A stretch of DNA of 38,895 nucleotides from a virus. Made by a program: the position numbers and the translations under genes. The notes beneath the pieces are model-generated. The model was not told the origin of the DNA. It worked only from the letters and a program-made list of their open reading frames with translations, and searched no databases. How positions within the stretch are numbered: position 1 is the first letter of the stretch; every line of letters begins with the position of its first letter. Positions 1-38,895 of this stretch are shown here, in pieces. The stretch is taken from the UHGV virus genome UHGV-2195811. The stretch is one strand, 5' to 3'.

Positions 1-158
1 GAGATAAAGGAGACGTTGGTCCGCAAGGTCCAGCAGGGCAAAACGCAACAACGACAGACGTTGCAACCTCAATAAAAAATGGCTTGATGTCTAAAGAAGA
101 TAAAACAAAACTAGATGGATTGCCAGCAATTACGTTTGAAAAGGTAGGGGAAGTGTAA
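1..158 (+). CDS. tail fibre protein, C-terminal fragment (5' partial; collagen-like G-X-Y triplets)
   Basis: Open frame from the window edge (phase of nt 3) to TAA at 156-158, overlapping the next ATG (TAATG). GDKGDVGPQGPAGQ triplets. The C-terminus ...ITFEKVGEV matches the end of ORF 38173..38769. Confidence 0.6.
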   Translation, partial: DKGDVGPQGPAGQNATTTDVATSIKNGLMSKEDKTKLDGLPAITFEKVGEV

Positions 159-700
159 TGACAACAGATATTGTTCAATTAAAAGAAAAAGGAAAACCAG
201 TCTATCTTAAAACACACGCTGCAGCTATTGATGGCGTAGCAGGATTACTCGTTAGAGCAGACGGTAGTGATGAGACTGTGCGCGGAATTAAAAATTTTCA
301 AGATGGGATAAAAGTAGGAAATAAATCATTAGATGCAAGTTTAATGGATCGACTACTAAATGTAGGTAAAAAAATTTGGTCAGGTGCATGGTATATGGGG
401 GAAAATCAATCAATTAATCCGAGTTTACCATTGGATCAATGTCTTTCTGGCTGGTTATTTTTATATCAACCATATAACACAAGTACAAGCCTAGGAGACA
501 ATTGGGATTTGAACTATGTATTTGTTCCAAAAACGCATATAGTGGAATTTGGAGGTCGTGCGGTTGTTCATCATTTAGAAACATTGAATGGAGCAAAATA
601 CAACAAATATATTTATATAAGCAATACGCAAATTTTAGGCCATAAAAATAATAATACTGCTTCAAAAACTTTTGTATTGACACGGGTGTATGCAATTTAA
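158..700 (+). CDS. putative tail fibre / receptor-binding protein
   Basis: 180-aa ORF, start coupled to the upstream stop. N-terminus MTTDIVQLKEKGKPVYLKTHAAAIDG is paralogous to the N-termini of 38173..38769 and the partial gene at 38766. Sits in the fibre/lysis module. Confidence 0.55.
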   Translation: MTTDIVQLKEKGKPVYLKTHAAAIDGVAGLLVRADGSDETVRGIKNFQDGIKVGNKSLDASLMDRLLNVGKKIWSGAWYMGENQSINPSLPLDQCLSGWLFLYQPYNTSTSLGDNWDLNYVFVPKTHIVEFGGRAVVHHLETLNGAKYNKYIYISNTQILGHKNNNTASKTFVLTRVYAI

Positions 701-718
701 GAAAGGAGAAAGTTAGCT

Positions 719-1114
719 ATGAAAATTTGGATTGAAAATAGAATTGGCTATTTAGAAGGTTATTCTACAATGGAACAACCAGATAATGTTGAGCTTGAAG
801 TGAAAAAAGAACCGTTTGATTTTATGAATTGGCGTTATGATGGCGCACAATTGATTCATGATCCAGAAAATGCACCACAACCAGAGCCAACACCACCAAC
901 CGACATTGAGGTATTACAAGCCGAAAATGCGGAATTAAAACAATTGAATTCAAAACTCATGGTTAATGACGTGAATTTAAAAAAAGAGCTTTCAGAAGTA
1001 ACGAAAAAAGCAGATAACTTTGCGCAAATTAGTGCAAAATCAATGCTTGCTATTAATCAATTAACCAATCAGGTAAAAGAAATTAACGAAAAATTAGCAG
1101 AAGGAGTGGAATAA
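719..1114 (+). CDS. hypothetical phage protein (proline-rich linker + coiled-coil), XkdW-position
   Basis: 131-aa ORF with SD GAAAGGAGAAAG upstream. Lies between the fibre and XkdX-like genes. Confidence 0.5.
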   Translation: MKIWIENRIGYLEGYSTMEQPDNVELEVKKEPFDFMNWRYDGAQLIHDPENAPQPEPTPPTDIEVLQAENAELKQLNSKLMVNDVNLKKELSEVTKKADNFAQISAKSMLAINQLTNQVKEINEKLAEGVE

Positions 1115-1115
1115 A

Positions 1116-1253
1116 ATGTTTACATTTGATGACATTAAAATGATGTATGACTGGGGCTGTTTTACAGATGAACAAGTTGCAGAATTTGTACCACTTTGTA
1201 TAACAGAAGATGAATTTACAAAAATGACAGGAAAACCGTTTAGCAAAGGCTAA
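1116..1253 (+). CDS. XkdX-family small phage protein (45 aa)
   Basis: Not in the ORF track (<60 aa). MFTFDDIKMMYDWGCFTDEQVAEFVPLCITEDEFTKMTG resembles the XkdX family that precedes lysis genes in PBSX-like modules. SD GGAGTGGAATAAA ATG. Confidence 0.5.
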   Translation: MFTFDDIKMMYDWGCFTDEQVAEFVPLCITEDEFTKMTGKPFSKG

Positions 1254-1282
1254 GCGGTTTTTATTATTGGAAGGTGGAAGAC

Positions 1283-1687
1283 ATGGTGATTATTGATAAT
1301 CAAGCGTTAATAGCAGAATTTAAAAATTTAATTTCAAACGGCTTTATCCAAGTGTTTGTTTGGATTGTGTTAGGAGATATTGCAACAGGTATTTGTAAGG
1401 GAATCTACAGGGAAGAAGGAAATAGTACAAAGGGATTACCTGGATTAATTAAACATTTACTTGTTGTATGTTTAGTTATAGTGACCTATCCATATTTAAA
1501 AATAATGGGATTCTCATCTATTGCTGATGGTTTTGTTTTATTTTACATTGCTGTTTATGGTCTTTCGATTACAGAAAACTTAGGGCAGCTAGGTGTTCCG
1601 TTACCTTCTTGGGTTAAAAATCATCTAAGCAAATTAAAAGATGAAAATGATAAAGGAGGTGAACCGAAAGATGGTACAGGTAATTAA
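1283..1687 (+). CDS. holin
   Basis: Three hydrophobic helices (FIQVFVWIVLGDIATGI, LLVVCLVIVTYPYL, FVLFYIAVYGLSI) and a charged C-terminus, immediately upstream of and overlapping the endolysin. Track start 1274 is GTG; ATG 1283 has SD AAGGTGGAAG. Confidence 0.75.
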   Translation: MVIIDNQALIAEFKNLISNGFIQVFVWIVLGDIATGICKGIYREEGNSTKGLPGLIKHLLVVCLVIVTYPYLKIMGFSSIADGFVLFYIAVYGLSITENLGQLGVPLPSWVKNHLSKLKDENDKGGEPKDGTGN

Positions 1688-2504
1688 TCAATCTGTTTGT
1701 GGAGGAATTGCTGGTAGACGCCCCAACGCAACACCAAAAGGCGTTGTCATTCATAACGATGCAGGAAGTATTTATGCGACTGCTGCGCAATATGTTAATG
1801 CTTTAGCTGTAATGTCTCCTACGCAATTAGCGAATGGTTTTGCTCATTATTATATTGATCGAAATACAATTGCACGTGTAGAAGATACATTCAACGCAGC
1901 TTGGCATACAGCAAATTCAGATGGAAATTTGAACTATGTTGGTTATGAGGTTTGTCAATCGATGGGCGCTAGCGATGCAGACTTTTTAGCGAATGAGCAA
2001 ATGACATTTAAGCAAGTAGCCGAAGATATGAAGTTTTGGGGAATGCAACCTAATAGAGATACTGTAAGATTGCACAAAGAATTTGTTCCTACAGCATGTC
2101 CTCATCGTTCGTGGGAATTGCATGGAAAAGAAACAAACGCAGTAAAAGACTATTTTATTAGCCAAATAAAAAAATATATGGGAAATCAAAACGAAAACAA
2201 TAGCAACTCAAGTAATAACAATCAAAATACAATAAAAGGGAGAGAAGCAACGATGTTTTGTTTATATCAACGACCAATTAATAGTAAAACAGGAAAATTA
2301 GAAGATAACGGGGATCACTGGGCTACATTCTTCTGTAATGGAGTGAATTGCCGACGTTTATATCATGGCGATGAGGCAGAAGTAATAAAAACAGTATACA
2401 GAGAGAACAACGGAAAAGAAATACCGTTCTTTGGTAAAGAGAAATGGCCTAAAAATGCTCCATGGTACAAACGTTTAGAGACTGTTTGTCCAGTTGTAAA
2501 ATAG
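1671..2504 (+). CDS. endolysin: N-acetylmuramoyl-L-alanine amidase (amidase_2/PGRP-like) + Asn/Ser linker + C-terminal cell-wall-binding domain
   Basis: GVVIHNDAGS...HYYIDRN...GYEVCQS...PTACPH is an amidase_2-type Zn-binding pattern. Linker NQNENNSNSSNNNQNT is followed by a Cys/Trp-rich ~80-aa CBD. Strong SD AAAGGAGGTG 9 nt before ATG 1671. Track start 1641 lies inside the holin. Confidence 0.85.
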   Translation: MVQVINQSVCGGIAGRRPNATPKGVVIHNDAGSIYATAAQYVNALAVMSPTQLANGFAHYYIDRNTIARVEDTFNAAWHTANSDGNLNYVGYEVCQSMGASDADFLANEQMTFKQVAEDMKFWGMQPNRDTVRLHKEFVPTACPHRSWELHGKETNAVKDYFISQIKKYMGNQNENNSNSSNNNQNTIKGREATMFCLYQRPINSKTGKLEDNGDHWATFFCNGVNCRRLYHGDEAEVIKTVYRENNGKEIPFFGKEKWPKNAPWYKRLETVCPVVK

Positions 2505-2590
2505 CTTGAAATTTAAAAGCATCTGATTTAAAATATAGTTACCTTTTGATATTTCCATATTTGACCTTCTTTTATGAGAATAAAAGAAGG

Positions 2591-2636
2591 GTGCACCTAT
2601 CTTTTTCCAAGTCCTAAGATAGGTGCATTTTTTTGT
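2591..2636 (+). terminator. rho-independent terminator after the endolysin
   Basis: GGTGCACCTATC-loop-GATAGGTGCA followed by TTTTTTT. Confidence 0.6.
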
Positions 2637-2664
2637 TGAAATTTAAAAAAGAAAGCGGTAAAAT
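2636..2664 (+). promoter_or_regulatory. sigma-A-type promoter TTGAAA-N17-TAAAAT
   Basis: Consensus-like -35/-10 with an exact 17-bp spacer. Would give a ~60-nt transcript ending at the terminator 2699..2731. Confidence 0.4.
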
Positions 2665-2698
2665 ATGTTTACCAAACTTTTTGTTTTATTACTACTTA

Positions 2699-2731
2699 TT
2701 GCCGCCTTTCCCAAACGAGGCGGCAACTTTT
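2699..2731 (+). terminator. rho-independent terminator
   Basis: TTGCCGCCT-tcccaaacg-AGGCGGCAA followed by CTTTTT. Confidence 0.55.
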
Positions 2732-2843
2732 TACATAAAAATTATTGAACTCAAAAAACAGATATTGTAAAATATTGATACATATTTAAACTCTTATTTT
2801 TTCACGCAGACCGCCTTTTCTCAATAAGACGGTCGTTTTTTTG

Positions 2844-2872
2844 TTGAAAATTGAAAATCAGTAAAGTAAAAT
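2844..2872 (+). promoter_or_regulatory. sigma-A-type promoter TTGAAA-N17-TAAAAT driving the tRNA
   Basis: Second copy of the same promoter architecture. It is preceded by the same T7-GTTG junction and followed by leader hairpin CCAGTAAGAAC/GTTCTTACTTGG (2893..2934) abutting the tRNA 5' end. Confidence 0.45.
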
Positions 2873-2934
2873 TATTATATATCAAGCTATAACCAGTAAG
2901 AACTATTTTATCCCCAATAAGGTGGTTCTTACTT

Positions 2935-3008
2935 GGACCATTAGCTCAGCTGGTTAGAGCAAACGGCTCATAACCGTTCGGTCACAGGTTCGAGTCCTGT
3001 ATGGTCCA
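2935..3008 (+). tRNA. tRNA with CAU anticodon (elongator Met or lysidine-modified Ile2; isotype not decidable by eye)
   Basis: GGACCAT acceptor stem, D-arm TAGCTCAGCTGGTTAGAGC, anticodon arm AACGG-CTCATAA-CCGTT, T-arm ACAGG-TTCGAGT-CCTGT, ATGGTCC + discriminator A. No encoded CCA. Confidence 0.85.
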
Positions 3009-3082
3009 TATATTTTTATTTGCAAATAAAATAATAGAGGAGTAGACTTAAAGTATCAAATGTTTAAGGAGTGTTATCTATT

Positions 3083-3334
3083 ATGTCAAACTATGAAGAA
3101 AAAGAAGCAAAAGCATTAGTAAAAATTGCAGATGTTTTGAACAAACTGGATTCAAATTTAGAAGAATTAGATTCTCTAAATGAAGATGCAAAAAAACATA
3201 GTATGAAAAAATGGCTTGTTGAGAAAAGAGCCATGCATGAAATTAAAAAGATTGCACACGAAGCTGGTAAGTATGATAAGTACGATGAAAAAGAATTACA
3301 AAAAGAAATTGAACATGTAGAACAATATATGTAA
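3083..3334 (+). CDS. hypothetical small charged coiled-coil protein (83 aa)
   Basis: ORF with SD AAGGAG ~11 nt before ATG 3083 (track start 3071 is GTG). Ends at a bidirectional terminator. Confidence 0.45.
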   Translation: MSNYEEKEAKALVKIADVLNKLDSNLEELDSLNEDAKKHSMKKWLVEKRAMHEIKKIAHEAGKYDKYDEKELQKEIEHVEQYM

Positions 3335-3340
3335 AAATAA

Positions 3341-3372
3341 AAACTATTCCTTTTTTAAGGAATAGTTTTTTG
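3341..3372. terminator. bidirectional rho-independent terminator between convergent genes
   Basis: AAACTATTCCTT-TTTT-AAGGAATAGTTT flanked by A-run and T-run. Confidence 0.6.
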
Positions 3373-3606
3373 TATTTTCCGCACACACATTTTCACCACA
3401 ACTAGTTGCCTTTTTTGATTATACCTACCATAAACAGCAAGCTCTGTGCCATCAGGTAACATGAGTAATTCATCCGCCAATTCTTTTTTAGAAATAATGC
3501 AGTTGATAGTCTCTTTTTGAGTTTGCAAAGAAAAGCGGACTAACATTTCTGGATAAGTAGTTAATACCTTAATTTTATGAATTGTTCCTACATAATTTGG
3601 TTTCAT
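3355..3606 (-). CDS. hypothetical protein (83 aa)
   Basis: ATG at 3606 with SD AAGGAG 9 nt upstream on the minus strand (track start 3615 is TTG). Convergent with 3083..3334. Confidence 0.45.
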   Translation of the reverse strand: MKPNYVGTIHKIKVLTTYPEMLVRFSLQTQKETINCIISKKELADELLMLPDGTELAVYGRYNQKRQLVVVKMCVRKIQKTIP

Positions 3607-3675
3607 AGAAATCAACTCCTTGCTAGTAGTTAACTATATTATATTAAGATTATTTTTATTCGTCTAGGTATGAAA

Positions 3676-3697
3676 TGACCATACTTTGACCATACTT
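3676..3697 (+). repeat. tandem 11-bp repeat TGACCATACTT x2 (candidate integrase arm-type / regulatory sites)
   Basis: Exact tandem copies, read directly. The same motif recurs at 3891..3912. Confidence 0.4.
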
Positions 3698-3841
3698 TTT
3701 AAGAAAATATAGGAATTATCAGAATATAGCACTTAATACAAATGCCTATTTTATAAGCGTTGAATAAAGTTAGGGATTATTAGAAAAAATAAATCTTAAA
3801 GTATCAGTTTATCCAGTAGCTAACTAGTGTAATAGCTCAAG

Positions 3842-3872
3842 CCTTTGTTTATCAAAGGTTTGGGCTTTTTTT
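3842..3872 (+). terminator. hairpin + T7 tract (plus-strand terminator-like), 3' of int
   Basis: CCTTTG-tttat-CAAAGG then ...GGGCTTTTTTT. Shares the T7-GTTG junction seen at 2629 and 2835. Confidence 0.35.
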
Positions 3873-3890
3873 GTTGGTTTGAAAAATATT

Positions 3891-3912
3891 TGACCATACT
3901 TTTGACCATACT
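3891..3912 (+). repeat. second pair of TGACCATACT(T) repeats, 3 nt from the int stop codon
   Basis: TGACCATACTT-T-TGACCATACT. Confidence 0.4.
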
Positions 3913-3914
3913 AG

Positions 3915-5069
3915 TTAAAAGCCGATGTATTTTGATAGTTTTTCGGTAGTTTTTTCTTTTCCATCATTTGTTAGATGTGTATAAGTATCTAAAGTTGTTT
4001 TTATGTTTGCATGTCCTAATCGTTCCTGAACTTCTTTATGATCTGCACCAGCATAGTATAATAAAGATGCATGCGTGTGTCTAAATCCGTGAAGCCCAAT
4101 GTTGGGTAAGTTAGCCTTTTTACGATAAATATTGTATCTATCTGTAATAGCTTGATTTATTGTAAATTCATTTTCTTCATTGGTGAAAATACGTGAAGGT
4201 TGTGTATAACCAAGTTTAAGAAGATATTTTTTTTGCTCTAATTTCCATTTTTTTAAGATAGTTATTGTTTTTGCATCTAATATTAGTGTTCTGTTTGATT
4301 TTTTTGTTTTTGGAGTATTTGATACATAATAATGGTCAGATTTAGCAATTGTTTTGTTGATTTGTAGTTCACCAGTTTTAATGTTTAAATCGTCCCAAGT
4401 AAGAGCTAACAACTCCCCTATCCTACATCCACTAAAAGCTAATAATCTGAATAATGTATAATCTCTTATTGTAATGTAGGTACTTTCGCTTTGTTCAATA
4501 CTTTTTAAAAATATTTGAAGTTGATCTTTTGTATAGAATTTAATTTTCTTTTCTGATGTAATAATATCTTGATTTTTAGGAACTATTACATTAATCACTG
4601 GGTTTTGATTGGTAACCCCTATGTTAATAGCGAATTTGAAGACTTGATTCATATAATTTATAAAAAGGGGATATTGTTTTGAACTACCTTTTGAATGCCA
4701 TGTATTCACGATTTTCTGACAATAAGCAGTTGAAATTTTTGATATTTCAATTTTTCCAAATGAAGGTAGTATGTGTTTTCTGAAGATTATTTCTGTTCGA
4801 GAGTAGCTACTTTCTTTTACGGTATTTTTATAATTTTCCAGCCACATAAATGCTACTTCTTGGAATGTTATATTAGTGGAAGAGGGAATGCCATTTTTTT
4901 GAATTTCCATTTCTAACCTTGCTAATGCAATTTTAGCCTCTTTTTGAGTGCGAAATCCTCTCTTAGTTGTATACTTCTTTTTTCCAGTTAGCGGATCGGT
5001 ACCAAGATATGTTTTGAAGTACCATGCTTTTTCACCATTTTTCTTTTGATATTGTTTTATCATTGCCAT
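3915..5069 (-). CDS. int: tyrosine site-specific integrase
   Basis: 384 aa. C-terminal catalytic signature ...HGFRHTHASLL...LGHANIKTTLDTYTHL (R..H-x-x-R..Y). N-terminal SAM-like/AP2-like region. SD AAAGAGG 7 nt before ATG. Confidence 0.9.
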   Translation of the reverse strand: MAMIKQYQKKNGEKAWYFKTYLGTDPLTGKKKYTTKRGFRTQKEAKIALARLEMEIQKNGIPSSTNITFQEVAFMWLENYKNTVKESSYSRTEIIFRKHILPSFGKIEISKISTAYCQKIVNTWHSKGSSKQYPLFINYMNQVFKFAINIGVTNQNPVINVIVPKNQDIITSEKKIKFYTKDQLQIFLKSIEQSESTYITIRDYTLFRLLAFSGCRIGELLALTWDDLNIKTGELQINKTIAKSDHYYVSNTPKTKKSNRTLILDAKTITILKKWKLEQKKYLLKLGYTQPSRIFTNEENEFTINQAITDRYNIYRKKANLPNIGLHGFRHTHASLLYYAGADHKEVQERLGHANIKTTLDTYTHLTNDGKEKTTEKLSKYIGF

Positions 5070-5137
5070 TTACAAAACCTCTTTTCAAGAACGTACGTTC
5101 GTTTTTATTTTTTTAAGAAAAGCCCGGAGGCTAGTCT

Positions 5138-5707
5138 TTATATTTTTTCCATTGTTCCGTTATTCATATCCCATTGAGCATGAACAGAATTAAGATTTGC
5201 ACCAGCAGAACTCATTATTCCAGTGAATTTTACCTTATCACCAGTTTTAAAATCTTTTGTATTATTTAGATCTTTTACAAATATTACATAAGAAGCTAAA
5301 GGGCTAGAAGAAATTGAATTAGTCCATGTTTCATTAGAAAATTTATTATTAGCAATAACGGCAACTCTTTTGCCCATAGGTTCAATTACGGTACCTGTGA
5401 ATGTAAAAGATTTTCCTTTAATTAATTCTGAAAATACTTTCGATTGGTCTGTAGTTGGAGTAATTGAATAATACTGATCCACAAAGCTTTCAAAATCTTG
5501 TGGATTTGTTTGAAGGTACTCCTGGAATTTTGTAATATTGGTATTATTAATATTCGAGCTACTAGTATGTTTTTCTTTTATAGTTGCTTCTTTTTTTACA
5601 GAACTTATTTTAGTAGATGAGCTACTAGAATTTTTTTCCTCTTCTTTGTTTCCAGAACATGCAGTAAGAAGTAATAATGATAAAAATACTAAAGAAACTT
5701 TTTTCAT
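5138..5707 (-). CDS. prophage lipoprotein (candidate superinfection-exclusion, Ltp-like position)
   Basis: Signal peptide + lipobox MKKVSLVFLSLLLLTAC. Ser-rich linker, then a beta-rich C-terminal domain. Located between int and the repressor, as exclusion lipoproteins are in streptococcal and lactococcal phages. Confidence 0.7.
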   Translation of the reverse strand: MKKVSLVFLSLLLLTACSGNKEEEKNSSSSSTKISSVKKEATIKEKHTSSSNINNTNITKFQEYLQTNPQDFESFVDQYYSITPTTDQSKVFSELIKGKSFTFTGTVIEPMGKRVAVIANNKFSNETWTNSISSSPLASYVIFVKDLNNTKDFKTGDKVKFTGIMSSAGANLNSVHAQWDMNNGTMEKI

Positions 5708-5887
5708 TTAATAATTCCTCATTTCTAAAAAATATTTATATAAAAACCACCTAGCCAAATTGGTCAGGTGGTTCTTTTCTAATTTATGAAACCACTTTTC
5801 CAACGACTCTAAATTCGTGTTTATGTGTTAGTTTAAACAATAGGTTTGTTGTCTGAATATGGAAGATATTTTTATTATTAAATCAAA

Positions 5888-6319
5888 TTACAAATACCTT
5901 CTTAGTTCAGGAGGCAAACCTAGATAATCCATTATTTGAAATTCAGTTAAATTATCTAAAACATCTTGGTCTTGCATATATATGAGCAACTTCATAGCTA
6001 AAGAATTTGCTTCACATTCCATTTTTGATATAAAAGAATCTAATCCAAGAGATCTATAAAAAGGTGTACTGGAACTGCTGTGTAATTTGATGTGACTAAA
6101 TTCATGTAGTATCACAAATTGTTGATAATATTCAGACCAGTTTGCATTTACAATAATTGTATGGCAACGATTATTTGTTTGAGTACAACCTCCTGTTTCA
6201 TCATCTAAATCAGCATATAGTAATTTGCAATTCGCTTCTTTTATTAATTGATAAACGCTGTACGGATGATATAAATTAATTATTTTGTTAAATGTTTCTT
6301 CTACATAATAATTCATCAT
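5888..6319 (-). CDS. ImmA/IrrE-family metallopeptidase (anti-repressor protease)
   Basis: HEXXH motif ILHEFSHIKLH. Downstream of and co-oriented with the HTH repressor, as in ImmR/ImmA pairs. Confidence 0.8.
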   Translation of the reverse strand: MMNYYVEETFNKIINLYHPYSVYQLIKEANCKLLYADLDDETGGCTQTNNRCHTIIVNANWSEYYQQFVILHEFSHIKLHSSSSTPFYRSLGLDSFISKMECEANSLAMKLLIYMQDQDVLDNLTEFQIMDYLGLPPELRRYL

Positions 6320-6333
6320 ATCCCCCCGCTAAA

Positions 6334-6747
6334 TCAATTTCTATAATCCTTGCGAGTGAATTTTTTCTTTGCTTCTTCTTTATTCATTTCCATTGCAGTA
6401 CGTATAGCAATTAAAAGACGGTCTTTTTGATCTTGTGTAGCTGGTTCACCATAGAAATTGAGATTTTCACCGTTAGTTAGTCCCTCAATTAATTCTTCAG
6501 CTTGGATAGCTATATCTTTTTTTTCTTTGTCATTTAGTTCGTAATATTTTTTCTTTTCGGTACGACCAAGTAAATAGTCGGTTGAGACGTCAAAAAAATC
6601 TGCAACTTTTTGTAATTTGTCTGATTGAGGACTTGTTTTATCCCAACGATATAAAGAATTTTCCCCTATACCTAATTTAATAGAAAGTTCTTTAATTGTA
6701 ATATCCCTTTGTTTAGCAAGTAATTTTATTCTTTCTAAAGTATTCAT
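6334..6747 (-). CDS. cI-like phage repressor (XRE-family HTH + C-terminal domain)
   Basis: HTH LAKQRDITIKELSIKLGIGENSLYRWDK. The likely start is the ATG at 6747 (MNTLERIK), which has SD AAAGGTG. Track start 6810 would overlap the promoter. Confidence 0.8.
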   Translation of the reverse strand: MNTLERIKLLAKQRDITIKELSIKLGIGENSLYRWDKTSPQSDKLQKVADFFDVSTDYLLGRTEKKKYYELNDKEKKDIAIQAEELIEGLTNGENLNFYGEPATQDQKDRLLIAIRTAMEMNKEEAKKKFTRKDYRN

Positions 6748-6803
6748 ATAATCACCTTTCAGAGAAAAAAAGCATACTAAATAAAAATATCTACCAAAAA
6801 TGG

Positions 6804-6832
6804 TTGACATCTACCAAATTAGATAGTATACT
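6804..6832 (+). promoter_or_regulatory. rightward promoter TTGACA-N17-TATACT, overlapped by ATCTACCAAA operator-like repeats
   Basis: Perfect -35 and near-consensus -10 with a 17-bp spacer. Direct repeats ATCTACCAAA at 6789..6798 and 6809..6818. Confidence 0.5.
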
Positions 6833-6920
6833 GATTTCAGATATAAGAAATGAGCAAAAAAATACTAATAAAAATAGTATAAAATCTTGGCGGATTTATT
6901 ATGCTTATTTCTTTGTATTT

Positions 6921-6948
6921 ATAGTATCATATCTGGTAGTTTTGTCAA
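6921..6948 (-). promoter_or_regulatory. leftward promoter (TTGACA-N16-TGaTACTAT on the minus strand) for the repressor operon
   Basis: Minus-strand reading AATAGTTGACAAAACTACCAGATATGATACTAT. Spacer contains CTACCAG, related to the operator repeat. Confidence 0.4.
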
Positions 6949-6980
6949 CTATTTTATCATAAAAGATTGGAGGTGTGGTT

Positions 6981-7190
6981 ATGTCAGTTTCTATTGTGGC
7001 AAATATAAAGAAAATTGCATTAGAGAAAAATTTAACTATTAAACAAATTGGAAAAGAATCAGGTGTAGGAGAAAATGCGATTTATAGATGGGATAAACAA
7101 AACCCTAATTTATCAAGTTTAAAAAAGGTTTCTAATTATTTAAATATTTCTATCGATGAATTACTAGAAAGCGAAAAACAGGAGGTGTAA
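6981..7190 (+). CDS. Cro-like XRE-family HTH regulator
   Basis: HTH IKQIGKESGVGENAIYRWDK. SD GGAGGTG 5 nt before ATG 6981 (track start 6975 is GTG). Divergent from the repressor. Confidence 0.7.
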   Translation: MSVSIVANIKKIALEKNLTIKQIGKESGVGENAIYRWDKQNPNLSSLKKVSNYLNISIDELLESEKQEV

Positions 7191-7193
7191 CTT

Positions 7194-7478
7194 ATGCAGC
7201 TAAACATTCCTGATGAAATTGTTCAAAACGAATTAGCAAATAACATTACTTTCATAGTATTAAAAGAAATTGAAAATCGTTTGAATTTATTTACTAAAAC
7301 CATTGAATTACCGCCATATCCTAACAAATCGCAAGTAAGAAAGATTTTAGAGATTGGCGATGAAAAATTGAATAATTGGATTTCAAAAGGTTTAAAAATT
7401 CAACAATGGAGTAATCAGGATATTCGGATTGAACGATCTGAATTACAAAGATTTCTAAAAGAAACTTTTGAAATTTAA
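7194..7478 (+). CDS. hypothetical early protein (94 aa)
   Basis: ORF starts 4 nt after the cro-like stop, SD AGGAGGTG. Confidence 0.5.
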   Translation: MQLNIPDEIVQNELANNITFIVLKEIENRLNLFTKTIELPPYPNKSQVRKILEIGDEKLNNWISKGLKIQQWSNQDIRIERSELQRFLKETFEI

Positions 7479-7492
7479 AGGAGGAAAAGAAG

Positions 7493-8206
7493 ATGGAAAA
7501 TCTAGTAATTACGAAAAAACAACAAGCAGTAACAACTAGTTTACAAGTTGCTGAAGTATTTGAAAAACAACATAAGCATGTTATTGAAGCAATAGAGGCT
7601 AAAATTCAATCGGCCGAAAATTCGGCTTATTACCAAAGTATGTTTGTTGAGGGAGAATATAAAGATTCTCGAGGTAGAAAACAAAGATTGTACTACATGA
7701 ATCGAGATGGCTTTTCTTTCATTGCATTTGGATTCACTGGGAAAAAAGCAGATTCATTCAAACTGAAATACATTGAAGCATTCAATCGAATGGAAAAAGA
7801 AATTCAACAGCTTAAATTACCAACCTCAAAGCGAGAATTAGCTTTACTAGCTTTATCAGCAAACGAAGAAACAAACGAACGTGTAGATGTAATCGAAAAA
7901 GAAGTAGCTGACTTAAAAAACAATCAAAAAATAGATGCGGGTGATTATAGCTATTTATCACGACGAGTTCATCAGAGAGTTGCAGAAGTGGCGAAAGGAT
8001 TTGGAAAAATCACAAAAGAACAGCGTAGCAAGCTATACAAAGATATTAATTCAGGCATTAAGCAAATTACTGGTGTAGGGTCTCGCTCCCAATTAAGAGA
8101 AAAACATTATGAAACCGTAATTGAATATATCAACGATTGGGAACCGTCCACAGCAACAAAAACAGTTGTAAGACAGATGAGTTTAGACTTAAACGACGTA
8201 ATATAA
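7493..8206 (+). CDS. Rha-family phage regulatory protein / antirepressor
   Basis: N-terminus TSLQVAEVFEKQHKHVIEAIE...RLYYMNRDGFSFIAFGFTGKKA fits the phage pRha domain. SD AAGGAGG. Confidence 0.75.
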   Translation: MENLVITKKQQAVTTSLQVAEVFEKQHKHVIEAIEAKIQSAENSAYYQSMFVEGEYKDSRGRKQRLYYMNRDGFSFIAFGFTGKKADSFKLKYIEAFNRMEKEIQQLKLPTSKRELALLALSANEETNERVDVIEKEVADLKNNQKIDAGDYSYLSRRVHQRVAEVAKGFGKITKEQRSKLYKDINSGIKQITGVGSRSQLREKHYETVIEYINDWEPSTATKTVVRQMSLDLNDVI

Positions 8207-8216
8207 GGAGAATATT

Positions 8217-8402
8217 ATGGCTTATACGATTGATCAAGAAGCTTGGATACTTAATCGAATCAAAAAAGAACGTAAACAGCTTCAAGATGATAGAGCAGCA
8301 CTCAGACAATCTGAACAATTAACGGAAAATAAAGCAGCTCAAATCGAAATAGAGCTTGAATTTTTAAGAGGTTTAGAAATTCAAAATAGAATTCATGCAT
8401 AG
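8217..8402 (+). CDS. hypothetical coiled-coil protein (61 aa)
   Basis: ORF with SD AAGGAG. Confidence 0.45.
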   Translation: MAYTIDQEAWILNRIKKERKQLQDDRAALRQSEQLTENKAAQIEIELEFLRGLEIQNRIHA

Positions 8403-8413
8403 GAGGAATAAAT

Positions 8414-8617
8414 ATGAATTACAAAAAAAGAAACATCATCCAATTATTGAAAGAAGACAATGTTTCACCAAGCGAATGTTTGGATTTGATTCATGATGTA
8501 ATTGAATATTATGAAGATCTAGGCGTTAAAGATTTACCTAAAAATGTAGACATTTATACATTTTTAGCTAGCACGTATTACTGGAAAGGATTATTTGATG
8601 GTTCTAATTATCAGTAG
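8414..8617 (+). CDS. hypothetical protein (67 aa)
   Basis: ORF with SD AGGAGG. Its 3' end overlaps the 3' end of the convergent gene 8604..9086 by 14 nt. Confidence 0.45.
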   Translation: MNYKKRNIIQLLKEDNVSPSECLDLIHDVIEYYEDLGVKDLPKNVDIYTFLASTYYWKGLFDGSNYQ

Positions 8618-9086
8618 GGTCTACTTTTTCAAAAGTAATACCACCGCCAATATGGATAGTAGATTTATCAAAACTTATGTTTTCAATTGTTTTTTTCAGA
8701 AGAATTCTAAAGTTTTTTCTAGATTCAGCTGTTGATAAGTCATACGTTGGGGTGTTGTAGCCAGAAACATCAAAAGGAAGTTTAGCTGTATTACTGTCTC
8801 TAATTTGAATGACTTCTTTACAGAGAGCACGTGCATACCCTAATTCATAGTATACGTTCGGATTGTTGCCAGATAGATCTGCAAGGATTAAATCTGCTTC
8901 TTTGATACAAAAATGAATTCGTTCTATGTTCTGTTGATTATGAAATTCTAAGTCAGCACGAATAATTTCGAATTCCAATTTATTTTCAGAAAAACAAAAT
9001 TGAATTTGATCTAGTAATTCGTCAGATTGTTTACGAATGTCAGAATTTTTCTCTCCAATTGGAGTTACAAAAAAACATTTTTTCAT
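8604..9086 (-). CDS. nucleoside 2-deoxyribosyltransferase-like (NDT/Rcl/SLOG-fold) protein
   Basis: N-terminal CFFVTPIGEKNS (glycine-containing phosphate/ribose loop). DLILADLSGNNPNVYYELGYARALCKEV has the catalytic Glu in the E-[IL]-G-[YF]-A context of NDT-family enzymes. Own SD GAGGTG and a TATAAT-containing promoter on the minus strand. Opposite orientation to the early operon. Confidence 0.6.
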   Translation of the reverse strand: MKKCFFVTPIGEKNSDIRKQSDELLDQIQFCFSENKLEFEIIRADLEFHNQQNIERIHFCIKEADLILADLSGNNPNVYYELGYARALCKEVIQIRDSNTAKLPFDVSGYNTPTYDLSTAESRKNFRILLKKTIENISFDKSTIHIGGGITFEKVDPTDN

Positions 9087-9179
9087 AAAATCACCTCATT
9101 AATTATTTTATTAGGGAGTTTCTGATAGTTAATTATAGCAAAGAATTATAAAAGCAAACAATAGCATAGGAGGTTAACC

Positions 9180-9374
9180 ATGAAAGCGATACGTGAAGCT
9201 CGACTGATAGGAACATTTTTAGTGATGATTGCGCTAGGAGCATTGCTGAAAAATCACTTTTCAACGCCAATACTAGCAACGCTAAGTGCACCTTTCTTTA
9301 TCCATTGGTTTTTTAACTGGGACGAGGCCAAGTATCAATACTCTAAAAAAAGAAGAGGAATTAAATATGAATAA
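9180..9374 (+). CDS. small membrane protein (64 aa, 2 predicted TM helices)
   Basis: SD AGGAGG. Hydrophobic stretches LIGTFLVMIALGALL and ILATLSAPFFIHWFF. Confidence 0.45.
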   Translation: MKAIREARLIGTFLVMIALGALLKNHFSTPILATLSAPFFIHWFFNWDEAKYQYSKKRRGIKYE

Positions 9375-9461
9375 AAAGAAACAAATAAAAAAACTACTCA
9401 CCGCATTGGCTATTGGAGTAGTCATTGGGCAGGTAGTTTTAATAAGAGTTGAATTTTATGA

Positions 9462-9632
9462 CTAATTCAATTTAGTTTTTGCACCGCAAGCAGGGCAAGT
9501 TACAGAGCTAGAAACTCCGCTAGGGAGTTTTCTACCACAATTGAAACAAATCAAATTTTTACGGACAGCCTTAGTAAGCTCACGTCTAATTTTAGCTTTA
9601 CTAGGGACTTTAACCTTGATTTTAACACCCAT
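9462..9632 (-). CDS. small zinc-ribbon protein (56 aa, CxxC...CxxC)
   Basis: Not in the track (<60 aa). Minus-strand translation MGVKIKVKVPSKAKIRRELTKAVRKNLICFNCGRKLPSGVSSSVTCPACGAKTKLN. SD AGGTGA 5 nt upstream. Stop overlaps the stop of a 32-aa plus-strand TM peptide ORF (9367..9465). Confidence 0.45.
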   Translation of the reverse strand: MGVKIKVKVPSKAKIRRELTKAVRKNLICFNCGRKLPSGVSSSVTCPACGAKTKLN

Positions 9633-9803
9633 AGTATCACCTACTTTCCATAAGTATTTGAATAAAGCTCAGTTGGCATTAGGTCTTTATTCTTTGTAAA
9701 TATATCACAATATACTGTATTAAATGTTAAGTTGATACTACATGTTGTATTTATTGTGTTACAAATGTTACGAAAATATGTTCGTAAAAAGGGAGATAAG
9801 ATT

Positions 9804-10001
9804 ATGTGGAAAAAAATAGAAGAAATTATGCAAGAAAAAGAGATGAGCCAATATAAATTAGCTAAAAAGATGAAGGTTCATGGTTCTGTAATTACTGAAT
9901 TAAAGAAAGGAAGAATTAAAAAACCAAGTTTTGAGTTAGCTTGTAAATTGGCAGATGCATTGGGAATTAGTGTAGATGATTTGAGGGATGATAAGAAATG
10001 A
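9804..10001 (+). CDS. XRE-family HTH protein (65 aa)
   Basis: MSQYKLAKKMKVHGSVITELKKG...LADALGISVDDL. SD GGGAGA. The track's upstream extension, starting at 9732, is hydrophobic junk. Confidence 0.65.
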   Translation: MWKKIEEIMQEKEMSQYKLAKKMKVHGSVITELKKGRIKKPSFELACKLADALGISVDDLRDDKK

Positions 10002-10021
10002 CAAAAAGGAGGCGATAAAAA

Positions 10022-10195
10022 ATGTATGTAGCTGTAGGTGAAGCTAGTAGAGAAACATATGTGATTGGAGAAACACAAGCGGAAGTCTTTAGAAAATTGC
10101 TCGAAGAATATCCATATGTTTCATTTGATGAAGGTGTTTATCCAGAGAGATTAAGCATAGTACAAAAAGAGCCCCAATCGTCTGCAAACGAATAG
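10022..10195 (+). CDS. hypothetical small acidic protein (57 aa)
   Basis: Not in the track. Strong SD AAAAGGAGG 8 nt before ATG. MYVAVGEASRETYVIGETQAEVFRKLLEEYPYVSFDEGVYPERLSIVQKEPQSSANE. Confidence 0.45.
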   Translation: MYVAVGEASRETYVIGETQAEVFRKLLEEYPYVSFDEGVYPERLSIVQKEPQSSANE

Positions 10196-10249
10196 GGCAA
10201 ATATTGAACAAAAAAATCAAAAATTATTAACTAAGGAGAGTATATCAAA

Positions 10250-10573
10250 ATGAACGAAAAAATTCAAAATTTATTAATGGAACTTGTAAAAGAATGCCAG
10301 AAAGGAGAAGTTGCTCTTGTTTTAGCAACTGTTGATCCAGAAAGAATGGAACCATCCAGTGTTTTACTTGCAGGTTCTTTGCCTGAACAAGCAATTGCAT
10401 TTAGTGAATTATTTGAAAAACTTAAAGAAGAAGCACTTGCTCATGATTGTGATTGTCCGCAATGTAAACAAATAAAAGAATCATTTATTGGTGCAGAATC
10501 ATCTTCAACTAAACAAAACAATGAGGAAAAACTAGATACATTGTTAAAAGATTTTTTACGAGGTGAGTTGTAA
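10250..10573 (+). CDS. hypothetical protein with CDCPQC motif (107 aa)
   Basis: SD AAGGAG. Acidic, helical. Confidence 0.5.
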   Translation: MNEKIQNLLMELVKECQKGEVALVLATVDPERMEPSSVLLAGSLPEQAIAFSELFEKLKEEALAHDCDCPQCKQIKESFIGAESSSTKQNNEEKLDTLLKDFLRGEL

Positions 10574-10772
10574 TGACTAGAAAAGAAAAGTTAAACCAAG
10601 CAAAAAGATTAGCTGATTTATGGTACAAGCAACAAAAAAGTCAACTATACATTGCGCAACAAAAAGAGCGCAGAGGGATTGCATGATGAAAAAAGCGACT
10701 ACGCCGCCAAGCAATTAGTCGCACACAAAAATTATACTAGAAAAATTGTAACACAGAAAAGAGGTTTTGTGA

Positions 10773-11105
10773 ATGAATCGTAGAGAAGCAAATGCACTAG
10801 ATAGATATTTAACAGAATCGCCTGAAACGCTTAGCGAAGAGGATAATGAAGAAATTAGAGATTGGAAAGACAATGTATTGACAATCTATGACGAAGTATT
10901 GGAAGTAACGCTTAGAGATACTATTTCAGGGAAAACAATTGAAAAGATTACGAAATCAGAAGATTACATGGAACTTATTCTTGATGAGTATAAAGATTGT
11001 ATTCCCATTAAAGTTACCTTTTTTGATGCAGGAGACTATATTCGATTAAATCCTTGTCGTTGGTCAGTTTGTTATAAAGAGGAGAGAGAACATGTCAGAA
11101 GATAA
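10773..11105 (+). CDS. hypothetical acidic protein (110 aa)
   Basis: SD AGAGG. 3' end overlaps the ERF start. Confidence 0.5.
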   Translation: MNRREANALDRYLTESPETLSEEDNEEIRDWKDNVLTIYDEVLEVTLRDTISGKTIEKITKSEDYMELILDEYKDCIPIKVTFFDAGDYIRLNPCRWSVCYKEEREHVRR

Positions 11106-11742
11106 AAAAACATTTGTAGAAAAACTAATTGCTGTGCAAACAGCATTAAAAGCTCCTAAAGGGCAATACAACTCGTTTGGAAAATATAAGTATCGATCAG
11201 CAGAAGATATTCTAAATGCTGTGAAGCCACTAAATGCAGAGCAAGGATTACTTTTGACACTATCAGATGAACCTTTGCTAATCGGAGATTGGCATTACAT
11301 TAAGGCAACGGCGACTATAACGGATGGCATTATAAAAGAAAGTTTCACCGCGTACGCTAGAGAATCACTTACCAAGAAAGGGATGGATGATAGCCAAATC
11401 ACTGGAACTGCTTCTTCGTATGCACGGAAGTATGCGCTAAATGGATTATATCTAATTGATGATACAAAAGATGCGGATACAGACGAATACAAGAAACAAG
11501 AAAAAAATGTAAAGAAAATTACTAAAAAACAATTGGAACAGTTGAGAGCAAATTTCCAAAAAATAGCTGCGTTAAAAAAAGTTTCGGAAAAAAGTGTAGA
11601 AGCTCAATTTCTGACGATTATAAAATTTGATGGAAAGATAGAAGATTTAGACACAGAAATACATCATAAGCTAATGGAATTAACCAATAGAAATATTCAT
11701 AAGCTAGAAAATGAACAATTTTTTAATGATGTGATGGAATGA
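11092..11742 (+). CDS. erf: ERF-family single-strand annealing recombinase
   Basis: N-terminus KTFVEKLIAVQTALKAPKGQYNSFGKYKYRSAEDILNAVKPLN is typical of ERF superfamily proteins. Sits at the head of the replication/recombination block. Confidence 0.7.
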   Translation: MSEDKKTFVEKLIAVQTALKAPKGQYNSFGKYKYRSAEDILNAVKPLNAEQGLLLTLSDEPLLIGDWHYIKATATITDGIIKESFTAYARESLTKKGMDDSQITGTASSYARKYALNGLYLIDDTKDADTDEYKKQEKNVKKITKKQLEQLRANFQKIAALKKVSEKSVEAQFLTIIKFDGKIEDLDTEIHHKLMELTNRNIHKLENEQFFNDVME

Positions 11743-12380
11743 TTGGAAAAATCATAAAACATAAAGGAAATAAATTAGCTATCGAGTTCGAGGAAGAAAT
11801 TAACTCAAATTTCCTCGATCTCTTAGCTAACAATGATGACAATTTGGCAAAAGTTGAACTGTTAGATAATCGGCAAATGTCTCAAAAACAAAATGCACTT
11901 TCTCATGTTTTAATAGCCGACATCGCTCGTTGGAGTTATGACGAGCCTAAATGGATAGAAGGGGTTTTAAAATATTACTACGAAGCTAAAAGCGGTGTGT
12001 ATTTTGAACACAGTAAGGCTACACGACATGAAGCAACAGAATGGATTAGTTTTTTAATCGAATTTATTTTGAAAAATGATGTGCCACTAGAAAAGAGATA
12101 CCAATACTTGCTAGAAAATAACAAATGGTTTTATTACTGCCTTAAATACCGTAAGTGTTGTATTTGTGGGAAACATGCCGATGTTTGTCATATCGAGGTA
12201 GTCGGTATGGGGCGAAATCGTCAAAAGATTAATCACGAAACATTTACTTTTTACGCTGGTTGTCGTCAACATCATCAAGAAGAACATCAGATAGGTACTA
12301 AGAACTTTTTAAACAAGTATCAAATTAAACCAGTAAAACTAAACGTTGAAGAACGTAAGAAGTTGAATATTGGAGGTTAA
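11739..12380 (+). CDS. hypothetical Cys/His-rich protein (putative zinc-binding; replication-module accessory)
   Basis: CCICGKHADVCH...CRQHH cluster. Translationally coupled to erf (ATGA overlap). Confidence 0.55.
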   Translation: MIGKIIKHKGNKLAIEFEEEINSNFLDLLANNDDNLAKVELLDNRQMSQKQNALSHVLIADIARWSYDEPKWIEGVLKYYYEAKSGVYFEHSKATRHEATEWISFLIEFILKNDVPLEKRYQYLLENNKWFYYCLKYRKCCICGKHADVCHIEVVGMGRNRQKINHETFTFYAGCRQHHQEEHQIGTKNFLNKYQIKPVKLNVEERKKLNIGG

Positions 12381-12432
12381 TTAGTGAATAAATAAAGAGA
12401 GGGAATTTTCCCCTCTTATCTAGGGAGGTGCG

Positions 12433-13344
12433 ATGATGGACTATATTAAGCAGATTTTAGCGTTTGACGATTATTTAATGTACAATCAGGGACTTTCATC
12501 TGGGCAAATTGCTTTATGGCGCGCATTGATGAGCATAAACAATAAAACAAGATGGAGTGAGTGGTTTACGGCAAGTAATCAAACGCTTGAAACTCTAGCT
12601 GGTCTTTCACGCCAAGGAATAAATAAAAATCGAAATGTATTAAAACAACTAGGATTAATTGATTTTCAAACCAATGGAAGAAAAGCAACTTCTTACCATA
12701 TATGTAAACTTTATACATCAGATAGTGTACAAGGAAGTTTACAAGAAGATGTACGTAAACTTTCTACGTCAAATAGTTTACAAGAGAGTGTACAAGACAG
12801 TTTACAAAGTAGTAGCGAAACAGTAGCGGAAAAGTGTACAACACAGTTGCGCAACAGTAGCACATTATATAAACATAAACAAAACATAAATATAAACGAA
12901 AACACAAACATAAATAATCATGAAGAAGATGTCGGTGTGCATGAGTTTATTCAAAGCCACTGGGGACAACAGCCCAATAACTTGTTGAAAGGTGCTTTAG
13001 GTCCATGGATTAGAGAATGGGGTCCAGAGCTAGTTTTGTATGCTGTTAAACAGGCTTATGAGTACAGCGTAGATATGAGATGGCTAAAATCATACGTGGA
13101 TAAAATTTTTGCGAATTGGAAAGATAAAAGCATAACCACGCTTGAAGAAGCAATGGAAGCGCAGAAAGCATTTAAAGCAACAAGCAAAAAAAATACTGGG
13201 ATTAGTAGCTATCAAAATAAACCTGTTCGTCACGAAAAGGTGCCTGAATGGATGAATCAAGCGAACGGTGAAGAAGAAAAGCTATCACCAGAAGAACAAG
13301 CTGAACTTGATAGACAAATAAAAGATTTTTTGGAGGGAAAATGA
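12433..13344 (+). CDS. phage replisome organiser with C-terminal DnaD/DnaB_2 domain
   Basis: N-terminal winged-helix-like region. C-terminal WGQQPNNLLKGALGPWIREWGPELVLYAVKQAYEY...WLKSYVDKIFANWKDK fits the DnaD-like domain. Internal peptide repeats SVQGSLQE/SLQESVQDSLQ are encoded by DNA iterons. Confidence 0.75.
   Translation: MMDYIKQILAFDDYLMYNQGLSSGQIALWRALMSINNKTRWSEWFTASNQTLETLAGLSRQGINKNRNVLKQLGLIDFQTNGRKATSYHICKLYTSDSVQGSLQEDVRKLSTSNSLQESVQDSLQSSSETVAEKCTTQLRNSSTLYKHKQNININENTNINNHEEDVGVHEFIQSHWGQQPNNLLKGALGPWIREWGPELVLYAVKQAYEYSVDMRWLKSYVDKIFANWKDKSITTLEEAMEAQKAFKATSKKNTGISSYQNKPVRHEKVPEWMNQANGEEEKLSPEEQAELDRQIKDFLEGK
12724..12842 (+). repeat. iterons AGT[GT]TACAA[GC] x6-7, ~12-bp periodicity (candidate ori)
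   Basis: AGTGTACAAGG / AGTTTACAAGA / AGTTTACAAGAG / AGTGTACAAGA / AGTTTACAAAG / AGTGTACAACA, read directly. Located inside the replisome-organiser gene, as in many Firmicutes phages. Confidence 0.5.
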
Positions 13345-13643
13345 TGGATGAATTAGTTAAATTAGTGGAAGAATGGGCGAAAGAAAAGCGTTTAGATAAA
13401 GCGGAACCCGAAAAGCAAATGTTAAAAGTGATTGAGGAAGTCGGAGAAGTTGGCGCTGCATTGGCAAGAAATAATGAAAATGATTTAAGAGATGGTATAG
13501 GTGATGTGGTTGTGACGTTAATTATTCTCGCTATGCAAAATAACATGGACTTATACGAATGCTTAAATCAAGCATATAGCGAAATCAAAAATCGCCAAGG
13601 GGAAATGGTAAACGGAGTATTCGTCAAAGAAGCCGATTTGTAA
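13341..13643 (+). CDS. MazG-like nucleotide pyrophosphohydrolase
   Basis: EEVGEVGAA...DGIGDVVVTLIILA core of the all-alpha NTP-PPase fold. ATGA coupling to the upstream gene. Confidence 0.75.
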   Translation: MMDELVKLVEEWAKEKRLDKAEPEKQMLKVIEEVGEVGAALARNNENDLRDGIGDVVVTLIILAMQNNMDLYECLNQAYSEIKNRQGEMVNGVFVKEADL

Positions 13644-13660
13644 GGTTCGAGGTGGAAGAG

Positions 13661-14086
13661 ATGCGAATTATTCTACCGATTGAGCCCAAGCCACAAAGTC
13701 GCCCGAGATTTGCAAGGCGTGGAAATTATGTTAAAACTTACGAAGATCGAGCGATGAAAGAATACAAAAATCAAGTAAAGAATTATTTTCGTAAATCAAG
13801 AGCAAAGTTGATTGAAAAAGGGCCAATTTCCGCACATGTGACGTTTTACATCCATCCGCCTAAATCTGCCTTAAGTAATAAACAGAAACGCTTAGAAGTG
13901 GAATTAGAGCGAAAATATTGCGATAAGAAACCTGACTTGGACAACTATTTCAAAGCAGTCACTGATGCTGCCGAAGGTATTTTATATAAAAACGATGGTC
14001 AAATTGCTGTGATGGTTTGCCAAAAGTTGTACAGTATGCGACCACGAACAGAACTAGAAATTACAAGTTTGGAGGAACAAGTGTAG
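13661..14086 (+). CDS. rusA: RusA-family Holliday junction resolvase
   Basis: RIILPIEPKPQSRPRF...KKPDLDNYFKAVTDAAEGILYKNDGQI matches RusA motifs. SD GAGGTGGA before ATG 13661 (track start 13652 is GTG). Confidence 0.75.
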   Translation: MRIILPIEPKPQSRPRFARRGNYVKTYEDRAMKEYKNQVKNYFRKSRAKLIEKGPISAHVTFYIHPPKSALSNKQKRLEVELERKYCDKKPDLDNYFKAVTDAAEGILYKNDGQIAVMVCQKLYSMRPRTELEITSLEEQV

Positions 14087-14246
14087 TGGGTAAAACGGGT
14101 AAACAGATCAAAGAGAATTATTCGGTTAGAAAGCGAGTAAAGAAGATGATTAAATTTAAAGAATTTAATATTCAATTATTCGACGTTCACATTTATATAA
14201 AAAGGCTAAGTAGTTTTAAAACCAACAAAAATAGTATAAAAAAACT

Positions 14247-14268
14247 AACTAGTTTCCGCTAGCTAGTT
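14247..14268. repeat. hairpin 1 with conserved loop TTTCCG (AACTAG-TTTCCGCTAG-CTAGTT)
   Basis: Inverted repeat read directly. On the minus strand, the hairpin is followed by TTAGTTTTTTTATA. Confidence 0.5.
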
Positions 14269-14373
14269 ATAGATACATTTTCATCTCAGATAGAGACAAT
14301 TAATAATACATTACTATGAAATTTAAGGCAACAAAAAAAGCCAGCTGACCACTAGCTGACTTATGTGGTAGAA

Positions 14374-14395
14374 ACAACTGTTTTCCGCCAGTTGT
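14374..14395. repeat. hairpin 2 with conserved loop (ACAACTG-TTTTCCGC-CAGTTGT)
   Basis: 7-bp stem. On the minus strand it is followed by a second hairpin (CAGCTAGTGGTCAGCTGG) and T7. Confidence 0.5.
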
Positions 14396-14776
14396 TCTTT
14401 AGGTGTGAGTTAGCACTTTCCCCAAATAAAGTGCTATTAAATAGCCGATTAAAAATCGACAATAAATCTCTTGTAGAGACGTGTACTACTATTAACTGTT
14501 TACCAGAAGTTAATGTAGAAAAGGAGGAAATTTATTTCATAAATAAAATCCCCAAGAAAGTTAAAGTGATTATACCATTGAAAAATAGATTTGAAAATAC
14601 TTTCTATGCCAAAAATATTTATTAGATGGAAAATATCAAATGAATAAAGATGATGTGAAAGATGACGAATGGAAGATTGTAAAATATTGTAGAATTATTA
14701 TTGTTTTCTTTATAGTCAACCAATAATTTGTTGACTACAAACATGTATGAGTGATGAATATTTTGATAAATAAATA

Positions 14777-14800
14777 GCCAGTCGGTTTCCGCCGACTGGC
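14777..14800. repeat. hairpin 3 with conserved loop (GCCAGTCGG-TTTCCG-CCGACTGGC)
   Basis: 9-bp perfect stem. Preceded on the plus strand by GATAAATAAATA. Confidence 0.55.
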
Positions 14801-14915
14801 TGAGAAGTGAATAGCTATTGGAATAGTATTCTTAGTATAATTTATATCATATAGAGTCGCTGATGAGCAAAGAATAAGCATTTCTTATATATGTTTGGAT
14901 AAATAAAAAAAGCTA

Positions 14916-14931
14916 CTTAGTTTCCGCTAAG
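14916..14931. repeat. hairpin 4 with conserved loop (CTTAG-TTTCCG-CTAAG)
   Basis: 5-bp stem. Preceded by GATAAATAAAAAAAGC. On the minus strand it is followed by T7. Confidence 0.5.
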
Positions 14932-14992
14932 CAACTCTTAAATGATGATATGTTTATTATAAATTATTATACCATAAAAGGAGCGATTTCAC

Positions 14993-15409
14993 TTGATTCT
15001 ATTGTTAAAAGAAGTAGATTTTCGACAAACAAAAGCGAATGCTAGAAATGTGTTGAAGAGTTTTAGACGTTTAGAGCGAATAGCTGGTCGTTCTTTGATA
15101 GATTTAAAATCACCAATTATTACAGAGATGCCTAAAAGCCAAAGACACGGAAACAAAACAGAAGATGCACTGGTACAATTAGCTGATGCAGAAGCAGAAA
15201 GAGATGCAATTTTATCTGCACTTATGGCTTTGAGTTTGACTAGTAGACAAATTCTGCACTACAGTTTTTGTGTGCAGGATCATTACTCTAATTACAAGAT
15301 TGCTAGAGAAGTTGGATATTCTGAAAGAAGTATTCAACGTATGAAATCAGAAGCTTTAATTGAATTTGCTGAAGCGTATCGAAATGGAAAAATAATCGCC
15401 TATAGATAA
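14993..15409 (+). CDS. ArpU-family phage late-gene transcriptional activator
   Basis: TTG start with SD AAAGGAG. LERIAGRSLIDLKSP...LTSRQILHYSFCVQDHYSNYKIAREVGYSERSIQRMKSEALIEFA is the sigma-70 region-4-like C-terminus typical of ArpU/RinA-type regulators. Normally sits just upstream of terS. Confidence 0.75.
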   Translation: MILLLKEVDFRQTKANARNVLKSFRRLERIAGRSLIDLKSPIITEMPKSQRHGNKTEDALVQLADAEAERDAILSALMALSLTSRQILHYSFCVQDHYSNYKIAREVGYSERSIQRMKSEALIEFAEAYRNGKIIAYR

Positions 15410-15800
15410 AATTTTTGGCGGTTTTTTTGCGGAAAGTTGGCGGTTTTTATCAATATTTAGATGTTACTATGGTAGTGTCGAAAGATAAGGAAACGAGGTA
15501 AGGCATGCATTACCTATCTTAGCTCCGTTTCGCTTATCTTTTGAGGCTACCTACAAAAAAATAAAGAATAAGGATGTGGAAAGTCCAGTTCTTTTGGTCT
15601 CGTTTAGTCGTAGGTAGCCAAATATTGCAATAAACTTGGCATTAAGCTTACACGTAGACGTACGCTGAAAGCACTTGTCAAGATAGCGGTATGTAGTTTG
15701 CAAATGATCACTCACAAATCAGACGTTCTCAAACTAAAAGAAATGGGGTGTAATTCCTCTCTCTTTTTCTACAGATCTTTAATGGTACTTGATTGCTTGT

Positions 15801-15826
15801 GTAGGTTCTACTCCTGTCATGTAAAT
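15801..15826 (+). repeat. left direct repeat, tRNA 3'-end-like (T-arm + acceptor strand): GTAGGTTCTACTCCTGTCATGTAAAT
   Basis: 22/26 identical to 17714..17739. Resembles ACAGGTTCGAGTCCTGTATGGTCC of the tRNA at 2935. Confidence 0.45.
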
Positions 15827-15980
15827 CACAGCGATCATTGCTATAGGTAGCTTAATAATCATTCGCCGGTAAATACCTAGTTTACAGCTTGTGGACGGGG
15901 TGTAAAGAAAATCAAGCCATAGTCAAATCTTCATCGGCTGTGGCGTTTATTATTTCATAAACGGAAATAGAATGAAATCT

Positions 15981-16009
15981 TTCAAGATTTACTTAAGGTA
16001 TGATATAAT
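15981..16009 (+). promoter_or_regulatory. extended -10 promoter (TTCAAG-N17-TGaTATAAT) for the cassette gene A
   Basis: TGATATAAT read directly, 32 nt upstream of ATG 16042. Confidence 0.45.
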
Positions 16010-16041
16010 TGCATAAAATCATTTAGAAGGCTGTGTTTTAC

Positions 16042-16851
16042 ATGAAAAAAACTTCTTTAGGCAAATTGATATTGAATATAATTGTCATGATAGCTTTCGT
16101 CGTTTCTCTGTGTACACTAGTTCCAAGCTTTTTTGATAGGGAGCAGAAGGAAAACATCTTTAAATTAACTACTACTTTGATTAGCTTGCTAAGCGGCTTT
16201 ATCCTTTATATTTATAATAATTCAAATACCATGTTTTTTTGGGTTAATAAATTTAGGACGTATTTTTCCTTTAAAACCGTTCGTTGGGAAATGAGTTACA
16301 GAACTCCTGGGCTTTCAATTGAGAATACTAATAAGTTAAAAGAAGAGTTATACCGAATATTAAAAAGTAAAAGTATTCAAATTTTGAAGGATAACAAAAA
16401 AGAAGAGTCTAGAGTTATTAAATTTAAGAATGACAGAGGAATAGAAGCAGAGTTTGATTTGAGATGGAATGAATATGTAGATGACAGATTTTCAATGACT
16501 ATTATATTTAAATCACAAACTTCACATAGAGATGTACGTAAACAATGGTCTTTTTACAGAAATATAATAGAAGAAACTCTTAAGGTGATTTCGGAAGAAT
16601 CGAATTACGATAAAAAACCGTATGAGGAAAAATCCTACTATACGGTATCTTTAAATATGGAAAAAAATCCTTTTTACCTACTAACAATTAAAACTTACGA
16701 TAAACCTAAAGATATAAAATTCGATCTATCTTTTAAAATAGATGGAGTCAATTTCAAGACTACTAACAAAAAAATTGTACTTACAACAAAAGATATAACA
16801 AAAGTTGATACAGTTTTAAAGGATTATGTTATGTTAGGGAAAGTCAGCTGA
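16042..16851 (+). CDS. cassette gene A: membrane protein, 2 N-terminal TM helices + ~200-aa soluble domain, no recognisable family
   Basis: ATG 16042 (track start 16033 is GTG) with AGAAGG upstream. TM1 LILNIIVMIAFVVSLCTLVPSFF, TM2 LTTTLISLLSGFILYIY. Lys/Asn-rich C-terminal domain. AT-rich codon usage. Confidence 0.6.
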   Translation: MKKTSLGKLILNIIVMIAFVVSLCTLVPSFFDREQKENIFKLTTTLISLLSGFILYIYNNSNTMFFWVNKFRTYFSFKTVRWEMSYRTPGLSIENTNKLKEELYRILKSKSIQILKDNKKEESRVIKFKNDRGIEAEFDLRWNEYVDDRFSMTIIFKSQTSHRDVRKQWSFYRNIIEETLKVISEESNYDKKPYEEKSYYTVSLNMEKNPFYLLTIKTYDKPKDIKFDLSFKIDGVNFKTTNKKIVLTTKDITKVDTVLKDYVMLGKVS

Positions 16852-17515
16852 TTATTTTGATAATAGCTCGTGCTGCGTTCAAAAAAGGATTCTCATTATC
16901 AATATCATTTAGAGAACTATACATTAATAGTGCCCCAGCCTTAGTAAATCCAATAGTTCGTTCTTTCTGTAAAATATCCATTTTACCTATTAGGAAAGTA
17001 GCAGTGTCATCAGTCAATGCTTCCCCAGCTTCTTGATTTGCCTCTACATTATCGCCAGTGAAGCGTTTTTTCTGAACACCTTCTTCTTCCGTGGTAAAGG
17101 CAATCCCTCTTGTTGAATTTAACTTAGTTTGGATTGTTTTGAAATCAAAAATAAAATTGCTAAGTTTAACTTTAGAGGGCTCTGTCTCTTCTAGTGTTTT
17201 GAAGAAGTTACGAGATATCGCTGATGGTGCTGTGGAATATAAGACTTTGTCTGTGGTGTCATAAAAAACTTTAAAAACTTCTGAACGCTTATACTCATTA
17301 ATAGCTTGTAATTCAGCGTCATCGTTAAGTACAAAGATACTTTCGTTTATAGTTTCCATAAATGTAGCATTGAATACTTTAAATATTCTTGATTCTACAG
17401 TCAAAGTTTTTGGGCTGTCAGGAGCGATAGTACCTAGTACGTTGTTGTCATCTGAAAGTGATATTGGCTGACTAATATCAAATTTTTGAACTCTTTTCAA
17501 TGTTAATGATTGCAT
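16844..17515 (-). CDS. cassette gene B: soluble 223-aa protein, no recognisable family
   Basis: Strong SD ATTAGGAGGA 7 nt before ATG. Minus-strand promoter TTTACT-N17-TATAAT. Its stop overlaps the gene A stop by 8 nt (convergent). Confidence 0.6.
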   Translation of the reverse strand: MQSLTLKRVQKFDISQPISLSDDNNVLGTIAPDSPKTLTVESRIFKVFNATFMETINESIFVLNDDAELQAINEYKRSEVFKVFYDTTDKVLYSTAPSAISRNFFKTLEETEPSKVKLSNFIFDFKTIQTKLNSTRGIAFTTEEEGVQKKRFTGDNVEANQEAGEALTDDTATFLIGKMDILQKERTIGFTKAGALLMYSSLNDIDNENPFLNAARAIIKIIS

Positions 17516-17619
17516 AAGATTCCTCCTAATTATATTTAATAATTACATTATATAATTAGGAAGATTAATAGTAAATAATTTATTTCGATATTGTTTTATT
17601 TATATGAGTTGAATTTTTA

Positions 17620-17644
17620 GTCATCGCTTATGCGGTGACTTTTT
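17620..17644 (+). terminator. plus-strand rho-independent terminator (GTCATCGC-ttat-GCGGTGAC-TTTTT)
   Basis: Would terminate gene-A read-through only after it has run antisense across all of gene B. Confidence 0.5.
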
Positions 17645-17667
17645 ATAATGAAGAATTTTTTGTTTTT

Positions 17668-17739
17668 TAATATCGTTGTATAGCTCAATTGATGAGAGTT
17701 TAATTAAGTATATGCAGGTTCGACTCCTGTCATGTCAAT
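17668..17739 (+). pseudogene. tRNA-like remnant (D-arm + T-arm + 3' acceptor strand, no anticodon arm); contains the right direct repeat 17714..17739
   Basis: TAGCTCAATTGATGAGAG (D-arm-like) ... GCAGGTTCGACTCCTGTCATGTCA. No complementary 5' acceptor strand, so not a functional tRNA. Confidence 0.4.
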
Positions 17740-18102
17740 AAGCAACTTTTGCTGCTTAAATAAAAATCGTCAATAAATGTTTCTTACTTTAATGATCGGT
17801 TCACCTCCTTTCAGAATTAGCCAGCCTGCGGAAACAGGATAAAGTGGCTAGTAACCTAGTATTGTTAAATAAGTGTTAGATTGGCTAGGCAGTCTAATAT
17901 AAATCTTTAGACTACTCAATAAAAATGAGTGGTCTTTTTTTGTACATAAAAAAGCCACTAGACTATGGGATCTAGTGGCTAGGTAGCATTCGTGCACAAT
18001 TTTTGTTGATTACTATTTACAAAAAGGAGTTGCTACCCATAAATAGTATAGCAAGAAGTGATTTATTGAATCAAGTACATAAAACAACTAGGAGAGAAAA
18101 AT

Positions 18103-18336
18103 ATGAAAAGCTATTGGTACGTATCGCTAACACATAAATATCCACAGCCGAACCGCTCAGCCGATGCAGCACGTGTCGTAATGTCTGTGCAGATAAAAAA
18201 GAATGCTTCAATTGTTGAAATGACAAGAGAAGCCACACCAAAGGAAATTGACGCGTGCAAGCTTGTCTATTGTGGGCATGGCTATTTTGATGAAAAGAAC
18301 ATTCAAGACAACATTAAGCGAAACATGAGGGATTAG
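18103..18336 (+). CDS. hypothetical protein (77 aa)
   Basis: SD AGGAGAG. Stop 2 nt before the ParB-methylase start. Confidence 0.5.
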   Translation: MKSYWYVSLTHKYPQPNRSADAARVVMSVQIKKNASIVEMTREATPKEIDACKLVYCGHGYFDEKNIQDNIKRNMRD

Positions 18337-18338
18337 AT

Positions 18339-19535
18339 ATGAATATTGAAAAGATGAAGTTATCAGAACTACGCCCTGCTGAATATAATCCAAGGGTTGA
18401 ATTAAAGCCAGGAATGGAAGAATACGAGAAGCTTAAACAATCCATTTTGGAATTTGGCTTTGTTGATCCACCAATTTTTAATAAAAGAACAGGAAATTTA
18501 GTTGGTGGCCATCAACGTGTATCGGTAGCAAAAGATTTAGGAATTGGCGAAATTGAAGTATCTATCGTAGATTTACCTATCGAAAAAGAAAAAGCTTTAA
18601 ACATAGCTTTAAATAAAATTTCTGGCCAGTGGGATGAAGATAAATTAGCTTTGCTATTAAATGAATTAGATGAAAACGAACTTAATATATCAGGGTTTAC
18701 TGATAAAGAAATCCAAGAGGTTATTGATCAGTATGATATGCGGCTAGATTTGGAAACAGAAGCAATAGATGATGGATTTGAATTTGAGTTACCTGAAAAA
18801 TCCAAAGCAGCTTTAGGCGATATTTATCAATTGGGAAGACATCGATTAATGTGTGGAGATAGCACCAATAAAGCACATATAGAGTTATTGATGGATGGAG
18901 AAAAAGCGGATTTATTAATCACTGATCCACCGTATAACGTAAATTACGAAGGAAAAACAGAAGCAGCATTAAAAATTAAGAACGATAATAAAACAGCCAG
19001 TGAATTTTATGATTTTTTAAGAAGTGCATTCAGTTCAGCTTATGATAATTTAAAAGAAGGTGCTTCTTTTTATGTTTGGTATGCATCATCTGAAGTAATT
19101 AATTTTGTTAATTCGTTGGTAGATTCTCAATTTATGGTGAAACAAGAACTTATTTGGTTAAAAAATTCTTTTGTTCTCGGGAGACAAGATTATCATTGGC
19201 AACATGAACCTTGTTTGTACGGATGGAAAAAAGATGGAAGTCATCGTTGGTATGGAGATAGAAAACAAACTACTGTCCTTGATTTTGATAAGCCAATAGC
19301 TAATAAAGAGCATCCAACTATGAAGCCTATTCCTTTATTCGATTATCAAATTAAAAATAGCTCAAAAAAAGGAGATAAGATACTAGATATATTTGGAGGA
19401 AGTGGTACAACGATGATTGCATGTGAACAAAATGACAGGCAAGCTTATTTGATGGAATTAGACCCAAAATATGTCGATGTAATCATTAATCGTTGGGAAG
19501 AGTTTACAGGTAAAGAAGCTATAAAACTGAATTAA
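18339..19535 (+). CDS. ParB/Srx N-terminal domain fused to N6/N4 DNA methyltransferase
   Basis: N-terminus LRPAEYNPR...GGHQRVSVAKDLG (ParB-like). C-terminus LITDPPYNVNYEG (motif IV DPPY) and ...FGGSGTTMIACEQ (motif I). Confidence 0.8.
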   Translation: MNIEKMKLSELRPAEYNPRVELKPGMEEYEKLKQSILEFGFVDPPIFNKRTGNLVGGHQRVSVAKDLGIGEIEVSIVDLPIEKEKALNIALNKISGQWDEDKLALLLNELDENELNISGFTDKEIQEVIDQYDMRLDLETEAIDDGFEFELPEKSKAALGDIYQLGRHRLMCGDSTNKAHIELLMDGEKADLLITDPPYNVNYEGKTEAALKIKNDNKTASEFYDFLRSAFSSAYDNLKEGASFYVWYASSEVINFVNSLVDSQFMVKQELIWLKNSFVLGRQDYHWQHEPCLYGWKKDGSHRWYGDRKQTTVLDFDKPIANKEHPTMKPIPLFDYQIKNSSKKGDKILDIFGGSGTTMIACEQNDRQAYLMELDPKYVDVIINRWEEFTGKEAIKLN

Positions 19536-19592
19536 ATAAAAAGAAGCCGAGTGCGCTAACACTCGACTACTTCAACGAGATACGAATACCCC

Positions 19593-19644
19593 GAAGACAC
19601 AGAGAATTCCCACGCGTGGATTTTCGACACCCTCTGTGTCTTTT
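19593..19644 (+). terminator. long-stem terminator (GAAGACACAGAG ... CTCTGTGTCTT + TTTT), loop containing perfect palindrome CCACGCGTGG
   Basis: 11/12-bp stem with T-run. Preceded by a second hairpin CGAGTG-cgctaa-CACTCG. Confidence 0.55.
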
Positions 19645-19675
19645 AGCATTTTATCAAATGCGGGGTGTTTTAACA

Positions 19676-19888
19676 ATGGGAACAAAAGCAGAACATGAAG
19701 AAATTGATATTTTAGATTTAGAATTGGAAAAAGAATTTGAAGATGCCGAAGATTATGAGCAATATAGAAAAATCATACGTGCAACGATGGCTCAATGGTT
19801 AAAAAATCTTAAAAACGGTGAAATTAAATTAACTTCAGTAAATGACTTAAAGATACTTATTGAAGCTGATAAAATACTTAGAAGTTAG
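19676..19888 (+). CDS. hypothetical acidic protein (70 aa)
   Basis: Internal ATG of track ORF 19616..19888. The track start lies inside the terminator. Confidence 0.4.
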   Translation: MGTKAEHEEIDILDLELEKEFEDAEDYEQYRKIIRATMAQWLKNLKNGEIKLTSVNDLKILIEADKILRS

Positions 19889-19902
19889 AGGAGGTGCGGT
19901 CA

Positions 19903-20622
19903 ATGACAAGAAATGAAAAAGAACCATCAAATAAAACAAAAGAAAGATATGACTTGTTTGTTGACTGTTATCTGCAAACTTTTAATGCAACGCAATCAGC
20001 AATCAAAGTTGGATATTCGGAAAAAACTGCTCGTCAACAAGGTCATAAGTTATTGACAAATGCTTACATTAAGCAAAAAATTCAATTTGAAATGAAAAGA
20101 CTACGCAATCGCATGAGAGACGAAGGGTTGCGTAGTTTTTCTATGCTTTTAGATATAGCAATGCAGACTGAGGAAAAAATACAAGCTCATAATGAAGCAG
20201 AGATAGAAATTGATAGAATAAAATCCGAACTCAGCGATTTAGAGCTAGAAATGCTTAAAGCTAATAATGATTTAGAAAAAGTACAAAAAGCTGCAGATGC
20301 CATTGATGGTCGAAAAAAAGAAATGAGAAATCATAAAAGAAGTCTTTTGGAACAAGTTGATTCTATAAAGAAAGAATACTTTGAATTAAACCTTAAAAGA
20401 GTTGTACTATTAAATGAATTGTCAAAACATCAATCTCGTTATCTTGATGCTAAAGAATGGGAAAAGTTGCAAAATTTAAAAAAATCTATTTTCCAAGATA
20501 TTTTGGATCGAGGCGGTTTTAAAGCAATTGACCAGATACAGCATAGTGGAAAAGTGGATGTTAATCCATTTGCTAACTTATCTGAAGAAGAATTAAGAAG
20601 GTTAGCTGAAAATGATGGATAG
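19903..20622 (+). CDS. terS: terminase small subunit
   Basis: N-terminal HTH-like YLQTFNATQSAIKVGYSEKTARQQGHKLLTN typical of the Terminase_2 family, then a coiled-coil. SD GGAGGTG before ATG 19903. Confidence 0.75.
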   Translation: MTRNEKEPSNKTKERYDLFVDCYLQTFNATQSAIKVGYSEKTARQQGHKLLTNAYIKQKIQFEMKRLRNRMRDEGLRSFSMLLDIAMQTEEKIQAHNEAEIEIDRIKSELSDLELEMLKANNDLEKVQKAADAIDGRKKEMRNHKRSLLEQVDSIKKEYFELNLKRVVLLNELSKHQSRYLDAKEWEKLQNLKKSIFQDILDRGGFKAIDQIQHSGKVDVNPFANLSEEELRRLAENDG

Positions 20623-22003
20623 AATTGTTTTAGGTGCAAAGTTAGAATTATCCCGTCGTTATTTTTGGGACTATTGCAAATTAACGGCATCTGACTTTTA
20701 CAAACAAGATAGAGTGTACTTAAAAGAATTATGCGATGATTTACAAGAATTCATTTATGATAGTGACGATGACGTTCTAGTTATCAATGAACCACCTAGA
20801 CATGGAAAATCAAGAACTGCTGGTAAATTCGTAGAATGGTTATTAGGAAATGACAATCAAAAAAAGATAATGACGGGTTCGTATAACGAAACATTATCTA
20901 CAACATTTTCCAAAGGTGTGAGGAATGCTATTCAGGAAATTAAAGCTGATGAAGGCAGGATAGTATTTTCAGATGTATTCCCTGGTGTAGAAATAAAATC
21001 AGGTGATGGCGCTATGAATTTGTGGAGCTTGAATGGTGGGTACAATAATTATCTAGCGACATCTCCAACAGGAACAGCTACAGGTTTTGGTGCAGACATC
21101 ATCATCATTGATGATTTAATTAAAAATGCCGAAGAAGCAAATAATGCTATGGTTTTAGAGAAGCACTGGGATTGGTTTACCAATACTATGCTTTCTCGTT
21201 TAGAAACAGGCGGTAAAATTATAATCATCATGACTAGGTGGCATTCTAATGATTTAGCAGGAAAAGCTTTAAAGGAGTTACCTCAATCTGGTTATAAAGT
21301 AAAGCATATTAGCATGAAAGCATATAACGAAGAAACAGACACCATGCTTTGTGAGTCTGTCCTTTCTAAAGAAGAATATTTCCGTAAAAAGAAAACGATG
21401 GGTGCAGATATTGCTTCTGCTAACTATCAACAAGAACCGATTGATTTAAAAGGTCGTTTGTACCAAAAATTTTCAACATATGAAACACGCTCTAATTACA
21501 TTAAAATATGGAATTATACCGATACAGCAGACACTGGTGCTGATAATCTTTGTTCAATTGTTTTTGGTGAGACAGAAGATCATAAAGCAGAAGTATTGGA
21601 TGTTCTATTTACAAAAGAACCAATGGAACAAACGGAAACAGCACACGCTGAACAAATTAAAAATAACCAAGTAAACCATGTCCGCATTGAGTCTAACTCT
21701 GGTGGGCGTGGTTTTTCTCGTAATTCAGAAAGAATTGTTAAAGAACGAGGATATCGTGGTGCTTATTACGAGCCGTTTCATCAATCGGCAAATAAACAAT
21801 CACGTATTCTTTCTAATTCGGCACTTGTAGAAAATAATGTGTATTTCCCATCAGATTGGAAAATAAGATGGCCAGAATTTTATGAAGCTATGACGACCTA
21901 TCAAAGGGAAGGTAAAAACAAACACGATGATGCACCAGATGCTGTAACAGGCATTGTAGAAACATTAGCAAATGATAACCAAGTCAGATTTATCCAATAT
22001 TAG
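20612..22003 (+). CDS. terL: terminase large subunit
   Basis: 463 aa. P-loop-like NEPPRHGKSRTAG, Walker B IIIIDDLIK, C-terminal RNaseH-like nuclease region. Overlaps terS. Confidence 0.9.
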   Translation: MMDRIVLGAKLELSRRYFWDYCKLTASDFYKQDRVYLKELCDDLQEFIYDSDDDVLVINEPPRHGKSRTAGKFVEWLLGNDNQKKIMTGSYNETLSTTFSKGVRNAIQEIKADEGRIVFSDVFPGVEIKSGDGAMNLWSLNGGYNNYLATSPTGTATGFGADIIIIDDLIKNAEEANNAMVLEKHWDWFTNTMLSRLETGGKIIIIMTRWHSNDLAGKALKELPQSGYKVKHISMKAYNEETDTMLCESVLSKEEYFRKKKTMGADIASANYQQEPIDLKGRLYQKFSTYETRSNYIKIWNYTDTADTGADNLCSIVFGETEDHKAEVLDVLFTKEPMEQTETAHAEQIKNNQVNHVRIESNSGGRGFSRNSERIVKERGYRGAYYEPFHQSANKQSRILSNSALVENNVYFPSDWKIRWPEFYEAMTTYQREGKNKHDDAPDAVTGIVETLANDNQVRFIQY

Positions 22004-22008
22004 GAGGT

Positions 22009-23487
22009 GTGAAAATGTTTCAAAACAATTTAAGTTTGAAGCGGTATAAAAGATTACGAACAAAATATTCTACACAAATTAATGAAGAAGTTTTCGATCC
22101 TAATGATTTTATTACTGAAATGAAGCCATTTTTTGATGATAGAGAGCGCAAATACAAAGCTTATACAAGCGAACAAAATGAGATCGATAGAAGACTTAAA
22201 CCAAACACAAAGATTATAAAAGTGAATAATAAACTTCATGCTGGTTTATACAATACTATTGTCGATCAAGCAGCGGACCATTTCACAGGTATTCCAATTA
22301 AGTGGGATTACGATATTACAGAGCAGAGACGCTCAATTATGCAACGTGCTAAAGATTTATTTTTGAATAATACATTAAAAAACACCAAAACACCAAAAGA
22401 GTTCGAACGGCTGACAGAGTTAGTGAATGATATGCGGTTTGCCATGCTTGATTCTGACACAGCTCGGTTTCAAGGAGCTTGTGGTGTTGCTTTTCGTTTG
22501 TTAGAACCTGTTAAAACCAAGGATGGTTGGCAATTATGGGCGAGCAATATTGAACCATGGAAAGCTGAAAAATACGAAAATGCAGATATCTTTATTCGTG
22601 AAAAATACGACACACATCAAAAAAAATTTTTTGAAGAAATGAAAGTCATTACTAAAGAAAGAATACGCATATATAGCAGATACATTGAATTTAATTTAGT
22701 CAGTGTATCTGGAACATTTAAATTGATCGAGGAAGTAGAAAATCCACTAGAAACGTTCTACCTATCAGAATTTAAAAACAATACGAATCGTTATTGCGAT
22801 TTTGAAGTGGCGGAAGAACTTTCTGATGCATTTGATAGAAGCTTATCAGACCAACAAAACGAAGTTGAACAGTTTAAACTTGCTTACATGGCCATTAGCG
22901 GCTCAATATTAGATGAAGAAAAAGCACAAAGAATGATGGATCAATTAGGTATCCTTAACTTACCAGATCCACAAGCTAAGGTTGGGTATGTAACGAAAGA
23001 TATTAATAAAGATTTCAACGAGTATCATCTAAACCAGCTAAAAAAAATGTTCTATACAATCACAAAATCAATTGATTTTAATGATGAGGTATTTAAATCA
23101 AACGCTTCTGGTGAAGCTCGTAAATGGCAAATTATTGCCTTAGAAGCAAAAACAAATACAAAAGAGCAGTATTTCAGGGAAGGTTTAAAAGAAGTCGCTG
23201 AAACGATGGCAGCTTTCATTAAATTTAACGATAAGCTTGATTTAGATGTGTCTAAAATTGTGTTTACATTCAGTCGCAGTTTGCCAACAGATATTGGCTA
23301 TCTTGCTGATGCATTGCCAAAACTTTCGCCGTTTCTATCTAAACGAACAATTATTAATCAGATTCCATTTGCTAAAGACCCAGATTATGAAATGGACTTG
23401 ATGAATTTAGAACAAGGTCAAGATTATCCTAGTGGTGACTACAAACTAGGTGGTGCGGATAATGACGAAGAAGAAAGCAACAGTTAG
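22009..23487 (+). CDS. portal protein
   Basis: 492 aa, immediately after terL. Acidic C-terminus. Confidence 0.8.
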   Translation: MKMFQNNLSLKRYKRLRTKYSTQINEEVFDPNDFITEMKPFFDDRERKYKAYTSEQNEIDRRLKPNTKIIKVNNKLHAGLYNTIVDQAADHFTGIPIKWDYDITEQRRSIMQRAKDLFLNNTLKNTKTPKEFERLTELVNDMRFAMLDSDTARFQGACGVAFRLLEPVKTKDGWQLWASNIEPWKAEKYENADIFIREKYDTHQKKFFEEMKVITKERIRIYSRYIEFNLVSVSGTFKLIEEVENPLETFYLSEFKNNTNRYCDFEVAEELSDAFDRSLSDQQNEVEQFKLAYMAISGSILDEEKAQRMMDQLGILNLPDPQAKVGYVTKDINKDFNEYHLNQLKKMFYTITKSIDFNDEVFKSNASGEARKWQIIALEAKTNTKEQYFREGLKEVAETMAAFIKFNDKLDLDVSKIVFTFSRSLPTDIGYLADALPKLSPFLSKRTIINQIPFAKDPDYEMDLMNLEQGQDYPSGDYKLGGADNDEEESNS

Positions 23488-25159
23488 TGAACGCTACTGG
23501 GAAAAACGTCGTGAATTAGAAGACAAAGCACGCTTGAAACTGGAAAAGAAAACTCTTAGTGAACTAGAATCTGTTTTCGAACGTGCTTTAGTTAAAATTC
23601 AAAGACAGTTATTGGCACAAGCTGATTTACACGGTATTACTCAAAGTGAGATGCTAGAAGATTTTAGCAAACGAGACCAAGAGAAGTACCGTAAGTATAT
23701 TGAGAAGAACTATGAAAAGTTGATGGAGTCTGACGAAGCTTATAAGCAGTTTATTGATGAATATTTTCCACCTTTTGACTATGCGAAAGTTAATCGCTTG
23801 TTACAATTACGAGCAGACATTTTTTCTACCCTTGCAGGTGAAGCAATAGCTAGTGATGTTAACGGTAAATTTAATAACGACTTAGAGAATATCACAAAAC
23901 GAATCTACAATTCTAATTCTAATGCGTTGATACAATTACTAGGCGGTTCAGCACCTGGTTTAACTAAGAATGAGCTAGAAAACATCATGAACTATCCGTG
24001 GAGCGGAAAAACATTTTCATCTCGTTTATGGGGCAATATATCAACCCTAGAGCAACGTTTGAGCAATTCCATTATTAATTCATTGGCAAGTGGTGAAGGG
24101 GTTGTGGAAGCTCTTAGAACGATGAAAAACGATGGTGTTATTATCGGTATGTTTAAGTTGGAACAAGGAAAGTTTAATCGTTCGATTGAAAATCTTGTTA
24201 GAACGGAATATTCACATTTTGCTGTAGAAGGTGTAAGAAAATCGCTAAAGGATGTAGGTGTTAAGCAAACACAAAGCTGGTCGGCAGAAGATGAGCGTGT
24301 TTGTTCTATTTGTGGTGGACGTCATGGAAAAGAGATTAAAGATGATTGGCATCCACCGTATCATGGACGTTGCCGTTGTACTGAAATACCAATTATTCCT
24401 GAAATTAGCGATGACATAGATAAATTGTACGAGGAAATGTTTGGTGATTTATTGGATGAATTCGCCAACGATCAATTTGGTGTAAAATTGACTCATTCAA
24501 ATAGGAAAAAGTTTGATGAAAAAAGCACAGACTCGATGTATAATAAAGATAGTAAAATCAAAGAGATTGCAAATTTAATCAATGCAGAAATCAAAAAGCC
24601 AATGACTGTAGAAGAAGCTGACAGAACAAATGCTAATCCTAATTATTATAAAGGAAAAGAGTACCAAGTTAATTGTCAGCGCTGTGTACCGACTTATGAA
24701 ATGCGACGTCGTGGAATTGATGCAGAAGCATTGTCTTCTTTAGATCAAAGTATTTGGAGCGATGAATATACTGAAATTATTAGGTATAGAAGAAATAAAG
24801 CAATTAGAGGGCTTAGGACGTTTGTTGATTCAAAAACAAAAGAACCAGTAAGTCACAAATTAGTTGGCGGTAGAACAATGAAGTCCAATTTTTCTAAATT
24901 AGAAAAGATAGTTAAAGAAGGAGAAAGGTATGAGTTGTCTGTAGCATGGAAAAGAGGTGGCGCACACATTGTCAATATGGAAAGACTCAATGGAGTTCTG
25001 ACAATTATTGATGCTCAAAGTGGAGTTATTGCGCCTATTGATGAATACTTTGCTATTCGACATGCGCAGCCGTCTAGCTTAAATTATCTAAGAGTGGATA
25101 ATTTGGAATTTCGCAAAGAACTAGTTAAGTTGATAGCAAAGGCAAAGAAAGGAGAATAG
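23459..25159 (+). CDS. MuF/SPP1 gp7-family head morphogenesis (minor capsid) protein with ~230-aa C-terminal extension
   Basis: CSICGGRHGKEIKDDWHPPYHGRCRCT is the MuF-family zinc-ribbon signature. The protein is ~250 aa longer than the canonical domain. SD GGTGGTG before ATG 23459. Confidence 0.8.
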   Translation: MMTKKKATVSERYWEKRRELEDKARLKLEKKTLSELESVFERALVKIQRQLLAQADLHGITQSEMLEDFSKRDQEKYRKYIEKNYEKLMESDEAYKQFIDEYFPPFDYAKVNRLLQLRADIFSTLAGEAIASDVNGKFNNDLENITKRIYNSNSNALIQLLGGSAPGLTKNELENIMNYPWSGKTFSSRLWGNISTLEQRLSNSIINSLASGEGVVEALRTMKNDGVIIGMFKLEQGKFNRSIENLVRTEYSHFAVEGVRKSLKDVGVKQTQSWSAEDERVCSICGGRHGKEIKDDWHPPYHGRCRCTEIPIIPEISDDIDKLYEEMFGDLLDEFANDQFGVKLTHSNRKKFDEKSTDSMYNKDSKIKEIANLINAEIKKPMTVEEADRTNANPNYYKGKEYQVNCQRCVPTYEMRRRGIDAEALSSLDQSIWSDEYTEIIRYRRNKAIRGLRTFVDSKTKEPVSHKLVGGRTMKSNFSKLEKIVKEGERYELSVAWKRGGAHIVNMERLNGVLTIIDAQSGVIAPIDEYFAIRHAQPSSLNYLRVDNLEFRKELVKLIAKAKKGE

Positions 25160-25163
25160 AACA

Positions 25164-25409
25164 ATGGAAAAAATAAGCAAAATCATTTCAAAAGTGGAAA
25201 TTCCTGAGTTTATAAAAAATAATTTAAAAAAATGGGATATAATCGAAGAAAATGAAAAGTATGTTTATTTAACACCTGTGTTTGGATTAGTAGAGCCATC
25301 CTTTGGTCAACCTTTTTTGCTAGTTATTGACAAAACAATAAAAGATGGCTGTCTAGTGTTTAGGGATACGCCAAAATGGGATGAATTGGAACTTAATGAT
25401 ATTTATTAG
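25164..25409 (+). CDS. hypothetical protein (81 aa), candidate immunity/partner of the MuF C-terminal domain
   Basis: Starts 5 nt after the MuF stop, SD AAAGGAGAA. Confidence 0.5.
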   Translation: MEKISKIISKVEIPEFIKNNLKKWDIIEENEKYVYLTPVFGLVEPSFGQPFLLVIDKTIKDGCLVFRDTPKWDELELNDIY

Positions 25410-25467
25410 CACTTATTGACAAATGTTTGTAAGTGCTATTTTTATGCTTAAATTTGGAGGTGAGGTT

Positions 25468-25788
25468 ATGAAAGGATTATTCGAAGCAGTGTTAAATTTA
25501 GAAGTTACTAACGGTACAGAAAAAGCCTATAAAAAAGCTTTTGAACAAGAAAATGAACGATATTTGACCAAGCATACGTTAAGAGACGGCAACGGTCATA
25601 TCGTTAAAGATGAGCTTGAAGCAGTTTGGAGCGGTAATTATTGCCATGTCGATATTTTGTATTCTATACCAGCTAGAAAAAGTAAATTAACTATTTCGAT
25701 TGTGTCGAGAACTCTGCAAAATGTAAAAGATGCTGTCACTGATTATCAAATGCTTGGTGCTGAACTGGTCCATAAAAATTGGGAGTGA
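25468..25788 (+). CDS. hypothetical protein (106 aa)
   Basis: Strong SD GGAGGTGAGGTT before ATG 25468 (track start 25423 less likely). Confidence 0.5.
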   Translation: MKGLFEAVLNLEVTNGTEKAYKKAFEQENERYLTKHTLRDGNGHIVKDELEAVWSGNYCHVDILYSIPARKSKLTISIVSRTLQNVKDAVTDYQMLGAELVHKNWE

Positions 25789-26028
25789 TTTACTTTGAAT
25801 AAAAAACCTGTTTTAACGATAGCGTTAAAACAAAAATTATACTGTCGGTATAGATTTTTTCAATTGTACTTCTTGAATATGTTTAACTATAAGAAGTTTT
25901 TGGAATTACAAGAATTCATTTTAGAAGAATTAGAAACGGATATAGAAAAATATTTTAAAGTTAAAGTGAAATAAAAAGTCTGACAAATGTTAGGCTTTTT
26001 ATTTTGTCCGAAATGACGTTAAACTAGC

Positions 26029-26108
26029 GCAATGCTGGGCTTAATTGAATGGTGGGGCGCAATAAATAATCTAAAGCAATGCGGGGCGTGTAAACGAATC
26101 GTGGGGCG
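26029..26108 (+). repeat. four phased direct repeats GAAT[GC]nTGGGGCG (GC-rich islands in AT-rich DNA) just upstream of the scaffold gene
   Basis: GCAATGCTGGGC / GAATGGTGGGGCG / GCAATGCGGGGCG / GAATCGTGGGGCG at ~20, ~30 and ~20 bp spacing. Confidence 0.45.
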
Positions 26109-26122
26109 AAAGGAGAAACAAA

Positions 26123-26746
26123 ATGAAACCAAACCTATTACCAATGGATTTACAAATGTTTGCCGAAGAAGACGGTGGTACAAACTTCACTTTCGATGAT
26201 TTTAAGGCATTTGTAGAATCAAATGAAGAAGCACAAAAATTTGTACAATCACAGTCACAATCAGCTGCAGATAAACAATTAGAAGCTTGGAAACAAAATA
26301 ATCTTGAAAAAATCAAGGAAACAACAATCAAGGAGTATGAAGAATCTAAGAAAAATAAAACTCCTGAACAAATTAAATTAGAAGAATTACAGGCTGAATT
26401 TGAAGCTGAAAAGGCATTACGTGTGACTAGTGATAATAAAGCTTTTGTTGCAGAAAAAATTGCTGGCTTAGATTGGGACGGAGATTTGAAAGATTCTATT
26501 TCTCAATTTATGTTAAATAATCTTGTTAGTTCAGATACTGAATTTACTAAGAAGGCTGTAGAAGGTTTTACAGAGCTTTTGGAAGCAATAAATGATAAGC
26601 ATGCAGAAGCTATTAAAAATGTAGAAATGACTAAAGCTTTTGGTAATAAATCGCAACAAACCAACATTGGAACTGGAAATCAAACAAAATCGTTTGAAAA
26701 TCCAGAGGCAGCATTAGGACAAAAATTACAAGCATTTATCGATTAG
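26123..26746 (+). CDS. capsid scaffolding protein
   Basis: 207 aa, acidic, helical. Directly upstream of the major capsid gene. SD AAAGGAG. Confidence 0.7.
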   Translation: MKPNLLPMDLQMFAEEDGGTNFTFDDFKAFVESNEEAQKFVQSQSQSAADKQLEAWKQNNLEKIKETTIKEYEESKKNKTPEQIKLEELQAEFEAEKALRVTSDNKAFVAEKIAGLDWDGDLKDSISQFMLNNLVSSDTEFTKKAVEGFTELLEAINDKHAEAIKNVEMTKAFGNKSQQTNIGTGNQTKSFENPEAALGQKLQAFID

Positions 26747-26759
26747 GAGGAAACTACAA

Positions 26760-27647
26760 ATGAAAAAAAGTTCATTAAATAATCTTGAGTATTTAGATAT
26801 TTCACAGGAAGTTAACGCATTACAAGTTCCAAACACACCATTTTTAAGCTATTTGTTAGGCGCAGGTAAAGTTGAAGCTGCCAAGTCAACTGAGATTAAA
26901 TGGCGAGAATACGGCATGAATAATGATGATTCATCTGCTCAATTAGAAGGCGGAGAATACGCAGATGCGGAATCTGATCGTACATGGTTTAACAACTATA
27001 CTGAAATTTTCAGAAAATCAACTTCTGTATCTGGCACATTAGATGCTATTAATGTAGATGGTGTAGGAAATGAATTGAATAGCCAAGTAGCTCTTCGTGC
27101 TACAGAAATGAAAATTGACTTAAATCGTAAATTGATTGTTGGTGTAAAGGCTGATGAATCTGGTTCTAAAGGTCGTCAGATGAACGGAATTTTAAATTTG
27201 ATTAGCTCAACGAATAAAGTCGAAACAGCAGCTGCGGGGGCAGTAACAAGAAAAGATATTGATGCCTTATTTAAAACAATGTTCCAAAAAGGATACATGG
27301 GCGAAAAATTATGTTTAGTAGCACCTGATATGCAAGAATTAATGACTGATCAGTTGGATGAAAAATCAACAAAAATTGTGCAATTTGGCGATAAACTTAC
27401 TTTTGGATTGCAACTTGGAAATATTGTCTCAAATTACGGTTCAGGAATTGCGTTAATTGAACCTAATTTACCTAATGGAACAATCGCAGCTATTGATACT
27501 AATTATGTAAAATTACGTCCACTACGTGAATGGCGTGCGGAAGAATTAGCAAAAACAACAGATTCAAGACGGATTGGATTAGTTGGTGAGTATTCAATTG
27601 AATACAAAGCTTCTAATTCTGGAGCAATCTTGAATTTGAAAGCCTAA
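26760..27647 (+). CDS. major capsid protein
   Basis: 295 aa after the scaffold. SD GGAGGAAAC. Confidence 0.75.
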   Translation: MKKSSLNNLEYLDISQEVNALQVPNTPFLSYLLGAGKVEAAKSTEIKWREYGMNNDDSSAQLEGGEYADAESDRTWFNNYTEIFRKSTSVSGTLDAINVDGVGNELNSQVALRATEMKIDLNRKLIVGVKADESGSKGRQMNGILNLISSTNKVETAAAGAVTRKDIDALFKTMFQKGYMGEKLCLVAPDMQELMTDQLDEKSTKIVQFGDKLTFGLQLGNIVSNYGSGIALIEPNLPNGTIAAIDTNYVKLRPLREWRAEELAKTTDSRRIGLVGEYSIEYKASNSGAILNLKA

Positions 27648-27675
27648 AATATAATAACGAAGGAGGAAATTAAAA

Positions 27676-27858
27676 ATGGCAACAGCAAAAAAAGAAGTAA
27701 CTTATCGTGTGCTTGACAAGAAAAACTTTGTGGGCTTTATGCATCCTAAAACAAAAAAATTTATCACAGCAAACGAAAATAATGAATTTATAGTTTCAGA
27801 AGACGATAAAGAAGCTATTGAAATATTAGAACGTGCTGCAGATACTTTTAAAGTTTAG
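27676..27858 (+). CDS. hypothetical small protein (60 aa)
   Basis: SD AAGGAGG. Confidence 0.45.
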   Translation: MATAKKEVTYRVLDKKNFVGFMHPKTKKFITANENNEFIVSEDDKEAIEILERAADTFKV

Positions 27859-27871
27859 GTAATGATGCTTT

Positions 27872-28216
27872 ATGGTTGATGAAAAAAAAGAAGAAATCGT
27901 TGAGAAAATTCAATTGATGCTACCTAACGCTTCTGAAGATAGGGTTTTGTCTGTTTTAAACCTTGTTATCTTTGAAATCAATTCTTACAATACTTGTAAA
28001 ATTGATATTGCTTGGGACGAGTTTGAACCACTTATAATTGAGGTTATCTACAAAGCTTTAAAAAACGAAATAGATAAGTCTGTAGCTAGTGTAAAACGTG
28101 GTGATACATCAATTAGTTATGTAGTTGAATCAAAAGACATACAATCACTCATGGAGAGCTATAGCAGTGCTATTAAACGTATTTTAGGCTGTGATAGCGG
28201 GGTGTTTTTCTATTGA
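27872..28216 (+). CDS. head-tail connector protein
   Basis: Size and position (first gene after capsid genes). Confidence 0.5.
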   Translation: MVDEKKEEIVEKIQLMLPNASEDRVLSVLNLVIFEINSYNTCKIDIAWDEFEPLIIEVIYKALKNEIDKSVASVKRGDTSISYVVESKDIQSLMESYSSAIKRILGCDSGVFFY

Positions 28217-28581
28217 ATGAAGCAGGAGTTTTAGCAGCTACTTATTTTGATACCTGTGTTATTGAGCGAATGAGTGATATTGAAAATGTGGAAAGCGGAA
28301 TTACTGAACAAGTTTATTTTCCAATTCATGATGGCAAGTTGCCCTGTGCTTTCTCTCAAGGAAGTATGGGGAACTTACCTGTAATAGAAAACAAAGAAGC
28401 GTTTAATATCTCTTATGAAGAACAAAAACTTTTTTTAGAACCTAATATAAAAGTTAAAAAAGGAGATAGAATAACTATTACTCAAGGTACAGGTCAAAAA
28501 CATGTGTTATTTTCAAAAAAACCTTTTTATTATCCAAGCCATATAGAAGTAGTGCTGTCAGGAAGTGCAATTGATGAGTAA
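28213..28581 (+). CDS. head closure / head-tail adaptor protein
   Basis: Position. ATGA overlap with the upstream gene. Confidence 0.5.
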   Translation: MNEAGVLAATYFDTCVIERMSDIENVESGITEQVYFPIHDGKLPCAFSQGSMGNLPVIENKEAFNISYEEQKLFLEPNIKVKKGDRITITQGTGQKHVLFSKKPFYYPSHIEVVLSGSAIDE

Positions 28582-28972
28582 AAGCGATCTTAGAATGAAA
28601 TCAAATGCTGATAAAGTTATTAAAAATTTAAAGAAAATGACACCCATTGCTGAAAAAGAAGGTACTGCAATGGTGAATGATTCGTTAGCTAAAATTTATC
28701 AGTTAATTGTACCTATGACACCAATTAAATCGGGTGATTTAAGACGAGGCTATCGAATCATTAAAGCTAGAAAGTTGTCTAGTGGTCGTATCGTGGGAGC
28801 ATTGATTAATAATGAAAAATACTTTAGATATGTAAACGATGGCCACCGAACAAAAAATGGCGGATTTGTTAAAGGCAGATTTATGTTGCAAAAATCTAAT
28901 AAATTAGCTAATGCAACATATATTCCGAAACGATTTAAACAAATGGCGATTATCATTGTTAAGAAAGGTTAG
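28565..28972 (+). CDS. HK97 gp10-like neck/tail component
   Basis: 135 aa, basic. Overlapping start. Confidence 0.5.
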   Translation: MQLMSKSDLRMKSNADKVIKNLKKMTPIAEKEGTAMVNDSLAKIYQLIVPMTPIKSGDLRRGYRIIKARKLSSGRIVGALINNEKYFRYVNDGHRTKNGGFVKGRFMLQKSNKLANATYIPKRFKQMAIIIVKKG

Positions 28973-28974
28973 AT

Positions 28975-29349
28975 ATGTACGATAAAATTTTAAAAATGCT
29001 TACTGACACAATAAAACAGTTCTCGAATGCGCCTATCTATCTTGATGATGTAATGCAATCGTCAGAACCGTTTTATTTTGTGTTAAGTCTTGAAGAGAGT
29101 CTGACTGATAATGTAGGTCAAAACGTTCAAAATAAAGCATACAATGTTGATATTGCACTGGTTGATAGTAAGAAAGATAAACAATTAGTAACAAGCCTAA
29201 CAGAAAGCTGTGGGGCTTTTTTTAATGTGTTGAATTTGGACGGAAATGAATTGTTTCCAGAAGATTATCAAACGTTTAAAACAGACGGAATTCAACATAT
29301 CAATTTTAATGTTGCGTTCCCACAATTAATTGAATGGAGTGAAAAATAG
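28975..29349 (+). CDS. tail completion protein
   Basis: Position immediately upstream of the major tail gene. Confidence 0.45.
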   Translation: MYDKILKMLTDTIKQFSNAPIYLDDVMQSSEPFYFVLSLEESLTDNVGQNVQNKAYNVDIALVDSKKDKQLVTSLTESCGAFFNVLNLDGNELFPEDYQTFKTDGIQHINFNVAFPQLIEWSEK

Positions 29350-30198
29350 ATGGCAAAAATGAAAAATGTAAGTGTCATTTCTGTAGAGAAGCCAACGTGG
29401 TTCCCACTAAAAGACGAAACGGGCGCTTTTCCAGTTTACGGAACGCCAATTACAATCGGTACTGCTGTCAGTATCAAACCAGATGTTACAACAGAAACAA
29501 CGCCTGACTATGGCGATAGTGTAGTTCAAGATCAGTATGTTGCATTTGGTGGTGCAGAAGTTACTTTAGAAACAAACGGCTACCAAAATGAAGTTTTAGC
29601 TGAAATTACAGGGGGAAAAAAATTAAAGGGTGGCGTATTGCGGTCTGCGGATGATATTGCATCAGATGGAGCATTTGCTTACCGTCGCCGAAAATCGAAC
29701 GGTAAATATCGCTATACGATCTTCTATAAAGGAAAATTTGCTTTAACATCTGATGAAACATCTACATTAGAAGGAAGTTCAGTATCTTATACTCATCCAG
29801 AATGGACGGGGTCTTTCGTTGATGTTCCAGGGTTGGGTTATATGTATTCCGTGGATGAAGACGATGAAGGTGTCGACTTAGAGATGATTAAAAACTGGTT
29901 TACTGAGGTAATGGATCCACGTAAAGAAAATACTACTGCTGTTACTGGTGTAACTTTAGACCAAACAGAGTTAAATTTAAAAGTTGGCCAAACAGCAACC
30001 TTAACACCGACAATTACACCAGATAACGCCTCAAATAAAAAATATCAGTTCCGTTCAGAAAGTGAGGCTATTGGAACTGTAACACCAATTCAAGGGAAGG
30101 TTACTGCTGTAGGAGAAGGGACAACGGAAATCGTAGTCACAACAGAAGATGGTAACTTTACCGCAAAATGTACATTAAATGTAACAACAGCAGATTAA
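29350..30198 (+). CDS. major tail protein with C-terminal Big_2 (Ig-like) domain
   Basis: C-terminus VTGVTLDQTELNLKVGQTATLTPTITPDNASN...GTVTPIQGKVTAVGEGTTEIVVTTEDG matches the bacterial Ig-like group 2 pattern. Confidence 0.75.
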   Translation: MAKMKNVSVISVEKPTWFPLKDETGAFPVYGTPITIGTAVSIKPDVTTETTPDYGDSVVQDQYVAFGGAEVTLETNGYQNEVLAEITGGKKLKGGVLRSADDIASDGAFAYRRRKSNGKYRYTIFYKGKFALTSDETSTLEGSSVSYTHPEWTGSFVDVPGLGYMYSVDEDDEGVDLEMIKNWFTEVMDPRKENTTAVTGVTLDQTELNLKVGQTATLTPTITPDNASNKKYQFRSESEAIGTVTPIQGKVTAVGEGTTEIVVTTEDGNFTAKCTLNVTTAD

Positions 30199-30250
30199 AA
30201 ATAACAGTTTAGGACGACCTTGTCGTCCTATTTTATATGGAGGAATTAAA

Positions 30251-30601
30251 ATGGCAAGTAAATTTCAACAAAAAATTAAATTAATGATTAAAGATGGAAG
30301 CAAATATACTACAAAACAATTCATGTCGGCAGAATTTTTACCAGGTTCAGTCATGGATACAGGTACGGATTTACAAATCAGGTTAGAAGAAGCAACAAAA
30401 ACAAATGATATGGAAGCAATTCGTCCTATTTTAAGAGAATGCTATGACTTTATTGCTGACGTTATTTTTGAAAAACAGTTTACTGGACAAGAATATATTG
30501 ACGGTATGGATGCTCGTGAATTATTGAAAATTACAGCTCAATTGTTAGGTTCTGTTACTTCTGGTTATGATGCAATTTATTCTGAACAGAAAAAAAAGTA
30601 A
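30251..30601 (+). CDS. tail assembly chaperone (G-like)
   Basis: 116 aa, acidic. Ends at slippery A AAA AAG. Confidence 0.7.
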   Translation: MASKFQQKIKLMIKDGSKYTTKQFMSAEFLPGSVMDTGTDLQIRLEEATKTNDMEAIRPILRECYDFIADVIFEKQFTGQEYIDGMDARELLKITAQLLGSVTSGYDAIYSEQKKK

Positions 30602-30804
30602 CGGAACTTTTATATCATCCTCATTTTAAGTACACGCCACAATATCGAGAAGCAGAACTAAAAAGTTCGCTTCTTGAGAATGGGTGGACTTTAAATGAGA
30701 TCGAAAACACAGATTTAAACGAGCTTTTGAAAATTTATGCATTTAAAGATGCTGTAGACGAATTTGAAAATATCAAATATCTTGATGAAAATACTATGTT
30801 CTAA
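30598..30804 (+). CDS. -1 frameshift extension of tail assembly chaperone (GT-like product)
   Basis: Heptamer A_AAA_AAG at 30590-30598. The -1 frame stays open for 68 codons (GTA ACG GAA CTT ... ENTMF*) to TAA 30802-30804. Confidence 0.55.
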   Translation, partial: VTELLYHPHFKYTPQYREAELKSSLLENGWTLNEIENTDLNELLKIYAFKDAVDEFENIKYLDENTMF

Positions 30805-30821
30805 GAGGGAGGGGGTACTTT

Positions 30822-33767
30822 TTGAACAATGAAGACTTAGTCTTAAAAATGATACTGGATGAATCTGGCTTTTCACAAGGATTAAATTCAGCAGTAAAAA
30901 AGTTACAAGGCTTTGATGTTGAAGTTGATAGAACAGGACAAAAAGGCGGCCGATCTCTTGGGAGCATATGGACGTCGTTTGCTGGTAACTTTTTAGCCAG
31001 CGGAGCTACTAAAATCATCTCAAAAGGAATTGGGCTGATTACCAGTAATATTGACGGAGCTATCAATCGTGTAGATACGTTAAACAACGCAAATCGCGTA
31101 TTTGAAAATATGGGCTTTTCAGCTGGCGAAACATCCAAAACAATGGATAGCTTAAAGAAAAGTATCCAAGGGTTGCCTACACCTTTAGACAGTGCAATTA
31201 AAGGTGTTCAATTAATTGCTTCGTCTACAAACGACTTAGGGAAGTCAGAACAAATTTTTGCAGCTTTAAATAATGGAATTCTCGGTTTTGGTGGTTCTGC
31301 TGAAATGGTAGACAATGCTATTATCCAGCTGTCCCAATCGTTCTCAAATGGTAAAGTAGATGCGCAAACTTGGAATTCAATGATTAATAGTGGTTTAGGA
31401 CCAGCATTAAACGCTTTAGCAAAACAGATGGGATTAACAGCTGGTCAGATGAAAGAAGGTCTCTCCGATGGTTCAATTTCAGTTGAAGAATTCCAAGATG
31501 CTTTAATCAAATTAAATAAAGAAGGCGGTGGCGGTCTTAAATCATTAGAACAGATTGCTAAAGACTCTACTGCAGGTATTAAAACCGGATTGGCTAACAT
31601 GAAAACTGCGATTGTTCGTGGTGTGGCCAATGTTGTTACTAAAATTGACGAAGGCTTAAAAAGTGCGGGCTTTGGAAGTATTAGTGAAATCATCGCTGAT
31701 AAAGGGGCAAAGATGGAAGCAGCTTTATCTAAGTTTGCTGAAATGATTCCACCAATGATAAAAACAGTCAAAGAGTTATATGATACCTTGGAACCTTTTG
31801 CGCCTGTACTTGCAGGCCTTGCTGGAAGTATCGGTACCATGATGACAATCAACAAGGTAAATAGCTTAGTAGAAGATGCAGTAAAAGGATATAAAAATTG
31901 GCGTGCCGCTACTGAGGGAGTTACAACAGCTCAAAAAATTCTAAATACTGTGATGAAAGCAAATTGGATCGGCATCATTGTTTCTGCAATCGTTGGTTTG
32001 ATTGTTTACATTGGTTATCTGTGGAAAACTAATGAAAACTTTAGAGAAGCGGTTAAAAATATTTGGAAAAATATACAAGAATTTATTTCTAGTGCTGCAG
32101 AAACGGTTGTGAAAGCTTGGGATTCCACAATGGAATTTTTCAGTAACATGTGGGATGGCACAAAAGAGGCTTTTTCGAATGCTGGCACATGGATGAAAGA
32201 AGCACCTGGAAATGCAGCCGACTGGGTTAAAAATAAGTGGAACGGTACTAAGGAATTTTTCAGTGGACTTTGGAATTCAACAAAAGAAGGCTCAAAAAAT
32301 ACATGGGAAAATATTAAACAAAGTGCTGCTGACAGTGCTAAAAGTGTTGGAGAAAGTTTTAAAAATGGCTTTGATAATGTGAAAGATTGGTTTAAGGGTG
32401 TTGGAAAATCAATATCAGATGTTTTCACAACAGCATTTGATTTTGTCTGGAAATATATTGGTCCATATGTAACAGGAATCAAAAATGCGTTTAAAATGGT
32501 TGTTAACGCTATGAAAGCGAACATTGAAAATGTCAAAATGATCGCTGAAAATGTCGTCACCATTCTAAAAAATGTTCTATTAGCTCCAATTCTTTTCATT
32601 ACATCAATGATCACAGGTGGATGGGAAGAGGCAAAAGAAAACATGATTGCCGTTTGGGATAATATTGCTGAAGCTGCTCAGACTATTTGGTTCGGGATTA
32701 AAAATATCTTTTATAACACTGTTACAGCTATTTCCTATTCAGTCACTTCTATTTTTAATGGATTGATGTTGACAATTAAAAAGATTTGGATTGATGTGAA
32801 GTTATTTTTCACCTTACTCTGGATTGACATTAAATATGGAGCGATCAACGTTTGGATTGAAATTAAATATTCTATCATCGAAACGTGGATAAATATTAAA
32901 TTTGAAGCAATTAGAATATGGGAAAGTTTGAAAACTTGGTTCTTTGAAACAGTAGAAAACATTAAAAATGGTGTAATTGATGGTTGGAATAACTTAAAAC
33001 AAGGCACAGTTGATACATTTAACGCAACTGTTCAATGGTCAAAAGATACCTGGAATAATTTTAAACAGTGGATTGTTGATCTTGTGACAGGTATAAAAGA
33101 CGGCATCATTAACGGTTGGGAAAACTTAAAACAGGGAACAATTAATATTTTCAACAATTTGGTACAAGGTGCTAAAAATGCGTGGAATAATCTTAAAAGA
33201 AGCGTTAGTGATACAGTTGAAAATGTGAAGCAAACCTTTAATGATATGCGCCATATCGATTTATTTGAAATTGGTAAAAATATTATCCAAGGATTAGTTA
33301 ACGGTATTGGTTCAATGATTGGTGCTGTGAATAAAAAAATTAAAGAAGTTGCTGGTAATATTAAAGAAAAAATCAAAGGTGCTTTAGGCATTCATTCACC
33401 TTCAAGATGGATGCGGGATATGATTGGTAAAAATATTGTATTAGGTGTTGTAGCTGGTATTGACCAAGAAAAAGGAACGCTTGACAAATCAGTGAAAAAA
33501 ATGACCGATTTACCAACAGAGTTACCAAATTTTTCTACTACTGGCAGATATATCAACCAACAAGGAGCTCAAACAGAAAGCTTAGCTAAAAATAAAGGTA
33601 ATGCTACGACTAATATTGGCGGTGATACTTTCAATATCAATATACAAGCTATGGGAAAATTAAATGAAAAACAATTAATGGATATGGCTAAAGACCTCGT
33701 TAAGTATATTCAAATTGTTAAAAATAGAGATAGTGATGCAACGGGGGGTGCTTTTGGTGGAATTTAA
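30822..33767 (+). CDS. tail tape measure protein
   Basis: 981 aa. TM segment, periodic W/F-containing repeats (NxW..xK), coiled-coil. TTG start with SD GGAGGGGG. Confidence 0.9.
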   Translation: MNNEDLVLKMILDESGFSQGLNSAVKKLQGFDVEVDRTGQKGGRSLGSIWTSFAGNFLASGATKIISKGIGLITSNIDGAINRVDTLNNANRVFENMGFSAGETSKTMDSLKKSIQGLPTPLDSAIKGVQLIASSTNDLGKSEQIFAALNNGILGFGGSAEMVDNAIIQLSQSFSNGKVDAQTWNSMINSGLGPALNALAKQMGLTAGQMKEGLSDGSISVEEFQDALIKLNKEGGGGLKSLEQIAKDSTAGIKTGLANMKTAIVRGVANVVTKIDEGLKSAGFGSISEIIADKGAKMEAALSKFAEMIPPMIKTVKELYDTLEPFAPVLAGLAGSIGTMMTINKVNSLVEDAVKGYKNWRAATEGVTTAQKILNTVMKANWIGIIVSAIVGLIVYIGYLWKTNENFREAVKNIWKNIQEFISSAAETVVKAWDSTMEFFSNMWDGTKEAFSNAGTWMKEAPGNAADWVKNKWNGTKEFFSGLWNSTKEGSKNTWENIKQSAADSAKSVGESFKNGFDNVKDWFKGVGKSISDVFTTAFDFVWKYIGPYVTGIKNAFKMVVNAMKANIENVKMIAENVVTILKNVLLAPILFITSMITGGWEEAKENMIAVWDNIAEAAQTIWFGIKNIFYNTVTAISYSVTSIFNGLMLTIKKIWIDVKLFFTLLWIDIKYGAINVWIEIKYSIIETWINIKFEAIRIWESLKTWFFETVENIKNGVIDGWNNLKQGTVDTFNATVQWSKDTWNNFKQWIVDLVTGIKDGIINGWENLKQGTINIFNNLVQGAKNAWNNLKRSVSDTVENVKQTFNDMRHIDLFEIGKNIIQGLVNGIGSMIGAVNKKIKEVAGNIKEKIKGALGIHSPSRWMRDMIGKNIVLGVVAGIDQEKGTLDKSVKKMTDLPTELPNFSTTGRYINQQGAQTESLAKNKGNATTNIGGDTFNINIQAMGKLNEKQLMDMAKDLVKYIQIVKNRDSDATGGAFGGI

Positions 33768-34491
33768 AAGAGGACAGTTTTTTCTTAATGGAAAACATAG
33801 TTCTGAATTCAATGTATTTATGAGAGAAAGACCTGAACGACTTTCTGCAGGACGTGTGGTAGAGCTTAGGGAGCGAATGGGTAATGATTCAATAGCCGTT
33901 GATTTTGCATATTATAAAAATGTAGAACGTACCATTACATGCTATGCGAAAGCAAATACTTTACAAGAAGTTTCTTTTTTAGAAGATGAAATTTCTTTTT
34001 GGCTCGATATGGGAAACTATTCTGATTTTATTGTCTATTTTGATGAGCATTATATTTATCAGGCGATTGTAACGAGTCCACCAAAATTTACAGGAACAAG
34101 AAAAAGCGGGTTTTTAATTCCTTTTGAATTTACTGTAAGTATCCGACCTTTTAAGAAAAATCGTATTGGCCAATATTGGATAAGTAATCCTAATCAGTTA
34201 ATCAATACAGAAAAATATCCTTCAGAACCCATTATTCAGATTTTGGGGTCTGGGGATATTTCTTTTTTTATCAATAATCAATCATATTCATTAAAAGCAA
34301 TTAACGGTGACATCATTATAGATTCAGAAAAACAAGAAGCTTATAGAAAATCAGGCGGAGCATTTGAAATCTTGGATCATAAAACACTTTTTAAAGATTA
34401 TCCGATTTTAAAATGTGGAGAGAATAATTTTCGCTGGACTGGTAAAGTAACAGAGTTTAAGGTTCAGCCGAATTGGAGGCGAAAGGTTTGA
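33757..34491 (+). CDS. distal tail protein (Dit)
   Basis: Position after the tape measure. GTG at ~33757 with SD GGGGGGTG (track start 33715 lies inside the tape measure gene). Confidence 0.7.
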   Translation: MEFKRGQFFLNGKHSSEFNVFMRERPERLSAGRVVELRERMGNDSIAVDFAYYKNVERTITCYAKANTLQEVSFLEDEISFWLDMGNYSDFIVYFDEHYIYQAIVTSPPKFTGTRKSGFLIPFEFTVSIRPFKKNRIGQYWISNPNQLINTEKYPSEPIIQILGSGDISFFINNQSYSLKAINGDIIIDSEKQEAYRKSGGAFEILDHKTLFKDYPILKCGENNFRWTGKVTEFKVQPNWRRKV

Positions 34492-37280
34492 TTCCAGTTA
34501 TTTTTAAACCTGGAGAAAAAGATTTTTCAACAAATGGATTAGGACGTCTTGTTGATGCGACACGTTGCGAAATCACTGAAGAAGCAAACGGAAAATATGA
34601 ACTAGAAATGGACTATCCAGCGATTAGCAGATTTAGTGATTATTTCGAAAATGGCTATCAAATTAAAGCAAAGCCAAATGACTTAGAAGAATACCACATT
34701 TTTGAGATCAAACAAACGTTTAAAGATACTTTTACTAATAGCATTGTTATTTATGCCCAATCTCGTACTTATAAGCTAGGAAACAGACAAGTGAGGCTAG
34801 TAACAGTTGATAATCGTAATGGTGCAGAAGCAATGAAATTAATCGAACAGAACATGGACGAACCTTGTGATATCAAACTATATTCTGATATAAATACAGC
34901 TTCTAGCACTACATTTGAAGCTAGAAATGTATTGAATTGTATTGCAGGGGAACAAGGTTCTCTACTTCAATACTGGGGCGGAGAAATAAAACGAGAGCCT
35001 TTTAAATTATCTTTGCTAAGGCGTAGAGGACGAGATAACGTTGGAACTGTTCGTTATGGTAAAGATTTAAAAGGATTAACCATTAAATTTGATTGGCAAT
35101 CAATTGTTACTAAAGTTTTGCCATTTGCAGAGCTTCAAAGTGGAGCAGACGGAACTTCTCAACGGATTTATGGAAATGCAGTTAAAAGCGAATATATCAG
35201 TAAGTATCCTGATGTTTACGCTCAATACATTCAGTTTACTGAAGATCAAGGAGTAAAAGATATAGCTAGCTTAAATAAAGTGGCAAGTAAATACTTCACT
35301 ACATTATATCCAGGAAGTGATAAGCCTAAAGTTTCTATTGAATTAGAAATTGAGAAACTTACAGATTCAGAAGAAGCAAAAGAATTTGCTAAGATGCGTA
35401 ACTATAATTTATTCGATACATTCACTGTATACCACAAGCTTTATGATATTGACATTCAAACGAAAGTTACAGGAATTGTCTATGATGCTTTAGCAGAAAA
35501 AACAATAAAAATCACTGCGGGAGATATCCAAGTTGCTTTTTATAAACAGCAAAGCCAAGACTTTCAAGAAGCTATAAAAACATTGACAAAAAAAGAGTAT
35601 ATGAGTGATTTTGTAGATTATATTACTAATTTGATTAACGGTGTTGAAGGTGGAAGTATACTTCAATATCCTAAAAATCGACCTAATACCCATTATTACT
35701 TAGATACGGAATCCACGGATACTGCAAAAGATGTGATTGCAATTAATAACAAAGGAATTGGATTCTCAAGAACTGGTTGGAAAGGTCCATTTAAAAATGC
35801 GTGGGGAATTAATGGAGTATTGAATGCGGACTTTATAGGAGCTGGCAAAATAAAATCTAATATTTTTGAAACATCATTTAATAGCTGTGGAGATATTTTA
35901 CGTATGGTAAACGGTACTTTACAAGCTTGGAATAATAAGAAAAAAATCATGGAATTAACTAAAAAAGGGATGGAGTTTTGGAATGGTAATAGTCACGTTG
36001 GCACGATGGGAACAAAGGGAAATCCTTTTCCAGGGTTAGCAGATAAAAATGGAAATCCTGTAGTTTCTGATGGGAATTCATTACTATTAGTCGCAGATAA
36101 TCCCCAAAAAATTATTGGTTTGTCTAACCAATCAGGCACAGGACATTTAATTACTGGTCCTACACAGTTTTTTGTTGGAAATAATTTTAACTTTTTTGGT
36201 CCAAATGGAAGTAAAGCAATTCTGACAGTTGATCGATTGATTGTGGGCGGCAAAGAAGTTATACCTGGTCAAAATGGTGGTGGCGGTTCTGGAGCTGGAA
36301 CAGGTGGTTATCCATCAGAAGTTACAAGCGATGCAGATAAATTTGCTTGGGACTTATGGAGTTACCTATTAGCTAATGGATACAGCAAAGCAGCTGCTGC
36401 AGGTATCCTTGGAAATGTACAAGGAGAAGTTGGTCCAAGTATGAACCCAGATACCGAACAAATAGGCGGTCCAGCTTACGGATGGGTTCAATGGGACGGT
36501 TCAGCATATCCATTGGTAGGCGCACCAACTTGGAATGGCCGAGAATATGTACAACGCTTAATCGCAGCTGCAGGTATCAAACAAGACTATAGGACGTCAT
36601 TAGCCCAAGCTCAATTAATTAATTGGTGTATGTTCAATGGGCAATGGTTAGGACAAGTAAGTCCATTAACAGTTGATGAATTTAAAGTTGTCAGCTCGCC
36701 TAAAACAGCTGCTTATGCGTTTGAATTAAACTTTGAACGTCCAGCTGCAGCACATCCAGAAAGACAAACCTATGCACAAGTATGGTATGACAAATTCAAA
36801 GATTTGAAAGCTTCTACTGCAACAGGAAAAGCTGGCATAGAACATTTGGAGACCTTAATGGGCAAATGGCTTGGTAATGGGCAATGTTATGCCGTTCCAG
36901 CCGAATATTCTGGTTTTATGGGCGGCTGTGGTTTAGGCGCAGGAACAATTTATGGCTTTTCACATGTAATTGGTGATACATCATCTGCTGCAGATATTGG
37001 TGAAGCATATGATTGGAATGCGGTAGGTTGGCGAGTAATCCAAAATCCAACGTATCAAGATTTAGTAGTAGGAGCAATCGTCAATATTAGACGAGGTGGC
37101 CAATGGGGAACAGGTTGGACAGTAGACCCAACATATGGTCACACGGGCGTGATTTACGGCTTAAATAACGGACGTATCCAAACCATAGAACAGAACGCCG
37201 AGCAAGGGCAAATTGTCGCAAAATATGACCGATTATATTTTGCTAATTCGATTCAATCGATTGTTATTCCACCAAAATAA
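34473..37280 (+). CDS. tail-associated lysin (Tal): N-terminal tail endopeptidase region + lysozyme-like domain + C-terminal CHAP-like domain
   Basis: 935 aa. Gly-rich linker GGGGSGAGTGG. ANGYSKAAAAGILGNVQGEVGPSMNP...YGWVQW (phage tail lysozyme-like). GNGQCYAVPAEY...HTGVIYG (CHAP Cys/His). Confidence 0.85.
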   Translation: MEAKGLIPVIFKPGEKDFSTNGLGRLVDATRCEITEEANGKYELEMDYPAISRFSDYFENGYQIKAKPNDLEEYHIFEIKQTFKDTFTNSIVIYAQSRTYKLGNRQVRLVTVDNRNGAEAMKLIEQNMDEPCDIKLYSDINTASSTTFEARNVLNCIAGEQGSLLQYWGGEIKREPFKLSLLRRRGRDNVGTVRYGKDLKGLTIKFDWQSIVTKVLPFAELQSGADGTSQRIYGNAVKSEYISKYPDVYAQYIQFTEDQGVKDIASLNKVASKYFTTLYPGSDKPKVSIELEIEKLTDSEEAKEFAKMRNYNLFDTFTVYHKLYDIDIQTKVTGIVYDALAEKTIKITAGDIQVAFYKQQSQDFQEAIKTLTKKEYMSDFVDYITNLINGVEGGSILQYPKNRPNTHYYLDTESTDTAKDVIAINNKGIGFSRTGWKGPFKNAWGINGVLNADFIGAGKIKSNIFETSFNSCGDILRMVNGTLQAWNNKKKIMELTKKGMEFWNGNSHVGTMGTKGNPFPGLADKNGNPVVSDGNSLLLVADNPQKIIGLSNQSGTGHLITGPTQFFVGNNFNFFGPNGSKAILTVDRLIVGGKEVIPGQNGGGGSGAGTGGYPSEVTSDADKFAWDLWSYLLANGYSKAAAAGILGNVQGEVGPSMNPDTEQIGGPAYGWVQWDGSAYPLVGAPTWNGREYVQRLIAAAGIKQDYRTSLAQAQLINWCMFNGQWLGQVSPLTVDEFKVVSSPKTAAYAFELNFERPAAAHPERQTYAQVWYDKFKDLKASTATGKAGIEHLETLMGKWLGNGQCYAVPAEYSGFMGGCGLGAGTIYGFSHVIGDTSSAADIGEAYDWNAVGWRVIQNPTYQDLVVGAIVNIRRGGQWGTGWTVDPTYGHTGVIYGLNNGRIQTIEQNAEQGQIVAKYDRLYFANSIQSIVIPPK

Positions 37281-37298
37281 CGAAAGGAGGATTTTTCA

Positions 37299-38180
37299 AT
37301 GGTTAAATGGCAAGCAACGTTAAGTACAACCGAACCTTACAACTATGTCGGTATTATTAATGTGCGTCAAGGGAATAAGAACACAGAAGTCTTAGAAGTA
37401 ACTATTACAGAAAATTCTTTGCTGTTAGATTTAACAGACGGTAAAGTTTTTTTTGAATCGCATATTGATAATAAATTTCCGATTCAACGACCAACAAAAA
37501 TCATAGATGCTAAAAAAGGGATTATTCAGTATACGTTTGACGAATATTCTATGCAGTCGTTACACAGACAAGAAGCTTATTTTAGTATTTATAAAGGCGA
37601 CGATTTAATCGGCACAACGCAGAATTTTTCTTATTTTGTAATAAATGCTGCTTCTAAAACAGAGGGCGAAATGGGTTCTTATTGGCAGTCCATTGAAGAT
37701 TTAATCGCGGACATGAACGCTTTTATCAACGAAAATAAGGGTGATTTTACTGATTGGATGAATGCTAGAAAAGAAGAGTTCGAAGCGTGGCGAGATGCGC
37801 AAAAAACAGATTTCACTTCATGGTTCGAATCAATCAAAGATATTTTAAAAACGATTGATCCTGGCGGTACGATGTTAGCCGAGCTAATGGATGCACGTGT
37901 AGACATTCAAGGAGTGCGCCACAATTCAATTTCTGACCGCTTATTGGCAGATATGGAATATTTGTATCAGAAATTAGAAAAACGTTTGTATGCGTTAGAA
38001 TATGGCGAAATAAGTGACTTGATTATTTTACAAGATGATGCTTTCTCGCTGAATCATGAAACAGAAATTGTTGGAACAGTTGATTATCCTGCGATTGATG
38101 GGGCATTGGTTATCGCAACAGTTGATGATACAAAACAGAACGCTTATGTGTTTGAAAAAGTGGGTGAAATAAGTGGTTAA
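37299..38180 (+). CDS. BppU-like baseplate/upper-fibre protein
   Basis: 293 aa. Central DW/EW coiled-coil. C-terminus ...YVFEKVGEISG shares the FEKVGE tail with the neighbouring fibre genes. Confidence 0.55.
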   Translation: MVKWQATLSTTEPYNYVGIINVRQGNKNTEVLEVTITENSLLLDLTDGKVFFESHIDNKFPIQRPTKIIDAKKGIIQYTFDEYSMQSLHRQEAYFSIYKGDDLIGTTQNFSYFVINAASKTEGEMGSYWQSIEDLIADMNAFINENKGDFTDWMNARKEEFEAWRDAQKTDFTSWFESIKDILKTIDPGGTMLAELMDARVDIQGVRHNSISDRLLADMEYLYQKLEKRLYALEYGEISDLIILQDDAFSLNHETEIVGTVDYPAIDGALVIATVDDTKQNAYVFEKVGEISG

Positions 38181-38769
38181 AGCAAAACGAATGATGGAAA
38201 CCGATGAAAATGGCGTGGAACGTCAGTTTTATCCTATTACACATGCATCCGCTGTTCGAGGATTAGAAAAAATTATTGCGGGTCAATCAAAAGTATTATC
38301 TGTTAATGGATATACTGGGGCAGTAATTATCACTAAAGCAGATCTAGGCTTAGAAAATGCACTGACAGAACTTCCTTATGCGACAGAAGAAACAGACGGT
38401 ATTATCACTGCTGAAATGTTTCAACGGTTGTCAAATGGCGAGGGAGGCGTGTACATTCTTCCAATCGCTACCGCAGATGAACTGGGCGGAATAAAGGTTG
38501 GCCAACTGTTAGAAATTACAGAAGACGGAACGTTGTCTGCGGTAAAGCAAACAGATCAAAATTTTACCACTGAACTAAAAGCAAAACTGGAAGAGTTGAA
38601 AGGTTATACCGCTGGAGCGAATATCTCTATTTCAGAAGATGGGGTTATTTCAGCAACTGGTGGTGGCGATGGCGGCGGAGTGAATCAACAATATGTTGAC
38701 CAAAAAGTTCAAGAAGCCATTGACAGAATACCTGATATTACGTTTGAGAAAGTAGGCGAAGTACAATGA
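38173..38769 (+). CDS. tail fibre protein
   Basis: 198 aa. N-terminal motif FYPITHASAVRG, Gly-rich GGGDGGG, C-terminal ...ITFEKVGEVQ. ATGA coupling at both ends. Confidence 0.55.
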   Translation: MVKAKRMMETDENGVERQFYPITHASAVRGLEKIIAGQSKVLSVNGYTGAVIITKADLGLENALTELPYATEETDGIITAEMFQRLSNGEGGVYILPIATADELGGIKVGQLLEITEDGTLSAVKQTDQNFTTELKAKLEELKGYTAGANISISEDGVISATGGGDGGGVNQQYVDQKVQEAIDRIPDITFEKVGEVQ

Positions 38770-38895
38770 CAGATATTGTTAAATTAAAACAAGGAGGAAT
38801 ACCGGTATTTCCTCAAACACATTGGAATGCTGTGGAAGGGAAACCAGAAGTATTAAAAGGTGAAAAGGGAGACCCAGGTCCACAAGGTCCAAAAG
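38766..38895 (+). CDS. collagen-like tail fibre protein (3' partial)
   Basis: MTDIVKLKQGGIPVFPQTHWNAVEG then GEKGDPGPQGPK triplets running off the window. Paralogue of the gene pair at 1..700. Confidence 0.55.
   Translation, partial: MTDIVKLKQGGIPVFPQTHWNAVEGKPEVLKGEKGDPGPQGPK

Follow-up and report, generated by a model that had tools for sequence, protein, structure and literature searches.

Three to five small transcription units, all on the minus strand, are predicted to fill the 906-bp gap between the rusA and arpU genes of this Enterococcus faecalis phage. The hairpins within the gap are minus-strand RNA stem-loops with the geometry of terminators. Judging from sequence comparison, the units that carry them are paralogues, by now diverged, of the small RNA Ref1C of the E. 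faecalis core genome and of a twin unit that lies upstream of Ref1C in the host. We consider it likely that together they form an antisense small-RNA array, related to Ref1C, that sits at the early/late boundary of the phage genome and tempers read-through into arpU.

The 38,895-nt stretch of DNA analysed here (the window) comes from a temperate E. faecalis prophage or phage of the phiFL1 type (Phifelvirus). Positions 13600-15500 share 96.6% identity with phage SEsuP-1, and matches to the arpU part are found in phiFL1A-C, phiFL2 and phiFL3. Upstream of the gap lie erf, an HNH nuclease gene, a DnaB_2 replication protein gene, mazG and rusA, which ends at 14086; no recognisable RNA-binding protein is encoded among them. 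The arpU gene starts with a TTG codon at 14993 and has a Shine-Dalgarno sequence, GGAG, at 14980-14983. A Pfam search of ArpU at an E value of 0.01 gave no matches; the protein is identified by its annotated homologues and by a nucleotide identity of 89% with the arpU region of phiFL2A, whose ArpU protein was experimentally shown to activate the late terS promoter (PMC3753634). A PADLOC search of the two open reading frames downstream returned nothing useful.

The earlier note had called the gap non-coding, and this holds for most of its length. Substitutions relative to phiFL1C fall evenly on the three codon positions (15/16/16), so codon periodicity is absent, and related phages are annotated inconsistently, with two plus-strand 'hypothetical proteins' in SEsuP-1 and a single minus-strand protein in phiFL1B/C whose start lies inside a hairpin. 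The open reading frame at 14146-14262, however, may be what is left of a gp31-like gene.

Minus-strand hairpins with a constant loop

All four hairpins that had been noticed in the gap (H1 to H4) are present where they were first placed. The plus-strand core of H1 is CTAG-TTTCCG-CTAG at 14249-14262; read on the minus strand, it extends over 14243-14268 as AACUAGCUAG-CGGAAA-CUAGUUAGUU, with ten pairs, one of them G·U; UUUUUAUACU comes next, at 14242-14233. A variant of this hairpin, AACUACCUAG...CUAGGUAGUU, occurs in 7-8 loci and has both sides of the wobble pair changed. H2 occupies 14373-14396 and reads AACAACTG-TTTTCCGC-CAGTTGTT on the plus strand and AACAACUG-GCGGAAAA-CAGUUGUU on the minus strand. 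H3, at 14776-14801, is AGCCAGTCGG-TTTCCG-CCGACTGGCT on the plus strand and AGCCAGUCGG-CGGAAA-CCGACUGGCU on the minus strand, where the tail AUUUAUUUAU follows at 14775-14766. H4 has the plus-strand core CTTAG-TTTCCG-CTAAG at 14916-14931 and a longer minus-strand stem at 14908-14939, AAGAGUUGCUUAG-CGGAAA-CUAAGUAGCUUUU, with 13 pairs including three G·U, then UUUAUUUAUC at 14907-14898. As the earlier note had it, GATAAATAAA precedes both H3 (14766-14775) and H4 (14898-14907); this sequence is the U-rich tail seen from the opposite strand.

Over the entire window, TTTCCG/CGGAAA shows no enrichment (22 matches, 16.5 expected). All four plus-strand copies of TTTCCG within the gap form the loops of perfect stems of 4-10 pairs, and three hexaloop hairpins with one common loop appeared in none of 3000 dinucleotide shuffles of the gap. 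Two further sites that had been proposed outside the gap were dropped: the one at 17825-17838 has four pairs and no T-tract and scores 9.2 bits (E 9.3) with the family model, and there is no hairpin at the GCGGAAAG copy near ~15430. We agree with the earlier note that the array is not CRISPR-like, as the stems differ and the spacing is irregular (129, 404 and 135 bp).

A scan of 13500-16200 for terminators found six terminator-like sites on the minus strand, where 1.0 was expected, and none on the plus strand. Each hairpin had been said to be followed by a T-tract on the minus strand; H1, H3 and H4 bear this out and pass the scan, but H2 fails it. H2 has neither a promoter nor a U-tract of its own, and a strong terminator at 14362-14338 begins 10 nt after it. 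This terminator, AAGUCAGCU-AGUGGUC-AGCUGGCUU followed by U7, passes the scan, and H2 is an internal hairpin just before it. The terminator belongs to a second family of hairpins with a conserved loop, that of the Ref1C terminator, and the stems of this AGUGGUC-loop family covary in three other loci (L003, L040 and L085).

To quantify stem covariation, we took 12 distinct members of the CGGAAA family, some from the window and some from other phages or the host chromosome, and aligned them on their loops (alignment A2). Pairing was found in 96.7% of the 120 stem cells, a value that is inflated for the inner pairs because the members were picked as hairpin-formers. Double compensatory changes affect 8 of the 10 pairs, and divergence extends to 9 of 10 stem positions, in contrast to seven loop positions, the closing G and CGGAAA, which are invariant in the 12 sequences. 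The covariation score of 0.936 compares with 0.409 in shuffled alignments, none of 500 shuffles reached it, and pairing fell to 9-49% when the partner columns were slid. Read on the minus strand, the alignment contains ten G·U or U·G cells and not a single A·C. Where a cell fails to pair, it is always a G·A that closes the 8-nt form of the loop. In the extended stems, too, G·U pairs arise only in the minus-strand reading. This one-sided wobble pattern is not that expected of a DNA palindrome or of a plus-strand RNA. The alignment thus puts numbers on what the earlier note had suggested, selection at the RNA level on covarying stems with a sequence-specific loop: the loop is kept by selection, and compensatory changes let the stems drift.

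The constant G-CGGAAA(A)-C loop is a mark of the Ref1C family and not a general trait of terminators. A 138-kb host contig contains 103 terminator-like hairpins with very diverse loops, none of which occurs more than three times, and its CGGAAA, GCGGAAAA and AGUGGUC loops are found only at the Ref1C locus. In the window, terminators with a CGGAAA loop are confined to the gap, with no other convincing example elsewhere. A covariance model of the hairpin (R1) detected only H1-H4 in the window, at 39-47 bits with the next best match at 19.8 bits, and only the two hairpins of the Ref1C locus in the host contig. Because the top matches were members of the R1 training set, the informative result is that nothing else scores. 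A scan of viral contigs for the leader with the loop (ATCATCATT...GCGGAAAC) gave almost only chance matches without hairpins and served as a negative control.

Natural variants of the loop exist, namely AAAAAA in L030/L035, GCGAAAAA in L075 and a decayed copy at 14487-14519 in the window itself. The loop is not indispensable: CGGAAA hairpins are entirely missing from about 15% of related phages, where GCAA-loop or other terminators take their place. We also considered and rejected two other identities for the hairpins. Similarity between copies is limited to the hairpin and its tail, which does not fit a repeat of the EFAR/MITE type. A sponge for a CsrA-type protein that binds GGA loops was set aside: no CsrA domain was found in the few phage proteins scanned, and CsrA is not known from Enterococcus.

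Predicted transcription units

Counting both strands, the window contains 14 copies of the extended -10 sequence TGNTATAAN. The gap has three of them on its minus strand (14974, 14849 and 14577), where 0.18 would be expected, and three were reached in 2 of 1000 shuffles. Each extended -10 copy (TGnTATAAT/A) lies 35-61 nt upstream of a hairpin (H4, H3 and the body of U2). From these sites and the terminators we predict four units, U1 to U4, each consisting of a promoter, a short RNA body and a stem-loop with a U-rich tail. Their folding z scores range from -3.4 to -6.3.

U4 is the unit next to arpU. Its predicted promoter, an extended -10 TGGTATAAT at 14966-14974 on the minus strand, lies 4 nt from the arpU Shine-Dalgarno sequence and is directed away from arpU. 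A short minus-strand RNA of roughly 60 nt would run from ~14959 to 14898 and end in H4 (folding z = -3.4), its predicted terminator. The leader sequence of U4 differs between phage types.

U3 is predicted to start from an extended -10 TGATATAAA at 14841-14849 and to run on the minus strand from ~14835 at least as far as 14766. Its Ref1C-like span at 14740-14837 comprises a 5' hairpin, a AUUCACUUCU motif, H3 and a decayed second hairpin, which corresponds to the palindrome at 14709-14741 (compare L085). H3, with a folding z of -6.3, has the GCGGAAAA-loop hairpin of Ref1C as its counterpart and is either a weaker terminator or an internal hairpin of this Ref1C-like RNA.

The best promoter-like site of the region is that of U2, at 14569-14597 on the minus strand (TTTTCA, 17 nt, TG-n-TATAAT; 10 of 12 matches plus the TG), and it is conserved in phiFL1B/C. 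The predicted RNA of ~230 nt would extend from about 14562 to 14331 as a string of hairpins, closing with H2 and the terminator at 14362-14338; alternatively, U2 may be two RNAs divided at a weak terminator at 14460-14444. Its first 49 nt are nearly invariant (alignment A3) and contain an anti-Shine-Dalgarno-like CCUCCUUUUC, and its 3' 107 nt are Ref1C-like. We rejected a specific pairing of this element with the arpU ribosome-binding site, as it is only a generic 8-nt complement of Shine-Dalgarno sequences. The degenerate hairpin copy at 14487-14519, which has the form GAUAACUG-GCGGAAAA-CAGUUAUC in phiFL1B/C, lies within U2 and has lost the loop motif in the window. H2, for its part, rides on a 38-nt insertion relative to phiFL1B/C. 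Loss of the ancestral loop together with gain of a new loop-bearing hairpin hints at pressure to keep one such loop.

U1 would be a minus-strand RNA of ~60 nt, from ~14296 to 14234, with H1 as its predicted terminator. Its promoter-like site at 14303-14331 (TTGCCT, 17 nt, TATTAT, minus strand) is weak; the homologous D-type unit of other phages has TGGTATAAA in its place. Small minus-strand open reading frames in the gap lack ribosome-binding sites and are not conserved, and we rejected a type I toxin-antitoxin system as an explanation of the units.

Relation to Ref1C and conservation upstream of arpU

At gathering thresholds, an Rfam search of the window detected only a tRNA. A permissive scan matched Ref1C (RF02845) to the minus strand twice over the full length of the model, at 14436-14330 (40.6 bits, E 2e-4) and, in U3, at 14837-14740 (39.1 bits, E 4e-4), so the window copies at 39-41 bits fall short of the 90-bit gathering threshold. 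Scores descend from 149.8 bits at the bona fide Ref1C locus through 55 bits in phage 1_EfsPF36, which has a more complete copy of the Ref1C-like U3 unit, to ~40 bits in the window.

The likeness to Ref1C involves several features, all of them on the strand that has U-tracts after the hairpins. Both signature hairpins of the Ref1C consensus are found, one with the form ...G-GCGGAAAA-C... and a UUAUUU tail, the other the terminator GUCAGCC-AGUGGUC-GGCUGAC. H2 and H3 align with the central hairpin, which has the GCGGAAAA loop and an AUUUAUYU tail, and H1 and H4 have the same loop and tail. The 3' terminator, GUCAGCN-AGUGGUC-NGCUGAC, is present at 14362-14338 and decayed in U3. For the 5' hairpin with its UUUAUUCACUUC region, AUUCACUUCU is found in U3 only; the copy that begins at 14436 has another 5' hairpin, and U1 and U4 lack this element. 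The extended -10 promoter lies at an equal distance in Ref1C and the phage units, and 14837, beside the U3 promoter, aligns with position 1 of the Rfam model, where the 5' end of Ref1C was mapped.

The bona fide Ref1C gene is at 4001-4130 of L084, the 138-kb E. faecalis chromosomal contig, which was deposited as 'phage Efs 1-1-1'; its neighbours are HAD hydrolase and ABC-2 transporter genes. The AUUCACUUCU motif of this locus is the one found again in U3. Just upstream lies the twin unit, with TGGTATAAA, GCUUUAUUCACUUCUUUA and then GAUCAGCUG-GCGGAAAC-CAGCUGAUC and U7. Ref1C is a single chromosomal core-genome gene with one twin, whereas the phage units stand in tandem and are rearranged, shortened or fused. 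Published work placed the 5' end of Ref1C by 5'tagRACE and its 3' end at the predicted terminator, and the RNA is visible on northern blots; all 25 genomes examined carry the gene (PMC3074167). Scans of genome contigs with patterns derived from Ref1C found no match. Ref1C goes unmentioned in the RNA-map, Grad-seq and antisense-ncRNA papers that we consulted, and of these only the RNA-map papers touch briefly on prophages.

We determined how far this organization is conserved in 80 ArpU loci, which gave 56 distinct 1-kb regions upstream of arpU. The DNA there is strongly mosaic, and the only block common to all loci is the last 30 bp (from 14963), which holds the minus-strand TGGTATAAT. Minus-strand terminator-like hairpins, one to five in each, are present in 56 of the 56 regions; plus-strand ones are found in a single region. 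The loop motif recurs there in hairpin context and is one of a small set of loops, with 66 CGGAAA loops in the 56 regions alongside GCAA (32), AGTGGTC (30) and ATTGGTC (24); it is missing from the ~15% of phages described above. Even where ArpU is only 35% identical, a U4-type promoter lies 19 nt away from the start codon; behind it come a hairpin of the H4 kind, a Ref1C-like unit that is more complete, and a D-type unit. Among homologues of H4 (L085, L080/L081), three different stems enclose an identical loop and follow an identical leader, CAUAUCAUCAUU.

Proposed role and alternative explanations

In staphylococcal phages, rinA and ltrC are expressed by read-through from the cI-cro early promoter (PMC3753634). 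By analogy, arpU is probably reached by read-through from the early operon, which fits the absence of plus-strand terminators. If U1-U4 are transcribed from the minus strand as their predicted promoters and terminators suggest, early transcription into arpU would meet convergent promoters and perfectly complementary small RNAs, and these could dampen or postpone the production of ArpU, either through antisense pairing or through transcriptional interference. The minus-strand terminators would prevent antisense transcription from entering the replication and early genes, and the fixed loop may be a contact point for a protein or for a loop-loop (kissing) partner. The units need not act alike: the variable RNA sequence and fixed promoter of U4 favour an effect in cis (interference or antisense), and for the other units a sequence-specific role is favoured by the conserved loops and by the 5' 49 nt of U2, which hardly vary. 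The regulatory effect on arpU is one that we purely infer.

As one possible role, the earlier note had proposed minus-strand intrinsic terminators that insulate the early region. The terminator part fits, given the T-tracts, the confinement to the minus strand and the ten G·U cells against none; insulation as their only role is incomplete, since that view overlooked the minus-strand promoters upstream of most hairpins and the kinship of the units with Ref1C. In its strict form, the hairpins would do nothing but stop stray antisense transcription, the small RNAs would be functionless and the common loop would be left over from duplication of a terminator. We think this unlikely. Stems that have diverged at 9 of 10 positions around seven invariant loop positions (n = 12) are the reverse of neutral decay. 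Further points against it are the enrichment of promoters just upstream of the hairpins, the retention of the same loop in an expressed host sRNA and the regain of a loop hairpin by the 38-nt insertion where the old copy had decayed. Insulation does agree with the terminator geometry and with a possible source of antisense transcription, besides incidental promoters, in the minus-strand gene downstream (16844-17515). Many related phages have other loops, such as GCAA, at equivalent places, and the variation of the U4 leader between phage types suggests that its sequence may not matter.

It is very improbable, in our judgement, that the hairpins act instead as plus-strand elements of the early transcript recognised by a protein, whether as antitermination signals of the boxB/nut kind or as sites of processing or stability. 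An early transcript very probably does cross the gap and would contain hairpins with UUUCCG loops, and H1 and the D-type hairpin come directly after plus-strand stop codons. On that strand, however, the extended stems would have C·A mismatches (ten cells against none) and the loop is pyrimidine-rich. The boxB-like sites proposed by the earlier note are on the wrong strand; boxA is effectively absent (YGCTCTTTA with at most one mismatch has 17 matches in the window against 25 expected, with one chance-level match in the gap), and the gap and its downstream side offer no plus-strand terminator to override. The nut sites of lambda share with our hairpins a short stem and a purine-rich loop containing GAAA. 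The lambda loop, however, is GNRA-like with 5 nt and accompanied by boxA, as against 6-8 nt on the strand opposite to the operon, and nut is an antiterminator signal where the hairpins here are predicted to act as terminators.

Elements that work as DNA, such as sites for ArpU or another protein, cruciforms, signals for ssDNA initiation or packaging, or recombination hotspots at module junctions, have hardly any claim on the data, even though the region is highly mosaic, one hairpin sits on a 38-nt indel and some breaks in homology adjoin hairpins (at 14408, and in a 38-nt match to L040 that covers only the hairpin). The one-sided T-tracts and wobble bias point to RNA, the loop is not palindromic and a chromosomal sRNA gene carries hairpins of this same kind. 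The ssDNA signals that had been suggested are disfavoured because a palindrome acting as DNA would lack the one-sided wobble bias. In phiFL2A, the known target of ArpU lies upstream of terS and consists of three 7-nt direct repeats, bound as double-stranded DNA (PMC3753634). Our hairpins are inverted repeats with unrelated stems, located upstream of arpU and not of terS, which argues against the idea that they are ArpU binding sites.

An extension of the antisense array, which we regard as quite doubtful, is that the GCGGAAA(A)C loop is a recognition element common to host Ref1C and the phage array, tying host physiology to the late-gene decision. A host RNA-binding factor could read the loop, with the phage copies acting as mimics or sponges, or host Ref1C could form kissing pairs with UUUUCCGC or GUUUCCGC loops in the early transcript leading into arpU.

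Antisense control of late or lytic phage genes has precedents in the paQ RNA of lambda, directed against Q, and in sar of P22 and c4 of P1, directed against ant. As in the array predicted here, small RNAs in these phages are transcribed from the strand opposing a gene whose product commits the phage to late or lytic functions. The precedents differ in that the units here are upstream of arpU and not inside it, and several stand in tandem; their effect on arpU, moreover, is one that we infer. The hairpins themselves are ordinary in kind, being predicted terminators of small RNAs related to a catalogued, uncharacterised sRNA. They resemble intrinsic (Rho-independent) terminators in their G+C-rich stems of 8-13 pairs, short loops and U-rich tails, but ordinary host terminators have diverse loops and the phage hairpins keep one loop fixed across many stems. 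In the literature that we searched, we found no account of a tandem, rearranged phage array beside a late activator gene whose loop is common to a host sRNA.

These data turn a stretch that is annotated as empty or as 'hypothetical proteins' in phiFL-type Enterococcus phages into a conserved array of predicted antisense small-RNA genes, positioned at the early/late boundary and adjoining the master late activator ArpU. They also provide the first relatives for the orphan host sRNA Ref1C and indicate which of its nucleotides are likely to matter, namely those of the two fixed loops. If the proposed regulation is true, the array would offer a handle on the timing of late-gene expression, and thus on the transfer of phages and PICIs, in a clinically important host.

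Hairpins of the AGUGGUC type and the chromosomal Ref1C locus

A second hairpin family, whose loop is fixed as A[G/U]UGGUC, is represented in the window at 14338-14362 and in three related phage loci (L003, 2186-2212; L040, 3775-3808; L085, 2556-2590). The stems covary (GCU/ACC/GCC), a U·G wobble is conserved, and the family is the same as the terminator of Ref1C, an E. faecalis small RNA. The window also contains a palindrome at 14709-14741 with 16-nt arms (TAGTCAAC...GTTGACTA), which looks like the decayed remains of an AGUGGUC-type terminator belonging to the predicted Ref1C-like unit U3; its loop and U-tract have been lost. TTGACT is found in each arm of this palindrome.

At the chromosomal Ref1C locus (L084), an unannotated twin unit lies directly upstream of the Ref1C gene (3868-3950), and a convergent BsrC-like RNA (RF01410, 65.6 bits) lies at 4173-4260, 43 nt past the Ref1C 3' end. 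The 138-kb GenBank record OR846590.1 (L212-L214) carries the label 'Enterococcus phage Efs 1-1-1' (UNVERIFIED_ORG). Over L084 2000–6200, the ~4 kb that was examined, its genes are of chromosomal type: one for a HAD hydrolase and a pair for an ABC-2 transporter.

The U2 5' segment and a probable operator palindrome

Over its first 49 nt (14516-14564, minus strand), the predicted U2 RNA is nearly unchanged from phiFL1B/C, with 1 substitution; the following ~150 nt have 46. Inside the 49 nt is an anti-Shine-Dalgarno-like CCUCCUUUUC, part of which is sequestered by GGGGA.

When the window was searched with the covariance model of the CGGAAA-loop hairpins, a palindrome at 5741-5777 scored 19.8 and 16.6 bits, one score per strand. 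This palindrome is probably an operator in the repressor/cro region and is unrelated to the CGGAAA-loop family.

Repeats, a putative cassette and RNA genes downstream of arpU

Immediately past the stop codon of arpU, two copies of TTGGCGGTTTTT (15415-15448) bracket GCGGAAAG, which the earlier note had listed at ~15430 as a further copy of the hairpin loop. The repeat is conserved in 65 loci, and the 15415-15448 region is not a hairpin. Beyond it lies a 19-nt inverted repeat (15471-15551).

Further downstream, 27-nt direct repeats (15800-15826 and 17713-17739; 89% identical) bound a 1.9-kb segment containing two convergent ORFs without Pfam matches (16033-16851, plus strand; 16844-17515, minus strand). 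The repeat resembles a tRNA 3' half, comprising T-arm and acceptor. In SEsuP-1 and phiFL1B/C, the tRNA at the position of this segment is intact. The segment looks like a cassette inserted in a phage tRNA gene.

In related phages, ROOL RNA, rli28, RatA (a type I antitoxin RNA) and tRNAs are found immediately 3' of arpU (L022, 4803-5381; L030, 5159-5338; L080, 4320-4499 and 4543-4629). Hot spots for RNA genes lie on either side of arpU.

What the first reader, a model, noticed from the sequence alone, without database searches (positions are those of the whole stretch)
15801..17739. Two-gene convergent cassette (membrane protein + unknown soluble protein) bounded by tRNA-3'-end-like direct repeats, inserted between ArpU and the terminase block
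**Seen in sequence:**
- Imperfect 26-bp direct repeats at 15801..15826 and 17714..17739 (22/26 identical).
- Both look like a tRNA T-arm plus 3' acceptor strand (GGTTCGACTCCTGT, compare the intact tRNA at 2935). The right copy is preceded by a D-arm-like TAGCTCAATTGATGAGAG, making a tRNA pseudogene.
- Between them are two genes pointing at each other with stop codons overlapping by 8 nt. Gene A (16042..16851) is a 2-TM N-terminal anchor plus a ~200-aa soluble domain. Gene B (16844..17515, minus strand) is 223 aa and soluble.
- Each has its own promoter (TGaTATAAT; TTTACT-N17-TATAAT) and SD. There is no terminator between them. The first plus-strand terminator (17620..17644) comes only after gene B has been fully crossed, so mutual antisense transcription is built in.
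- An orphan 16-mer AAAGGAGGTGAACCGA (minus strand, 17796..17811) is identical to the endolysin RBS region at 1651..1666 but has no start codon after it. This reads as a recombination scar.

**Inference:** Duplicated tRNA 3' ends are the classic footprint of integrase-mediated insertion. The position (late-regulator/terminase junction) and architecture (membrane effector plus partner, own promoters, AT-rich) fit a horizontally acquired abortive-infection, superinfection-exclusion or toxin-like moron. I recognise neither protein as any named family.
Basis: partly seen in the sequence, partly recalled or inferred. Interest (0 to 1): 0.78.

Follow-up and report, generated by a model that had tools for sequence, protein, structure and literature searches.

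The report
Rex-like two-gene prophage defence cassette
Two tail-to-tail genes in an Enterococcus prophage form a mobile, conserved pair (a membrane protein plus a protein folded like the DNA-binding RdgC and phage lambda RexA proteins) that most likely blocks other phages, and the tRNA-like repeats around it are decayed leftovers of the tRNA gene that related phages keep at this spot, not integration scars.

Summary
The sequence observations hold, with small corrections. The repeat is 23/26 (24/27 over 15800-15826 and 17713-17739). The two genes converge with an 8-nt overlap, and gene B's promoter and the terminator are where stated.

The integration reading is not supported. All 29 related Enterococcus prophage contigs carry one intact tRNA (Asn, Arg, Trp, Lys or Glu) between ArpU and the terminase. 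The window has two non-functional relics of such tRNAs instead. The fuller relic lies on the right, opposite to what integration into a tRNA 3' end gives. There is no integrase. The same A/B pair occurs elsewhere without the repeats.

The pair is a mobile module of about 1.7 kb. It is tail-to-tail in all 17 kinds of locus examined across seven genera of Lactobacillales. It sits before the terminase, between integrase and cI-like repressor, or next to type I restriction-modification genes.

Best reading: a Rex-like exclusion system of a new sequence family. No function has been tested.

The parts
14993..15409 (+). ArpU-family late regulator gene (context; left anchor of the variable slot)
   Evidence: 95% DNA identity to phiFL1B gp34, annotated as 'transcriptional regulator ArpU family'.
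15410..15776 (+). Conserved non-coding flank that precedes the slot tRNA in relatives
   Evidence: 87-94% identical to L036, L051 and L062. In those contigs tRNA-Trp starts about 20 nt further on.
15800..15826 (+). Left tRNA relic: T-arm plus 3' acceptor strand only, with no 5' half
   Evidence: 24/27 match to the right copy. It lies where relatives carry the intact tRNA. It forms no cloverleaf, and neither ARAGORN nor Rfam reports it.
15930..17647 (.). The mobile A/B cassette as delimited by DNA homology: gene A's promoter, both genes, gene B's promoter and the terminator
   Evidence: 86% identity to L079 (15930-17647) and L080 (15970-17641). 82% identity to L081 and L082 (15973-17598). 71-73% identity to Enterococcus prophage contigs L005-L014 within 16207-17598.
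16001..16009 (+). Extended -10 element TGATATAAT, the putative promoter of gene A
   Evidence: Read directly from the sequence. It is conserved in L079 and L080. The simple -35/-10 scan did not list it.
16042..16851 (+). Gene A: 269 aa, two N-terminal transmembrane helices, an amphipathic helix, and a basic alpha+beta domain inferred to be cytoplasmic. Proposed membrane effector.
16844..17515 (-). Gene B: 223 aa, soluble, acidic, RdgC/RexA-like fold. Proposed DNA-binding sensor.
17547..17575 (-). Promoter-like site for gene B (TTTACT-N17-TATAAT)
   Evidence: 10 of 12 consensus matches.
17619..17640 (+). Intrinsic-terminator-like hairpin plus T-run, at the right end of the cassette
   Evidence: Found by the scan. 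It is conserved in L079.
17674..17739 (+). Right tRNA relic: pseudogene of the Lys/Glu-type slot tRNA. A 9-nt deletion removes the 5' anticodon stem, and the acceptor stem is disrupted.
   Evidence: Rfam 22.1 bits against a gathering score of 29. Aligned with the intact tRNA-Lys of L038 and tRNA-Glu of L047. It forms no cloverleaf, whereas the L038 tRNA does.
17740..18001 (+). Conserved flank downstream of the tRNA, including the 16-mer at 17796-17811 (-) and a hairpin element at 17947-17985
   Evidence: 90-92% identical to L034, L043, L047, L048, L063 and L067.

Best explanation
**What it is.** The region holds a self-contained mobile pair of genes, about 1.7 kb, at roughly 15930-17647. It lies in the variable accessory-gene slot that phiFL1-like Enterococcus prophages keep between the ArpU late regulator and the terminase. 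In relatives that slot begins with one functional tRNA gene.

**The repeats.** In this prophage the tRNA has been lost. Two decayed tRNA remnants flank the pair. They came from recombination between different versions of the slot, not from site-specific integration.

**How it most likely works (inferred).** The pair most likely acts as a Rex-like phage-exclusion (abortive-infection) system. Gene B encodes a soluble protein with the RdgC/RexA fold. It is expressed from its own promoter in the lysogen and would sense DNA or replication and recombination intermediates of an invading phage. Gene A encodes a membrane protein with two transmembrane helices and a basic cytoplasmic domain. On activation by B it would disturb the membrane and stop the infection.

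**Shown versus inferred.**
- Shown: the anatomy, mobility, strict pairing, the fold of B, the membrane anchor of A and the origin of the repeats.
- Inferred: defence activity, DNA binding by B, an A-B interaction and membrane damage by A.
- Speculative: that the tail-to-tail layout sets the A:B ratio by transcriptional interference.

**Confidence.** The figure of 0.5 is for the whole statement. The structural and evolutionary parts (a mobile conserved pair; repeats that are tRNA-slot relics) I put at about 0.85. The Rex-like defence mechanism I put at about 0.45.
For: **Pairing and mobility**
- The partner of B is an A-family protein in every locus examined. I tested eight representative partners against the Enterococcus A profile, giving E from 1e-9 to 1e-131.
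- The tail-to-tail order is kept at about 25-35% protein identity in Enterococcus, Streptococcus, Lactococcus, Lacticaseibacillus, Limosilactobacillus, Leuconostoc and Trichococcus.

**Contexts typical of prophage defence genes**
- Before the terminase, in prophages whose packaging modules are unrelated to each other.
- Between integrase and a cI-like repressor, with B pointing the same way as the repressor, as rexA does in lambda.
- Next to a type I restriction enzyme (HsdR) and transposases, or next to an N6-methylase and an integrase fragment, outside prophages.

**Fold of B**
- The model is confident, at pLDDT 91.8.
- RdgC, IML3 and CHL4 are also the structural relatives published for RexA (PMC11077077).
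- Foldseek probability is 1.00 to phage RdgC proteins.

**Precedent**
- A Pseudomonas putida 'RexAB-type' defence was assigned the same way: a RexA-like fold plus a membrane partner with no detectable RexB homology. It was then validated experimentally (PMC12894663).

**Gene A**
- Two transmembrane helices are present. The positive-inside rule suggests a cytoplasmic soluble domain, pI 9.4, against B's pI 4.9.

**Origin of the repeats**
- 29 of 29 related contigs have one intact slot tRNA.
- The window is a mosaic. 14801-15776 resembles the tRNA-Trp type contigs, and 17678-18001 resembles the tRNA-Glu contig L047.
- The alignment shows the right copy is a deleted form of the Lys/Glu tRNA.
Against: - No experiment bears on function.
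- B has no detectable sequence similarity to lambda RexA (hhalign probability 0.1), to the PADLOC RexA model or to Pfam RdgC. Its structural match is better to RdgC than to RexA, so it could be a recombination modulator instead.
- A is unlike RexB, which is a 144-aa protein with four transmembrane helices. The model of A is only moderate (pLDDT 70.9), and its soluble domain matches only generic folds.
- The genes converge rather than forming an operon, which is unusual for a two-component system.
- B is acidic overall.
Confidence: 0.5

Rival explanations
1. First reader's model. The cassette is an integrative element inserted by a site-specific recombinase into the 3' end of a phage-borne tRNA gene, and the two tRNA-like repeats are attL and attR.
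For: - A 24/27 direct repeat derived from a tRNA 3' end brackets the cassette.
- The two copies share CATGT where intact relatives have CACGT, so they are related to each other.
Against: - There is no integrase or recombinase between the repeats.
- The tRNA 5' half (acceptor and D-arm) is at the right junction. Integration into a tRNA 3' end would leave it at the left.
- Recombining the repeats would leave only a 3' fragment, not a tRNA.
- Cassette homology with other carriers ends at about 15930 and 17647, 100 nt or more inside the left repeat and about 65 nt inside the right one.
- Carriers L005-L014, L079, L081 and L082 have no such repeats.
- The two flanks match different versions of the slot: the tRNA-Trp type on the left and the tRNA-Lys/Glu type on the right.
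- A scan of viral contigs found no empty site. The only related contig with the motif is the same phage.
Confidence: 0.07
2. The two genes are linked but work separately for the prophage's own life cycle. B is an RdgC-like modulator of RecA and recombination, or acts like RexA on the lysis-lysogeny switch. A is a membrane protein for superinfection exclusion or lysis timing. There is no sensor-effector coupling.
For: - B's best structural match is RdgC, which restrains RecA (function as summarised in PMC11077077).
- Lambda RexA acts without RexB on the bistable switch (PMC11077077 abstract).
- Each gene has its own promoter and they are not co-transcribed.
- The integrase-repressor site is also where lactococcal and streptococcal superinfection-exclusion genes sit (from established knowledge; such systems are mentioned in PMC6356687).
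Against: - Pairing and tail-to-tail order are strict in every locus examined, across seven genera and at low sequence identity. That argues for functional dependence.
- The pair also occurs outside prophages, beside restriction-modification genes. A role in the prophage switch makes little sense there.
- If A has two transmembrane helices, its large domain is cytoplasmic. That does not fit a surface block of DNA injection.
Confidence: 0.2
3. The pair is a toxin-antitoxin-like addiction module. A is a membrane-damaging toxin and B its neutraliser, with convergent antisense transcription as the control. It stabilises the mobile element rather than defending against phages.
For: - It is a small two-gene module on many mobile elements, with overlapping convergent transcripts and no terminator between the genes.
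- One partner is a membrane protein and the other is acidic and soluble.
Against: - At 269 and 223 aa, both proteins are large for classical membrane toxin-antitoxin pairs.
- B has a DNA-clamp-like fold, not an antitoxin fold.
- Neither protein matches any toxin-antitoxin or defence model.
- This reading overlaps the abortive-infection model mechanistically and cannot be separated from it by sequence.
Confidence: 0.1
4. A and B are ordinary conserved phage replication, structural or packaging genes.
For: They lie just upstream of the packaging genes in Enterococcus and Leuconostoc prophages.
Against: - They are absent from most close relatives of this prophage, such as phiFL1A-C, which carry other genes in the slot.
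- They occur at a different position in Streptococcus and Trichococcus prophages, in a satellite, and outside prophages.
- Neither matches a PHROG family.
Confidence: 0.03

Closest known systems
Phage lambda RexA/RexB exclusion system and 'Rex-like' or 'RexAB-type' systems (mycobacteriophage Sbash gp30/31, Gordonia phage CarolAnn gp43/44, Pseudomonas putida PP_5643/5644)
   Same: - It is a two-gene prophage module: a soluble protein with the RdgC/RexA fold plus a membrane protein.
- It sits among lysogeny-side accessory genes. In Streptococcus and Trichococcus prophages it is next to the cI-like repressor, with B pointing the same way as the repressor.
- The membrane partner has no sequence similarity to RexB, as in the P. 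putida system.
   Different: - There is no sequence similarity to RexA or RexB.
- B is shorter, at 223 aa against 279-372 aa.
- A has two transmembrane helices plus a cytoplasmic domain of about 190 aa, not a small four-helix membrane protein.
- The genes converge with overlapping 3' ends, each with its own promoter, rather than forming an operon.
- The hosts are Lactobacillales.
- No phenotype is known.
RdgC recombination-associated protein (E. coli 2OWL; phage-encoded RdgC proteins)
   Different: - There is no Pfam RdgC hit.
- B is about 75 residues shorter.
- RdgC is not known to need a membrane partner, whereas B is always paired with A.
Enterococcus faecalis prophage Abi-alpha (EF2833, DUF4393)
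   Same: It is an accessory gene of an E. faecalis prophage, similar in size to A (272 aa), with a demonstrated abortive-infection phenotype (PMC6356687).
   Different: A does not match DUF4393. Abi-alpha is a single gene.
Integrative elements that target tRNA 3' ends
   Same: tRNA-3'-end-like direct repeats flank an accessory segment.
   Different: There is no integrase. The junction polarity is reversed. The repeats are not carried with the cassette elsewhere. Both copies are pseudogene remnants of the phage's own slot tRNA.

Membership tests
Lambda RexAB exclusion system | RexA sequence family | tested here: not met
   B has no hit to PADLOC RexA. The model works on lambda RexA, with E 9e-110. 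hhalign of the B profile against lambda RexA gives probability 0.1.
Lambda RexAB exclusion system | RexA fold (two-domain, RdgC-like) | tested here: met
Lambda RexAB exclusion system | RexB: small polytopic (four transmembrane helices) membrane protein | tested here: not met
   A has no PADLOC RexB hit (control). A has two transmembrane helices plus a soluble domain of about 190 aa.
Lambda RexAB exclusion system | Both genes co-transcribed with the cI repressor | tested here: not met
   In the window the genes converge and lie before the terminase. In Streptococcus and Trichococcus prophages only B points the same way as the cI-like gene.
Lambda RexAB exclusion system | Exclusion of superinfecting phage with loss of membrane potential | not testable with these tools
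   This needs plating, growth and membrane-potential assays.
RdgC (PF04381) | Match to the family profile | tested here: not met
   No RdgC hit for B or for any of the 36 family members, with E up to 1 allowed.
RdgC (PF04381) | RdgC fold | tested here: met
RdgC (PF04381) | Ring-shaped dimer that binds DNA non-specifically | not tested
   No multimer modelling was possible and there is no biochemistry.
tRNA gene (Rfam RF00005) | Score at or above the gathering threshold, and a cloverleaf fold | tested here: not met
   The right copy scores 22.1 bits against 29. The left copy is not reported. ARAGORN finds none. Neither copy forms a cloverleaf, while the intact L038 tRNA does.
Integrative element at a tRNA gene | Element-encoded integrase or recombinase | tested here: not met
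   Only genes A and B lie between the repeats. Neither matches a recombinase family.
Integrative element at a tRNA gene | Intact tRNA at the 5' junction and a 3' fragment at the distal junction | tested here: not met
   The arrangement is reversed, and both copies are defective.
Integrative element at a tRNA gene | The repeats travel with the element, or an empty site exists in relatives | tested here: not met
   Other carriers lack the repeats. No empty site turned up in the viral contig scan. Only the viral collection was scanned.
SLATT / DUF4231 two-transmembrane effector domain | Match to PF14015 at or above its cut-off | tested here: not met
   A scores 15.2 bits against a cut-off of 24.7. 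Only 1 of 68 family members gives even this weak hit.
Abi-alpha (DUF4393) | Match to DUF4393 | tested here: not met
   DUF4393 does not appear for A. It is also absent from the 25 most-matched Pfam families shown for the 68 members; 50 families matched in all.

The most novel reading that the evidence does not exclude
A and B define an unrecognised family of Rex-like abortive-infection systems, widespread in prophages, satellites and defence islands of Lactobacillales. An RdgC-fold DNA sensor controls a new kind of membrane effector, with two transmembrane helices and a TBP-like cytoplasmic domain. The obligatory tail-to-tail gene layout sets the sensor-to-effector ratio through transcriptional interference.
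Probability: 0.35. Interest if true: 0.65.

Novelty: new variant of a known kind. Interest (0 to 1): 0.55.

Why it matters
- **Reach of Rex-type defence.** If the pair is a working exclusion system, the RdgC/RexA-fold class of prophage defences would extend from Proteobacteria and Actinobacteria into lactic acid bacteria and enterococci.
- **Practical relevance.** Phage resistance matters in these hosts, both for phage therapy against Enterococcus and for dairy and fermentation strains.
- **A tractable contrast to RexB.** The membrane partner is of a different type, which could help work out how Rex-type sensors trigger membrane effectors. That question remains open for lambda.
- **Annotation.** It would give a function to two protein families that have no annotation at present.
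- **A general caution.** tRNA-like direct repeats around an accessory gene need not mark integration. Here they mark a recombination-prone tRNA slot in this group of phages.

Tried and rejected
**Searches that gave nothing useful**
- Sequence-family searches of A and B found nothing: Pfam, PADLOC, PHROGs and NCBIfam.
- Profile searches against PDB sequences found nothing.
- A's weak DUF4231/SLATT hit was rejected because it is below the cut-off and seen in only 1 of 68 members.
- hhalign of the B profile against lambda RexA gave no signal.
- The afdb50 fold library was unavailable.
- A viral-contig search with protein B returned only the same phage.

**Leads that turned out unrelated**
- I scanned viral contigs for the repeat motif to find an empty site or the source tRNA. 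It hit tRNA-Arg or tRNA-Leu genes in large (about 125-170 kb) phages and one other unrelated contig.
- I looked for tRNA relics next to the pair in an Enterococcus prophage contig (L005) and found none.

**Readings considered and rejected**
- Abi-alpha identity for A: no DUF4393 match.
- The 16-mer as a recombination scar: it is part of a conserved flank in relatives.
Full report
**1. Checking the observation**

The window is an Enterococcus prophage of the phiFL1 (Phifelvirus) type. The ArpU gene (14993-15409) is 95% identical in DNA to phiFL1B gp34.

The direct repeat is real. 15800-15826 and 17713-17739 match at 24 of 27 positions. The 20-mer AGGTTCNACTCCTGTCATGT occurs exactly twice in the window, and none of 100 shuffles gave two matches.

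The right copy is the 3' end of a degenerate tRNA. Rfam's tRNA model aligns 17674-17738 at 22.1 bits, below the gathering score of 29, with a broken acceptor stem and a shortened anticodon region. ARAGORN reports only the tRNA-Met at 2934-3009.

Other details also hold:
- Gene A (16042-16851, +) and gene B (16844-17515, -) converge with an 8-nt overlap.
- Gene B's promoter-like site lies at 17575-17547 on the minus strand.
- The first plus-strand terminator after gene A is at 17619-17640, beyond gene B. No terminator lies between the genes on either strand.
- The 16-mer AAAGGAGGTGAACCGA occurs at 17796-17811 (-) and 1652-1667 (+).

**2. What the repeats are**

phiFL1B has an intact tRNA-Asn about 225 nt downstream of ArpU (L001 3235-3307). 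I scanned viral contigs for a tRNA T-loop followed by the conserved downstream flank AAAATCGTCAATAA. This recovered 29 related Enterococcus prophage contigs, besides the window's own near-identical contig.

Every one of the 29 has exactly one intact tRNA at this place: Asn-GTT, Arg-TCG, Trp-CCA, Lys-TTT (L038) or Glu-TTC (L047). The slot between ArpU and the terminase therefore normally starts with a functional tRNA gene, which is followed by variable accessory genes.

The window is a mosaic:
- 14801-15776 is 87-94% identical to the tRNA-Trp contigs L036, L051 and L062, up to about 20 nt before their tRNA.
- 17678-18001 is 90% identical to L047, starting at the 5' end of its tRNA-Glu.
- 15777-17677 matches only the near-identical contig L004/L029.

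An alignment shows the right copy is the Lys/Glu-type tRNA with three defects: a 9-nt deletion of the 5' anticodon stem, a mutated 5' acceptor strand, and a C-to-T change in the 3' acceptor strand. The left copy keeps only the T-arm and 3' strand. The intact L038 tRNA folds as a cloverleaf at -20.6 kcal/mol. Neither window copy does.

The integration model fails on several counts:
- There is no recombinase gene between the repeats.
- The tRNA 5' half is at the right junction. Insertion into a tRNA 3' end would leave it at the left.
- Recombination between the repeats would not rebuild a tRNA.
- Cassette homology with other carriers stops at about 15930 and 17647, inside the repeats.
- Other carriers have no such repeats.

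The most economical reading is recombination between different versions of a recombination-prone tRNA slot, followed by decay of both tRNA copies. The exact event cannot be reconstructed from the data at hand.

**3. The cassette is a conserved, mobile gene pair**

The A/B pair occurs in many genomic backgrounds.

| Context | Loci |
|---|---|
| Enterococcus prophages with unrelated replication and packaging modules, always between an ArpU-like or DUF722 regulator and the terminase | L005-L014, L079-L082 |
| Leuconostoc prophages, same position | L083, L084 |
| Streptococcus phage Javan59, between integrase and repressor | L002 |
| Streptococcus satellite Javan743, a few genes from the integrase in the regulatory region (no repressor annotated) | L003 |
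| Streptococcus suis prophages, Trichococcus prophage and one further prophage contig, between integrase and cI-like repressor | L086-L088, L074, L085 |
| Lacticaseibacillus, next to an N6-methylase and an integrase fragment | L071-L073 |
| Limosilactobacillus, next to a type I restriction enzyme (HsdR) and transposases | L076 |
| Lactococcus, no clear mobile or defence context | L077 |

In every case the genes are tail-to-tail. The 3' ends range from a 23-nt overlap to a 30-nt gap. I tested eight representative partner proteins, and all belong to the A family (E from 1e-9 to 1e-131 against the Enterococcus-only profile).

An exhaustive profile search finds only 73 clusters (at 50% identity) for A. 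Nearly all are 250-270 aa and nearly all match over their full length. B has 45 relatives, all in Lactobacillales.

**4. The proteins**

Neither protein matches Pfam, PADLOC, PHROGs or NCBIfam, nor any PDB sequence.

*Gene B.* It models with high confidence (pLDDT 91.8, pTM 0.85, 36-sequence alignment).
- RdgC, IML3 and CHL4 are also the structural relatives reported for RexA itself (PMC11077077).
- Foldseek against viral models gives 14 hits at E below 0.001 and probability 1.00. Six are named RdgC or recombination-associated protein, two are named exonuclease, and the rest have no name.

**5. Mechanism**

The combination resembles lambda RexAB and the Rex-like systems of actinophages. It consists of a soluble RdgC/RexA-fold protein, an obligatory membrane partner, a site in the lysogeny-side accessory region or in a defence island, and spread by horizontal transfer.

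The Pseudomonas putida 'RexAB-type' system was recognised the same way and then shown to defend. Its membrane partner also has no detectable RexB homology (PMC12894663).

I therefore propose that B senses DNA or replication intermediates of an invading phage, and that A executes membrane damage. Shown here:
- the anatomy
- the strict pairing
- the mobility
- the fold of B
- the membrane anchor of A

Inferred:
- DNA binding by B
- an A-B interaction
- membrane damage by A
- the defence phenotype

The convergent layout may set the A:B ratio through transcriptional interference, by analogy with the RexA:RexB ratio dependence. This is speculation.

**6. Comparison with known systems, and verdict**

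By sequence the pair is not a member of the RexA, RexB or RdgC families. It is also not SLATT/DUF4231 or Abi-alpha (DUF4393), both of which were tested and not met.

It works most like a Rex-type system but differs in three ways: the effector architecture, the gene orientation and the host group. I rate it a new variant of a known kind.

- The structural and evolutionary conclusions are firm: the repeats are tRNA-slot relics, and the cassette is a mobile, conserved pair.
- The defence function is plausible but untested.
- The main rival is that B serves the prophage's own recombination or switch control, independently of A.

Noticed in passing
L031-L070 (related prophage contigs); window 15800-15826 and 17674-17739: The tRNA carried between ArpU and the terminase differs among otherwise similar Enterococcus prophages: Asn-GTT, Arg-TCG, Trp-CCA, Lys-TTT or Glu-TTC. 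All share a downstream flank. The Lys (L038) and Glu (L047) tRNAs share one scaffold and differ at three positions, including the anticodon, which looks like an anticodon switch.
   Followed up: partly
window 15817-15832 and 16030-16045: A 16-nt inverted repeat (15/16 complementary) could pair the tail of the left tRNA relic with gene A's start-codon region. This would happen only in transcripts reading in from upstream, not in transcripts from gene A's own promoter. It is not conserved in L079 or L080 and may be chance.
   Followed up: partly
window 17947-17985; also L001 about 4360-4400 and 4525-4560: A hairpin element, GCCACTAGACTATGGGATCTAGTGGCTAGGTAGC, recurs at the boundaries of accessory genes in many related prophages. 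It occurs as two related copies in phiFL1B. It may be a bidirectional terminator and a recombination junction.
   Followed up: no
window 17790-17815: The conserved flank downstream of the tRNA carries, on the minus strand, a perfect ribosome-binding-site-like 16-mer with no start codon after it, here or in relatives. On the plus strand it reads CACCTCCTTTC, like the 3' end of 16S rRNA. Its function is unknown.
   Followed up: partly
L080 160-245: A tRNA-like gene (Rfam 37.1 bits, above the gathering score) with a 22-nt insert in the anticodon region lies about 300 nt upstream of an A/B cassette that is 86% identical to the window's. ARAGORN does not call it. A second tRNA-like stretch appears to precede it.
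   Followed up: partly
window 15460-15620: The non-coding region after ArpU holds nested inverted repeats (15471-15489/15533-15551 and 15545-15561/15603-15619). It is conserved in L036, L051 and L062. It could be a structured RNA or a late-promoter or regulator-binding region.
   Followed up: no
window 18103-19535: Downstream of the slot lie a small conserved phage gene (phrog_1202, 77 aa) and a fusion of a ParB N-terminal domain with an N6/N4 DNA methylase (398 aa). A similar methylase follows the A/B pair in the prophage contig L010.
   Followed up: no
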